Shown here: piece by piece, positions 1 through 63,086 of the stretch
Layout: every line of letters begins with the position of its first letter
Position numbering within the stretch: position 1 is the first letter of the stretch
NCBI GenBank assembly: GCA_030264375.1
Contig: JASCQW010000072.1
Coordinates: 47,543,394 to 47,606,479, forward strand
Length of the DNA: 63,086 nt
Source of the DNA: Carcharhinus longimanus
Lineage: Eukaryota
Reading direction: 5' to 3'
Program-made: the position numbers and the translations under genes
Notes under the pieces: generated by a model
Database searches by the model: none
Seen by the model: only the letters and a program-made list of their open reading frames with translations
Told to the model about the DNA's origin: nothing

Positions 1-1573
1 AATTTTACTTCCATGCTAGGCTCTGCTCCATCAGTTTTCCTGCCAACCACAGCTGAGTATGGGAGGGAGGAAGTGGAAGTACCATCGTGTTTCTTGGTGT
101 GCTTTGTTTCATCTCTCTTGGGGCCTTTCCTCGGCACTCTGTTCAGGACAAATTCAATTGGTTTCTTCACTGCCCGGCTCTCTAGATTGGCGGCGATTTT
201 GCCAAGGTAACGGGTTGACTTCTTGTGCACCACAGTTATATGTCGGACCACGTCCCTCTTGCGACGTGTCTCGTAGGTGCAAAGGGGGCACTTGTAGAAC
301 TTGACATAAATATTGTTGCCATCTGTGTGCAGCTCGATGTGCTTTGTCAGGTTCTGCTTGGAGGTAAACTGTCTCTTGCACAGCTTACAGTAAAGCTGCT
401 TGAAGTCAAATCCCATTGAGAGCTTGGGCTTTCTGGGCTTGGAGTGGCCAGCTGCTGCAGTCAGACTTGAAGTCTTTGGGCTGTCATTCTCTTGCTTCAC
501 TTTGTTTTTCGGTATTGGAGTGACTTTGGTCTCACTCATTTGGTTTGAGGCTTTGGACTCGCTCTGAGGAGAGGGCTTGTTGGTAGGCAGCGAGGCCTCC
601 GCATTGCCTGTGCAGTAGGCACTAGCTTCAGTCACTTCCAAGCAACGTGCCACAGCTGTGCCCTGCTCCGGAGATTTGGACAGACTCTCTCCCAGATTTA
701 TTTTGTGCACAATCAACATGTGGCGTTTCAGCATGACCTGTGAGCTGTACTTTCTTTTGCACAAAAGACACTTGCATGCTGTCAGGTTGTACTCAGCCTT
801 TGAGGAAGACTTGCGCCTGCGGGGTGCAGAAGCTACCAAATGCTCAGGGAATGACTCTTCCAAGCTGAGTGGCTGTCCAGGTTTGGTGGCAATGTCAGGA
901 GTGATGCAGTCCCTCCTCAGACCTCTGTGCACCTCATCAAAATGCCTACGCACATTTGCTTTTGTGGCAAAGAACTTGTGGCAGACAGGGCAGTTCCTGC
1001 CTACGGTGACCACGCCAATGCCCTTGGACCGCCTTCTAGTGTTAGAGAGGGGGGACTGGTGCCCCACACGGTTCTTGGTTTCAATATACTTCTTCAGCTC
1101 TTCCATCCTCTTCTTATGCACTTTTCTAATGTGCCGCCGCACACTACGCCGGGAATTGAACGTTTTTGCACAAAGGCAGCAGACCAAGTGGGGAGCAAGA
1201 CTGGAACCATTGGAGATCTCCATCTCTGGAAGGAGGGGTTCTGGGCTATGTTCTAATTTTTGTGCTTCTACTTCTTTCTTTATAAACTCTGAAGGGGCTG
1301 ATCCTGCATGATCCAACTCTTCCGCTGGTACAATCTCAGGAATCTTTTCAATGTCTGCCTCTTGTATTGGCAATGGGCTGGAGGTTTGTGGACTGTATGT
1401 CTCTACATTGATGACTGTTTCATCGATTCTAGTTACATGTTGATACACTGCATTCTGGTTTGTTTCAATTGGTTCTAGTTTGATTATGTAGTCTTGCTTA
1501 TCAACCCGAGGGTAAATTGCTTCCAGAAGTTCCCGTATAGTGCGGCTCTGTTTATCATTTGCATCTGGGAAAT
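1..1573 (-). CDS. ZNF800: ZNF800 large C2H2 zinc-finger exon (3' end outside window)
   Basis: Acceptor ctcttctcaccactttag|ATTTCC at 1574-1575, phase 1. Frame is consistent from 1571 to base 3: (H)FPDANDKQSRTIRELLEAIYPRVDKQDYIIKLEPIETNQNAV...CCLCAKTFNSRRSVRRHIRKVHKKRMEELKKYIE...CPVCHKFFATKANVRRHFDEVHRGLRRDCITPDIATKPGQPL...CKCLLCKRKYSSQVMLKRHMLIVH...GFDFKQLYCKLCKRQFTSKQNLTKHIELHTDGNNIYVKFYKCPLCTYETRRKRDVVRHITVVH...PSMEVK. Near-identical to recalled vertebrate ZNF800. Confidence 0.97.
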
Positions 1574-1834
1574 CTAAAGTGGTGAGAAGAGTTTACTTGT
1601 ATGGACTGCATAGAACAACAATCTAAAACATCTTAAAAGAAATTCAAAAATTGAATTTACAAAATCAAATTAGAATCATTTTAGTGGAATGATGCAGATT
1701 ATTCAAAGAATTGAGTTGTAGCTTTAACTTATCAATCAACAAAGGTACTGAGTTTCTGTGGATTATGAACATCTGTACATATACTAGCCAATCTATCTCC
1801 ATTTAAACTGAATACACTGATGCACAGTAACGGC

Positions 1835-2035
1835 AGTGTGTACTATCTACAAGATACACTGCACAAGCTCACCAAGGCTCCTTAGACACCATCTTCTAAA
1901 CCCACAAACATTACCATCTAGAAGGAGAAGGCAGCAGACACATGGGAACATCACCACCTGCAAATTCCCCTCCAAGTCATTACGTCACTGTTTCTGCATT
2001 GTTGCCAGGTCAAAAGCCCGGAACTCCCTCTTTCC
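1835..2035 (+). mobile_element. Non-LTR retrotransposon 3' ORF fragment (shark CR1-group LINE, same family as 27460-28400 and 59540-60290)
   Basis: VCTIYKIHC...PRLLRHHL...GNITTCKFPSK segment, shared with other copies in the window. Confidence 0.7.
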
Positions 2036-2077
2036 GTGATGGAGGTACACTTGAGTTTCCTGTGGCAACTTATTAAA

Positions 2078-2990
2078 TGCTTTTTGGAAATTCAAATATG
2101 CTAAATCTACTGGTTCTCCTTTATCCACCAGACTTATTATATCCACAAAGAACTCTAATAAAATTGTGAAACAGGATTTTGTTTCACAGAACCATGCTGA
2201 CTTTGTCTAATTGTATTATAATTGTGATATAATGATATATTATAAGTGTTTAGTTACTAGACATGGTTTCTCAGCAGTTAGCACTGCTGCTTCATAGCAC
2301 GAGGGACCCAGGTTCAATTCAGAACTCAGGTGACTGTATGGATTTTGCACATTCTCCCCGAGTCTGCGTGGGTTTCCTCCAGGTGCTCTGGTTTCCCCCC
2401 TCAGTCCGAAGATACGCCAGTTAGGTTGACTGGCCATACAAAATTGACCCATTGTACAGGATTTTAGGATCTCACTCGGGCAAAGCTCGTAAAATCCCAC
2501 TTGAGGCCGACAGAGAATTCCGTTCTGCAAGCCTCATCCGCCCCGATTCCAGGGTGGATGAGGCAGCAAAATTCTGGCCTTAGTATTACGGGATTAGCAG
2601 AGTAATTACATGGGATTGTGGAGATCCTGGGTGGGATTATTATCTGTGCAGGTTCAATGGCTGAATGGCCTAATTCTGCACTGTAGGGATTCTATGATTC
2701 TACTGTCCCCTGAATAGCGATTCCAGTAATTTCCCCAATATTGTTAGGTTAACTGACCCATAGTCTCTCCTACTGTTTGTCTTTCTCCATTATTAAAATT
2801 GAGCTGTTCCACTGACTTTTTCCAATCCAGAAACCTTTCCAGATTCCTATGGACTTTCAAAAGATTGAAACCAATGCTTCCACCATCCCTACAGCCACTT
2901 ATTTTAAAACCGTAACAGGGCAAAAAGCCCAGGAGACTTGTCAACCTTTAATTCCATGAGCTTTCTTGGTGCTTCTTCTCCATTGATGTA
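2078..2990 (-). mobile_element. Decayed CR1/HER1-type LINE RT fragment, interrupted by an HE1 SINE
   Basis: Reverse-complement CR1 RT motifs (YLNFQKAF-like at 2080-2100; NLERFLDWKK around 2820-2850). Confidence 0.7.
2261..2702 (+). mobile_element. HE1-type V-SINE with nested MITE (2454-2579)
   Basis: tRNA-like head gttagcactgctgc...ggttcaatt, V-domain tctgcgtgggtttcctcc, tail ctgtagggattctatgattcta. Confidence 0.85.
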
Positions 2991-3344
2991 TTTGCATTTA
3001 TTTGGCACCTGATCACAATCTCAGAAATGTGTCACAATCAGTGAATTATTTGTGAAGTAAACAGATAACTGTTGTCCTTTCTTGCCCTATTTTGGCAACA
3101 TGCGAACCAAATTGCACAAAGCAACGTCTACAACATAAACACAATGAAGGATCTGTTAATCTTTTCTCTGGTGTTGTTGACTCAAGAAAAGATGTTTGGA
3201 TACAATATAATCCCTTGCACTTCTCTGAATAATGCATGGAATCTATAGCCTCAAACTGAACTGGCTACTAAAGCCTCAAGTAAATGTGTCATCTAAAAGA
3301 GAATACCCACTTGAAATGCAGCAGTCACTGCAGGATGAGAATCA

Positions 3345-3470
3345 TGATGTGGAGTTGCCAGTGTTGGACTGGGGTAGGCACAGTAAGTAATCTCATGACA
3401 CCAGGTTAAAGTCCAACAGATTTATTTAGTAGCACAAGCTTTCGGAGTATTGCACCTTCATCCAGTGAGA
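3345..3470 (-). mobile_element. Penelope-like element terminal repeat with degenerate minimal hammerhead motif
   Basis: Plus-strand gatgtggag...gttggactgggg...accaggttaaagtccaac...gctttcggag. Minus strand reads cac-tggatga-aggtgcaatactcc-gaaa-gc-tt-gtg. Confidence 0.6.
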
Positions 3471-3489
3471 GTAGTACAGAAGTGAGAGA

Positions 3490-5462
3490 TTACCTTAGTT
3501 CATCAAGATGTAGAATCGGTTTCAGTGGGAACAGGAAATAGCAAAGGTAAGAAATCACTTGCGGATCTAGTTTACAGGTCCCCTTACAGTAGCTGCACTG
3601 TAGGATAGAGTATATAGGAAGAAATAATGGGGTGATGGGGCTTGCAAGAAAGTACTGCAAAAGCCATTCATGATTTTAATCTTGATGCAGATCAGGCAAA
3701 TCAGTTTGGCAAAGGTAATCTCGAAGATGAGTTCATAGAGTATATTTGGGATAATTTCTCGGAGCAGTACATTCTAGTGCCAACCAGGGAGCAGGCATTT
3801 TTAGACCTGGTAATATGCAAGTAAACCAGATGAATTAATAACTTCATAGTAAAAGAGTCTCCAGGAACAGAGATGATGGCATGATAGAATTTCATATTCA
3901 GCTTGAGGACGAGAAGTGGGTGCTTATGATTAACTTCTTAAACTTAATTACATAGGAATGAAGACAGAGTTGGCCAAAATGAACTGGGGAGCAAGTTAAA
4001 ATGTAGGACAGTAGAGGAGCAGTAGTAGACATTTAATGAGATACTTCATGACTCCCAGCAAATATATTTTTTTCCATTAAGAAAGAAAGTCTCTGTTAAG
4101 GATGTACCAACCATAGCTAACTAAGAAAGTTAAAGCAAATATACAATACTGCCAAGAATAGTGGTAGGTCAGAATATTAGCCAGATTTTTTAAAGGAATG
4201 ACTGAAAAAGAAGAAATTAGACTACTAGTTAGAAATATAAAACAGATAGCAAATGTTTCTACAGCTATCTTAAAAGAAAAAGAGTAAAGTGAGTGTTAGC
4301 CCTTCAGAGAGTGAAGCTGGAGAATTAATAATGGAAAGCAAGGAAATGACAAAAGCATCGTACAGCTGTTTTCTGTCTGGTTTTCACTGTGGGAGACAAG
4401 AAATTTCAAGAGTATATGAAAATCAAGAGGTAAAGGGAGGGAGGAACTTCAAACAACATATATTCAAAGGAAAAGTCCTGGGTAAACTATTAGAATTAAA
4501 GGCTGACAAATCCCCAGGACCGGAATGCCTACATTCTACAGGGATCTGGAACGTTGACTATTTGTGACAGATATTAATGACCTGGATGAAGGGACCAAAT
4601 ATTTGGTTGCTAAATTTGGTGATGCTACAAAGATAGCTAAGAATAGAACAAAATCTTTTTAGGCTCTTTATGTGGATAGGCAAAAAACTGGCAGATGGAG
4701 AATGTGGAAAAATGTGAAGTTTTCCATTTTGGCAGAAAGAATAGAAAGGTGCCCTATTTAAAAGTGGAGATTTCAGAAATTGGTGGTAGAGTGGGATCTG
4801 GGTGTCACATCAATCACAAAATGTTAATATGTAGTTAGGCACATAGAATGCTGGCATTTACTGCAAGGAAAAATTAATTATAAAAGTCGGATGGTGTTAT
4901 TACACCTGTACAGGGCCTTGGTGTGACCGCATCTGGAGTGCTATGTATAGTTTTGGTCTCCTTAGAATGGATCTAATTGAATTAGAAGCTGTTTGGATAA
5001 AGTTGACTCAAATGATGCCTTGGATAGGGAGATCATCTTATGACAAAGATCAAGTAGGTTGGGCCTATATTCATTGGACATTAAAAGAATGAGATGTGAT
5101 CTTATTAAAACATATAAGATCCTGAGAGGACTTGATAGGGTGGCTGCTGAGTGGATATTTCCCCTTGTGGGGGTGTCTAGAGCCAAGGGACACCATTTAA
5201 AAATTAGGCGTCTCCCATTTAAGACCGAGATGAAGAGAATTTTCAACTTTCAAAGGGTTGTCAGTCTATGGAATTCTCTTCTGTAGATAGCAGTGCAGGC
5301 TGGCTCACTAAATATATTCAAAGCTAAGTTAGGTAATTTTTGATATACTTGGGTGTCAAGGATAATGAGAAACTGACCCGTAAAATGGAGTTGAGGCCAC
5401 AATCAAATCTACCATGATCTTATCTTGTGGGCAGAATGGTCTACTCCTACTTCTTGTGTTCT
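3490..5462 (+). mobile_element. Decayed CR1/HER1-type LINE ORF2 (endonuclease to RT to 3' UTR, with internal deletion)
   Basis: Fragments PTREQAFLDLV, LKADKSPGP, GLYSLDIKRMRCDLIKTYKILRGLDRV, RGHHLKI-like, FQRVVSLWNSL. Many stops and frameshifts. Confidence 0.9.
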
Positions 5463-5879
5463 AGTCACTTAATATTGCTAGATTTTCTACTCCGGTGCAT
5501 GTGTTCTGACTCAGGGTGAGGTGCTACTACATAAGCCAAACAATGCATCTCACTACACAAAAATATTCTGGAGCTGTAAAAAACAAATTGTGAATATTAG
5601 ACTAATAGAACTTTGCACTCACTCGCATTCAAAATAAGGGGTTAAAGATTCCCATTGGCATTCACAGTTTGAATCTACTGTGAATTTTAAACTACTTTCA
5701 GGTAATAATTTGCATCACCTGCAAGTAATTATATGACTAGCCTTTAAGAAGGCAGGTGCAACTTTGGACAATAATCCTGAAGCTACACCAAGCAGTAAAT
5801 ATTTCTAACATGTTATCCCAACCAATCAAGAACAGCTTTCTTTTGCTGGTAAGCTTATTAAATTGCAGCTGATCTGGAA

Positions 5880-6075
5880 CGTATAACTTTGCTCATCATC
5901 ATCTTCAAGTTCTCAGCCCAAAAGGCAAGTCCAATGCGCACCACCAGATCTCCCCCAGACGTGGAGCAAGGGTGCAGGTCCCAAATCCACCCAGCCAGAA
6001 TGCAAATCAAATCCCACACAGCTGGCATCAATCTGATCCACATCGGCCATCCAGCCAACTGGCTCCCCCAGGAAG
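5880..6075 (-). mobile_element. tRNA-derived SINE remnant (related to 42153-42340)
   Basis: Minus-strand cagttggctggatggccg...tgatgccagctgtgtggg...ctggctg resembles the 42153 copy; (gat)n tail. Confidence 0.45.
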
Positions 6076-7269
6076 TCCAAACGGCGGTGGCAACATACAA
6101 CTTTCACATCTAGATTATATTCTAGAACTGTGAATAGCAATGGCAGAGACTCTAATTTCTTTCCATCACACGGCTGACCAGGAATCTCTCCCGCCTTACC
6201 ACATGTCACTGGTATATGTTGAAAGGATTTACAAGTTAATATTCAATCTGTTTGACTGTGTTATGAAAGAACTTTCCGTGGCCATCAAGTCCTGGAGTGG
6301 GACTTGAACCGGAGCTCCTGGCTGAGATAGGAATAGTATTCAGTGTGCCACAAGACCTCCTGCTTTATTCATACAAGCGTATAAAATTGATCAGGAGAAA
6401 GAGAACAATTGGTCCATCAGTTTGCCTCAGACCAAGGAGAGCTGTGGCATTCTGACTAAATATCTCCTTGTTCTCCACAGTCATGTAATCACCAGAGAGG
6501 TTTTTAAATAAAAAGTGAAAAGCCTAGGACCAGGATGGAAACATTCTCAATTTTTCCCCACTTCCCTCAGGCATCGAATCGGGTAGCTGAAACCATGGGG
6601 CAGTCAGGGAAAGACTAACCCCAAAAGGACCCCAACTCACCTTCTTATTATTTTAAAGGAGGCAGGTCAAGAGTAGGCAAACAATTTGTTCTTAGTGGGT
6701 GGATCAGACATTAAATTATTTTAACGGGATTGCAACTTGCAGTTCAACAGAATTATTTTTTTAAATACAGAGTTCAGGATTTTCAGGTCTTGGGAATTCT
6801 CACAGGTAAACGGAGATGGGAAAACACAAGATGAATGAGATAAAGGTCTTCATTGCAGTGTTAATGGACCAAAAGCAATCATTTTTCCCAGCCCAACAAG
6901 CTTACTTCCATGTAAATGAACCCCCGCGTGAAACACTGGGAAATCTTCATTTCAACATTTCCTATCCTCAAACCCACACTCTACCCAGACCCAAAGAAAC
7001 ATCAGAGACGATGATTCAGATCATTCTTATATTGTTCACATTTTTTTAAGATTGAGGTTAAAAGTAGTGGAGGATCTGGCAGAGTAACAATGGTTCCAGT
7101 GTAGAACTGGCATATGGCTTAAAGTAACAGTATTCCAGTAGATTCTGCCGTAAGAGGGTTAAATAGAAAATACGGCACAAAAACAGGCGTTAAGGCTTTA
7201 TTTCTGTCTTCTCTTATGTTTTCTCATTTAAATTTACCATTGTAACTATCTATTCTCTTCTCCCTCAAA

Positions 7270-8010
7270 TGGTTTCTCCTTAAGCGCATCTAGACTATTT
7301 ATTTCAATAAACCCAGGAGTGAGTCCCACACTCTTACCACTCTTTGGATAAGTAAGCTTCTCCATTGGCGTTCTTGCTATTTTATATTGATGACCTCTAA
7401 TTATATTCTCCTCAACAAAGGGGGAATAGTCTCTCTATCCACTCTTAAAAAACACCTTTCACAGTTTTGAAGACCTATATTCAGTCATCCCTCAGGCTTC
7501 TTTTTCCATGAAAAAAAGTCTCAGCCTGTCAATCCCTTCCTGACATGTACACCCATGCACACGGTATCATCCTTGTATATCTTCTAGGCACCCTCTGTGG
7601 TGCCTCTATATTCAATAGTGACCAGAACTCGAAGTGTGGTCTAAGGTTCAGTACAGGTTTAGCAAAACTGCACTACTTTCTAATGCTATCTCTCTAGAAA
7701 TTAAACCTAGTCTTGGTCTATTTTTAATCGTGTTGCCAACTCTTTTGAGATACTTTTGTGTATTTGCATTCAGAGATACCTTCGTTCACTACCCCACATC
7801 GACTTGCACCTTGCAGATTAAGTGTCCTCACTATTCTTCCGATAAAAATTATTTGTGCTGAACTTGACCTTCCAATTATTTGCCCATTCTGCGAGCATAC
7901 TAAATTTGTTGCAGTGCTCATCACCCAATGTGGCATCATCCGCAAAATTAGAAATTGTGCTTGTGATTCGAAAGTCCAAATTGGCATTGTGAATTGTGAA
8001 TAGCAGGTCA
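7270..8010 (-). mobile_element. CR1-type LINE RT/3' fragment
   Basis: Reverse-complement CR1 signatures gaccagaact...gtgtggtcta and ttgaagacctatattcagtcatccctcag. Confidence 0.75.
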
Positions 8011-8329
8011 CATTTAGATTAATGTTAGACACTTTGGAAGAGGTAATGAAGCTGCTGAAGACAATAGCATAGAAACTTGAGGCTGTAAAAATGGACTAAA
8101 TTGCTTTAACACATGTAATACCAGAACTGCTTACAACTCAGCAAGTAACAGTTTTGTGAGGAAATTACCTTGACTAGGAACACAGTAGCTGGAATCAGGC
8201 TTGCTAGCATAAATAATGAAAGAAAGTTCCCACTACACTGTACTTCCATATCATTGGCTACTTTCAGGTATCTGCAGAAGGCATCACTTGGATCAGTCAG
8301 CAACATTTACCACTGCATCACTGAATTAA

Positions 8330-8650
8330 GTGCTACTCATGGCCCAATTGGTAGCACACTTATCACGGGTCAGAATATTGTATGCTTCAGCTCCAAAGAA
8401 TTCAGCACATGATCTAGGCTGACATCCCGGTACAGTCCTGAGGCAGTGCTGCACTGTTCGGGGTACTGCCTTTCAATGAGGCATTAGCCTGAGGTGCCCG
8501 ATCTAGGTTTAAGTGAAAGACCCTTAGGCACTATTTCAAAGAGTTAATCCCTTAAACAAAATTCCTCAAATTGATTATCTGATTCTCATTGTTGTTTATG
8601 AGGCTTTGCAGTGTCCAAACTGGCTGTATTTCAAAAGGTACTTAGCCACT
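8330..8650 (+). mobile_element. Deu-domain SINE (SacSINE1/AmnSINE-like)
   Basis: ggctgacatccc...gtgctgcactgttcggggtactgcctttc...ggcactatttcaaag core shared with the 34160, 42432 and 44600 copies. Confidence 0.6.
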
Positions 8651-10324
8651 GCAGTGTTGTCAGGCCATACGGATGACAGCAACCCAAGTCCATGAACAGG
8701 TTATTGCAGCAGAGACAAACCAAGTGTTCTCACTCAGATGGCAATATCAAAGATTAAGACACCATTGATTACACTGTGTGACCATTCATATACCTACAGG
8801 TTAAGAGTAACCAAAAAGGGTTACTCTAGCCCTCAGGTGGAAAATGACCAGCAGCCACAATTATGCGAATGAATGCTCATTTTTCAGAAAATCCTTGTGA
8901 CACTCAAAAAAATTCAAGAATTTTGTAATTGTTCCAGTTGGAGGCTGTGCTGTCTGAAAGGCACTCCTACACAAACATTTATCATTTTTGTCATTTTGCA
9001 ATGCTGCAATTTTACACCTTACTTTGTGTTTTAACAAAACATTTGTTTTCTGGTCAGCCTGCAGTTATGTTCCTGCCATAATTCCGTTTTTCTCACAACA
9101 TGCGCAATTGCTTAATCTGCCCGTGAACCTATGTACTTACAGTCAGTTTTGTAAATTAAAAATGTCACTAAGCCATTAACTGTAAGTGAAAGTGACAGGC
9201 TTTTTTGAAAAAAACATTTTTTTTGATGACAATCCCACTGACCATAAATAGCACTTTTCATATTTACGCACTGCTGAAAGCTTTGATATAAAACATTATT
9301 TCAGCATTTTGTTTATTTTGGAGTGCACTGAAGAGATCCAGTAATTCCACAGGCATAGTCAATGTAAAATAGCATTCTATATTAAAGGCACCAAAATCTG
9401 ATGGATCAGACTATCCAGGGGATTCTTAACTGTAAAGATAGTGTAAATACAGGTTGATACACATTAACATTTCTTAATCATTCACCATTTAAGTTCAAGT
9501 GCTGCATGAATTGGTTGCAAGTGCAGTGATCCTGTGTGCCAATGCCTCACACTATTTCCATTGATCTAATTTACCAAATGCCTTGAAGGGGCAGGATTAC
9601 GTTTTAGGCCTGTGTTAGCCACCACACTCACTGGAACCTATATTGGAGGACTCCACATAGCAAGTGGCACAACTCTGCATCTTCTGCTCTTCTGTCCCAG
9701 ACCTGAAGAAAACACTCTCCAGACAGCTGCATTCAAATTGTGATGACATTTGGCCAACCAGGATACAACTGCTACTGATCACTCTGGCAAGTCCAATGGC
9801 GCCTTTGGTTGATTAGGATGTCCTCCTGGTACTATCCAATATTGATTATTAGTCCAACATGCATACATTTTATCTGTTGTCTGGTTTGCTTTGGGAAAGA
9901 GAGGCTCACCTGCATTAACTAACTGCCAAAGTCAGTGGCATTCGACTGTCGGGTTAACTGGGTGTGCAGGTACCAGAAGGTGGGCACAGAATACAATTAG
10001 AAAATTGTCTTTGTTCAGAGCAAGGTAAACACAACAAATGCAATGGATTGAAAGGAGCAGAGAATGGATTACATTACAGCAAACTGAGGACGTAAAAATT
10101 CCACACTGAATATTGCTCAATTGGAACTATCTTATCCGCACACAGGAACAAAAAGTTTACCAGTTACGTACAAAAACTATGAAGTCATGAGAAGTTCGAG
10201 GAGTTCCTCAATTAAACAATTTTTTTAAAATTGCAAATTCCCCTCCATTCTTCCTCTTTCACAAATCATTCACAAGAATGCACTTAATTTCAAAATCATG
10301 AAATGGACTGGGCCTTATTATTAG

Positions 10325-10670
10325 AATTATAGAATCATACAGTGCTGAAGAGGCCCTTTGACCCATTGAGTCTGCACCAACACATGAGAAACACCTGAAC
10401 TCCCATCCACCAGCATTTGGCCCATAGTCTTGAATGTTATGACATGCCAAGTGCTCTTGCAGGTACTTTTTAAAGGATGTGAGGCTACATGCCTCTACCA
10501 TCCTGCCAGGCAGCACATTCCAGTCTGTCACTACCCTCTGGGTAAGGAAGTTCTTCCTCTCATCTCCCCTAAATTTTCTGCTCATCACCTTGAATCCTTG
10601 TCCCCTTGCAACTGACCCTTCAACTAAAGAGAACAGCTGCTCCTTATCCACTCTGTCCATGTCCCTCATT
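10325..10670 (-). mobile_element. CR1/HER1 LINE 3' end
   Basis: ORF 10259-10669: MDRVDKEQLFSLVEGSVARG...FLTQRVVTDWNVLP. Tail ctgtatgattcta. Confidence 0.9.
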
Positions 10671-11944
10671 TAGACTGTGATCTGGCAATGTAAGCTACAA
10701 TTCAAGTGGGAAAATTCCTGTATCTTCCTGATTTAGTTACAAAGCTAAATTTAAACAAGAAAGAAAACAAACCAAAATGACAAATGGTTCAGAGTATAGT
10801 CACCCAAGCCTCTATTTGGGAATCCAATGTTCAAACCAGTTTGAATGTTTTACCTACACTCAACTAAACCATTTGTCTCCATTGTTTACTAAACAAGTTT
10901 GGTCTACAAGTTGGACCAGCATACGCGCAGCATATTTTACAATACTGTTGCAACTCTGAGGTTTGAGTTTGCAATAGTTATCATTAACAATCTTCTTGAC
11001 AGATAAAATGGGTTACAAGGGAAGAGAGTTCGGATTGTTTCAATCAGTTTCTTGTTTGGAATTGGATCTGAATAAAGTAAATTCTACATTTTTATTATTG
11101 CCAACAAAGGAGGCCAAACAGTAAGTTTCTATAATTTGATTTTTGCAAGATATGTGAAAATAAGTTCTTGCAAAAATAACTTCCAGGAAATGACTGCATA
11201 TGACAATAAAAATGTCAGGGAAAAAGATGAATCTTACAGCAGGTTGATAGAACCTTTGTTTGAAAAATACAATAAACATGGGTGATACCAAGTAGCGAAA
11301 ACATTGTGACAGACAACACTCATTAGCAGCATTTGATTGCCGCACAGCAGAGCGCAAGAAAAATTCCCAATTGAGTCCCGTCACTTTTCGAACCACAAAA
11401 CATATGCACAGAATTTGGCAGGAATGGAATATAGATGTTATAGTAACAACTACAATATAGCCCCACAAACAACAGAAATATAATTTAACTCCAACTGCAT
11501 ATATGTTAGCACAAATTTCAGTTCTGGGATAGCTTCTACGCATAAGTTCCAGAGCTGTTAAAGTTTACAGTGCATGTAACAATTCACGATAAACCATGAC
11601 GTATACCAGATCAAAAACAGTACTGTGCTCTTAATTACCATTCTGCATCAAAGGGATCACATGCAGCTTTCCAGAGTAACTGAAAAATCACAGATTTTGA
11701 GTAATCCAAGCAGAGTTAGAGAAATATATAAATGCTGCTTACTTTATAAGAGGGCCACCAATCCCGAAATACTTCATACACATAGAACCAATCCCTATGA
11801 AATGAACTCACATAATATGGTCACCAGTAAAGTATAATGATGGATTTGATATTGAATAAGATTTTCATAGATTTGTTCAAATATTCAAGCTCTACTGTTT
11901 TAAAACAGAAGTAGCAACACAATGTATGACTGTATTAAGGGGAC

Positions 11945-13590
11945 ATATGAACATAGGAATTACGAGTAGGCCACCTGGCCCCTATTCCGCCGTTCAATAA
12001 GATCACGGCTGATCTGATGATAGTCTCAATCCCTAATTCTGTCTACATCCCATATCCTTTTATCCCCTTTTTAATCAAGAATCTAAGTAGCTCTGCCTTA
12101 AATATATTCAAAGATTATGCTTCCGCTGTCTTGTGAGGAACAGGAGTGTCGGAGATTCTCAACCTCATGAGAAAAAGATTCCCTTATCACCATCTTAAAT
12201 GAATGATCCCTTATTTTTAAGCAGTGACCCTTAGTTCTAAATTCTCCAAGATGAAACTTCCACCCAGTCATTAACGCTCAGGATCTTAGCTGGAGAGACT
12301 GCATCAATATGTCACAATCTTAACAACAAAAGATAGACAATTTGATGCGAGGAGGGGGGGGAAGTGGATCATCCTTCCACCAACTCCAGCATGATGCCAC
12401 CATGAAACATCCTCCTCTGTCAACATTTCGCAGGGATCCCTCCATCTGTGACACGCTAGTCTACTCTTCCATTGTATGCAATTTCTTATCCACTTCCCAC
12501 AACCTTCCCTTGTAATCGCAGAAGGTAGGATATGTACCCTTTTACCGCCTCACTATTCAAAGCCCCAAACACTTTTTTCCGGTTAAGCATTTCATTTGCA
12601 CTTCCTTCAAGGTCTACTTCGACACTCCTAATGAGGTCTCTTCCATATCAGGGAGAACAAACCCAGACTGGATGACTGCTTTGCAGAACACTTCCATTCG
12701 GTGTGCAAGCCTGACCAAACCTTCTTGTTGCTTACCATTTTAACTCAGCACCTTGCTCTCATGCCCACGTGTCCGTCCTTGGCCTGCAATGCTCCAGTGA
12801 AGCCCAACACAAGCTGGAGGAGCAGCATCTTATCTTCCAATTAGGCAAGTTACAGCCCACAGGACTCAACATCAAGTTCAACAACTTTAGACAGAGCTTT
12901 CTCCTCCATCATAAACCCTTTGTTAAAAAAAATCCCATACGTTTATCGCCTCAATGCAAAATCACCCCCAACGCAGGCAACCAGACTACCTCTCTCTTAC
13001 TCTTAAAGTTGTCTCATCTTGTTGTAATCTTTCTCAACTACAATTTAACATCCAACACATTTTCCCTCTCTCCCTCCCCTTGGAATTTTTCTCTCATTGG
13101 AATATGTCTATTATGATGAATTATGATGATGAAATATCTCTTTAAATGTCTGCCACTGAACCTCTGTTGGTCTATCCCTGAAGCACGTTTGCCAGTTCAT
13201 TTTAGAAATCTCTGCTTTCATGCTCTTGTAATTGCCCTTATTTAAGTTTAAAATACTAATCTTGGAAATATTCTTCTCTCCCTTAAAATGATTGATTTTA
13301 CATTTTGTTTATGATAACAGGAGTACACCACTTAGCCCCCTGAGCTTGCTCCAGGATTCAGTAAGATACAGATCCACTCTGATCTTAACTTCATTTTCCA
13401 GTCTTTGTTCCCTATCCTCATACCCTCAGCTAACAAGAATATATCAATCACAACCTTATCAAATTCTTTAAACATTTTACACAGCTTGCTCAATTGTCTA
13501 TACACCAGGGAATTCAAGCCAAGTTTACACAACCCATCATCATAATTCAGGACTTTGACTCCCATCCCCCGGACATTCTGATGAATCTGC
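11945..13590 (-). mobile_element. Cluster of CR1-type fragments (11945-12290, 13140-13290, 13370-13590) around a Penelope insert
   Basis: Reverse-complement CR1 3' UTR (gaacataggaa...taggcc...gttcaataagatcacggctgatctg) and RT C-terminal pieces. Confidence 0.65.
12375..12892 (+). mobile_element. Penelope-like element, GIY-YIG endonuclease relic
   Basis: HIRENKPRLDDCFAEHFHSV (YIGETKRRL..RFAEH motif) and SEAQHKLEEQHLIFQLGKLQPTGLNIKFNNF. Confidence 0.85.
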
Positions 13591-14308
13591 AATTTTTCGA
13601 TCTGTAACTAGCTGAATGTCTGTTAAACACCATTAAGTTCAACCACTGTAAGTCGATCATGTGATTAATTAGACACCATTGGCTTTCCTTCAGATTGGTT
13701 GTCAGTTGTAAATCCCTGGCTTATCGTGAAGTCAAAAGGAGCTAAACATAAAATGACTGGCTTTTCTTGTGTTTAAAAATATTTTGCTACCGTTAATAGA
13801 GAAAGACATGCAGCAGAAAGAGAGGAAGAGGGAGACAGAAGGGAAAAAAGACAAAGATTGCTGAACTACAAAAATTGCACTGTTTTGTCCTTCAATCTTG
13901 GTTTATGTTAAGAACAAACCTTTCAAGTCATATTACACTAGAAAAATGCACAAATCGCTACAGGCCTGTTACTGCAGGTGAGGTTGTAGGCTTAACACAA
14001 AGTGATAACTTGGAGCTTGGTCTCATTTCTAATATGTACTGTGTATTTTTATTTCTCCTTCAATGGATTTTGAGACTTGGCCAGCCAGTGGTCACCATGT
14101 TTGCTGCTTCGCTTATTGAACTGACTATGGTCCGAAAACATACTTAATGTTGAGACATGAATTCATGTCATTTCAGGTGGCACAGGAGAGAGGTTGAAAA
14201 TGAACTGTATCTAAATCAGCCTGACAATGAATTCCAACTGGCAATCTTCATAGATGACAGAGACATTAATATCCTAGCTTTGAGGGGGTAGACGCAAATA
14301 ACTGTGTC

Positions 14309-14633
14309 GGCTCGGTGGCACAGTGGTTAGCACTGCTGGCTCACAGCTCCAGGGACATGAGTTCAATTCCCAGCTTGGGTCAATGTGTGTGTGGAGTGAC
14401 TGTGACTGTGTGCGTTTCCTCCGGGTGCTCCAGTTTCCTCTCTCAGACCAAGATGTGAGAGTTAGGTGCATTGGCCAGGCTAAATTCCCCCTTAGTGTCC
14501 CAGGATGCATAGATTAGAGGGATTAGCGAGGTAAACATGTGGGGTTATGGGGATAAAGCCAAAAAGTGAGATTGTTGCTGGTGCAGACTCAATAGGCCGA
14601 ATGGCCTCCTTCTGCAATGTAGGGTTTTTATGA
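14309..14633 (+). mobile_element. HE1-type V-SINE
   Basis: ggtggcacagtggttagcactgct A-box, gagttcaattccc B-box, V-domain, HER1-like tail. Confidence 0.9.
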
Positions 14634-17095
14634 AATTGTTTGGGATTGCCAGTCTGTATATCAGGAAATTTAACCTTGCTCTGTACAGGTGTAAACATTA
14701 TACCAGGAATTTTTGTCAGGTCAAATTCTGCATTTGAACCCTATTTTGATTGACATATCTGTTTTATTGAGATAGTACCCGTTTGATCACACCTTCTCCC
14801 TACTGTTTTCAAAGTCCAATTCTGAGGTTCCGTATTTGGTGGCAGAATTTAATGCATTCAACACAGGTTCAACCCACCAGCTGCAGAACCAGTGGGGAAA
14901 TCATTGTCACATCTGAGCGGGAGCCAAATTGGGTTAACTAGCATTGGGCCTTCTCCCTGAATTCAGGACCCTGGAGATGGAAATCCAGCACTGAGAGAGC
15001 TGCTGGTAATTCACCTACGGACAGGATGAGGATTGCTGATGGACCCAGATTATTGGGAGGAGGGGGCAGGGGAAACTTTTCAGTGACCCCCCCCCACCCA
15101 AAACCAACTCGAACTGGGGGCCACATGTGGCCCATCAGGTTTCTGAGTGTAGCCCAGGAGACATTTTATTTATCACTGCTCACGGGAAGAGTTGCCATAT
15201 TCCACTGGTTTCCATTTGCATAGTTTGTTTCCTACCAGTATTACTAAAGTGATTTACATGTAAAGCACGGGCAAGTGAAATGAGGTGCATGCTAATTACA
15301 CATGTCTACTGAGGGAGCTGTGCACTCCATCTGCATCCAATCAAAGCAGAATTATTTCTTTTGTTTTTAACAAAATGTTGATGGTTTTAATATATGATAA
15401 AGCATTTTCTATAGCTCGTGAAGAAATATTTGGCGTTCATTAAATCTATTCAACCTTATTCATGGGTTCTGGCAAGCGAACATGCCCAATTTCAATCTTG
15501 CAGCCCATTGAGATGAAGGAGGGCCACTTACTACCCTTGGTTGCCTATCACTGCTCTTGAGGAACAGGAAGGCCATGTCTTTTGCATGTAATCTCTGAGC
15601 CACTACCAAACTTGAGCGGCCTCTGAAACAATGGTGCCAAAATGGTTTAATAATGAGCCTGATTTACCCTTAATGACCAATCAATTTGCAACCACAGACC
15701 TACTTCTATCTCCATTGGGAAGTTTTGCTGCCAGCAGGGGATTGATATATGGTCTGCCCAGCCCCTGCATTAAATCCAGCTCCAATTTTCTTAAGTGAAC
15801 ACTTGTCGTATTCATGCAGTCCATAAGATGAAGAATTGCAAGCACTTTTTGAATGTCTAGCTTCATGTATGATCTTTTCCTCACAGGCATGTGTCCTAAT
15901 CATGAGAATTATTTAAGTTCAGAGCTGTTTGGTTATTTTGATAGTAAAATTTACAATAATATTTATAATGTGGATTTTCCTTTAATCAATTAACCTGCTT
16001 CATAGTTTACACCCCAATATGTATGACAATTTGCTATGTCACCTTGAGGAGGTCAGGAATTTTATTTTTTTTATTTCATTCTCAAAGTAACAAAGCCAAA
16101 GTGCAAAGTTGATCAGGCAATCCTGAATCCATCTCCTTGCTTGCTCCAAATTCACACTAAATCCAATTCATGGTCTCTACAAGGGAGNNNNNNNNNNNNN
16201 NNNNNNNNNNNNNNNNNNNNNNNNNNNNNNNNNNNNNNNNNNNNNNNNNNNNNNNNNNNNNNNNNNNNNNNNNNNNNNNNNNNNNNNCCAAAATCCAAAT
16301 TCAAATACCAATTGAATCCAATTCATGGTCTCTACAAGGGAGACAAAGATCCAAGCTGACAAGAGAAGTCTTTGCACCTGATCTTGGGCTTGATCTGATG
16401 TTTGATCTAAGCCAAAAGGCTGACTGCCAAGGTATTAATTCATCAGCAAGATGTAGCTTCACTCCTCATTCCAAATTCCTTACATGATCAGGTTTTCTGC
16501 AAACACACTTGTACTTTCGTTCATTGGGTCTAAAAGTTTTTACACAATAATAAAAAGTAATTTATGGTAACCTAAAACATAGGAATATTAAAGAATGCAA
16601 TAATAAAACTAAAAAATAAAATTAATGTTACATTAAGGCAAACTGGTTTAAGCATAATTTTTGCTGTCGTTTATTGGTATCAACAGATTGGATAGCATTG
16701 TCACTGGACATATTTAAATATGCTTCCACTAAAATGGCGCAGTGGAATACTGCATCGGTCTCTGAACTAAAGCCAAGCTAATGGAATGAATACCCTCTGT
16801 CTACTTGCTGTCACAATTCTATACCAAACAGCAGTGCAGTCTCAATTCAGTGTGCTGTTGGCACAGGCACAAAGCATGATGATGTCAAATCTGCAATGTC
16901 ACTCTGAGAAACTGAAGGATAGCTAGTGGGAAAATGGAAAATATTATATGAAGCAGAATAGAGGGTGGATCAGGAATGCACCACTGGGGCCTCGGTGCAA
17001 CACATCACCCTAAAGGCAGCACGTCTGACAATGCAGTGCTTCCTTGGTACTGCACTGGAGTGTCAGCCTTGGTTTCTAGCTCAAGCTTTCGACTG

Positions 17096-18058
17096 TGTCA
17101 TGGCCACAGGACACGAAGGAAAATATGTGTGTCTGCATAATCCTGGCTACTTAATGAAATTGTATACTTTTAAAAAGAGGATAAATTGTTCAACAGATAA
17201 AATAGCTGCAGCTGACCACACAATGGTACTTCTGGAGATGTCTGAGCAATTGGAAAATGGACAACTCAGTCCATGTTATTCAGTCAGTAAAAGTTACAGC
17301 TGAAAAAGAAGCATGACAACTTCTTAGCTAGACTGCAGGACACTGGAATCTCTGCACAAATTATTCAGCTGCTGAAGTCAAGTGTGACTGGCATCACAAA
17401 TCTCAGTGGCTGCAACATTTCATCATCAACTCCTCACAGACAAGTAAAAGACTGATTTTTAAAAAATGTATTTTTTTTAATAAAAACTTACTTTTGGACT
17501 CAATTCTCATTTCTAATCTGTGTGAATATACATGCATGTGTCTCATTATTTTTCTCACGTTTAGTGACTAATAAACTCACTCTACTCTAGAAAGCCTGGT
17601 CAAATCTGCATCTTTTTAAAAAAAAAATTTGTTGGGACTTGGAAGAATCATTTTTGAAGTAATCTTGTTGTGACCATTGGAGGGCTTGAAGAAAGAAAAG
17701 GATCCAGTCCGTCCCTCCTCAGCCTGGGTCATAACTGTTCAGCATAAATCCGAAATTTAACAAGCTGAGGGATCTCATTCAGAATGACAAATTTGGGGAA
17801 ACTTGCTCTTGGGGACTAGTCGTAACAATTGTGAACCATTTTATCACGTTGTGTGCGTGTATAAACTAATCCTCTTTTTTTAAACCTTATCTCAAGTTTG
17901 CTGTGGGATTATTAATAGAGGATTGGATCACTCCAAAACTGAAGGGTCAGGAAAAATATGCCACCACTGATAAAGAGAGAAATCGAAAATACCTTTCAGT
18001 TTATGGTTGGCTGCTGAGGGGATCAATCTTTAAATGAATCCCCCTCCTGTCCATAACA
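17096..18058 (+). mobile_element. Degraded LTR-like repeats
   Basis: Begins tgtcatg; contains aataaa motifs and repeated ...gtcataac/gtcgtaaca/ccataaca termini typical of LTR ends. Confidence 0.35.
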
Positions 18059-18641
18059 AGTGGGACTTCAGCCTGAACCTTATGATTAAGAGGCAAGTGT
18101 ATTGCCTACTTTTTTATTACTGGGACAGGAAAGAGGATATATCAGGGGTGTAATGCTGAGAAAAAGGTTGGGGCAGAAGAGAGAGAGGATCAGATGCAAC
18201 AGTGAGACAGAAAGAGTGAATCGGAAGAGAGGGTGAGGCATGAGAGGGTGCATCATGGTTGCAGCACTGAAACAGAGAGGAGAATTTTTTTCTCCTTAGT
18301 TAGACATTTGACATTGATTTGGAACACAACTCCACCGAATCTCAAACATAAAAAGTCAATCTGGTTACCTCATACCACCAAGAATCATTACTGCAGTAAA
18401 GATTTTCTCGTCTGTCACTATCAATCGGACAACAGGCACGACAACTTAATGAAATTTGAAACTCTACACGTAGGATACATATTCTNNNNNNNNNNTTTAT
18501 GGTCAATGCTGGCTTTTAAAGCACAGCCAGAGACAAAAGGAATAAGTTTGTATGTTTCAAGAATACAGAGCCAGTCCAAACTGTTCTGAATAATACGCAA
18601 ATCTAGATCCTGGTGCAAAAGAATAAATTCTAAAAACTTAC

Positions 18642-18785
18642 GTTCATCCATCTTTGGGCTTGGGAAGCAGTAAAATTCCTTATGTGTGATAAGATTGGGC
18701 AGTCCTCTAAATAGGCTTCGACACAGTTTGCATTCAAAGATAGTGTCTACCTCTCTCAGCAGAACATGTTTCAGTTGTGTCGTTC
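18642..18785 (-). CDS. ZNF800: ZNF800 coding exon, 144 nt, first C2HC-type finger
   Basis: ttttttgcacacag|GAACG...GATGAAC|gtaagt. Encodes (G)[47 protein letters not shown]. Phase 1-1, joins in frame to the 1573 exon. Confidence 0.97.
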
Positions 18786-20166
18786 CTGTGTGCAAAAAAA
18801 TCACATACATTCAACAGAAATGTACCAAAATAAAAATTCTTAAAGTAAAGATTTTCATAATTGGATATTTCCATGATTACCATTATATATTGTTTTCTAA
18901 ACTTTTTCAAAAAGCTGCACGAAATTTTTTAAAAATTCCTTCAGTTGAATTAGGATTTTATTAGATACAAAATTGAACACAGCATATATGGAAAGCAGTT
19001 TCATAGTGAAACTGTTAAGCTACAATGGCCTTCACTCTCTCGATTTGCATGTCAGCTTGCAACAAAATACTAAGTGCTTAAAATAACCATTAACGTTTAA
19101 AATGTGCACACAAGACAATGTAAAGTGAAGAAAATGATAGAAGTAAAATGACGTAATCCACTGTGTGACACTGATCTGTTCAATTTCATTTCTATTCACG
19201 TTGCAGGTAATAAAATGACGTCAACACTTGAGTTTTGGGTTGCACAAGGCCTTTCAATCCATGTTTCTGTTCTTGCTTTGCGGGGATGGGGGTGCACACA
19301 CTCAAAATACTGTGGCTTGAATTTTCTGTTCAGCGCTGCCTGCCTGAAGCTTGGTACTGCAGAAATGCCCCTCATAATTCTTGTTAGAAACTTGATGGGA
19401 GATTTTGGTGGTGTTCATCAAAACCTTATTGTACTGAACTGATCAACAATTATTAAAATCTGAATTGTGGCACAATGATCTCAAGATTTGCTTTCACTTG
19501 TAAGAAGACTTTACTTCTTTTGGCAAAATGTCACAATACCCATTTCATTTTTGAATCGCCATTATTATGTATTCTTGTCAAAGTGGAACTAATGCTGCCA
19601 ACAGTTGGTTTTGCATTGGTGCACATTCCCATCTTAAAAATTGTACACCAGATGTCATATCAGAATGCAGGTGAATGCCAACACAGGCATGAAAACGCAG
19701 AATGAAAACATCATTAATAGTCCTGCTGGCAAGAGGTAACACTAAATTCATGTGACCACTGTTCCCATAAACACATATTACACACAATGAGAATGTTATG
19801 GATTTAAGAGTGAAGAATTAACACCATATAAGTAGTTATGAAAACTTATTCTGTCAGCCAGAAATACTATCTCAACAGACTGTAAAAAAAACCTGTAAAT
19901 TACCTGAGTACAATGAGATTATGGTAACAGTCAGAAAGGGAATAGTCATTTCAGTTGCAAAGTCATCATTCACTGGAGTCTGATAAAATCTACCTGCTTG
20001 ACTTCACTTATTGTTTTAAGCCATTAAAGAAAGGACGTAAGATTAATTTTCCGATTAAATCTATATTGACTCATCTTAAGCAGTGAATTATGGAAGTACA
20101 GACTCATTGTACAGACTATGGTATAAAATTGCACAACAGAACTGTCAGTAAGCCATTAGTCTGTAC

Positions 20167-20262
20167 CTGTCCGAAAACACTCAATGATTTGCTGAATTCC
20201 TGATTTTGAAGTTGGAAGCTGTTGTTGTAACAAAGGAGGGTCTCCTGGCTCCTGTGTGTATG
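20167..20262 (-). CDS. ZNF800: ZNF800 coding exon, 96 nt
   Basis: ctttacag|CATACA...CGGACAG|gtacag. Encodes (A)[31 protein letters not shown](G), matching recalled ZNF800 [29 protein letters not shown]. Confidence 0.96.
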
Positions 20263-20415
20263 CTGTAAAGTTGATATATAAGAAGCAAAGGAAAGTGATA
20301 CTGGGACATTGAAATACAGTTACCACTTCTTAAACACACACACACACACAACAGGATCAAATCTACTTCACATCCAGGGTAAAAGTACACTGTATGATAT
20401 AAATAACAAACTTAC

Positions 20416-20468
20416 GAATGCATTTCGACGAAGTCCCTTTGTCCATGATTTCAAAATAAGGTTTGCAC
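20416..20468 (-). other. Candidate alternative ZNF800 exon with strong-Kozak ATG (MDKGTSSKCI, phase 1)
   Basis: ATCATGG at 20446. Ten codons plus 1 nt, then donor gtaagt at 20414-20415, in frame with exon 20167-20262. Acceptor at 20469-20470 is weak. Confidence 0.4.
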
Positions 20469-22717
20469 CTAATTTCATCCATTCAGCAAACAGGTAGACG
20501 AATTTGCTACAAACCCAATACCATGCTTGTTTATCGCACAGCAAAATTTCACACTTGTAGGGAGTTCAACATTAAAATGCACTAGTCTCATAGATAACAA
20601 AATGGTACAATGCTAATAGATATCCCACTGTGTTTCACATAACAAATTAGATGCCACGCTGCTTCAAAATAACAGGAATGTAATACTATGCAACACAAAG
20701 TACTGTGCTGCTGCTGGGGTGAAACTGTTTCAGCTGGACTGTTTCTTTAAGGCCATCAAATCTAAATGCTGTAAGTAAACACAGCTGGAGGTCAACCAGA
20801 GTCTAATTGCTATTTGCTAAAGGAAGTTCAGATTGGAAAGTACTTACAAATTTCTGCCCCCATATCAGGATGGCAGACAGAATGAAAGGATTACATTTTG
20901 AATTATTTTAGCATTTATTGATAACACTTAAATCATTTCTAATAGTGAATTTATTTTAGCTTGTTTCAGATATGTATCAAGGATGTTACTGCTAAGTGGT
21001 TAACGTTCAAAGAAAGCAAAATAATCAAACAAATAATAGTACAGCAAACCACTGTAACAACAACAAAGAAAATGTTGCATTGAGAAGGGAAAGAGTAAGC
21101 AATAAAGGCAAAAATGAATAATTGTAATATTTGGACACTACAGTGAATTGAATTACTTCTCGACATCTTAATGGGAATCACATAAAATTAACATTTGTGG
21201 ATTGGTGTCTTCCACCAAGTGCCACTTCCATTTGACAACGATAAAGACAGGACTGCACTATTTGCCCCAGAACTACTTCCCGGTGGGTCTCCAAGACACA
21301 AGCACATCATGTGCTGTATCGTGGAATACATGCCTATTTAAAACTACCTTTTGCTTTAATGGTCAGTTAATGGGGCCTATATCTTATTTAGCGTTTTAGC
21401 ATCATTTCCCATCGGTCTGTCAGGGCTGTGTTAAATAACAATGCTATCTTTGAGCAGCTTCTCCCACTTCCCAATCCACGTGCTCAGCCTCTCCTGCTCC
21501 CTCATCTTTTAACTTGCTGGCTCTCCCATTCCCTCACCCTCCAACTTGTAGCCTCTCCCACTCCCACACCCTCCAATGTGCAGCCCCTCCCCCACCTGAC
21601 CCTCTAACTTGCAGCATCTCCCACTCCCTCACCTGTTGCTATTGGAATGTAACCAATGATAACATTGGATCTGTTGTAGAGACCAATGATAACATGCTGC
21701 AAGGGTCAGCTGACCCAGCAAACTACGTAACCAATGACAAAACGATGTGGTGGTCAGCTGCTGGGGATTGTGGAGGCTTGTAATGGTTCAAGGTGAGGTC
21801 TCGAGTGTTGGAGTAATGATGTTTTTTATTAAACCTTTTTCTTTGATTTACAAGTTGGAGTATATTTTGTTTCATTTTATTGCCAATAACTGAAGAGTCC
21901 CTTCCGCTGGATCAACAGTGGCATCTTCTTCCCTCACCTTGCAAATTGCAGCCTCACCTTCCAACCTGCTCTGCTTCCCGACTCTCCCCCTCACCGATTC
22001 CTGCTCTCGCAAAACCTCCTAATTGCCATTTCCCTCTCCTAAACCAGCTCAAGATCCCAAAGCTGGAGCTCCAGGGCTGAAAAGTGCGAAACCTGATGAT
22101 GCAGCAGTGTCGAGCTAGGGCTTTTATAATCTGAATGTTTTTTAAAAATTATCAAAGTGCCTCCTCCTGCATCTCAGCACTCATTTGCGGAACCTGATTT
22201 TAAAACATGAATTGTAACATCCCCAGCTCAGTACCTGCATACCATCAGGATTCCCACTTTCACAACCTGAAGCTCCAATATTGGATCAGGTCTGGATCCT
22301 GAACAGAAATGCAGGTTGGGCGTGAGGGAGGGCAGGCGAGGGGGAAGGTTAGGAAACGCGAGAGGGGTCAGGGAGAGGAAGAGTCTGCTACAGCCAAGAG
22401 GGTCAGAAGTTCAATGTGTCGTGAGCAAAAGGATCAGGAAGCAGGATCAGCAGCAAGTGGAAGAAATCACAAGTAGAAAGTTACCATATTTTTAAACTTA
22501 TTTTGTTTTCAAGATTATTTAATTTACCAATAAGACTTCAGCAATGTAAAATATATCAACTTGCATGTTGTAATCTATTTTTGTTTGGCAAGGAAGTTCT
22601 TACAGAATCTATATCTTTTACACTGGTTTTAATGGGAAAACACGATTCACTCAAATTGCTTCACTTAAAAGTTGTGATTTTCAGGGACGCAACTAAAAAA
22701 GTTTGAAGTGGACTTAC

Positions 22718-22726
22718 CATACAATC
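22718..22726 (-). CDS. ZNF800: Candidate 9-nt ZNF800 microexon (inserts G-L-Y)
   Basis: Branch-like ctaat, ~25-nt pyrimidine tract, two TGC motifs, then aaacag|GATTGTATG|gtaagt. Frame-preserving, no stop. Confidence 0.6.
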
Positions 22727-22869
22727 CTGTTTCCAGCATCATCAGCATGTTACAAAGAAAAGGGGAGGGAAAGAGGAAATCGGATTAGACTAAAAATGCT
22801 GAACTTGATGATTTCTATTGCTTCTTAAATAAATTTGTGAAGCTGATTTGCAAAGCCATTTTACCATAC

Positions 22870-22960
22870 CTGGTTCACAGCAGCCATGGTGGTGGTGCTC
22901 TGTCTGACAACATTTATCTCTCTGCAGTGATTTCTGAATTCGTGACCTATTTTCTTCCAT
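22870..22960 (-). CDS. ZNF800: ZNF800 first clearly homologous coding exon (whole exon 22870-22984)
   Basis: Acceptor cattttttgtgtctag at 22985-22986, ATG at 22960, donor CCAG|gtatgg. Encodes MEENRSRIQKSLQRDKCCQTEHHHHGCCEP, compared with recalled human MPLRDKYCQTDHHHHGCCEP. The 24 nt upstream of the ATG are also open in frame. Confidence 0.92.
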
Positions 22961-23329
22961 ATCAGTTTCATTCCGGCTATTATTCTAGACACAAAAAATG
23001 AATAAACGTTACAAACCACAATTTTTTTTCACATATAGATATTCAAATTCATTATAGTACCACTCAGATTTGATGTTTCTTAAAGTTCTAACTTCAAGAA
23101 AATAAAGGTTTGGTGGACCGAACAGCCAGATTACCAAGTGCATAAAAACACGCTCAGTGTAGCAATAAGTCACATACCAATAAGTCCCAGCTTTCAATTT
23201 AAGCTGGGATGACAATTGGAGAATTCTACATGAAAAGTGCGCATGTGGGTGCACGGGCAGAAAGTGGGCGCGGGTGCTTGGGAAAATTAAGAGTGGGTTT
23301 CAGAAGTTTGTGGAGAATGGGGTGTTAGT

Positions 23330-23530
23330 CAGGAAAGCAATGAAGCAAGCAAGTCTAAAATTGAAAAGAACACATGACAGTTTCAACAACAGCTGGACTG
23401 AGGTAGGGTCAGAAGAGTTACGGTATGGAGGTGGGAATTGAGAGGTCTTTGCAGTGTAAGTATATCAATTGAGGCTGAAGGCAAATAGAAAGTCTAGTTC
23501 AACAAGAGGCTGGAAGGTAAGATCCGACTG
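23330..23530 (-). mobile_element. L2-type LINE fragment
   Basis: Decayed reverse-complement L2 RT C-terminal sequence (cagtttcaacaacagctggactgagg...tggaggtggga...gaggtcttt). Confidence 0.45.
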
Positions 23531-24394
23531 GTGACAATGGTACAGCATTTGTGACAGTAACTGACGATACTTTGAATAGCTTCTTTCAGCATGGTGCCCT
23601 GACCAGTCCACCTATCCAACTTACAGTCTCTCTCATCCACACAATTAGCAGCATGCCTTGTACCTGTTGGACAAAGTCACGGACTGAAGCTCCTCCATCA
23701 CTACATGCTAGTTTTCCATACTTGCCTAACTCTCAGTCACACCCTCCTGTCCCCAACCACTAACCAACTCTTAAGGTCTGCTGAATCTACAGAGTGGAAC
23801 TGCATCTTGGAACAAGAAGGGTCTCTGTAATTTTCCCCTTCCACGATCCCACACAATGTCCAGAACCAAAACTCCAGCTCAGCATCTCAAGGTGCCTTAG
23901 CTGCAGAAACTTACAGCAGATATAGCCATCAGGGGTTGTGGTGCATTCCACAGATTCCCACATTCTTCAGTCACGGTTCATCACCTAACACATTTACCCA
24001 ACTAGAACTTCCAAAGTGAAACATAACAGCCAAGTGATCCCACAAATAAGCACTTGGCTCCTGATCAGGCAACTACAAGTGGGATTCTCATGCCTGTTAA
24101 TCATTCAAGCTGCTTTGTGCGAGTTCTCACTCAGGCTTCCAGATAGTAAGTCAGTTAACTCCCTCCCCCACACAGACACAATTCCAACCGATGGTACAAG
24201 TTCACAATCTCAGATTAAGCTCCCTTATGGCTGGCAAGCAATAGCATGTGCTAAAAACTGGACTAAGTACTGTGTCATGGAAACAGATGAAAATAATCAG
24301 CTATTTTGAAGCTTCAAGATTCAGAATAGGTTCTGAGAACTAGTTTAAACATGGCTTGAACATCAATGATTATTCCTTTTTACCTCCTTTTAAA

Positions 24395-24718
24395 GGCGGC
24401 ACGGTAGCACAGTGGTTAGCACTGCTGCTTCACATCTCCAGGGGCCTGGGTTTGAGTGACCCGAGCTGGGAATATATGTGTGGAGCTTGCATAATCTCAT
24501 GTCTGCATGGGTTTCCTCCCACAGTCCAAAGCTGTGCGGGTTAGGTTGATTGGTCATGCTAAAAATTGCCCCTTAGTGTTCTGAGATGCGCAGTTAGAGG
24601 GATTCGTGGGTAAATATGTAGGGATATGGGGGTAGGGCCTGAGTGGGATTGTGGTTGGTGCAGACTGGATGGGCCAAATGGCCTCTTTCTGCACTGTAGG
24701 GTTTCTATGATTCTATGA
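24395..24718 (+). mobile_element. HE1-type V-SINE
   Basis: ggcggcacggtagcacagtggttagcactgctgc ... ctgtagggtttctatgattctatga. Confidence 0.9.
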
Positions 24719-24989
24719 CCCTAACAGAATTTCTCACTTAGGATATGGGAAAGGGACTGCAGGCAAGGTTTACCCTGTCTCGTGGAAAATTGAAGATTTC
24801 AGCAATTGTCTCCTTACAGTCACATTAAGAACAGTCTNNNNNNNNNNNNNNNNNNNNNNNNNNNNNNNNNNNNNNNNNNNNNNNNNNNNNNNNNNNNNNN
24901 NNNNNNNNNNNNNNNNNNNNNNNNNNNNNNNNNNNNNTAAACATTAGGAAAATCCCAAGTATTGTGTTTAGGCCTTGACATAAATGTTT

Positions 24990-25570
24990 TTTTTCATTCG
25001 TCCTTCCTGGCTAATGTTGTTGTTTACAACCTTGGTGTCCTATTTGACTCTAAGCTGGGCTACTGGCCCTATAATCTCTCCAAAACTGCCTACTTCTATC
25101 TCTGTTAAATAACCTATTTCTTCCTATAGCTTAGTTTATCTGTTACTGAAACCCTCAAATATGTTTTTTATTATCCCCAGAATCAACTATTCCAATGCTC
25201 TCCCTTGTTTGACTCCCATCTTCCACCCTCCACAAATTTACACGATCCAAATCTCTGGCACAGATTTCCTAATTTACTCCAAATTCCACTCATCAATCCT
25301 GTGCTCGTTATTGGCTCCCAGTCTACCAATATTTTGATTTTAAAATTCTCAGCCATGTATTCAAATCTTTTGATGACCACATGCTTCTCTGTCTCTGTAA
25401 TCTTCTTCAATCATTCAACATACTAGGAGCTCTGTGCTGGGACTGGCCCTCAGACCTTCAGTCATCTAAGCCCAAAGTTCTGAAATTCTTTCTGTAAACC
25501 TTCCTGCTTCTTCATTTCTCCTCTTTAAAACATTTATTGGATCTAATCTGTCCCTTCAACCTTGCCCTTA
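24990..25570 (+). mobile_element. L2-type LINE 3' fragment
   Basis: NLGVLFDSKL...KTAYFYL...RINYSNALP-like RT C-terminus, decayed. Confidence 0.7.
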
Positions 25571-26178
25571 ACCACATCCTTTCAATTCGTCAAAGTGGAA
25601 AGTTTTTTTTTCTTTGTTGTTCCTGTCACCCAGTTTCATATGGTCTCAACTCTTTTATATTACTTGCAACAGTTTATGTTGCGACTATTTCAACCTCTCA
25701 CAAATGTTTATTACTCTACGTTAATTAGTTGCTGGTGTCAAATCTCCTGAAAGTAATCTGGAAATTAAACCTTTGTATAAAAAAATCAGAAATTAAATTT
25801 ATTTCACAAAACTGTACAAATAACCTATTGAAATGAACTCATGTGATCTGAAGTTAATTTCTTGGAAAACTGCCATGCTGTTAGCTATTAATTTCAAATT
25901 GCAGAATCATTGAGTTGTGAATCATCATTCTAGATTAATTCTATTTGTTTAATCACCTAATTAATAGTTTTCTTCAAACTCACCTGAATTTTTTTTAGCT
26001 GATGAGAATATCATTGTTTAATTTTGTCCTCTACTTAACAAGTTACTAAATCTCCACCAGCTTCATTTCTGGTTGCTTCTTTGTTTTGCCTCGTCTGGAA
26101 CATTCCAACATTCTCATAGCTGGCTTCCTACAAGCTATCCTACTTAAACTTAAATTCATCCAAACCTCTGCTGCCCAT

Positions 26179-26511
26179 GGGGTGAGACAGTGGCACAGTG
26201 GTTAGCACTGCTGCCTCACAGCAGCAGGGATAGGGATTCAATTCCAATCTCAGGTGACTGTGCAGAGTCTGCATGTTCTCCTGTATCTGCATGGGTTTCC
26301 TCCTGGTGTTCTGGTTTCCTCCCACAGTCCAAAGATGTGCGGGTTAGGTTGATTGGCTATGCTAAATTGACTGTAAATGCATAGATTAGAGGATTAGTGG
26401 GAAAAACACACATGGATATGGGAGTAGAGCCTGGGTGGGATAGTGGTCGGTGCAGACGTGATGGGCCGAATGGCCTCTTTCTGTACTGTAGGGTTTCTAT
26501 GATTTCTATGA
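26179..26511 (+). mobile_element. HE1-type V-SINE
   Basis: Same head, V-domain and tail as the 24395 copy. Confidence 0.9.
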
Positions 26512-27459
26512 ACCAATAATATTTTGTTGCTTTAAAAAAAATGGATCTGTCAGCCTAAGAGTTCTTAGATTTTCTAAGTTGGTCTGTCAGTGTCACTCCT
26601 CATTGCTGTTTTCCAACGTTCAGGCAACTTTGTAGCTCCGATTTGCTTTTGAAGAGCCCACCAAGAAACCAAAAATCTGCCTGAAGGTGAGAAGCAGCAA
26701 ATGTGGCTACTCTACTTAAAGTGGGAATTCAAATCCCACTTTTAATTTTATGGGCAATTGGGTGTTCTAAGTGCAGGGTGAGGAGGGAAGAGGAGCGTTT
26801 AGAGGGGTCCGATGGAGGGTGGGGGGAGGTTAGAGGGGGTCATTTGAGGGTGATGGAGGAACAGTGCAGGGGTTGGGTGAAGGCTGGAGGGAAGAGAAGA
26901 GTAGAGTGGTCCTTTGGTGGGGGCAAGTATTGAAGTGTTGAGGAGAATGTTGGAGGGGAGGTTCAGGATAAAGTTGGAGGAGATTAGCTACAAATTTCAA
27001 TGTAGTGATTTCTCAGCTGCTTTTCTAAGATAAGTTGATTGCTCTGAGATTAATTACCATGGGAGAATCAGCATTGGGCCACCAATTTCAGTAGTGACAG
27101 TCATTCTGCCTATTGTGTACAGGTATAACAGAAACAAGCCAAAAACCTACATTTATACAGCATCTTCAACAGATCACTTTATTACTCCTGTTCCTAATAC
27201 GTCAGTGCAGGATGGGTGAAATAAACTGGGTGAGAAGGCCTTTGCCATCCACAATTTGGAAACAGAGGCAGAGTGTGGAAACATGATTGGAGTTCTGTGT
27301 ATTTTTTTGCAAAGGAAAGTTTATTGAAGAGCAGACTTTGTGGGCTGAAACTGCCAGGACAGGAGTGCATAATGATTCAATTAATCACACCACACATGAT
27401 CCTCAAGAGTCTTTTTTTCATAGACTCCAATTTTGTCTTTTCCTAGGTCTGAGATTTGT

Positions 27460-28400
27460 TGGTTAGACTAACATTCACTGCCCATCCCTAATTGCCTTTG
27501 AGAAGATGATGGTGAGCTGTAGACTGTTTGATGAAGATACACCAACAGTGTTGTTAGGGAGGAAGTTCCAGGATTTTGACCCAGTGGCAGTGAAGAAAGG
27601 GTGATGTATTTCCAAATATGGTGAGTGGTTTGGAGAGGAACCTCCAGATGGTAGTGTTCCCATGTGCCTGCTGCCCTTGTCCTTCAAGATATTAGTGGTC
27701 GAGGGTTTGGAAGCTGCTAAGGAGCCTTAATGAGTTCCTACAATGCACCTTGTAGATGGTGCACACAGCTTCTACTGTGTATCACTGAAGAAGGGAGGAA
27801 AGTTTGAGGGTGAAGTGCCAATCAAACAGGCTGCTTTGTCCTGAATGGTGTTGAACTTCGAGTATTGTTGGAGTCATTCAGGCAAGTGGAGAATACGCTA
27901 TAACACTCCTGACTTGTGTCTTGTAGGCATTGAACAGTCTTTGGGGAGGCAGGAGGTGAGATATTCACTCTAGGATTGTTAGCTTCTAATCTGTTTCTGT
28001 CCCCACAGTGTCTATATGGCGAGACCAGTTGAGTTTCTGGTCAATGGTAACTGTCATGATGTTGATAATGGGAATTCAGCAATGGCAATGCCATTGAATG
28101 TCAATGTTAGATTTTGGTGGAGATGGTCATTGCCTGGCACTTACATGGCACAAGTGTTCCTCACTACTTGTCAGCCCAAACCTGGATTTGTGCAGGTCTT
28201 GTCGCATTTAGACATGGACCGTTTCAGTGCCCAAGAAGTCACAAATGGTGCTGAAAAGAACATCCCCACTTTTTGATCTTATAATGGAAGGAATGTCATT
28301 GATGAAGCAGCTGAAGAGGAACTCCTGCAGTGATATCCTGGAACTAAGATGAGTGGCCTCCAACAACCACAACCATCTTCCTTTGTGCTAGATATGACTC
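27460..28400 (-). mobile_element. Shark CR1-group LINE 3' ~0.9 kb
   Basis: Reverse complement of the 59540-60290 family, including the tail tgcccatccctaattgcc. Confidence 0.8.
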
Positions 28401-28749
28401 CAAATGAACCGCAGTTACAAGTGACATGCAAATTCAAAAGGAAGAAATCCTTTGGATCCTGCTTTATTAATAGGCTTGTAACGTAATTACCAGAGTTTAT
28501 ATCAATGTTTATAACTGGGAGCCTATGAATTTAATAGTGAAGATAGCATTGCACTTCTAAAATCAGAATCATATCTAGATAAAGACTTTATTGTTTCCAT
28601 GATCTTTTCTTTAGTTTTCGGCCTCATTCTTCTCCCATATTTTCCTGTCTTTTAGTCATGCACTATTCTTTGACAGAATTGTATGCAACATTTGCCCCAA
28701 CTACTGCTAATGCTACTTGGTACTGACTGGCTTGCCCTGTTGCTTTCTG

Positions 28750-29350
28750 TAATACACTCAATAGTTCTGGCGGCATCTGCAGAAGGATAAGCAGGAAGTA
28801 CTGTTCCAAGCCCAATCTGATTCTTGTTTCAGAAATGAAGACAGGCAAGAAATGTGATGCGTTAAATGGGCGAGTGAGATTAAATAGCAAAGTTGTCATA
28901 CAACACAAGGCAAAGGGAGTGATAATGGCTGTAGTAAAAAAAACAAAGCACTGGCCCAGCAAAATAATAAAACATAGACTGGCACTAGGCAAAAAAAAAA
29001 ATCAATAGAGAGGACAGAATTCATGGCCCGAAGTTGTTGAACTCAGTGTTGAGTCTAGAAGTTTATAAAGTGCCTAACTGGAAAGGAACTGCTGTTCTCC
29101 AGCTTGTTTTAGGCTTCACTGGAATACTATAACGAATTGGAAACAGAAATGTGACCATGAGAACAATATGATGTCCTTTTAGTGTAACTGACCCTCTATC
29201 AACAGCATAAAATCATTACATTTCAATCTCTGTTCAGTTCCCAAGAACAGTCATATTGGACCTGAAACATCAACTGTTTCCCTCTCCAAAGACCCACCGG
29301 ATTTTCCAGATCTTTGTTTTTATTTTGGATCTCCTACATGTGCAGTACTT
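28750..29350. mobile_element. Penelope-like fragments: GIY-YIG C-terminus on minus (29020-29160) and terminal repeat with degenerate hammerhead on plus (29230-29350)
   Basis: Reverse complement of the KLENSSS...LNTEFNNF segment homologous to 12800-12890; cagtt-cccaaga-acagtcatattggacct-gaaa-ca-tc-aactg. Confidence 0.6.
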
Positions 29351-31785
29351 TTTTTTTAATATTACTGTAATTTTTGTGGCTTTGTCACAAAAAGCAACAA
29401 CCATACCAATGTCACCCAAGGGACAAAACAGCAGAGATGATCAAATTGCTGCACAGTGTCAAAAGCACAAGCCGTCATAGTCTATGCTTATGGATCATGT
29501 TTTTCTTTTCACTCTTCAAAGACAAAATTAATTGTAATGCAGAAGTTCTGAAATTTATTTGGATTACATATAATTTACAGCACAGAAAAAAGCCATTCAG
29601 CAATGGATCTGCCAATGCTCATATTCCATGCAAGCTATTCCTTGGTTCCCGAATACCGACATCAAACACTGTCATTTGAGGTTTATCAGATCAGTTGACA
29701 ATCTAAAACACAATTAAATTCAATGGGAACAGCTTCAGATTTACCAGATTTCGTTTGCGCAGTGCAGCATTTGTCCTATCCATTGCCACACGACAAATTT
29801 ATTTTGGAAGTTCCAAGTGTGACCTGGAAAATAAAAAGTCCAGATGTGTTTTGCCATGTAGTAAAACTTAATTACTTTTCAACTCTTAAAGATATGCTAT
29901 TTCTGCTCAAAATTTAATAGCGCGAGTGCAAAAACAAATTCCTTCTCACTCTACGAAAAAAACATTACATTTTGGGAAATGTCAAAAATGCTTTAAAGAC
30001 AAAAATTCATTTTGAGGAGTAAAGACATTCTGAAAGCATTTTGGCTTTCAGAAATTATCCCTTAAAGGGTTACTTCAAGGATTCTGGTTGCTGCTGTTCC
30101 AGGAAAAGACAGCAGGTTACAGGAAAGAGTAATTAAGCAGTTTTAAAAAAGCTGGAAACGCCTTGACCCTGGTGAACTGTTTGTAAAAGGGTCATATGTT
30201 TATTATGACTTGGAAAGAAAATCATGCCTGGAAAAATGCATTTAAAAGCTGTTACAGCTGGTTGTGCTTTGGGGATCAAGGAGTGACAATTGTTTGGGTA
30301 AAGGCAACAATAGATCCTGAAGTTCAAGACCCAACTGAAAGGAGGAAAAAAAGTGAATAGAAGTTGCTCCATTTTCTGAAGTCAACGATTGTAAGTTTTC
30401 TGCGAAGTCTGCTTGAAAAATAGTGCATGAGTCATCAATTGTTTTACAGGTTAGGGCCGACAGACCAACTGCATAATTCGGATATCATTCCAAGGAATCC
30501 ATCATCCATCCTTTTCCCCTTGAGCTATTAACTTTTAACGTTTTGGCAGAACTGAATTTTTTGTGTGTGTGCATAATAAAGAGTTAGGGTACTTAAGAGT
30601 AATTAACATACTTTCATACTGTACGTTCATTAGGTTTGTCTTTTACTTGACAGGTCTGATTTAATAATAAACTAATAATTTTGTTGTTTATTGAGTGGCT
30701 ATTCTGCCCAAAGGTTAAAAGTCAACATATAAACTTTTTTAATACGTGCATGGTGTCAGCTAGAACCCAGCTCTTTTCTCTGGGAGCTCTTCTGCTTTCT
30801 CACACCACCCACTAGCTTAAGCTGTCAATTACTGTTTTATATATTAGAGAATTGATTAACATAATCAAACAAAGATCAAACTATTGACACTACAATAACG
30901 AAATAAGAATAGTTTACCAAAGCAGATGGATTAGTTGCTGTTGAGAATTTACTTTTCACTGCCAATTCAACAGTATTTCCTGTTCACCTGTGAATGGAAG
31001 AGGAAAAAAAAGTACTGAAATGTACTCAACTTCTGATACCTTCAACTGTTAAATTTTATTTTACATACTTCCGTACAGGGCTTGAAAAATGCCCCTCTAC
31101 TGGGCTAAAAGCGGTAGGATCATATTCTACGTAGACCAGATTTCTTTCAAGCAGGGAATTATCCCCAAAGATGGTGCTCAAATATTATAGACATAAAAGT
31201 GGAATTTAACAACCTTAAAGCTGAACGGAGTAGAGGCAGGGAGAAACCCTACATGCGTGCACCAGCCAACATGAAGGTAGGAATTTTATTTGATAGGAAC
31301 GCGAATATTAGTCCTTATGTGGTTAATATATTTTTGAGCAAATTTTGGTGTTTTTTGTTTAAAGGATAGTCCTCTATGTAGCCTGTCTTATTTGAGTGTA
31401 AGCTTTATTTCTTTATGTACCCAAATGATATTCTGGAGGAGGAAGAGAAAGATCGATTTTGAAGGAGGATTTTATGTACATTGAAGTGCATTAACAGCGG
31501 CAAATAAGCTCCAATTCTGAGCTCTTGCTTCAACGATGCGTGGAGGAAATTTAAAATCTTACATCTGATGAAATAGACAGCAGTGGTTTTATTTTTCAGG
31601 TATGATTACAAGACATGAAAAAAACAAAATAATTTTGGAATAACCACATGACCCAAGCCGAAAGGTCACGCAGCACAGTCAACCTTTGATAGTTGGGCCA
31701 GGTTCAATATTCAATAACAGCCTCAAATATTTTACGTATAATAGCATAACTGCAGACGTTAAAAGGAAAACAAAAAAAAGACAAT

Positions 31786-31873
31786 GGCCAGAATTCTCCA
31801 CTCAGTCAAATCTCCATCCACCGCAGCGGAAACAGAGAATCTCAGCCACAGGCAAGGTCAGAGAATTCTGGCC
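31786..31873. mobile_element. 88-bp MITE, PIF/Harbinger-like
   Basis: Perfect 13-bp TIRs GGCCAGAATTCTC / GAGAATTCTGGCC, flanked by 3-bp AAT direct repeats (31783-85 and 31874-76). Confidence 0.75.
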
Positions 31874-34159
31874 AATATGCTTCAACAGCCTGAAACACTA
31901 ACTCTTGGGCCTGTCTATGGAGATGCTTCCAAGCATTCTGCACCAATGTGATTGGCACTCCAGCAGACTGGCCTCAAGATAGAAAATAATTCTCCCCCTG
32001 CGCTCCCACCCCAAAAAACAACCAATTGAAGTGACTATTATAAAATAAAGGAGTGCTTGGGATCGAAACCAGATTCTCCACAGCAGAGCAACTCCAAGGG
32101 GAGGAAACTGAATGCAAGACTGAAAACATCCACTTGAGGGAGCCATTTACTGCAAAAGGTTTACTTTTAAAAAGACTGAACATTATCTACTAGTCCTTCG
32201 CACTATGGACTTCATCCCTTTCAATGAATAGCTTTCTGTCAATAGCGCAGAACCTGGCCAGAGCAAGCTACACAAACAAAAACCAAGCTGAGAGCAAAGC
32301 CTAAAACAATTAAAGTTTATGTACTAACATCTGGGAGCTTTTCATTGGCCTTAGCAGCTGGAGTACAAAAAAGGACAACAGAAGGTGAAATGACACCAGA
32401 GTGGACAATAATTACACATCCACAGCTGGAATGTACACTCTTCAATCATTTCTCCAAAAGCCCACAGATTGTCACATATACATTTAGATTCAAACAACTT
32501 GTACCCCAAACATTAACCTATGCTTTTATTTCACAGGCAACTTCAGGACAATCAAATATTGAAGCCAAGTCCAATGGAAATGAAAAATTTGCAATTCTTT
32601 TCCCATGCTCAACATAAACTTCAACGTGAGCTTTCACAGCAGAAATTCCTGTTCCATATCATCATAGTGAAAGGATCACTGGCAAGACATGAATTTAGTG
32701 GCTGCCAGCTGTTTTGACACTGCCTAAAATAAAACATTACGCATGTGATGTCTAACATGCATTTGGTAAAGAGAAAAATGCATGATTCAATAAAACTCAC
32801 CAGAAATCCCAATTCACCAGTTAAAAAAAAGGCAGCAGAGGGTCACCTGCATTTTTCAACAGAGAAATCAACAGGCTTAACTTTGTCTGCATTTACTAGC
32901 TTACAAAATCCTAATTTAGAATTAGTACCAGTATTCACGAAATCACGTTTTATTTATTTGTCAAAACTTCATGGCTTTTATCCAGGCTGGAGATGCCTTG
33001 CACAATGAATGCTTCTCAAAAATGAACAGAGGAGAAAAAGACAATTTAAAATACAGGGTGATGTCCTGTATCGTGATAGAAAACTCATGTCAGAAATTCT
33101 AACTCGCATGAATGCTATAGCCTGAAGGTTTCCAGTACCCGACTCAATCCAGAGGACACAAGTTTAGAACTGATTACAGCAAGTAATGTGTGGCTGGGCA
33201 CCAGAAGGACCATTAAAGTCATAAAACTTGTAAAAATACAACAGATTCAATGACGTCATTTCAAGGAAGGGAGCCTGCTAGCCTTACCAGCCCTGGACTA
33301 TATATGTCCATGCAGTATGTCCCTAGAACAACCATTAAGAATACACAATTTAAGAAAACATTAGATGCTTCGCTATTACATGCAGATCAACAGAATAGAG
33401 GACAGAAAGCTGAAGGTGAGCAGCATTGGAGAGTTCAGGAGAGACAGCAAAATCGAACTGGCCCAGGGGAGGTGCGAGCACACCCCAATGAGCAGTAGAG
33501 GCAGGCATGTGATGACTCACATATTAGATGCCCTCTTTCCACTACCAAACAGAAGGTTAAATTTTTAATTCATGTGCATATCTAGTAACTCTCCCTCTCC
33601 TCAGCATATCCCAAAATTAAAATTGGTAACTTTGCTCTCTCGAGAATACCTGTCCATAGAAATTAAGATTTTTATCATGTCAATCCATTTTCTAAAGTGA
33701 GGTTAGAGTGCAAAACTCCAAATTTATGGCAAAATCAGGAGTGGGAAAAATACTGAAATTCACCTGATAGAACAGGGTTTCAGCCCATCAGCCACAAAAC
33801 AGGCGTGCATTTTACTTTTATATGTTAATAAAAGACTTTTGCNNNNNNNNNNNNNNNNNNNNNNNNNNNNNNNNNNNNNNNNNNNNNNNNNNNNNNNNNN
33901 NNNNNNNNNNNNNNNNNNNNNNNNNNNNNNNNNNNNNNNNNNAAGCCAAAGTTTCCACATGTATTTATACAGCTTCTACGTTTTTAAATTGCAAGATCAG
34001 TACGTTGTACTCATGGCCTGGGGACATATATTCCAAATAACTCACTTTGTTTAATACTTTCTGGGAGTATTCAACAAAGTTCCTTTTGGTAGAGGCAGCC
34101 AGGATGAGAATGTCATTCTGGCCTTTTCATTTATTTTGTTTTGACTATCGTCAGCTGCG

Positions 34160-34590
34160 CACAGCCATGGTTCATTTGGTAGCACTCACACTTCTGAGCC
34201 ACAAGGTTTCTGGATTCAAGACCCACTCCAGGATTTCTGCATAAAAATAAGGGTTGACAATCCAATGCCATATTGAGGGAGTGCTGTGCTATCAGAAGTG
34301 CCATCTCTCAACTTGCTCGATCACGTCCCATTTGTCCACTCAGGTGAATGCAAAAGATCACATGGCACAATTTCAAAGACAAGCAAGGAAGGTATAGCCA
34401 ATTTTGATGCCTCAATCAATATCACAAAAAAAAACAATTATGTTGTCATTATCGCATTGCTGTTTGTGGGAATTTGTTGTGTATAAATTGGCTGCTACAT
34501 GCTATGCACTACACCAGTGATGACAATTCAAAAGTGCTTCATTGGCTGTAAAGCACCTTTGAGACATCCGGTAGTCCTGGAAGCTGTTTT
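34160..34590 (+). mobile_element. Deu-domain SINE
   Basis: tRNA-like head (ggttcatttggtagcact...ggattcaagaccc), core gagggagtgctgtgct, tail cttcattggctgtaaagcac. Confidence 0.65.
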
Positions 34591-34914
34591 TTTTTAAATA
34601 AAGGCACCTTAAGAGAAATACAGAGCTTCTCCTGCCAGGCTCTCATCTGAAACATCATCACCTATCCCCTCATCCTCACTATCACTTCCTTCCACCATCC
34701 CCTTCCATGGAAACATTGGGGAGATGTGGAACAGAAAACAGCAGGCTGCTCTTGTATACCACTTACTGATCAGTTCCCAAAAGTTATCAGACAAGAGCCA
34801 GAGACTAGGTTGCCACCAACACTATGAGAAGAAAGGAAGTAATTTGAAATATATTTACCCCAAAGAGACTGTTCGGGCAAATAAACATTAAAGCAACTTA
34901 CATTAAACAAGGAA

Positions 34915-35360
34915 TTAGCATTTAAATCGCATCTTTCACAGCCTCAGGAGAACCCAATGGTGCTTTATAGTCAAAAAAGGTAATTTTGAAGTGTAGTCAC
35001 TGTTATATGAACATCCAAATTAGAAGCAGCAGTAGGCCATTATTATGCTGATCTAATTCTAACCACAAGTCAACCTTCCCATATACCCACAACCTCACTA
35101 CATTGTGGTGAAAGGATTACGTGGTAGCAAGCTTCCACAGATAGCTATTTAATATTGACCGGATAACCTGCGTTTTGAAGTGATACTAATAGTATGATAA
35201 ATGCTTCTCAGGAGGTGGGAAGAAGTCCCTTTTAATATTGTCCAGGGAACTTGTATTTCCAGATTTGCATTATCCAGAACTGCTTTTAAAACCTCTGTGT
35301 ACAGCATCCCCTCAAGCAGCACTGAAGCAGCAGCCTAGATTATTTGCTCACGCCTCTGAT
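34915..35360 (-). mobile_element. Deu-domain SINE remnant
   Basis: Reverse-complement tail ttttgaagtgtagtcactgtt and core cagcatcccctcaagcagcactgaag. Confidence 0.5.
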
Positions 35361-36039
35361 TTGNNNNNNNNNNNNNNNNNNNNNNNNNNNNNNNNNNNNN
35401 NNNNNNNNNNNNNNNNNNNNNNNNNNNNNNNNNNNATGGTTATCTGGGGATGCCCTTTATATTGCATGTGCAAGGAAGATACCAAGTTAATCCCAAAATT
35501 AAAAGAGCATAATGAATGAAAATACATCAAAAACATGAAGTTACCTGCAAGAATAGGCTATTTTTTTCCTACATATTTAGGATATGACTAGAATACCACA
35601 ACTTTCAATATCTGCTGCAAAATTAACTAGAAAGTTGGTTATCATTTCATTTTGAGCAAGACACTAACCCGAAAATTTGCTTCACAGCAGGTCATTATTT
35701 AGCTCAGATCATCTTGACCCAAGATCAGTTCAATCCAGCAGCATTTAAATTCATCTTTGACAACGTACAGTTTATAAGCCAGATCAAAGTTGCTCTGCCA
35801 AGTATGTCAGATAAGAGAAGGAAAATAAAGTGAAACTGCAAGTTCCCTTTTCTAAAGGATAAGCAAGCAAGGAATGTAAAAAGACAATTCGGCCCATCAT
35901 ACCCAGTTCTTTCTAACCATTGTAAAACTTGCTAGATCATGGGCTCAAGTTAGGATGTTGGATCCCTGAGTGATACTTTCTGCAATTTCTCACTTCTTTC
36001 ATTCCACAAGAGAACAAAATTCTCCCATCATTGGAGATG

Positions 36040-36610
36040 AGCACTGTTGACAAAACTAGTATTTGTTGTTCCCACTCTAATTGCCCTCACAAAGGTTGTG
36101 GTGAGCGGTCTTCTTGAACCGATGCAGTCCATGCTTTGTGCTTTTCAAGGGGAATTCCAGGTTTTTGATCCAATGGCAATGAAGAAACAGCAATACATTT
36201 CCAAGTCAGAATGGAGTGTGACTTGGAGGGGAACTTGGGGTTGGTGACATGCCAATGCTACCCTTGTCCTTCCATGCAGTTGCTATCATGGATTTGGAAG
36301 GTGCTGAAAGACGATTTGGATGTTACTGCAGCGCATCTTGTCAGTATACACTGCAGTCACTTTTTGTTAGCAGTGGAGAGAGTAATTTAAAGTGTTGATC
36401 GGGTGCAGGCTGCTTTGTCCTGGATGGTGTCAAACTTCTTCAGAGAAGAAGTTGGAGCTCCATTTACTGAAGCAAATGGAGAGTATTCCATCTCACTCCT
36501 GACGTGTGTCTTGTTGATAATGATTAGCCTTTGGGGAGTCAGGAAGCAAGTTACTCATTGCAGAATTCCCAACTTCTTTCATAGCTGGTCCATTTAAGTT
36601 TCTGGGCAAT
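36040..36610 (-). mobile_element. Shark CR1-group LINE 3' fragment
   Basis: Homologous to 27460-28400. Confidence 0.75.
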
Positions 36611-36659
36611 CAATTACTTTCGCACTATAATCACTATATTAATGCAAGAAACTACAAGA

Positions 36660-39620
36660 TTCTATTTTTTGGCCCATTTAACCTTCTCCAACAGTTTCCT
36701 ACATGATGTCTCATCAACCTCTTTCTGGAAATCCATATAAACCACATTTGCTGCAAATTCCCTGTCCAATAAATCTGTCACCTCTTCAAAGATCTGTATG
36801 AAGTTTCCTTGGCATAAACTTCCTCTCTGACATCCAAGTTGGTCATTTTTAATTTTTCTCTTCCTGTAGATATTTAGCAATCTCACCTTCAGTGTTCCAA
36901 ATTTTCACCTACTACTGATGTTAAACTAAATGACCTGTGATTAGCGAAGTTCTCTCTTTCTGAAATTAATAATGCTCTAGATGGTATCCTATCCTGTGGC
37001 AAACATCTATTCTCCACAGAATCCAGAAATCTAATTAATAAGGCCTTTACTATAATTTCCCCCTTTTCCCTCCAGATTCCTTAGATGTAGTCAATCAGGT
37101 TAATCATAGAACCCTACAGTGCAGAAAGAGGCCATTCGGCCCATTGAGGTTCTGACTCTTTATCATCCTTTTTGTTTAGTTCCATTAAAATCTCAATGAG
37201 TCTAATCCCAGGGATCCAACTTGTGTTAAGCTAAGGTTCATAGTAGCTGAGGAGGCCCCAGTCCCATATGAATGTGTCTATATTTAACTTGATATACGTA
37301 CACATGATCTATGTCAAAAAGTAGACTCAAATGCCTACTGAAAACACAGTAAAGGAGTAAATGTGTGAAAAAGTCTGCATTTAATTTGTTCTGGTGCACA
37401 CAATTCTGTGATTCTGTTTACACCATATAATGACTGCGGAGAGTGTCTCATTGGGAGGTTGGCTGGCCTCACCCTGCTCCTGCTCTTTCTTGATGTCTTT
37501 TGCAGTTGTAATCTATTTGTACTCAGTGTGTTGAAAGCAAATAGCAATTCTGGTTTCTGTCACAATCTTCCATGCCTTTTTCATTAAGGCCTCTTGTGCA
37601 GTTGGAACAAACTCCTGCTTCTGATTGATGACCTTGAAAACCTGAGAGATCAGCTGCTGTTGATAGTGGATTTTCAGGTCCCTAATCACCCTGACAATCC
37701 ACTGGCTGGAGCTTAGCCATGGTGTTGGATGGCTGGAATAGTAGTTCCACACACTTCAGGCCAGCGATATCTGGGTGCGTAGGGCAGTTGTCTCTACTGA
37801 TGACAATCTTTCTTTTCTTTCACTGATACCTTTGGACCACTTACCTGACCCATGCCTTAAACTTTCTGGAGGTCGTCCAGGTGATTTTGTTAGTCTTACA
37901 GTGTATGGGTAGTGCCCCAACATTTGCAAAGCATCATGGTTTCTTGAACTTTCTAGCACAAACAACAGCAGCTTTTCAGTGCCCTCCATGTTGGCGCCAC
38001 ATGCAGTATACACCACAGCAGTGACACATTCCTTGCTCCACTTTCCATCATTAAACATTCCACCTGTAAACAACACAGCGGTCTTGCAAAAGATGGCAGA
38101 ACAGTTTCATCCATATTAAAAATGTTTCTTGATGGATGCACCTTCAAGAAGGTGAACAAGATGAGTTTACAGCCAATCATCTGTCAATGCTGCCACAACC
38201 ACTGTACCCTCACCACTTGCTGCTTGGAAGACTATGTCACGCCTTGTCTTGAATCAGTCCTGCCATCTGCTGATGCAGGTGAACTCCACGTAGTCCAAAA
38301 CTGCTTTGCCAAGGAAACTCCCTTTCCCAGCAGGATTAGACTGGAGATGGGAACGTTCTCTGCTTACTGCCTTGAACCACATTACCAGAGCTTCTTCAAC
38401 ATCAGGGTATGCAGTAGTTCTCACCTACTTCCTTGCTAGAGAGAATGCCTGTTGTCAAACAGTTCAAAGATGTTCACCTTGTGTTTCATTTTGGTGGCCA
38501 AACTAGATGGCAGAACCTCTCACCCTTCTATGATGTCCACTTTCTCCTTTATGCCACTGTTTTCTACTTGCTGTCTCAACTTCATTTTTCTCTGATCAAC
38601 AACACTTAACTTTCTTGTAAGTTTAGCCACACTTGCAGGTTTTGCACTCTCTTTTACAGGGAGATGATGCTTTCTCCAGCACTTTGATTTTGAACATGTG
38701 TGGTCTCACTCCACTCTGACTGATCGGTGCAGTCTTACGACCAGCTAATCCAGAGTTACCAGTGCAGAGTTTCAGTTTATCAAGGGCATCGTTCTAATGG
38801 ATTTGTTATTTTGCCGGAGGGAATGGTTGTCAGTTTCGACAGAAGCCGAATTTTGTATCATCCAGATTTGACTTGGCAATTTCACTGTAATTTCTATAAG
38901 GTTTTATTATTTATTATCTCTCATCTCACTTTGAACTAATTCAGGATTTACCTCCTCCCAGCAAACATTTGTCTTTTAAACACTGAATCAAAATATTTAA
39001 AAATAGCCCTGCCTATTCATTTCCATATATTTTTTATTCTCTCACTATCCATCTCGCTCGCCTTCTTGTTTCCATTCCAATCTACTGTCAATGTTTTTGT
39101 ACCAATCTTTCCTACATTTCATTCCAGTCTTGAAACTCATTATGGTCACTGCACCCAAAATGCTCACCCACATTTAATGTATCTACTCAGTATATTTGGT
39201 TATTTATAACTAAATTTGGCAATACCCTCTTTGGCATGCAAACCTACTGCTTGACACAATTTAAGAATTCTATTCCACTTAACCCCTCCCAGTCCAAGTT
39301 AACACATGGATAATTAAAATCTCCTAGAACAGTTACTGTTATTCCTATTCATCCCCTAATCTGTTTAAAGACATTCTCTTCCATTTCCTTTCTACTATCA
39401 GGGGATCTGCAGTACAACTCCAGTAACGTAACAATTGCTTTTTTAAAAAATTTCTGATCTCTAACCATATTTACACTGTCTGATCTTCTATTCATGAGCC
39501 CTCCAGTGCCAGTCTGCCTCTTACCTTGGCTATTTTGTCCTTTCTAAAATTAAAACGCTGTGTTTATTTTCCACTCCTGCCCAATTTGGAGTCAGATTTC
39601 TGTTACTGATATTAAACCTT
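36660..39620 (-). mobile_element. Old CR1 LINE pieces (36660-37100 RT; 38960-39620 endonuclease region) split by a Tigger element
   Basis: FEEVTDLLDREFAANVVYMDFQK RT motif; minus-strand VLGDFNYP endonuclease motif near 39310-39330. Confidence 0.7.
37346..38888 (-). pseudogene. Tigger/pogo (CENP-B/TIGD-like) DNA transposon, transposase pseudogenised
   Basis: HTH region YPDVEEALVMWFKAV...VPISSLIL...W.D*FKTRRDIVFQAASGE. DDE-domain motifs IFNMDET, GKWSKECVT...ANMEGTEKL, FQPSNTMAKLQPVD. 5' terminus TA-CAGTGAAA at 38888. Stops and frameshifts throughout. Confidence 0.85.
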
Positions 39621-41042
39621 TAAGCTTCCTGTGATCCAATTACTTCTAATTATACCGGATTAGCTCTCACTCTGAGCACTGCAATACGTCAACTTTATCA
39701 TTGTATTATTGCAGGTCCTTTCCAGTGAAGTTCTGCCCAAGCTGTTTTCATTCCGCAATTGCAGTGTCCATGCAAAGAAATAGAAGCAGAAAGGAAAATC
39801 GAGAAAGAAGTTTAAGACTGTTCATTTCTAAGTATGTCTAACAACAATTGACTATCCATAAATCCAACATTCATTAAAAGTATAAAAGCTGGGTAAGAAA
39901 TATCAATTTATTAAATTGTTCCCTTCCTGGGTCAAACTGGGTGATTTACTAATGCTCCTGCAATTTCAAGGAGGAAAAGATTGGCATTTATTTAGCACTT
40001 TTCGTGGTCACTGGGCATCGTAAAGAAGTACATATGAAGTGTAGTCACTGTTTCTAATGTTACAATTGCAGTCTAAATGTACCCGAGAATTACTTTAGAT
40101 ATAGTTTCAGATTTATATCCTGACAACATAACCCATAGCCCACAGACTCAGGGAGCACAATATTCCTTGCTGTGTGGCAGTTCCATGACAATGACAATCT
40201 GTATTTATGTAATTCCATTAATATAAGGAAATGTCTCAATACAATTTTGATAGCACTTGGCTTTAATTTTTTCCCATTCTTTTCAGCCTCAAAATGATAG
40301 TCTTGCTCAGCTGTATAAAATGCAAGTAAATCATGAGGAAGGCTCCAGCTGAATGTTAGAACTCTTAATTTGATTGATAATTCGGCTGGCTCCAAATGGA
40401 TCCCTCCAATGGAATTGTACTGCCCTCAAGTGCATGTGACAGGTTATCCCCTTGAAGATTCCTCTTGAAGGAACACAAGGGACCCATGCATCTGTGCTAA
40501 GAAAACGATAGTCATCCAGGTTCGACAACTTAGATCATTGGACATGCATAAAGCTTAGGGAGTGAAATAATAACATTAAAAGGCTAGACGGAAGGGTAAT
40601 CACTTAACATTGAAGTTCATCTCTACCTTTTGCTATAGCGTGACGCAGCTGTAGAGCCTCAACAAAGTCACATATACAGCTGCAGAATAAACAGAGCTTA
40701 ATTCAGTCTTTGGATCTGGATTCCACTGAATAAGCAAACTTATTCTCTGTATCTGCAGCAGTAAACAGGTGGAATGCTGATGGATTTTTTGCGCTTTTCT
40801 CCACTATTATAATTTATTGTCCGCATTTGTTACTTGAACTGCGACAACAATGCAAACTGCCCACCAAATGTTTCAGTATTATTCAATCATGTTCCAGTTG
40901 CCCATTAATATTGACAAGAACACAAGAGATGCAAATAAAGACGGCAGAGAACACTGGTGACATTGGCTTTTGTGAAATGCCGCACCCAAGAAAAAAAAAT
41001 AAGCCGTGGTTGCATTTTACTGGAGAAAGAAAACTTAGTTAC

Positions 41043-41055
41043 CTTATTCATAAAA
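41043..41055 (-). other. Candidate 13-nt upstream microexon containing ATG AAT AAG
   Basis: cctgcttttcctctccctctttgtttgcag|TTTTATGAATAAG|gtaact. Phase 0, in frame with exon 22870-22984. Confidence 0.45.
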
Positions 41056-42152
41056 CTGCAAACAAAGAGGGAGAGGAAAAGCAGGCCAATTTAAGGGGGG
41101 AAACAAAAGAATACCCAGCATTTAATTTTATTCATCTCATGACTGGACTGTTCAGATTTTTTTCCATGGTTATACAATCAGCTGATCATTATTGACACCA
41201 ACTCTGATCCATGAGGCCCATACATTGGACACGAAAACAAATTCATTTACTTCACATTCTTTCTGTAAACCTCTGATATTAACATGTTTTATCAGTATGT
41301 GATAGCAAATTGCATTTTTTTTAAAACCCAACACTACAACATAATAGCTCAAAATGCTACCACCTCCAATAAGTTAACAACATTATGCTAACCACAGTTA
41401 AGTATGGCATGAAATGTAACAGAAAAGTTAAACACACTTTGACCATTTAATTTGTACTTTTAAAATATCTTTTAAACTGTCTTTGCAGTTACCATGAAAA
41501 ACTAAATTCAGCTCAAAATACTAACTCACAGTGTGGTTTTTGCTGAAACAATACCAAAGACTTTGGCAAATGTCTGCTGGTGAAAGTTCTCATTGTCTGC
41601 ACTACTCTAGCATAATCTGCAAATACACTTTCGTAAATGTTATTAGAAATAACAATGTATTCTTTTGGTGCTAGGGAAGAAAAATGGAATTTTTCAGTAC
41701 CGCTGGACTAAAAGCTGTACCGTTAAGTCTCCAAAGCACCAATCTAAGTATCCTCTATAAACATGCCAACTTGGGAAATTCAGATTTTAAAATTATTGTC
41801 AATAAGTAGGTGGAATGTTTATTTACTGTTAATGCTTCTGCAAAAAGTTATTCATATTTCAATGTTCTCTGAAAAAGAATCATGTTCAGAAAGATAGCAC
41901 ATACAGCAAACTGTTCTAGCATGACATTTATTTTGATCAGTAAAATACAGAATGGAAAGTTTAAGAACTCTAACCACAGCACAGCCCTGACTTTGTTGCT
42001 AATTTAACGGTGAGTTTACTGACGCTCGCCATTATTAATGTACAAATCATCCAGCAACTTGCACTGAAATACCAAGATTGATTAATTATCCCATTTATAA
42101 GATAATTTTATCACTCCATTAACCTCCTGAAAATTGACCCCACCCTCCTATG

Positions 42153-42340
42153 AGGGGTCGGTTTAGCTCAATTGGCTAGCCAGCTGGTCAGTGATGCAGA
42201 GTGATGCCAACTGCACAGGTTCAAATCCTGTACTGGCTGAGGTTACTTGTGCCTTATCGACTTTGTCCCTTGAAAAAAATGTGATGATCATCAAGTTAAA
42301 TTATCACCAGTCACAGCCTATGGGACTACATTACCTTCAC
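42153..42340 (+). mobile_element. tRNA-derived SINE
   Basis: A-box tagctcaattgg and B-box ggttcaaatcc. Confidence 0.6.
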
Positions 42341-42431
42341 CCATAGAATCAAAGAAATTGCTGCATTTTCACATTACTTGCCTTTTATGGCTGGAACATA
42401 ATTGTATAAGTATCTTTTTAATAAGATGCAG

Positions 42432-42870
42432 AGCCATGGCTCAGTTGGGGATGAGCCAAGTAAGTGTCTCTTAAGTTAAAAAGTTATGGGGTTCAAGGGT
42501 CACCCCCGGATTTGAGATTTCAAAAACATCAAGGTTGACACTCCAGTGCAGCAGTGAAGGAATGCTGCACTGTCAGAGACATTGTTTTTCCGATGAGGAC
42601 TCTGCCCCTTTAGCTGTGATCCCATGACATTATTTCGAAGGTGGGCAAGCAAGCTAACCCGGTGTCTTGTCCAATATGTTCCCTCAACCAACATAAAAAA
42701 CAAATGATCCAGTTATTATTGCATTGTCGTTTGTGTAACTTTCTGTGCATAAACTGATCACCACTTAAACTACATCACAAACAATGGCTACACTTCAAAA
42801 GTATTTCAATGGTTGTAAATCAGACATCTGATGTGCATGAAAGGTGCTATACAAAATGTTAGTCTTCTTT
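42432..42870 (+). mobile_element. Deu-domain SINE
   Basis: tggctcagttggg head, ttgacactccagtgcag...gctgcactgtcagag, gatcccatgacattatttcgaag, tail gaaaggtgctatacaaaatg. Confidence 0.7.
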
Positions 42871-43309
42871 TATTCTGTTATTTGTGTTTTGGTAATGTCA
42901 AACAACCACTCTGGCCCAGAAAAAGTAAAATAAAAGTAAAGTTTATTTATTACTCACAAGGGTGGCTTAAATTAACACTGCAATGAAGTTACTGTGAAAT
43001 TTCCCTAATGAAAGGGAGCAATTTAATAAATTTGCACAGATTACCCGTAGCCTCCTGTGTGTGAGCTGCTGTTCAGACAGGATATAAGCCTAAACTTTCA
43101 TAGGACAGCAAGTTATGGAAGTTCTGTATTTGCAAAATGAAAAGCCCAAAAGATGCAAATGATAACTTTTGGGAACCGATTAAACAAAGGGCGAGTAAAA
43201 ATTAAGTTCTGAAAGCAGATGTGGTAAGAAATTGCAATTTGGTACATGATCATCAGATCTTTATATGGAATTAGGTGACTGCATCAGCTGCCAAAGCTCA
43301 TCAACTCTT

Positions 43310-43862
43310 CTAAGCATTCTTTCTGGTTGTATCACAGCTTGGTATAGCTCCTGCTCTGCCCAAGACTGCAAGAAACTACAAAAGGTCGTGAATGTAGCCC
43401 AATTCATCATGCAAACCAGCCTCCCATCCATTGACTCTGACTACACTTCCTGCTGCCACAGCAAAGCAATCAGTATAATTAAGGACCCCCCTCACCCTGG
43501 ACATTCTCCCTTCGGGAAAAAGGCACAAAAGTCTGAGGTCGCGTACCAATCAACCCAAGAACAGCATCTTCCCTGCTGTCATCAGACTCTTGAATGGACC
43601 TACCTCACATTAAATTGTTCTTTTTCTACACCCTAGCAATTACTGTAACATTACCGTAGAACCCCAAGTGCAGAAACAGGCCCTTCGGCCCATCAAGTCT
43701 GCACCGACCACAATCCCACCCAGGCCCTATCCCCGTATCTCTACACATTACATTCTGCACTGTCTCGTTTCCTTCTCTATGAATGATGTTTTGTCTGTAT
43801 AGCACACAAGAAACAATACTTTTCACTGTATGTTAATACATGTGACAATAATAAATCAAATC
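43310..43862 (+). mobile_element. Rex1/Babar-type LINE 3' end with nested HE1 tail (43657-43740, minus)
   Basis: SILSGCITAWYSSCSAQDCKKLQKVVNVA...IIKDPPHPGH; tail aataaatcaaatc. Confidence 0.8.
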
Positions 43863-44599
43863 NNNNNNNNNNNNNNNNNNNNNNNNNNNNNNNNNNNNNN
43901 NNNNNNNNNNNNNNNNNNNNNNNNNNNNNNNNNNNNNNNNNNNNNNNNNNNNNNNNNNNNNNNNNNNNNNNNNNNNNNNNNNNNNNNNNNNNNNNNNNNN
44001 NNNNNNNNNNNNNNNNNNNNNNNNNNNNNNNNNNNNNNNNNNNNNNNNNNNNNNNNNNNNNNNNNNNNNNNNNNNNNNNNNNNNNNNNNNNNNNNNNNNN
44101 NNNNNNNNNNNNNNNNNNNNNNNNNNNNNNNNNNNNNNNNNNNNNNNNNNNNNNNNNNNNNNNNNNNNNNNNNNNNNNNNNNNNNNNNNNNNNNNNNNNN
44201 NNNNNNNNNNNNNNNNNNNNNNNNNNNNNNNNNNNNNNNNNNNNNNNNNNNNNNNNNNNNNNNNNNNNNNNNNNNNNNNNNNNNNNNNNNNNNNNNNNNN
44301 NNNNNNNNNNNNNNNNNNNNNNNNNNNNNNNNNNNNNNNNNNNNNNNNNNNNNNNNNNNNNNNNNNNNNNNNNNNNNNNNNNNNNNNNNNNNNNNNNNNN
44401 NNNNNNNNNNNNNNNNNNNNNNNNNNNNNNNNNNNNNNNCCAAATTAGTAAAATGGAAGATTTGTAATGTTATTTCACTAAGTTCCCTGGCAGAATTATA
44501 AGCAGATGTGGCAATGTATAATTCTACCAGCTTAATGCCAGGAAACTCTCTTCTCCAAGTACAAAGGTCACAGGCTCAGGTTTCCTGTCAGTAGTTGAG

Positions 44600-44960
44600 C
44601 ACATAAAACTTTGGCTGGCAGTAGTCAGTGCCAAGGGAAAGCTGCATTGACACAGGCAACTTCTTTCTGACAAGTTAAACTAAGGCCCTGTTTACGCACT
44701 CAAGCCAACAATCCAAAAGCACTATTTGAAGTAAAGCTGCTCTGGTGATGTCTTGGCCAATATTCATTCCTCAACCAGCATCACCAAAACAAAACAACTG
44801 GCCATTTAGCGAATGTTTGTGGGGCCTTGCACTGTCCAAAGTGGCTGCTCCATCTCCTACATTATAGCAGTGACTATATTACTAAAATACTTCAGTGGCT
44901 GTGAAACTTTCGGACACCCTGAAGTGTATGGAAGTGAAAGTGTACCAAGTAAATCAGAGT
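44600..44960 (+). mobile_element. Deu-domain SINE remnant
   Basis: gcactatttgaag...tcttggccaatattcattcctcaaccagcatcac...tacttcagtggctgtgaaac. Confidence 0.6.
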
Positions 44961-47900
44961 TATTTCTTCACAGATCTGGGTTAATTATACTTGTTCAAAC
45001 TCCAGGGATGAAACTGCTGGTGACTCAGCCAGACATGTCAAGTGTTTAAAAAAATGTCCCCTCCTTACAGGCAGAGCCAGTGTCAGGTAAAAATGCTGTA
45101 ATTGGTGCCCAAATAGAAATCACTGGCGAATTTATTTGGGAATTTTTGGCATCTTCAGAACAGAGAAATCAATTTTGCAAAAACATTAAACATAGCTCTT
45201 TCCAAGTTGTACCCACTGATGAAATGTACAATTATTTTACCACCACTCTCTCCGTCATTAAGCCTCCCATCCCTACCTCTAATTTCCTTTCTGTATGTCT
45301 CTCAATGGCTACCATTTTATTCAGACTAAAGCTTTTTATTTTCCTTGTTCATTTGATAGACAAACTCTAGGCCTGACCAGCAGCAAAACAATCACCTTTC
45401 TGAAGATTTAAACACAGGGAGTTCTATCTGTGCAAGAGTTTCTTATGACTGGTCTTGAACTGGGTCGCAACAGCACAAGGTAACTTCTCTGCTGAAAGCC
45501 TTTAATCCATTTTTGAAAGAGGTATCTTCAATGGAATGAATATATGCATCCATAAATAAGTCTGAAAGCCTTTTCTCATTAGTTGAAATTTCCTCCCCCT
45601 CCATAAAGTAGGGCTATCTGTTTTTAAAAGTTTGGCTTAAATCTTGACAGAAATAACTGAACAGTTGTACAACTACTTACATGCTTCATTACCTTACGCC
45701 AGCTCCTTAAGGCTAAATTATGAACAACAGTTGAGGAAATTTGTCAGAACACAAAAGCTGCAGATTAATAACTACTTTTTAAGCACTAACACTGCAAAAA
45801 AGGTCAATTTAAACCTGCTTTTAGTTTTCATCAACAAAGCTTTAATTAACAAGCAAACTAAAGCTCTTCAAAAATCATCAGTTACCTGGGTGGCAAAACT
45901 GACCCACTATTACACATCTGAGGCATCAGACTTTGAAGTTCAATATAAAAACTTATCTGGCTTTTGTAACAGAAGATTCCACTCACAGGTTTTTGCCTTT
46001 ACACTAATAAACTGCAACACTACACCCACTACTGACTCGGGACAAAAAAAAAAGACACTTTCATACTTAAAAAGAAAGCAGAGCTTTCTAATTAACTGCC
46101 ATTATCTGGTAGTGCATGTCAAAGGTCGACTATGGGCAATGTGCTTTTGTACTATTTGTCACTCATTTGAAGTACAGAAGGGAGGAAAGATAAAAGCAGT
46201 TGTACGCTATTGGAGTCAGCATTATCAGCAGGTGCACAATCGCTGCAACTACAAGTATTGTGGGCAATGCAGCAACCACATCACTCTCAGAACCAGTGTA
46301 TTGCCAGCTTGAATTCTGCATTAACTTCCTATGGTTAGTGAGAACTAGGCCGTGAAAATATTTTTCTGTATAGCCAAACCATATGAATGGATTTTTTTTT
46401 GTTCATTTGGTGAATCTACCATTTTCTTAAACATATGCATTGTCATATGTGTAGAGGTTAAAGTACTAAAGAGCCATAAAACAAGTGGTGTCCATAGTAG
46501 GGGTCCAAATCTTGATACAATTGACATGTGCACTTTTTTTTTACACAATTTATCATAACTTCGAGATGCTAATCTACAAGATCATTGCTTTGGACAACTA
46601 TCTTCACTTACAGGTATCAAGTATACCAACAGTAACATATTTAGGGACTAAATGAGCTGACTCAAACTACTCATGCAGTTTTTAATATATGTGAAAATAA
46701 TTTCCATTTTTATTTGGATCAATTGTTTCTGTGGAATGTCAGAGAAAGAAGCTCGTACATCTCAAAAGGCATAAATTGCAAATGCTGTGCGTCATGACCA
46801 CGCACAAAATGGCAACATAACCTGACAGCATGATAGCTGTTGGTAAGCAGGACAAGAAGCAGGTCTTAACCTAAAAAGATCTTTGCCAATCTTACTTCCA
46901 CTGTGCAATGCCCCAAACTAGCAGAAGAGGAATGGATCACTGCTCTTTCTTCCCATAAATCACAGATATTAACTCAATTGGAGCAAAATGATGAATACTC
47001 CTGCTTATGCTCAGGTGGATTTCTGCAAAAGTGTACTGAATACTCCCCATAGGTTCCTGCAACAAGTACCATATTTTCAATTAGAAATTGCAGTACATAA
47101 TAAACATAGTCCTCTTTACTTCACTGTCCATTGCAGTCTTGTAGAAGGTCAATTTTCTTTCCAATTATTTATTCGCTGAGCAGAAAATGATTCCCTGATT
47201 ATTCTGCACTGATAAGGCAGGAGCAGACATAATAGAGAATATCTTGCAGTTGCTCGGGCCACTGGGCCAGAGTGGAACAGGTTGGTTATGCCATCAAGAT
47301 CAATATACTCAGATTGAAACTATTTTGACCAGGACCACGTTTGTCATGCCAAAGAAGACTAATGGTAAAATAGATTAATTTCGATGTTATGAAGAATTAA
47401 AATGAAAGAGTGTCTTTTAGGTAAGGCTCCAGAAGGCACCAAAGCCACTTTTTTTTTCAAATTTATGCTCATTTTTAGTGTAGATTTCACTTATTAATAT
47501 TGCTTAATATTGGTTGTCGCTGTCATGAAGCATTTTTCGGTTTCTTTTTTCCAAAAATATAACACTGACAACAGTCTAGTAATTCACCAGAAACCCACCT
47601 GTAACACAGATATTTCCAGTAGCTCAACAGAAGAGGGATTGAAATTTGGGGGAAACTGGAAAAGGCACTTCCAAAAAATCTCAGGGAACAAGGCCAGTAA
47701 ATTAAGGATCTCATAACAGACAGCAAAGCAAATTAAAACTAATCATCAGGATTGGTTTTGAAGCAACATCACTGCAGCACTTCGTACTTAAATGGTAAAA
47801 CATAAAAGGCTGTATTGCCAGAGCTGAATAAGCATCAGAGTCAGACATGCAACATTCACCATTTTACCATCAATCATACCAGAATGCCCTGACACATCTA

Positions 47901-50652
47901 TTTCACAAAGACTGAGAGGAACCAACTATTCAGAGTCCAGTCAGTTGCAGGCTTGCACTATCATCTGCCAATTTAACAATGCAGTTTGTAATCCAAGGTC
48001 ATTTTTTGCCTCTGTTATCTTTCAGAGAAGCAAAGAGGTTGACCAGCAGCATCAGCCAATGTGCTACCCACATCTTCACTGATGGCTGTTAATATCCGCT
48101 CCTCTCTCATTGAAGCACAGCAGCAGCCCAGCATGGATGCCCAAACTTAACTGCACTGAACCATCCTACATAAGGAGATCAATGATGGCAGCCATTTGAT
48201 CATCATGCTCATTTACTTTTACCACACATCCTGCACTGGGTTACAGTGATTTTGTGTGTCATGTTTGTCGAAGAGAGAATATGACAAGGTTTGCAAATTA
48301 CAACTTGGCGACTGCTCTGAACAATATATCACCTTTATGACCTGGGGAAATGTTCATGGAAGGCATTAAAAAAAAACTTACTCTTTATGTGCTTAACAAA
48401 ACACATACATTGCATTATCTCAAACACATCACAAGAAAATCTTCTTAGTTTCACATCACTTAGTAGACACGGCTCTATAATGTGGATTTACGCAGGGCTG
48501 GCTGTAATTGCAATTACTTGTAACCAATGTAAGAGGGAAAGACAAGGACCTCAGTTGTCTTTGATTTACGTATGAATAAATAATACAAAATAAACCTGGT
48601 GCTGTCACAATGGGGAAATCCTATTTTCAAAAGCCATACAATAACAAAAATGCATTAACATTGGTATTACAAGAATAGAACTTTTATAGTTCATACACAT
48701 CATGCCTTTTCAATAGCATTAAACTGAAGTGCAGCAGGAAAAAACCCCTGAAATCTTTTCAGATTGGCAAATGTTTCCTTTCCCACTGAGATGTCAGTTA
48801 ATACTGATGTTCAGCATCTGAAGAGAAAACTTGATGTTTATGCAGTCAAAGTTTTGCTACTTCATTTACAATCTTCACTAAACAGGATACAGATGCTCTT
48901 TTGAAAGCACTCCTTTCCTGTGCCAAAACCAAAACCTGCACAATGGCAGCCATGGCTGTAGTGCATGCCATATGGGACCACTGCAGGTGTAAATACTGTT
49001 AAATAATACTCACATAATTAGGTCCTTTTGTACATGCTTTCAAATGTCTCTGAATCAGTGGGCAACACAATGAAAAGCTTCTAAATTGGATTGCAAGAAA
49101 TCTATTAATTCAGCTGTTCACTGAAGTCGTCACGCTGAGGACTTCAAACTTTAAGATTTAGGTGTTTTTTCTGAAAGAAACCAACTAGCAAAAAGAAAAA
49201 AAACCCATCTACATGTACACAATGAAGCAGGATGCATTACCTTCTCCTTTAAAATGGTATTTAGTGTGTTTCAGGCTTCCCTACCATTCTCAGCCCACTC
49301 TAAATTCTGGTCTGCCACAATCTCTCAACCATCTCAGAAATAAATAGATAAAAGAACTAATCACAAATTTCAAAACAAGTCAGGTCAGTTCCCTTTGCCA
49401 AGCTGAAGCACTTTAAACTGACAGGGAGTGGAAAATGTTCATTTGCCAGCATCCAATTGGGAACGAGCAACACCTTTTGTTTTGTCTGGCTACTGGCATT
49501 TCCCAGCACTGTTGCTACCTTTTTGTTCGGCCGGAGTCAATGCAGAGAACAGCTTACTGTGACCTAAAATAAAACTTGTAATAATCTAAGAAACTGGCCT
49601 AAATAGCAAGCTCTGGAATCCCGTGATTACATCTCACAGTTTGATACAGATAAAAGGACACAGCAACAGATGAATAGGGAGGGCAAGTACTACTGAAATA
49701 GGGTGGCAGGGATGGTACAAAGTGAGGGTTATACTTAGTAACAAAACAAGGATAAAATACAAACTAATGTCTCACCACTTTTGTTCAGTATGACCACCTT
49801 GGCTTATCTTGTCATTGCACCCATCTATTATGCATTTCAAAAGTGAGCCAAATTGATGCTTGTTAAATAACGCACATGAAACAATTTTCTAATTCATGAC
49901 ACATTTAATCGATCATCAAATATCCTCATACCAAATTCAGAGTGTGCAGTTACTGATTGATAATTATTTTTCTTAATATGTCTTACTAGATTAGTTATGT
50001 TATAGAACAAATATATCGGCATGTAGGAAAGATGCCCTCAACTGTAAATGTTAAATAATCAGATCCAAAATTAGCAAGAGACAAATAAAGGCTGCAGATT
50101 TTCATAATTCCCACGTGTAGAAATCTTAAAATGCAAGACAGTGTTTTATTAGTTTTCAAGGCACAAGCCCTATGTAGACGTGGGCTTTGGACAATATGCT
50201 CTGCCACAAATGAACAGTCACATGCATCTTCAGCAATTCCAAGCCTCTGAAACCTTCACAGAGAATGAGGTTGCCAAGTCTCCTGCTGATCCACAATCCC
50301 CACCATCTGAATGCTGCCAAATACTCATTATTTAATGAAAGCAATTAACATTTGTCTCTGCTGATACATACTTTTGTCCAGTTGTGAAGAGGCTGTCCTT
50401 TACATGTCATGAAGTCACAAGGTTCTAAATGGTGTTTTGGTTGCAAAACTATCCCTACAGAGGCAATGTAAAGGAAGTTAACTCAAAACAAATCCTGACC
50501 AAAAAAGGTAATATTCTCTTGAATGCCTTGAAATATTATCCAATACAGTCTTCAGTTATTATATAGCACACATTGGTGTCAATGTGATTTACCCATTGTA
50601 CTTGGTAGAGAGTAAAGCCAAAAAGAAAAATGATCAATTTTTTTTAAATCAT

Positions 50653-52303
50653 GAAATCTCACTGATGATTCTTCCTCTTATTTGTTCACAATCGTATTCT
50701 GAACATTATCACTATGGTAACTGCAATTCAATGAGGCATGGAACAGCTGATTGAAATTTTTTGAAGACCTGATGTTCAGGCTCAGTAAAGCCTTTTACAT
50801 GTCAAAGTGGTAAATACTTACTGCACTACCCCAGTCGGTGTATCTAAAACGCTCTAAGCAGCGCCTTCAGAATTTACTCATATGGTGACAGAAATGGTCA
50901 CATCAACTATTGGCGCAAAGTATGGACATGCAAGTGGTGTGGATTGCAATACCAACTCTAGCTTTTGGGGAAATTGATAATGAGAAAGATAAAAGATGGC
51001 ATGTGCTCACAAATTTGAATATGCAGGATTAGTAATTATATTTAATTAAGTCTTGCAATAGCTGTGTTCTTAATACAAGTGGCGAGGATTAATAATGGAT
51101 AATCAGCATGGACTTGTTAAGGGAAAATCATGTTTCATGAACTTGATTGAATGTTTTAAGGAAGTAATAAGGAGGATTGACGAAGGCAGTGCAGCTGATG
51201 TGATTTACATGAATTTTAGCAACACATTTGACAAGGTCCCTATTGGCAGACTGGTTAAAAAATAAAAGTCCATGGGATCCAGGAGAATGTAGCAAGCAGG
51301 ATATAAAATTAGCTCAGTGGCAATAAAAAGTGTTGACGGATATTCCTGCAACTGGAAGACAGTTTCCAGTGGGATTCCATAGAGCTCAATACTCGGTCCC
51401 CTGCTTTTTGTAATGTATCTTAATAGTANNNNNNNNNNNNNNNNNNNNNNNNNNNNNNNNNNNNNNNNNNNNNNNNNNNNNNNNNNNNNNNNNNNNNNNN
51501 NNNNNNNNNNNNNNNNNNNNNNNNNNNNTGTAAGGGGGCATGATCAAAAAGTTTGCAGACCACAAAAACTGGCCATTAGTTGACATGGAGGAGAATAGAT
51601 GTAGACTGTGGCAAGATATCAATGGACGAGTCAGGTGGCCAGAAAAGTGGCAAATGGAAAAGTGAGAGATGGTGCAAATGGGGAAGTCAAACAAGGCAAA
51701 GGAATACATAAACGGGAAAATAGAGAGAGCTGTAGAAAAAGTGAGGAACCTTGGAGTGCATTTCCATAGATCCCGGAAGGTAACAGAACAGGTCAATGAA
51801 GCAATTAAGAAGGTATATAGAATCCTTTCATTTATTAGCTGAAGTAAAGAATATAAGAACAGGAAGATTCTACTGGAACTATTAGTTAGACATCTATCAC
51901 AAGACTTAGTTAAATATATTACTAACCCTATATATTTAAATCTGCAGGGACACACCATCTTTTATCTTTTTCATTATCAATTTCCCCAAAAGTTAGAGTT
52001 AGCACTGCAGTCCCCACCACTTGCATGCCCATACTTAGCGTCAATAGCTGAGGTGACCATTTCCGTCACCATATGAGTAAATTGTGAAGGCACTGCTTAG
52101 AGCGTTTTGGACACACCGACTGACTGGGTAGTGCGTAAGTATTTACCATTTTGACACGTAAAAGGCTTTGCTGAGCCTGAATGTCAGGTCTCCAAAAAAT
52201 TTCAATCATCTGCTCCATACCTCATTGATTCACAGTTACCTTGGTGATAATATTCAGAATATAATTGTGAACAAATAAGAGGAACAATCATCAGTGAGAC
52301 TTC
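50653..52303. repeat. Long diverged inverted repeat: arm 1 50653-51066, arm 2 ~51890-52303
   Basis: For example, 50751 ttgaaattttttgaagacctgatgttcaggctcagtaaagcc matches the reverse complement of 52164-52205. Colinear over ~415 bp with mostly transition differences. Confidence 0.95.
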
Positions 52304-53348
52304 CTGTGTACTGGTCAGCTCATTTCACAAAGGACGTCATTTCATTGGAGAGGGCACAGAGGAGATTTACAAGGATGTTGTCAAGTCTGGAGAAAACTGC
52401 ACTTACAGAGAAAAGATTGGATGACTGAGGTTGTCCTCCTTGGAACACCGAAGGCTAAAGGGAGATTCAACTGGGATGCAAAAAGTTGAGAGGGGTCTGG
52501 ATAGGGTGAATGGGAAGGGCTTGACAGAGAGGGTCAATGACTAAATGGCATAGATTTAAAATGATTGGTAGAAAGATTACAGGGGAGATGAGGAAAAATG
52601 TTTTCACCCAGAGGGTGGTGAGACTCTTTACTTAATGGAACATAATGACTTATCTTGTTTTAAAAAACACAGCTATCGTGAGACTTAAATCGGCAGAAAT
52701 TAGAACATAGAACACCACAGCACAAACAGGCCCTTCAGCCCACAAGTTGTGCTGATCACATCTATACCTACCAAGCCATAGAACTATCTGTAACTCCCAA
52801 TCCCATTTGATCCCATATACTCATCCAGAANNNNNNNNNNNNNNNNNNNNNNNNNNNNNNNNNNNNNNNNNNNNNNNNNNNNNNNNNNNNNNNNNNNNNN
52901 NNNNNNNNNNNNNNNNNNNNNNNNNNNNNNCTCCAAGATCCTTCTGCTCTTCAACACAGCTAAGACTCCTACCCTTGATATTGTACTCCTTCATCCCACT
53001 GGTCATTGGTCCTGCCAAAGATGGCAGTGCATCAATTGGTAAATTTTCATGATGCAAATTCACAACAAGATGGACCTGAATTAATTGGTCAGTTACTGTA
53101 ATTTTGGTGCAGATGATAAATATAAAGAAGAAGGGGCAAACTGTCTTTTTAAATAGAAAATTACCTTTACTGCTATAGTTTAAAAATGCAGAACAATGTA
53201 TATTACATAAACCTCTAAACTGGATATGCATCTCCATGGTACAGACCAAATGCTGGAAAGTGAGATTAAGCTGGATAGTTCATTTTTCAGCCAGCACAAA
53301 GATGATAGACCAAGCAGCTTTTTTCTGTGCTGTAAACATTCTATGATT
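51080..53348 (+). mobile_element. CR1/HER1 LINE (RT to 3' tail) carrying two captured flank segments and a nested minus-strand LINE end (52700-53018)
   Basis: QHGLVKGKSCFMNLIE, VIYMNFSNTFDKVP, KFADHK, FTQRVV motifs; tail ctgtaaacattctatgatt. Confidence 0.9.
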
Positions 53349-54116
53349 ATGTTCCATTACTCTTCCAAGATTTGCAATTTCACTTATAGAATTTGAGAAA
53401 ATAAATGAATTGTGGCTCATATGGTTTTATAAAAAAAGAGGATTAAGATGTGAAATTCTCTGTTTATAAATTGTTAGCCCATAATTTCAAAACAGGAATC
53501 TAGATAGATATTGAAGAGTACTATTGATCTCCCATAGCACTGAGTAAAGGAGTCGAAAACTGTAAATTTCATGTGAATCGGCATGAAAAATGAGAATAAT
53601 TGAAAAATACATGTGTATTGTCACCATTTAAAATTATACATTCTGCTCTTAAACTTCTAATGTTACATTAGAAATTCCTATATAATTTTTTTGAATGGAA
53701 ATCACTTTGGCAAACATGTTGGACTGTAATTCTCCCTATTCCCAGCTACCATGAGATTTACTTGAAATTCCTAGCTACCGTGAGACTTACTTAAATTGCC
53801 TGAGGTGACAATGTTTTGTTAAATGAAGTTACAAATCCTGGAAGAGCAGTGGAACATAATCACTTATCTTGTATTACGACACACAGCTATCATGAGACTT
53901 AAATCAGCAGAGATGGCAGTGCAGCTAATTAGCAAATTTCCATGGTGCAAATTCACAACAAGATGACCTAAATTAACTGGTCAGTTCCTGTAATTTTGGT
54001 GCATCTGATAAATATAAAAAAAGAAAAGGCAAACTGACTTTTTAAATAGAAAACTACCTTTACTGCTACAGTTTAAAAATGCAGAACAATGTATGTTATA
54101 TAAAACTCTACACTGG
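52618..54116 (+). repeat. Diverged direct duplication: copy 52618-52698 plus 53019-53223, source 53780-54116
   Basis: tggaacataat...gagacttaaatc.gcag and agatggcagtgca...aaaatgcagaacaatgtat...ctgg are present in both. Confidence 0.93.
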
Positions 54117-54399
54117 TAGGAATCAAATTTCCATATAAAACTTAATATAATTTTAAAAATCTAAATAACAGGACAGAATAACATACAACATAATCCAAAC
54201 TGCTTTTCATAATACAAATGTCAACCTCACAAACTCATGCTTTAATTAAAAAGATAAACATGTAAAATTAACTAATTTGAATAGTATGGAATACAGCATA
54301 CTCTACTAGCTGAAGTGCCTCTAAAACTTTGCCACCAGTATCCTTAATTGGATCAAGCCCCAGTTATACATGTGCACTGAGGTACATGGATCCTGGTAT

Positions 54400-54800
54400 G
54401 GTAGAACCTCGATTTTAAAATTCTCTTCCTCATTTTTGAATGCCCCTGTAGTTTTCTGTCTCTCCTATCTCTATAACCTCCTCCAGCTTGACATCCCAGC
54501 CAGACTTCTCCATTGCTCCATTCCAAGCCTGTTTCACTTTCCCAAATTTCATCGTTCCCTGAATGGCAGTGGAACCTGCAGCTAATTAGGTCCTAAGATC
54601 CAGAATATCCTCTGCAACTCTGTCCCCATTTCTTTCCCCTTAAGATATTCCTGAAAACCTCCAGCTTTGGCCAAGCTTTTGGTCATCTATCCTAACAGCA
54701 ATTTATGTAACTCAATTTTGAACTGTCTTTGATAATGCCCCTGTGTAGCACCTTTTGGACATTTCACTGATTAAATTTACTATATAAATGCAAGTTGTTA
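54400..54800 (+). mobile_element. L2-type LINE 3' end
   Basis: ctcgattttaaaattctc...cctatctctataacctcctccagc...actatataaatgcaagttgtt. Confidence 0.7.
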
Positions 54801-55789
54801 CATATGCATTATTTTGTCTGAGATCTTTAAATTAGCTTTTGGCTAGACAATAGATCAGAATGCAAGCATCAATAATAATGTATATTAGGGACATATGTTA
54901 TGACTATAGTGTTTTCTCACGTTGTTACCGGCTGATACAACTTGAAGAATTTTGATTAGGTGCACTCACCTCTTTCAAATACTATGAATGTCCATTTTGT
55001 CATTTTAAACTCAAGTTTAACTTTGTGGGTTCAATTATGACCTCAAATCCTGAATTACTTAAAATCTTACAACATGCTTATTTTCAAACCACTGTATTTG
55101 AGATTATCTAATTATCCTCCAAATTGGTCACCTAGCAATTTGAAACAAATCCAGAGGTACATGTAGAAAAACAATTCAAAATTTAATGTCTTCATCACTG
55201 GTATTGAAAACAATTGGCCAATACAATTATTGCAGTATTTTAACAATATACATATATAAATCAGGCCTCTGAACAGACATTGCAATGTGGAACCGAGCAA
55301 ATCACTGGAAGATCTTACATCTGATCCCCAGTCTGCCTTGCATTATCCAATTTCACGCAAAGAAATAATCATGGGCCTAAGGAATGAAAGGTACAGTTAT
55401 AAATCATGCAGGAAGCTTTTACTCTCTATTGCTGGTAACACAATCAGGATAAGATGCATAAAGAACATGCAATCATTCTGCTGGAAAGAGGAAGCATTGA
55501 ATGATTCGTCCAATTGCTGTGTAGTAACCCATGCTAGCTCAACACTAGTGGATATCCAATGAATCAGGCCTGTGAGAACCCTGTAAATACTCACTATTAG
55601 ACTCAATTGAAGAATGACCACTTGAGTGAGGTACCAAAGGGCAGCCAGCATTCATGGAACCATAACCCTTTGGCGGGTCCATCACCTTTAGGCAAGGCAT
55701 GCAGAAATTTGACAAGGCCAAAGGAAAGCAAAAAGTACTATGACTGTTTTAGTCCTCCGAATGATTTCTGAAACATTGAGCATGTCATG

Positions 55790-56530
55790 ATAGTGAAGGC
55801 ATGGCACAGGAGGAGGCCATTTGGCCCACTGTGTCTGCAATGGCTCTATGAATGGCACGAGTGCCATTGTCTTGCCTTCACCCCATAATTAAAAAGCAAC
55901 AATGTGTAACTTTATCAGTCCTTTGAATGCATCAATTGAAACTGCCTCCACCACATTTTTAGAAAGTGCAATTTTGTGAACATTTTCTGCACTCTCTCAA
56001 ATAGCTTCACGTCCTTCCTAAAGTGTGATGCCCAATACTGGACCTATTACTCCAGCTGAGGCTGAACTAATGTCTTATACAAGTTCAAAATAATCTTCCT
56101 GTCTTATACTCATGTCCCTATTATTTAAGTTTGAGGATACTCTGTGCTTTATTAACCACATACTCAACCTGTCCTGCCACCTTCAATTACTTAATCCCAT
56201 ATATACCTAGGTCTCTCTACTCCTGCATTCCCCTTTAGGGTATATTTTCCCTTCATGTTCTTCCTACAAAAATGAATCATCTCGCATTGAACTTCATCTG
56301 CCATCTGCCCAACCATTCCAACTTGTCCATGTCCCTTTGTCATTCTACACTATCCTCCTCGGTTTACAAATGTTTCCACAAGTTTTGGAATTCTGCCCTG
56401 TACGCCAAGGTTCAGTTCACTGATCGACATCAGGAAGAGCAAAGGTCCCATAACTGACCCCTGGGAAATTTCACTACAAACTTTCTTCCAGCCTGAAAAA
56501 CATCGATTAACCATTATCCTTTGATTCCTG
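55790..56530 (-). mobile_element. CR1-type LINE 3' fragment
   Basis: Reverse-complement tail cacaggaggaggccatttggccc; RT motif GVPQGSVLGP-like at 56445-56465. Confidence 0.8.
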
Positions 56531-56689
56531 TTTGCTTGCTCTAGCTGTGCAACTTCTCAAAGACAGTCGTCCTGAAAAAGTTGCTATTATAGAACAATTT
56601 TTTGAAATATGATTACTAAGTTTTGTTTTTTAATTTAAAGATGAAACCAATCTGAAAACCTCTCAAAAACGTTAAGGAATGGGAAAATT

Positions 56690-56960
56690 CAACTTTGGCA
56701 ATATCTCCCAACCTGTGACCTCCACTATGGTCATGGACAGCGGCCGCAGGTGCACAATAACACTTTGGATTCCAAACTTCCCTCCATGTCTCAGAAATAT
56801 AATGCCATTCCTTCATGGTTGCAGGATCAAAACGCTGGAACTCTACCTAAGAGTGATGGAGCATTTTCACCAAATGAAATGTCTGATCAAGACAATCCAT
56901 CACCTCCTTCCCAAAGGCAGCTAGGGACAAGCAGTCTTACCAGCAACATCCACATCCCCA
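56690..56960 (+). mobile_element. Shark CR1-group LINE 3' end
   Basis: ggatcaaaacgctggaactc...caccttcc...gccagcaacatccacatccc-like tail shared with 60290 and 58380. Confidence 0.6.
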
Positions 56961-57369
56961 AGAGTGCTCATTTTAAAAACTATGCTGTGGCTGAAATAAC
57001 ATTTGTCCACAAATTCCAATGATGACAAAATACTATGCAATCCTTAAGTCATATGAGTGTAAATATAAATTTGTACAGGCAATTCCCTATACAAGAATTC
57101 ATAACCCTAACTGGCACCAGACCATCAAAATGCCAAAAGCTTGTTACTTGCCCAGAGGGAAGAAATAACTGGAGAATGAGTTGTGCCACTGCATAATCAA
57201 AAGCATAATTATGCTTTTAAAATCTACTGGTCACCCTGAAATCCACTCCACTATTTCAAGGGCCAAGTGACAAATAAATGCACACTCAATTTTTTAAGAT
57301 CATTTTACTATTATTATCGTAATTGCTATCTGAACTCCAAAAAGGTCATTCTGAAGAGAGCTTCAAGAT

Positions 57370-59150
57370 TTATACAGCATGAGGAATTGACTACATGTTC
57401 TTTGATGAAGTATTGGAAAGAGTTGATGAAGGTAGTCGGACCAATATGGTGCATATGGGATTTCAAAAGGTTTTTTTAAATTCATTCATATTCAAGACGC
57501 GGGCACTGTTAGCATTTATAGTCCATCCCTAACTTCTCGAACTGTTGCCATTTGTGCATTCTAGGTACACCCACAGTGCTGGTAGAAAGGGAGTTCCAGG
57601 ATTTTGACCCATAAAGTACCATATAATAAAATTAATAAAACCGGAAGGCAAAAGCTACACGGCCAAAACTGGTTAAAGGATAGAAAGTAGTGTGTTGTGA
57701 TCAACTGTTGTTTTTCAAACTGGAGAGAAGTATTTAACAATGCAACTTAGAGCTTAGTATTGACACTCATTAATGGCTTGGGACTGAACATGCAGGGTAT
57801 AATTTCTAAATTTACAGATGACAGGAAACTCACAACTGTAGTGAAATGAAGACATGGAACATAGAACACTACAGCACAAACAGGCCCTTTGGCCCACTAG
57901 TTGCGCCGATCAACTGAGTAGCTGAGTCAAGCGGTTTCTCGACAGTTTGATAAAATAGGCAGATAAACGGCAGTTACAATTTAATGCAAGTATGGTGGTT
58001 CATTTGAATGGGGAGAATAAGGAGGGGCAAATGTAGTGATATTACCACTGGACTACCAGAAACCCAGTGTAATGCTCTGGGGACCCAAGTTTGACTCCCA
58101 CCACGGCAAATATTGAAATTTGAATTCAATAAAAATATGGAATTAAAAATCTAATGATGATCATGAAATCATTACTGATTGTTGCAAAACCCACATGGTT
58201 CACTACTGTCCTTGAAGGAAGGAAATCTGCCATCCTTACCTGGTCTGGTCTGTATGTGCCTTCAGACCCACAGCAATGTGGTTAACTCATAAAATGTCCT
58301 CCAAAATGGGCTAGCGACCCACTCAATTCAAGGGCAATTAGGAATGGGCAATAAACACTGGCCTCGCCATTGATGCCCACATCACATGAACAAATAAAAA
58401 ATATATATAAATGAAACGGCAAATATTCAAGGGACTGCAACAAGATTGACCTGAGGCAATATGTTTGCAAATCTTTGAAGGTATTGAGACAAGTTTCAAT
58501 TTATTTGTTCACAAGCTATGGGCTGACTAGGCCAGCATTTATTGACCTTTCATGGCTGAGAGGTCTCTTATAAAGGCACACAGAATATTTGACTTAATAG
58601 AGGCATAGGGTATAAAATCAAGGAAGTCATTGTAAACTATCATTCAGCATCATTTCAGTTGATGTGGCCAATTCTGTACTCCAAACCTTAAGGGGAAAAT
58701 GCACTACAATTGTACCAGAGTTGAAAGACTGATCACATAGAGACAATAAACAAAGTAGGATTGTTTCCTTAGAGCACAGAAGTTTAAGGAAGATTTGGTG
58801 GAGATGCTCAAAATCATGGAAAATTTTGATTAAGTAAGGAAACCTGTTTCCAGTGGCGGAAGGGTCAGTAATCAGATAGGACACATTTAAAATCAATTGG
58901 CAAAGAATCAGGAGCAACATAAGAAAAGACGTTGTGAGCTGGTGTGATCTGAAAGGTACTACCTGAAAGGGTGAGGGGAAGATTCAGTAATAACTTTCAA
59001 AAGTGATTTGAGCAAAAAACTGAACAGGGAAAATTTGCAGGGGTATAAGGACAGAGCAACACTGGGGCTAAATTAATAGATTTACAAAGAGTCAGTTCAA
59101 GTACAATGAGCTCAATTTGCTCCTACTGTCCTGTACTATTCTACAATCAT
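57370..59150 (+). mobile_element. Decayed CR1 LINE RT-3' with several nested inserts
   Basis: YMGFQK-like at 57453, KFTDDRKL, FKINW..IR and a 3' UTR ending ctgtactattcta. Confidence 0.75.
58030..58400 (+). mobile_element. tRNA-derived SINE sharing its 3' tail with the CR1-group LINE
   Basis: tagtgatattaccactggac...aagtttgactccc head; tail aagggcaattaggaatgggcaataaa...gatgcccacatc. Confidence 0.75.
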
Positions 59151-59539
59151 GGATGAAAGGGTGGGGATAAAAATTATACATATATCATCAAAAATACTAA
59201 GATATGTATTCCAAGAAGCATTTGTAAAAATGCAATTAAGTGTACCTATTTGATTTGCTTGAAATCCTACTCAGGCCATCAGACCAAAGAGCTTCAGCTG
59301 CAAATGATTGAAAAATTTGATAAAAACTTTCACTGAAAGAGTAGAAAGAGGATCATTCGGAAAACCACCAGCAAATGTTTTTGCCTCTTGTACAGCTTCC
59401 AGGAGGAAAAACTTGGTACAAATGTGAAAGAACTCAGTAGGTGGACCATCAAGAATCAGATACCTGATCACAGCAGTATGACATTTAGCGACACTGACAG
59501 CTAAGACAGAACAGGCTGTTCAGATCTATGAATCCCACA

Positions 59540-60290
59540 TTAGTATATAATAGGACAAAGCAGCCTGGTCATCAGTGCAATTAAGTCCACCAATGTAAAC
59601 ATTCATGCCTCCATTACCAATGTGCAGGGACAACAGCGTGAACCACATGCAAGATGCACCACAACAACTCAACAAGCCTCTTTTTGGGCGGCACGATAGC
59701 ACAGTGGTTAGTACTGCTGCTTCACAGCTCCAGGGACCTGGGTTCGATTCTCGGCTCGGGTCACTGTCTGTGTGGAGTTTGCACATTCTCCTCGTGTCTG
59801 TATGGGTTTCCTCCGGTTTCCTCCCACAGTCCAAAGATATGCGGGTTAGGTTGATTGGCCATGCTAAATTGTCCCCGAGTGTCCTGGGATGTGTAGGTTA
59901 GAGGGATTAGAGGGTAAATGGGGATATGGGGGTAGGGCCTGGGTGGGATTGTGGTCAGTGCAGACTTGATGGGCCGAAGGGCCTGTTTCTGCACTGTAGG
60001 GCTCTACGTTCTATGTTCTTTCGACAATACCTTCCAAACCTGCAATCTCTAGAATAAATGCAGCGGGTGCAATTTGCAAGCTCCCCTCCAAACGACACAC
60101 CAACCTGACATGGAACAAAATCATCGTTCCTTTATTGTCACTGGGTCAAAATTCTGGAAAATCCTTCCTAACAGCACTGTAGGTGTATCTACATCAGATG
60201 GACTACAGCGGTTCAAGGCTCATCACACTTGAGAACAATTAGGGATGGGTAACAACGCTGGCTTTGCCAGCAATGACAATAAGCCTTGAA
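59540..60290 (+). mobile_element. Shark CR1-group LINE 3' end interrupted by HE1
   Basis: caggacaaagcagcc-like start, ccttccaaacc, gggtcaaaattctggaa, attagggatggg tail. Confidence 0.8.
59686..60019 (+). mobile_element. HE1-type V-SINE (well preserved)
   Basis: gggcggcacgatagcacagtggttag...gggttcgattctc...V-domain...gcactgtagg tail. Confidence 0.92.
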
Positions 60291-60779
60291 AGAACTAATA
60301 AATTACATTCCTCTACATGAGAAAACGATGACGATCATAGCTACTATTCAACTATCTTGCTTGGACATAACTATTTACCCATGTCACCATTATTCCCGAA
60401 CTTGAGGACATGATTCTCAGTGATTAGAATTAAACCTACTTTTCTGCTAGCTGGAGGGGTCTGTTTGCAACCAGTTAAGAAACAGCTTAATTGACATTGG
60501 AACTAATTTCAAAGCTACTACAGAAGTACATGCTCAAAAAGGCAATCATATATCCTACATTACGTAACGGGAGGAAGAAAAGCAACCGAGCCAATAAAAC
60601 CACTGCCTCAAACTGGCTTAATGGCAAAACTCATCTGAATCAGTTTTGCATTAGGGCTTTTTAATTACCATCTCATTCATGGATTTTCCCTTTTAGCTAA
60701 ATTGCTAAACGCATTATTCTCAGGATTCAAAAAGAAAAGTACTTGAAGAGGGGAGTTAACCATGTTCAGAATCTCTGGC

Positions 60780-61240
60780 TGCAGAAGTCTGGACCCTGAA
60801 TGCCAATCTGCAGTTGAAAAAGTTGAAAGCAGTCCTCCTGAACACGGCAGTCCTGGCCCACCTGAATTTTGATCAGTCGTTTGTGCTGTTAGTTGGCAGA
60901 CTTGTTAATGTTTTGAGGACCCATTCATGTCAGGTTGTAGAGCATGAGGTCAAGGCTGCTTCACAGTTTTTGCCAATCTTTCAGCAAAGCCCAGACACAT
61001 CACCTGCTTCATAGATTAGAAAGTGGGCTTATAACAACCCTGATTCAGACTCAAGTGAAACTAAAGCTGGGTGCCAGTAAACAAAGCTGGGTGCTGTATG
61101 ACTTTGAATTCAAGTATAGTACAGGGAGAGTGCTAAGACTACCTCAGCTGTGTGCTACTTGTGAAGAAGTTAAGACAGCTGCTCACTCACAAGACTTTTT
61201 AACTGAATGCAAAGATGTGAAGGAGAGAAATAGTCACAGA
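60780..61240 (+). mobile_element. Ty3/Gypsy pol relic (RT connection/RNase H)
   Basis: W..ECQ...KKLKAVLLNTAVLAHLNFDQSFVL and WVLYDFEFKYSTG resemble Gypsy KLK..L..APVLAHPDF..PF.L and W.L..YDF.I.Y..G. Confidence 0.65.
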
Positions 61241-61424
61241 TGAATTCCACTGTACTATCGATTGTGACAATATTTAAAATATTTCTGCCTTTTTCAATAT
61301 GCGACTGAACTTATTTCTAAAGCTGTTACATCAATCATATTTTCTAAACATTGCCCTTTGGATCTCCTTATTAGTAAGTGTGTCTTCTAGGGTAGCATTA
61401 GTAGTGAGGGAGAGGGGAAGTGAT

Positions 61425-61770
61425 GGAAGGAGTCACAGTAGTAATGTCACTGGACTAGTAATCCAGAGGCCCAAGCTAATATTCTGGGGGAAAGGGGTTC
61501 AATCCCACCACAGATGGTGGAATTAACATTCAACTACTGATTTGGAACTAAAAAACTGGCATCAATAATGGCGACCATGAAACCATTGTTGATTGTAGTA
61601 AAAACCCATATCGTTCACTAATGTGTTTTGGGAAGGAAACCTTACCTGGTCTGTGACTCCAGACTGACAACAGAAAATGGCTGAGCAAACCATTCAGCTC
61701 AAGGACATTTAGGGATGGGCAACGACTGTTGCCTTGCCAGTGATATCCACATCCCATGAATGAAGAAGTT
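61425..61770 (+). mobile_element. tRNA-derived SINE (same family as 58030)
   Basis: gtaatgtcactggactagtaatccagagg...ggttcaatccc; tail tagggatgggcaa...gccagtgatatccacatccc. Confidence 0.75.
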
Positions 61771-62069
61771 TTAAGAAATAATTCCACTTGCAGAATAATC
61801 TTCTGGAAGTATTACAGTTTACTCCTGCAGTGTAGACAATGAAAAATTGATTTCTCTCATCAATAACGTACTCTTCATTCTCCAAATGAAGTACTGATAC
61901 CATGCCCCCTCCCCATCTATCCATGCACACTAATATAAGTTCCAGTTTTGAATTAAAATGCATTATTAAGCCATGGGACAAATGAAGCAAATACTAAGAT
62001 TTGTTGACTAGAAAAACATTAAAATTACAAAAGCAATAAAATAAGGACAAATTTCAACTGTAAAATACA

Positions 62070-62180
62070 GACTTGAAGCGTTAACTGTTTCTCTCTCCAC
62101 AGACGCTGCCAGACCTAAGTTTTTTTCAGCATTTGGTTTTAATTTCAGATTTCCAGCACTAGCAGTATTTTGCTTTTAAG
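62070..62180 (+). mobile_element. Penelope-like terminal repeat fragment
   Basis: gaagcgttaactgtttctctctccacagacgctgccagacc...ttcagatttccagca...gcagtattttgctttt, homologous to 29260-29350. Confidence 0.6.
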
Positions 62181-62599
62181 TAACAAATGTATATTCTTCA
62201 AGCAAATCATTCTCACTAAGCAGATTACCAATCCGGATTTCTCTCTTTTGTTGAGAGGGAAATCACCCACCCCATATTCAGCATGTTATCTAAAGGGAAC
62301 AATAAATGCAGCAAAGCTATTTCTAGCATGAAGATAACAAGGCTAAATACTTGTTAACCAACAAGGATAAAAGAGTAGCATACTATAATACAGTACTTGA
62401 TTTTGATTATTTTATTTACAGGCATCCTCAGTCAGTCGATAAACTTATCTGACAAACAGCTAAGCTTTACATACTAGAGGACTTGAATTTTGTAGTCAGC
62501 ATCGAAAGAATGGCATCACCATTCACCTCACTGATAGCTAGGGCTTCAGAACAGAAACGCACTCTAATTGGGCTGCTGAAACAATCAGATTGAGGAATC

Positions 62600-62618
62600 C
62601 AGAGAGAGAGAGAGAGAG
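62600..62618 (+). repeat. (AG)n microsatellite
   Basis: Direct reading. Confidence 0.9.
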
Positions 62619-62871
62619 GGAGTCTAAAGCAGGAGATATAAAGAACAAGTAGATTTAAATCATGTACAGAATGCGAAAAATACTAGGAAAATCAGATAAG
62701 ATTAAGAAACAAAGATTGAGATAAATTTTTAAAGTGTTAAAAATTATTGTTTTTAAATCTCCAACACTAATGAACTTGTGAAGAAATAAAGTTCCACTCT
62801 TGTAAAAACAAATTTTGCAGGTCAGATGGGTTATTTGCCAGCAACTATCATGCCATGAAAAATCCACTTAC

Positions 62872-62989
62872 CCAGATAAAGTATTTTCTTGATGTCTTTC
62901 ACAAGAAAGTAGTGTGCAAGTAACCCAACTTTATGCCATTCAATGGATTTCATTATCAAGTTTATCCGAGAGCTACTGTTACGTGAAAC
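62872..62989 (-). other. Candidate 118-nt 5' exon (probably ZNF800 5' UTR)
   Basis: ttcccccttctccgtag|GTTTCACG...TATCTGG|gtaagt. Strong sites at both ends in non-repetitive, CpG-retaining sequence. Confidence 0.55.
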
Positions 62990-63086
62990 CTACGGAGAAG
63001 GGGGAATCTCTTGACGGCTGCTTCTAGATTTCCAGTTTTAATTGCACATGCAATGATGCCAGAAGTTGCTGTTACAGTCAGCAGGG

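Follow-up and report, generated by a model that had tools for sequence, protein, structure and literature searches.

Does the intron that follows the HHHHGCCEP-encoding exon of a shark ZNF800 gene contain a genuine exon of only nine nucleotides and, if so, is that exon confined to neurons? The question arose from a stretch of Carcharhinus longimanus DNA (63,086 nt of contig JASCQW010000072.1; hereafter the window), on the minus strand of which the original prediction had placed a candidate neural-type microexon adding Gly-Leu-Tyr to the protein. The minus strand of the window carries most of the ZNF800 gene (Table 1), whose identity was established by homology over the zinc-finger exon together with the N-terminal exons.

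Table 1. Features of the ZNF800 locus, in window coordinates. Positions such as -21 are counted upstream from the microexon.
Feature	Position	Strand	Evidence or remark
Exon D, large C2H2-finger exon	1..1573	-	Extends past the window edge; 96% identity to Mustelus asterias ZNF800-like, 85% to Scyliorhinus canicula, as for a carcharhiniform
Exon C, 144 nt	18642..18785	-	ZFPM2-like CCHC finger, PF25445, E 1.4e-5 (slightly below the Pfam cut-off, on P0002); in transcript contigs
Exon B, 96 nt	20167..20262	-	Encodes the conserved EPGDPPLL motif; in transcript contigs
Downstream intron, 2,455 nt	20263..22717	-	Transcript contigs
Donor GTAAGT (consensus)	22712..22717	-	Score 6.6
Microexon, 9 nt, GATTGTATG	22718..22726	-	Phase 1-1, in frame; sequence, and spliced in 3/3 transcript runs of relatives
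Upstream intron, 143 nt, donor GTATGG, acceptor CAG	22727..22869	-	Sequence; spliced out of RNA contigs
TGC at -12, also a YGCY motif	22736..22738	-	Sequence
TGC at -21, also a YGCY motif	22745..22747	-	Sequence
Pure pyrimidine tract, 26 nt, -53 to -28	22754..22779	-	Holds UCU/CUC elements
CTAAT, branch-point-like, A at -59	22784..22788	-	Sequence; putative use
Exon A, 115 nt	22870..22984	-	Sequence and transcript contigs
DKCCQTE codons, LC8/DYNLL-type motif	22898..22918	-	Exon A; Q and T invariant in 60/60; putative binding
Upstream ATG exon, coding part MDRTNAALRKRNL	29745..29783	-	Homology

Ahead of the ATG exon, acceptor-like pyrimidine-rich sites occur on the minus strand in the region 31048-30990 (one ending near 31000) and, with others, at about 29850-29745; they suggest that further 5' UTR exons may lie upstream. 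The downstream intron contains a multi-copy repeat (21640-21920), at which contigs were up to 120-fold more numerous and depth in a DNA run reached thousands; this repeat, which also occurs in transcript contigs, adjoins an imperfect 32-nt tandem array (21485-21633).

A 9-nt exon of ZNF800 is spliced in related sharks

A search of sequencing runs with exon D returned 21 runs, 19 of which matched the exon in whole or in part; 13 of these were guessed to be RNA, although none was recorded as such, and no run carried a tissue or library label. Four of the 21 were compared over positions 18600-23100, namely X1, X15 and X3 (organisms A, D and C, from three studies) and the DNA-type run X17 (organism H). 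X1, X15 and X3 each yielded one continuous contig (1,131, 3,594 and 3,801 nt) across exons A, B and C, and because these contigs jump the introns the runs behave as transcripts. The DNA of X17 formed a single piece from 21837 to 23100 (1,264 nt), in which 37 letters differed and 4 gaps occurred.

In all three transcript runs, position 20263 was joined to 22869 with 7 letters between them. Together with a shared base on each side, these letters correspond exactly to window positions 22718-22726, a 9-mer that is present once in the window. The chance of 7 letters matching a site named beforehand is ~1.7e-4. A 9-nt shift of the donor or acceptor at the flanking splice sites was rejected as the source of the insert, since the letters would differ. 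The junction proposed as a check, exon A to 9 nt to exon B, was therefore found in three of three transcript assemblies, representing three organisms and three studies; the predicted 9-nt exon of ZNF800 is real, in frame and spliced in three close relatives. The signature of splice signals alone can find real exons of this size.

Relative to the window, the organisms with microexon contigs show 1, 2 and 12 differences across 358 exon letters. At 12 differences in 358, identity of all nine nucleotides would be expected by chance with P ~0.74, so that their identity in the most distant organism shows the presence of the exon and not selection upon it. Among the joints listed for X1, X15 and X3, none connected exon A to exon B without the microexon. 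Furthermore, the depths of the exon A and exon B bins equal the depth of the single contig multiplied by its share of the bin, from which it follows that a second, skipping contig is absent there. The included form is dominant in the three samples; contigs drop minor forms, and occasional skipping is compatible with these data.

Splice signals and a proposed route to inclusion

Inclusion of the microexon keeps the frame open and converts CCEP-AYTQ to CCEP-GLY-AYTQ, the three residues being predicted to follow Pro51. The exon is internal, falls at 9 nt within the size class of microexons (3-27 or 3-30 nt) and is bounded by a canonical AG..GT pair (CAG, GTAAGT). The sequence details originally given for it, comprising the AG/GT boundaries, the 143-nt intron, CTAAT, the tract, TGC at -21 and -12, phase 1-1 and the lack of a stop codon, were all correct on the minus strand, and the pyrimidine tract, put at about 25 nt, was measured as a pure run of 26. 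It is the longest of four pyrimidine runs of at least 20 nt in the window, with TCT at -48 and -32 and CTC at -49 and -41. AG is absent from -64 to -3, leaving 61 nt AG-free before the acceptor. Scored with one home-made matrix, built from approximate frequencies and used with base counts in place of MaxEntScan or SVM-BP, the microexon donor (6.6) exceeded those of exon A (4.8), exon C (4.1) and exon B (1.1). Conversely, the proximal 3' site is weak, with 6 pyrimidines in the 15 positions from -20 to -6, where the four ordinary acceptors of the gene have 10-11.

Across both strands of the window, 8,359 HAG..GT segments of 3-27 nt were counted. A donor score of at least 5 was reached by 68, and when a pyrimidine run of at least 10 was also demanded only the microexon was left; looser cut-offs passed 3 segments. 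Because the matrix frequencies are approximate and the choice of cut-offs followed sight of the site, this screen provides a ranking and not a P value.

The available text of one preprint describes neural microexons as having a strong but distal tract and branch point, a weak proximal 3' site, and UCU/CUC followed by UGC (bioRxiv 10.1101/2024.09.17.613571). In the part available of a second, their branch points lie at a median distance of 45-47 nt as against 34, and the region between branch point and AG tends to be unpaired (bioRxiv 10.64898/2026.01.16.699960). The SRRM3/SRRM4-type 3' architecture claimed for the shark exon was matched in its distal tract, UGC at -21 and -12, strong donor and weak 3' site. 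A 14-pair stem (22803-22789 with 22746-22732, minus strand) was predicted to cover both TGC motifs and to loop out the branch point and the tract; mean pairing at the two UGC motifs was 0.65-0.67 and 0.99-1.0, and the tract was unpaired. The z-score was -2.0 for an 80-nt folding window (15 of 500 shuffles) and 0.1-0.7 for three longer ones. Being notable only on the shortest window folded, the stem (22732-22803) was rejected as a significant structure.

The arrangement of these signals suggests how the exon may be included. The 143-nt upstream intron would be short enough for definition across the intron, with U1 on the exon A donor, U2AF on the 26-nt tract and U2 on the branch point near -59. 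The first AG downstream of the branch point, reached after 61 AG-free nt, would serve as the microexon acceptor. Exon A and the 9 nt would then act together as a 124-nt exon of the ordinary kind, whose donor is stronger than exon A's own (6.6 rather than 4.8) and which could be spliced to exon B over the 2,455-nt intron. The two UGC motifs may allow SRRM3/4 to raise neuronal inclusion without being required for it.

We infer the order of intron removal, as we do tissue breadth and the effect on the protein (below). According to the available portion of one study, upstream-first removal goes with a downstream intron whose length is large compared with that of the upstream one, a nearby branch point and a strong 3' site are common among upstream-first exons, and SRRM4-dependent microexons are mostly downstream-first (58% vs 26%) (PMC10250204). 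An upstream-first order is thus favoured by the long downstream intron (2,455 vs 143 nt) and disfavoured by the remoteness of the branch point and the weakness of the 3' site.

Phylogenetic spread and tissue range

Of 324 proteins examined, 183 possessed both anchors of the exon A/exon B junction; the other 141 were without one anchor and hence uninformative. A three-residue insert at this junction was found in none of the 183. Of the 34 chondrichthyan proteins 30 were informative (22 species by name); Gly-Leu-Tyr is absent from all 30, that of Mustelus asterias included, and they show the skip form. Protein and cluster searches turned up neither a protein carrying the insert nor a shark protein derived from transcripts that spans the junction. 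Of the 8 loci returned by a metagenome scan, 7 were matches by chance; the other, an amniote-type locus (L001), contains a ZNF800 exon, and no microexon-like site was present in the 1,502 nt covered of its incomplete intron.

Searched by title and abstract, the literature yielded no report of a ZNF800 microexon or of shark ZNF800; VastDB and the bioRxiv supplements, which cover Callorhinchus exons, may list it. ZNF800 was likewise absent from the searched supplements of PMC12626420, PMC7821500 and PMC4317164 and from the main text of 10.64898/2026.09.05.749416. The impression behind the original prediction that the exon had not been annotated is borne out by the 183 informative proteins, 30 of them chondrichthyan. 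In the proteins and literature checked the microexon is unannotated, and it is a new exon of a known microexon class. The gene model therefore requires correction, in that the dominant assembled ZNF800 transcript of three shark samples contains an exon missing from the checked proteins.

Standard mappers lose exons of 9-21 nt, as the available text of one report describes (PMC4317164), and absence from gene models accordingly says little about distant sharks. The microexon looks, on thin data, to be restricted to some sharks, and probably is. Jawed-vertebrate ZNF800 and znf800a proteins share with the shark gene the QT, HHHHGCCEP, EPGDPP, CCHC and C2H2 elements, but none of the 183 informative proteins has the three-residue insert of the shark transcripts. 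Several teleost ZNF800a proteins (P0115, P0119, P0152, P0165, P0168 and P0245; tarpon, eel, conger and bonefish-type) are longer by 12-24 residues at this junction. As homologues of the shark microexon these were rejected on comparison of the proteins, being longer and unrelated in sequence; they indicate that the A/B junction tolerates inserts. Mammalian and bird isoforms P0011, P0015, P0052, P0263 and P0264 omit exon B, joining CCEP to GTKQ, so that in amniotes the exon A donor is used in alternative splicing.

In which tissues, then, is the microexon used? The label neuron-specific appears doubtful. We give an even chance to the reading that inclusion of this genuine in-frame exon of three relatives' ZNF800 mRNA extends to many tissues and is not confined to neurons. 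Use beyond neurons is likely because three of three runs, picked blind to tissue, include the exon; the probability of three neural picks is 0.008-0.064, assuming that 20-40% of runs are neural. Broad inclusion is also supported by the short upstream intron, by the strongest donor of the four and by the AG-free zone. Human ZNF800 is ubiquitously expressed, as stated in the part available of PMC10819080, and this too counts against use in neurons alone. The weights given to this reading and its rivals are judgements, in which a prior favouring neural use was set against the 3/3 inclusion.

Comparison with constitutive micro-exons cuts both ways. These are flanked by shorter introns, their splice sites are stronger, 96% of them carry a U2AF2 motif 10-20 nt upstream, and they become rare at small sizes (available text of PMC4317164). 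With this class, and with the included clusters described in the available part of PMC7821500, the shark exon shares a short flanking intron, a strong donor and dominant inclusion in all samples. It differs in being without the pyrimidine-rich stretch from -20 to -5 and in having a size rare for the class (PMC4317164, same portion). Broad inclusion is thereby weakened, the 3' site being neural-like and, with its 6 of 15 pyrimidines, unlike that of the constitutive class. The skip form of the 30 chondrichthyan proteins is weak counter-evidence, given that mappers miss exons of 9-21 nt.

It is possible, though rather unlikely, that the microexon is instead neuron-specific (perhaps endocrine or retinal) and dependent on SRRM3/4, in which case all three runs would be neural or retinal. 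The weak proximal 3' site would be ignored in most cells, and SRRM3/4 bound at UGC would recruit early spliceosome factors, probably after removal of the downstream intron. Such behaviour is what the neural signature of distal tract and branch point, UCU/CUC then UGC, strong donor and weak 3' site would lead one to expect, and the response of human microexons to SRRM4 is shared by their shark orthologues (bioRxiv 2024.09.17.613571, available text). That all 30 informative chondrichthyan proteins show only the skip form is also consistent with it. However, inclusion in three of three tissue-blind runs, with no skip contig, is improbable unless all three were neural. Additionally, the predicted stem, itself weak evidence, pairs both UGC motifs in a region that tends to be unpaired in neural microexons. 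With the SRRM3/SRRM4 (nSR100) class (see also PMC12626420) the shark exon has in common a size of 3-27 nt, preservation of frame, a strong donor, a distal tract and UCU/CUC plus UGC. That class is typically conserved among vertebrates and enriched in neural tissue, whereas the shark exon gave no sign of itself in bony-vertebrate proteins or in one amniote-type intron segment, and is included in 3/3 samples without tissue labels; its placement in the class, made by architecture, is provisional.

PTBP1 is low in neurons, heart and muscle. We regard as unlikely a neuromuscular microexon that PTBP1, bound to the long tract, would repress in most cells and that would be included in those three tissues, possibly with the help of MBNL at YGCY. 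A wider set of tissues could yield 3/3 inclusion, the tract holds four PTB-type 4-mers and both TGC motifs lie within YGCY; these motifs are nevertheless short and common, and no RBFOX GCATG occurs in the upstream intron or in the 301 nt downstream. Precedent exists in mouse, where neuromuscular clusters include 83 heart and 106 skeletal-muscle microexons that are differentially included (available part of PMC7821500). Finally, it is very unlikely that the exon serves only the relatives and is silent or cryptic in the species of the window, or that the inserted letters have another origin: the RNA comes from relatives and none from organism G (0.99 match), but the inserted letters are the window's exon at a site named beforehand (~1.7e-4), two expressing organisms differ at only 1 and 2 of the 358 exon letters and no signal in the window is disrupted. 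As the RNA is that of relatives, splicing in C. longimanus itself is what we infer from their contigs.

Should the exon prove both lineage-restricted and broadly included despite its neural-type 3' site, it would constitute a natural test of the need for SRRM3/4, with the short upstream intron set against the UGC enhancer.

Protein context of the insert

In 60 aligned homologues, Q40, T41, E56, G58 and D59 never vary; conservation falls to 42-53 of the 60 for H43-C49 and to 12-29 for residues 52-55. The insert after P51 thus falls in a variable stretch between two conserved motifs, about 50 residues before the CCHC finger (102-124). It had been described as lying next to the His/Cys motif, and the adjacency holds; the less conserved His/Cys residues are, however, not the invariant elements, which are the flanking QT and E-x-G-D.

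The sequence D-K-x-C-Q-T-D/E matches the LC8/DYNLL motif at 5 of 6 fixed positions, a Cys at -1 replacing Thr, Val or Ile (motif as defined in the available text of PMC3078936 and PMC6607443). LC8/DYNLL may bind at DKCCQTE, as judged by sequence; many LC8-type anchors do not bind (PMC6607443, in the part available), and a search by title and abstract found no on-topic paper on ZNF800-DYNLL1 binding. The insert lies outside the motif itself. Gly-Leu-Tyr would lengthen the variable linker between the QT motif and EPGDPP from 14 to 17 residues, and a mild effect on spacing in the protein seems likely. From its conservation, the linker is presumably disordered. Any effect may be small, since zebrafish deletions of single microexons mostly have minimal or no phenotype (PMC12626420).

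Human ZNF800 is a repressor of enteroendocrine differentiation (PMC10819080, available part), and a neural or endocrine microexon would tie SRRM3/4 to a repressor already known to act on endocrine fate. An analogy may be drawn with REST4. Exon N of REST is a small exon of SRRM4 type in a repressor of neural and endocrine genes, and its inclusion truncates the repressor, whereas the shark exon keeps the frame and adds three linker residues. It is conceivable but distinctly unlikely that a shark lineage gained an SRRM3/4-responsive microexon in ZNF800, as a repressor acting on neural and endocrine genes, and that this exon retunes the repressor through the spacing of an LC8 dimerisation motif and EPGDPP, in a frame-preserving parallel to REST4; it may be a neural-type exon drifting to constitutive use.

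Outside the sharks, the QT pair persists in teleost ZNF800 copies without HHHHGCC, and a lamprey protein (P0259) has the canonical KGTQT.
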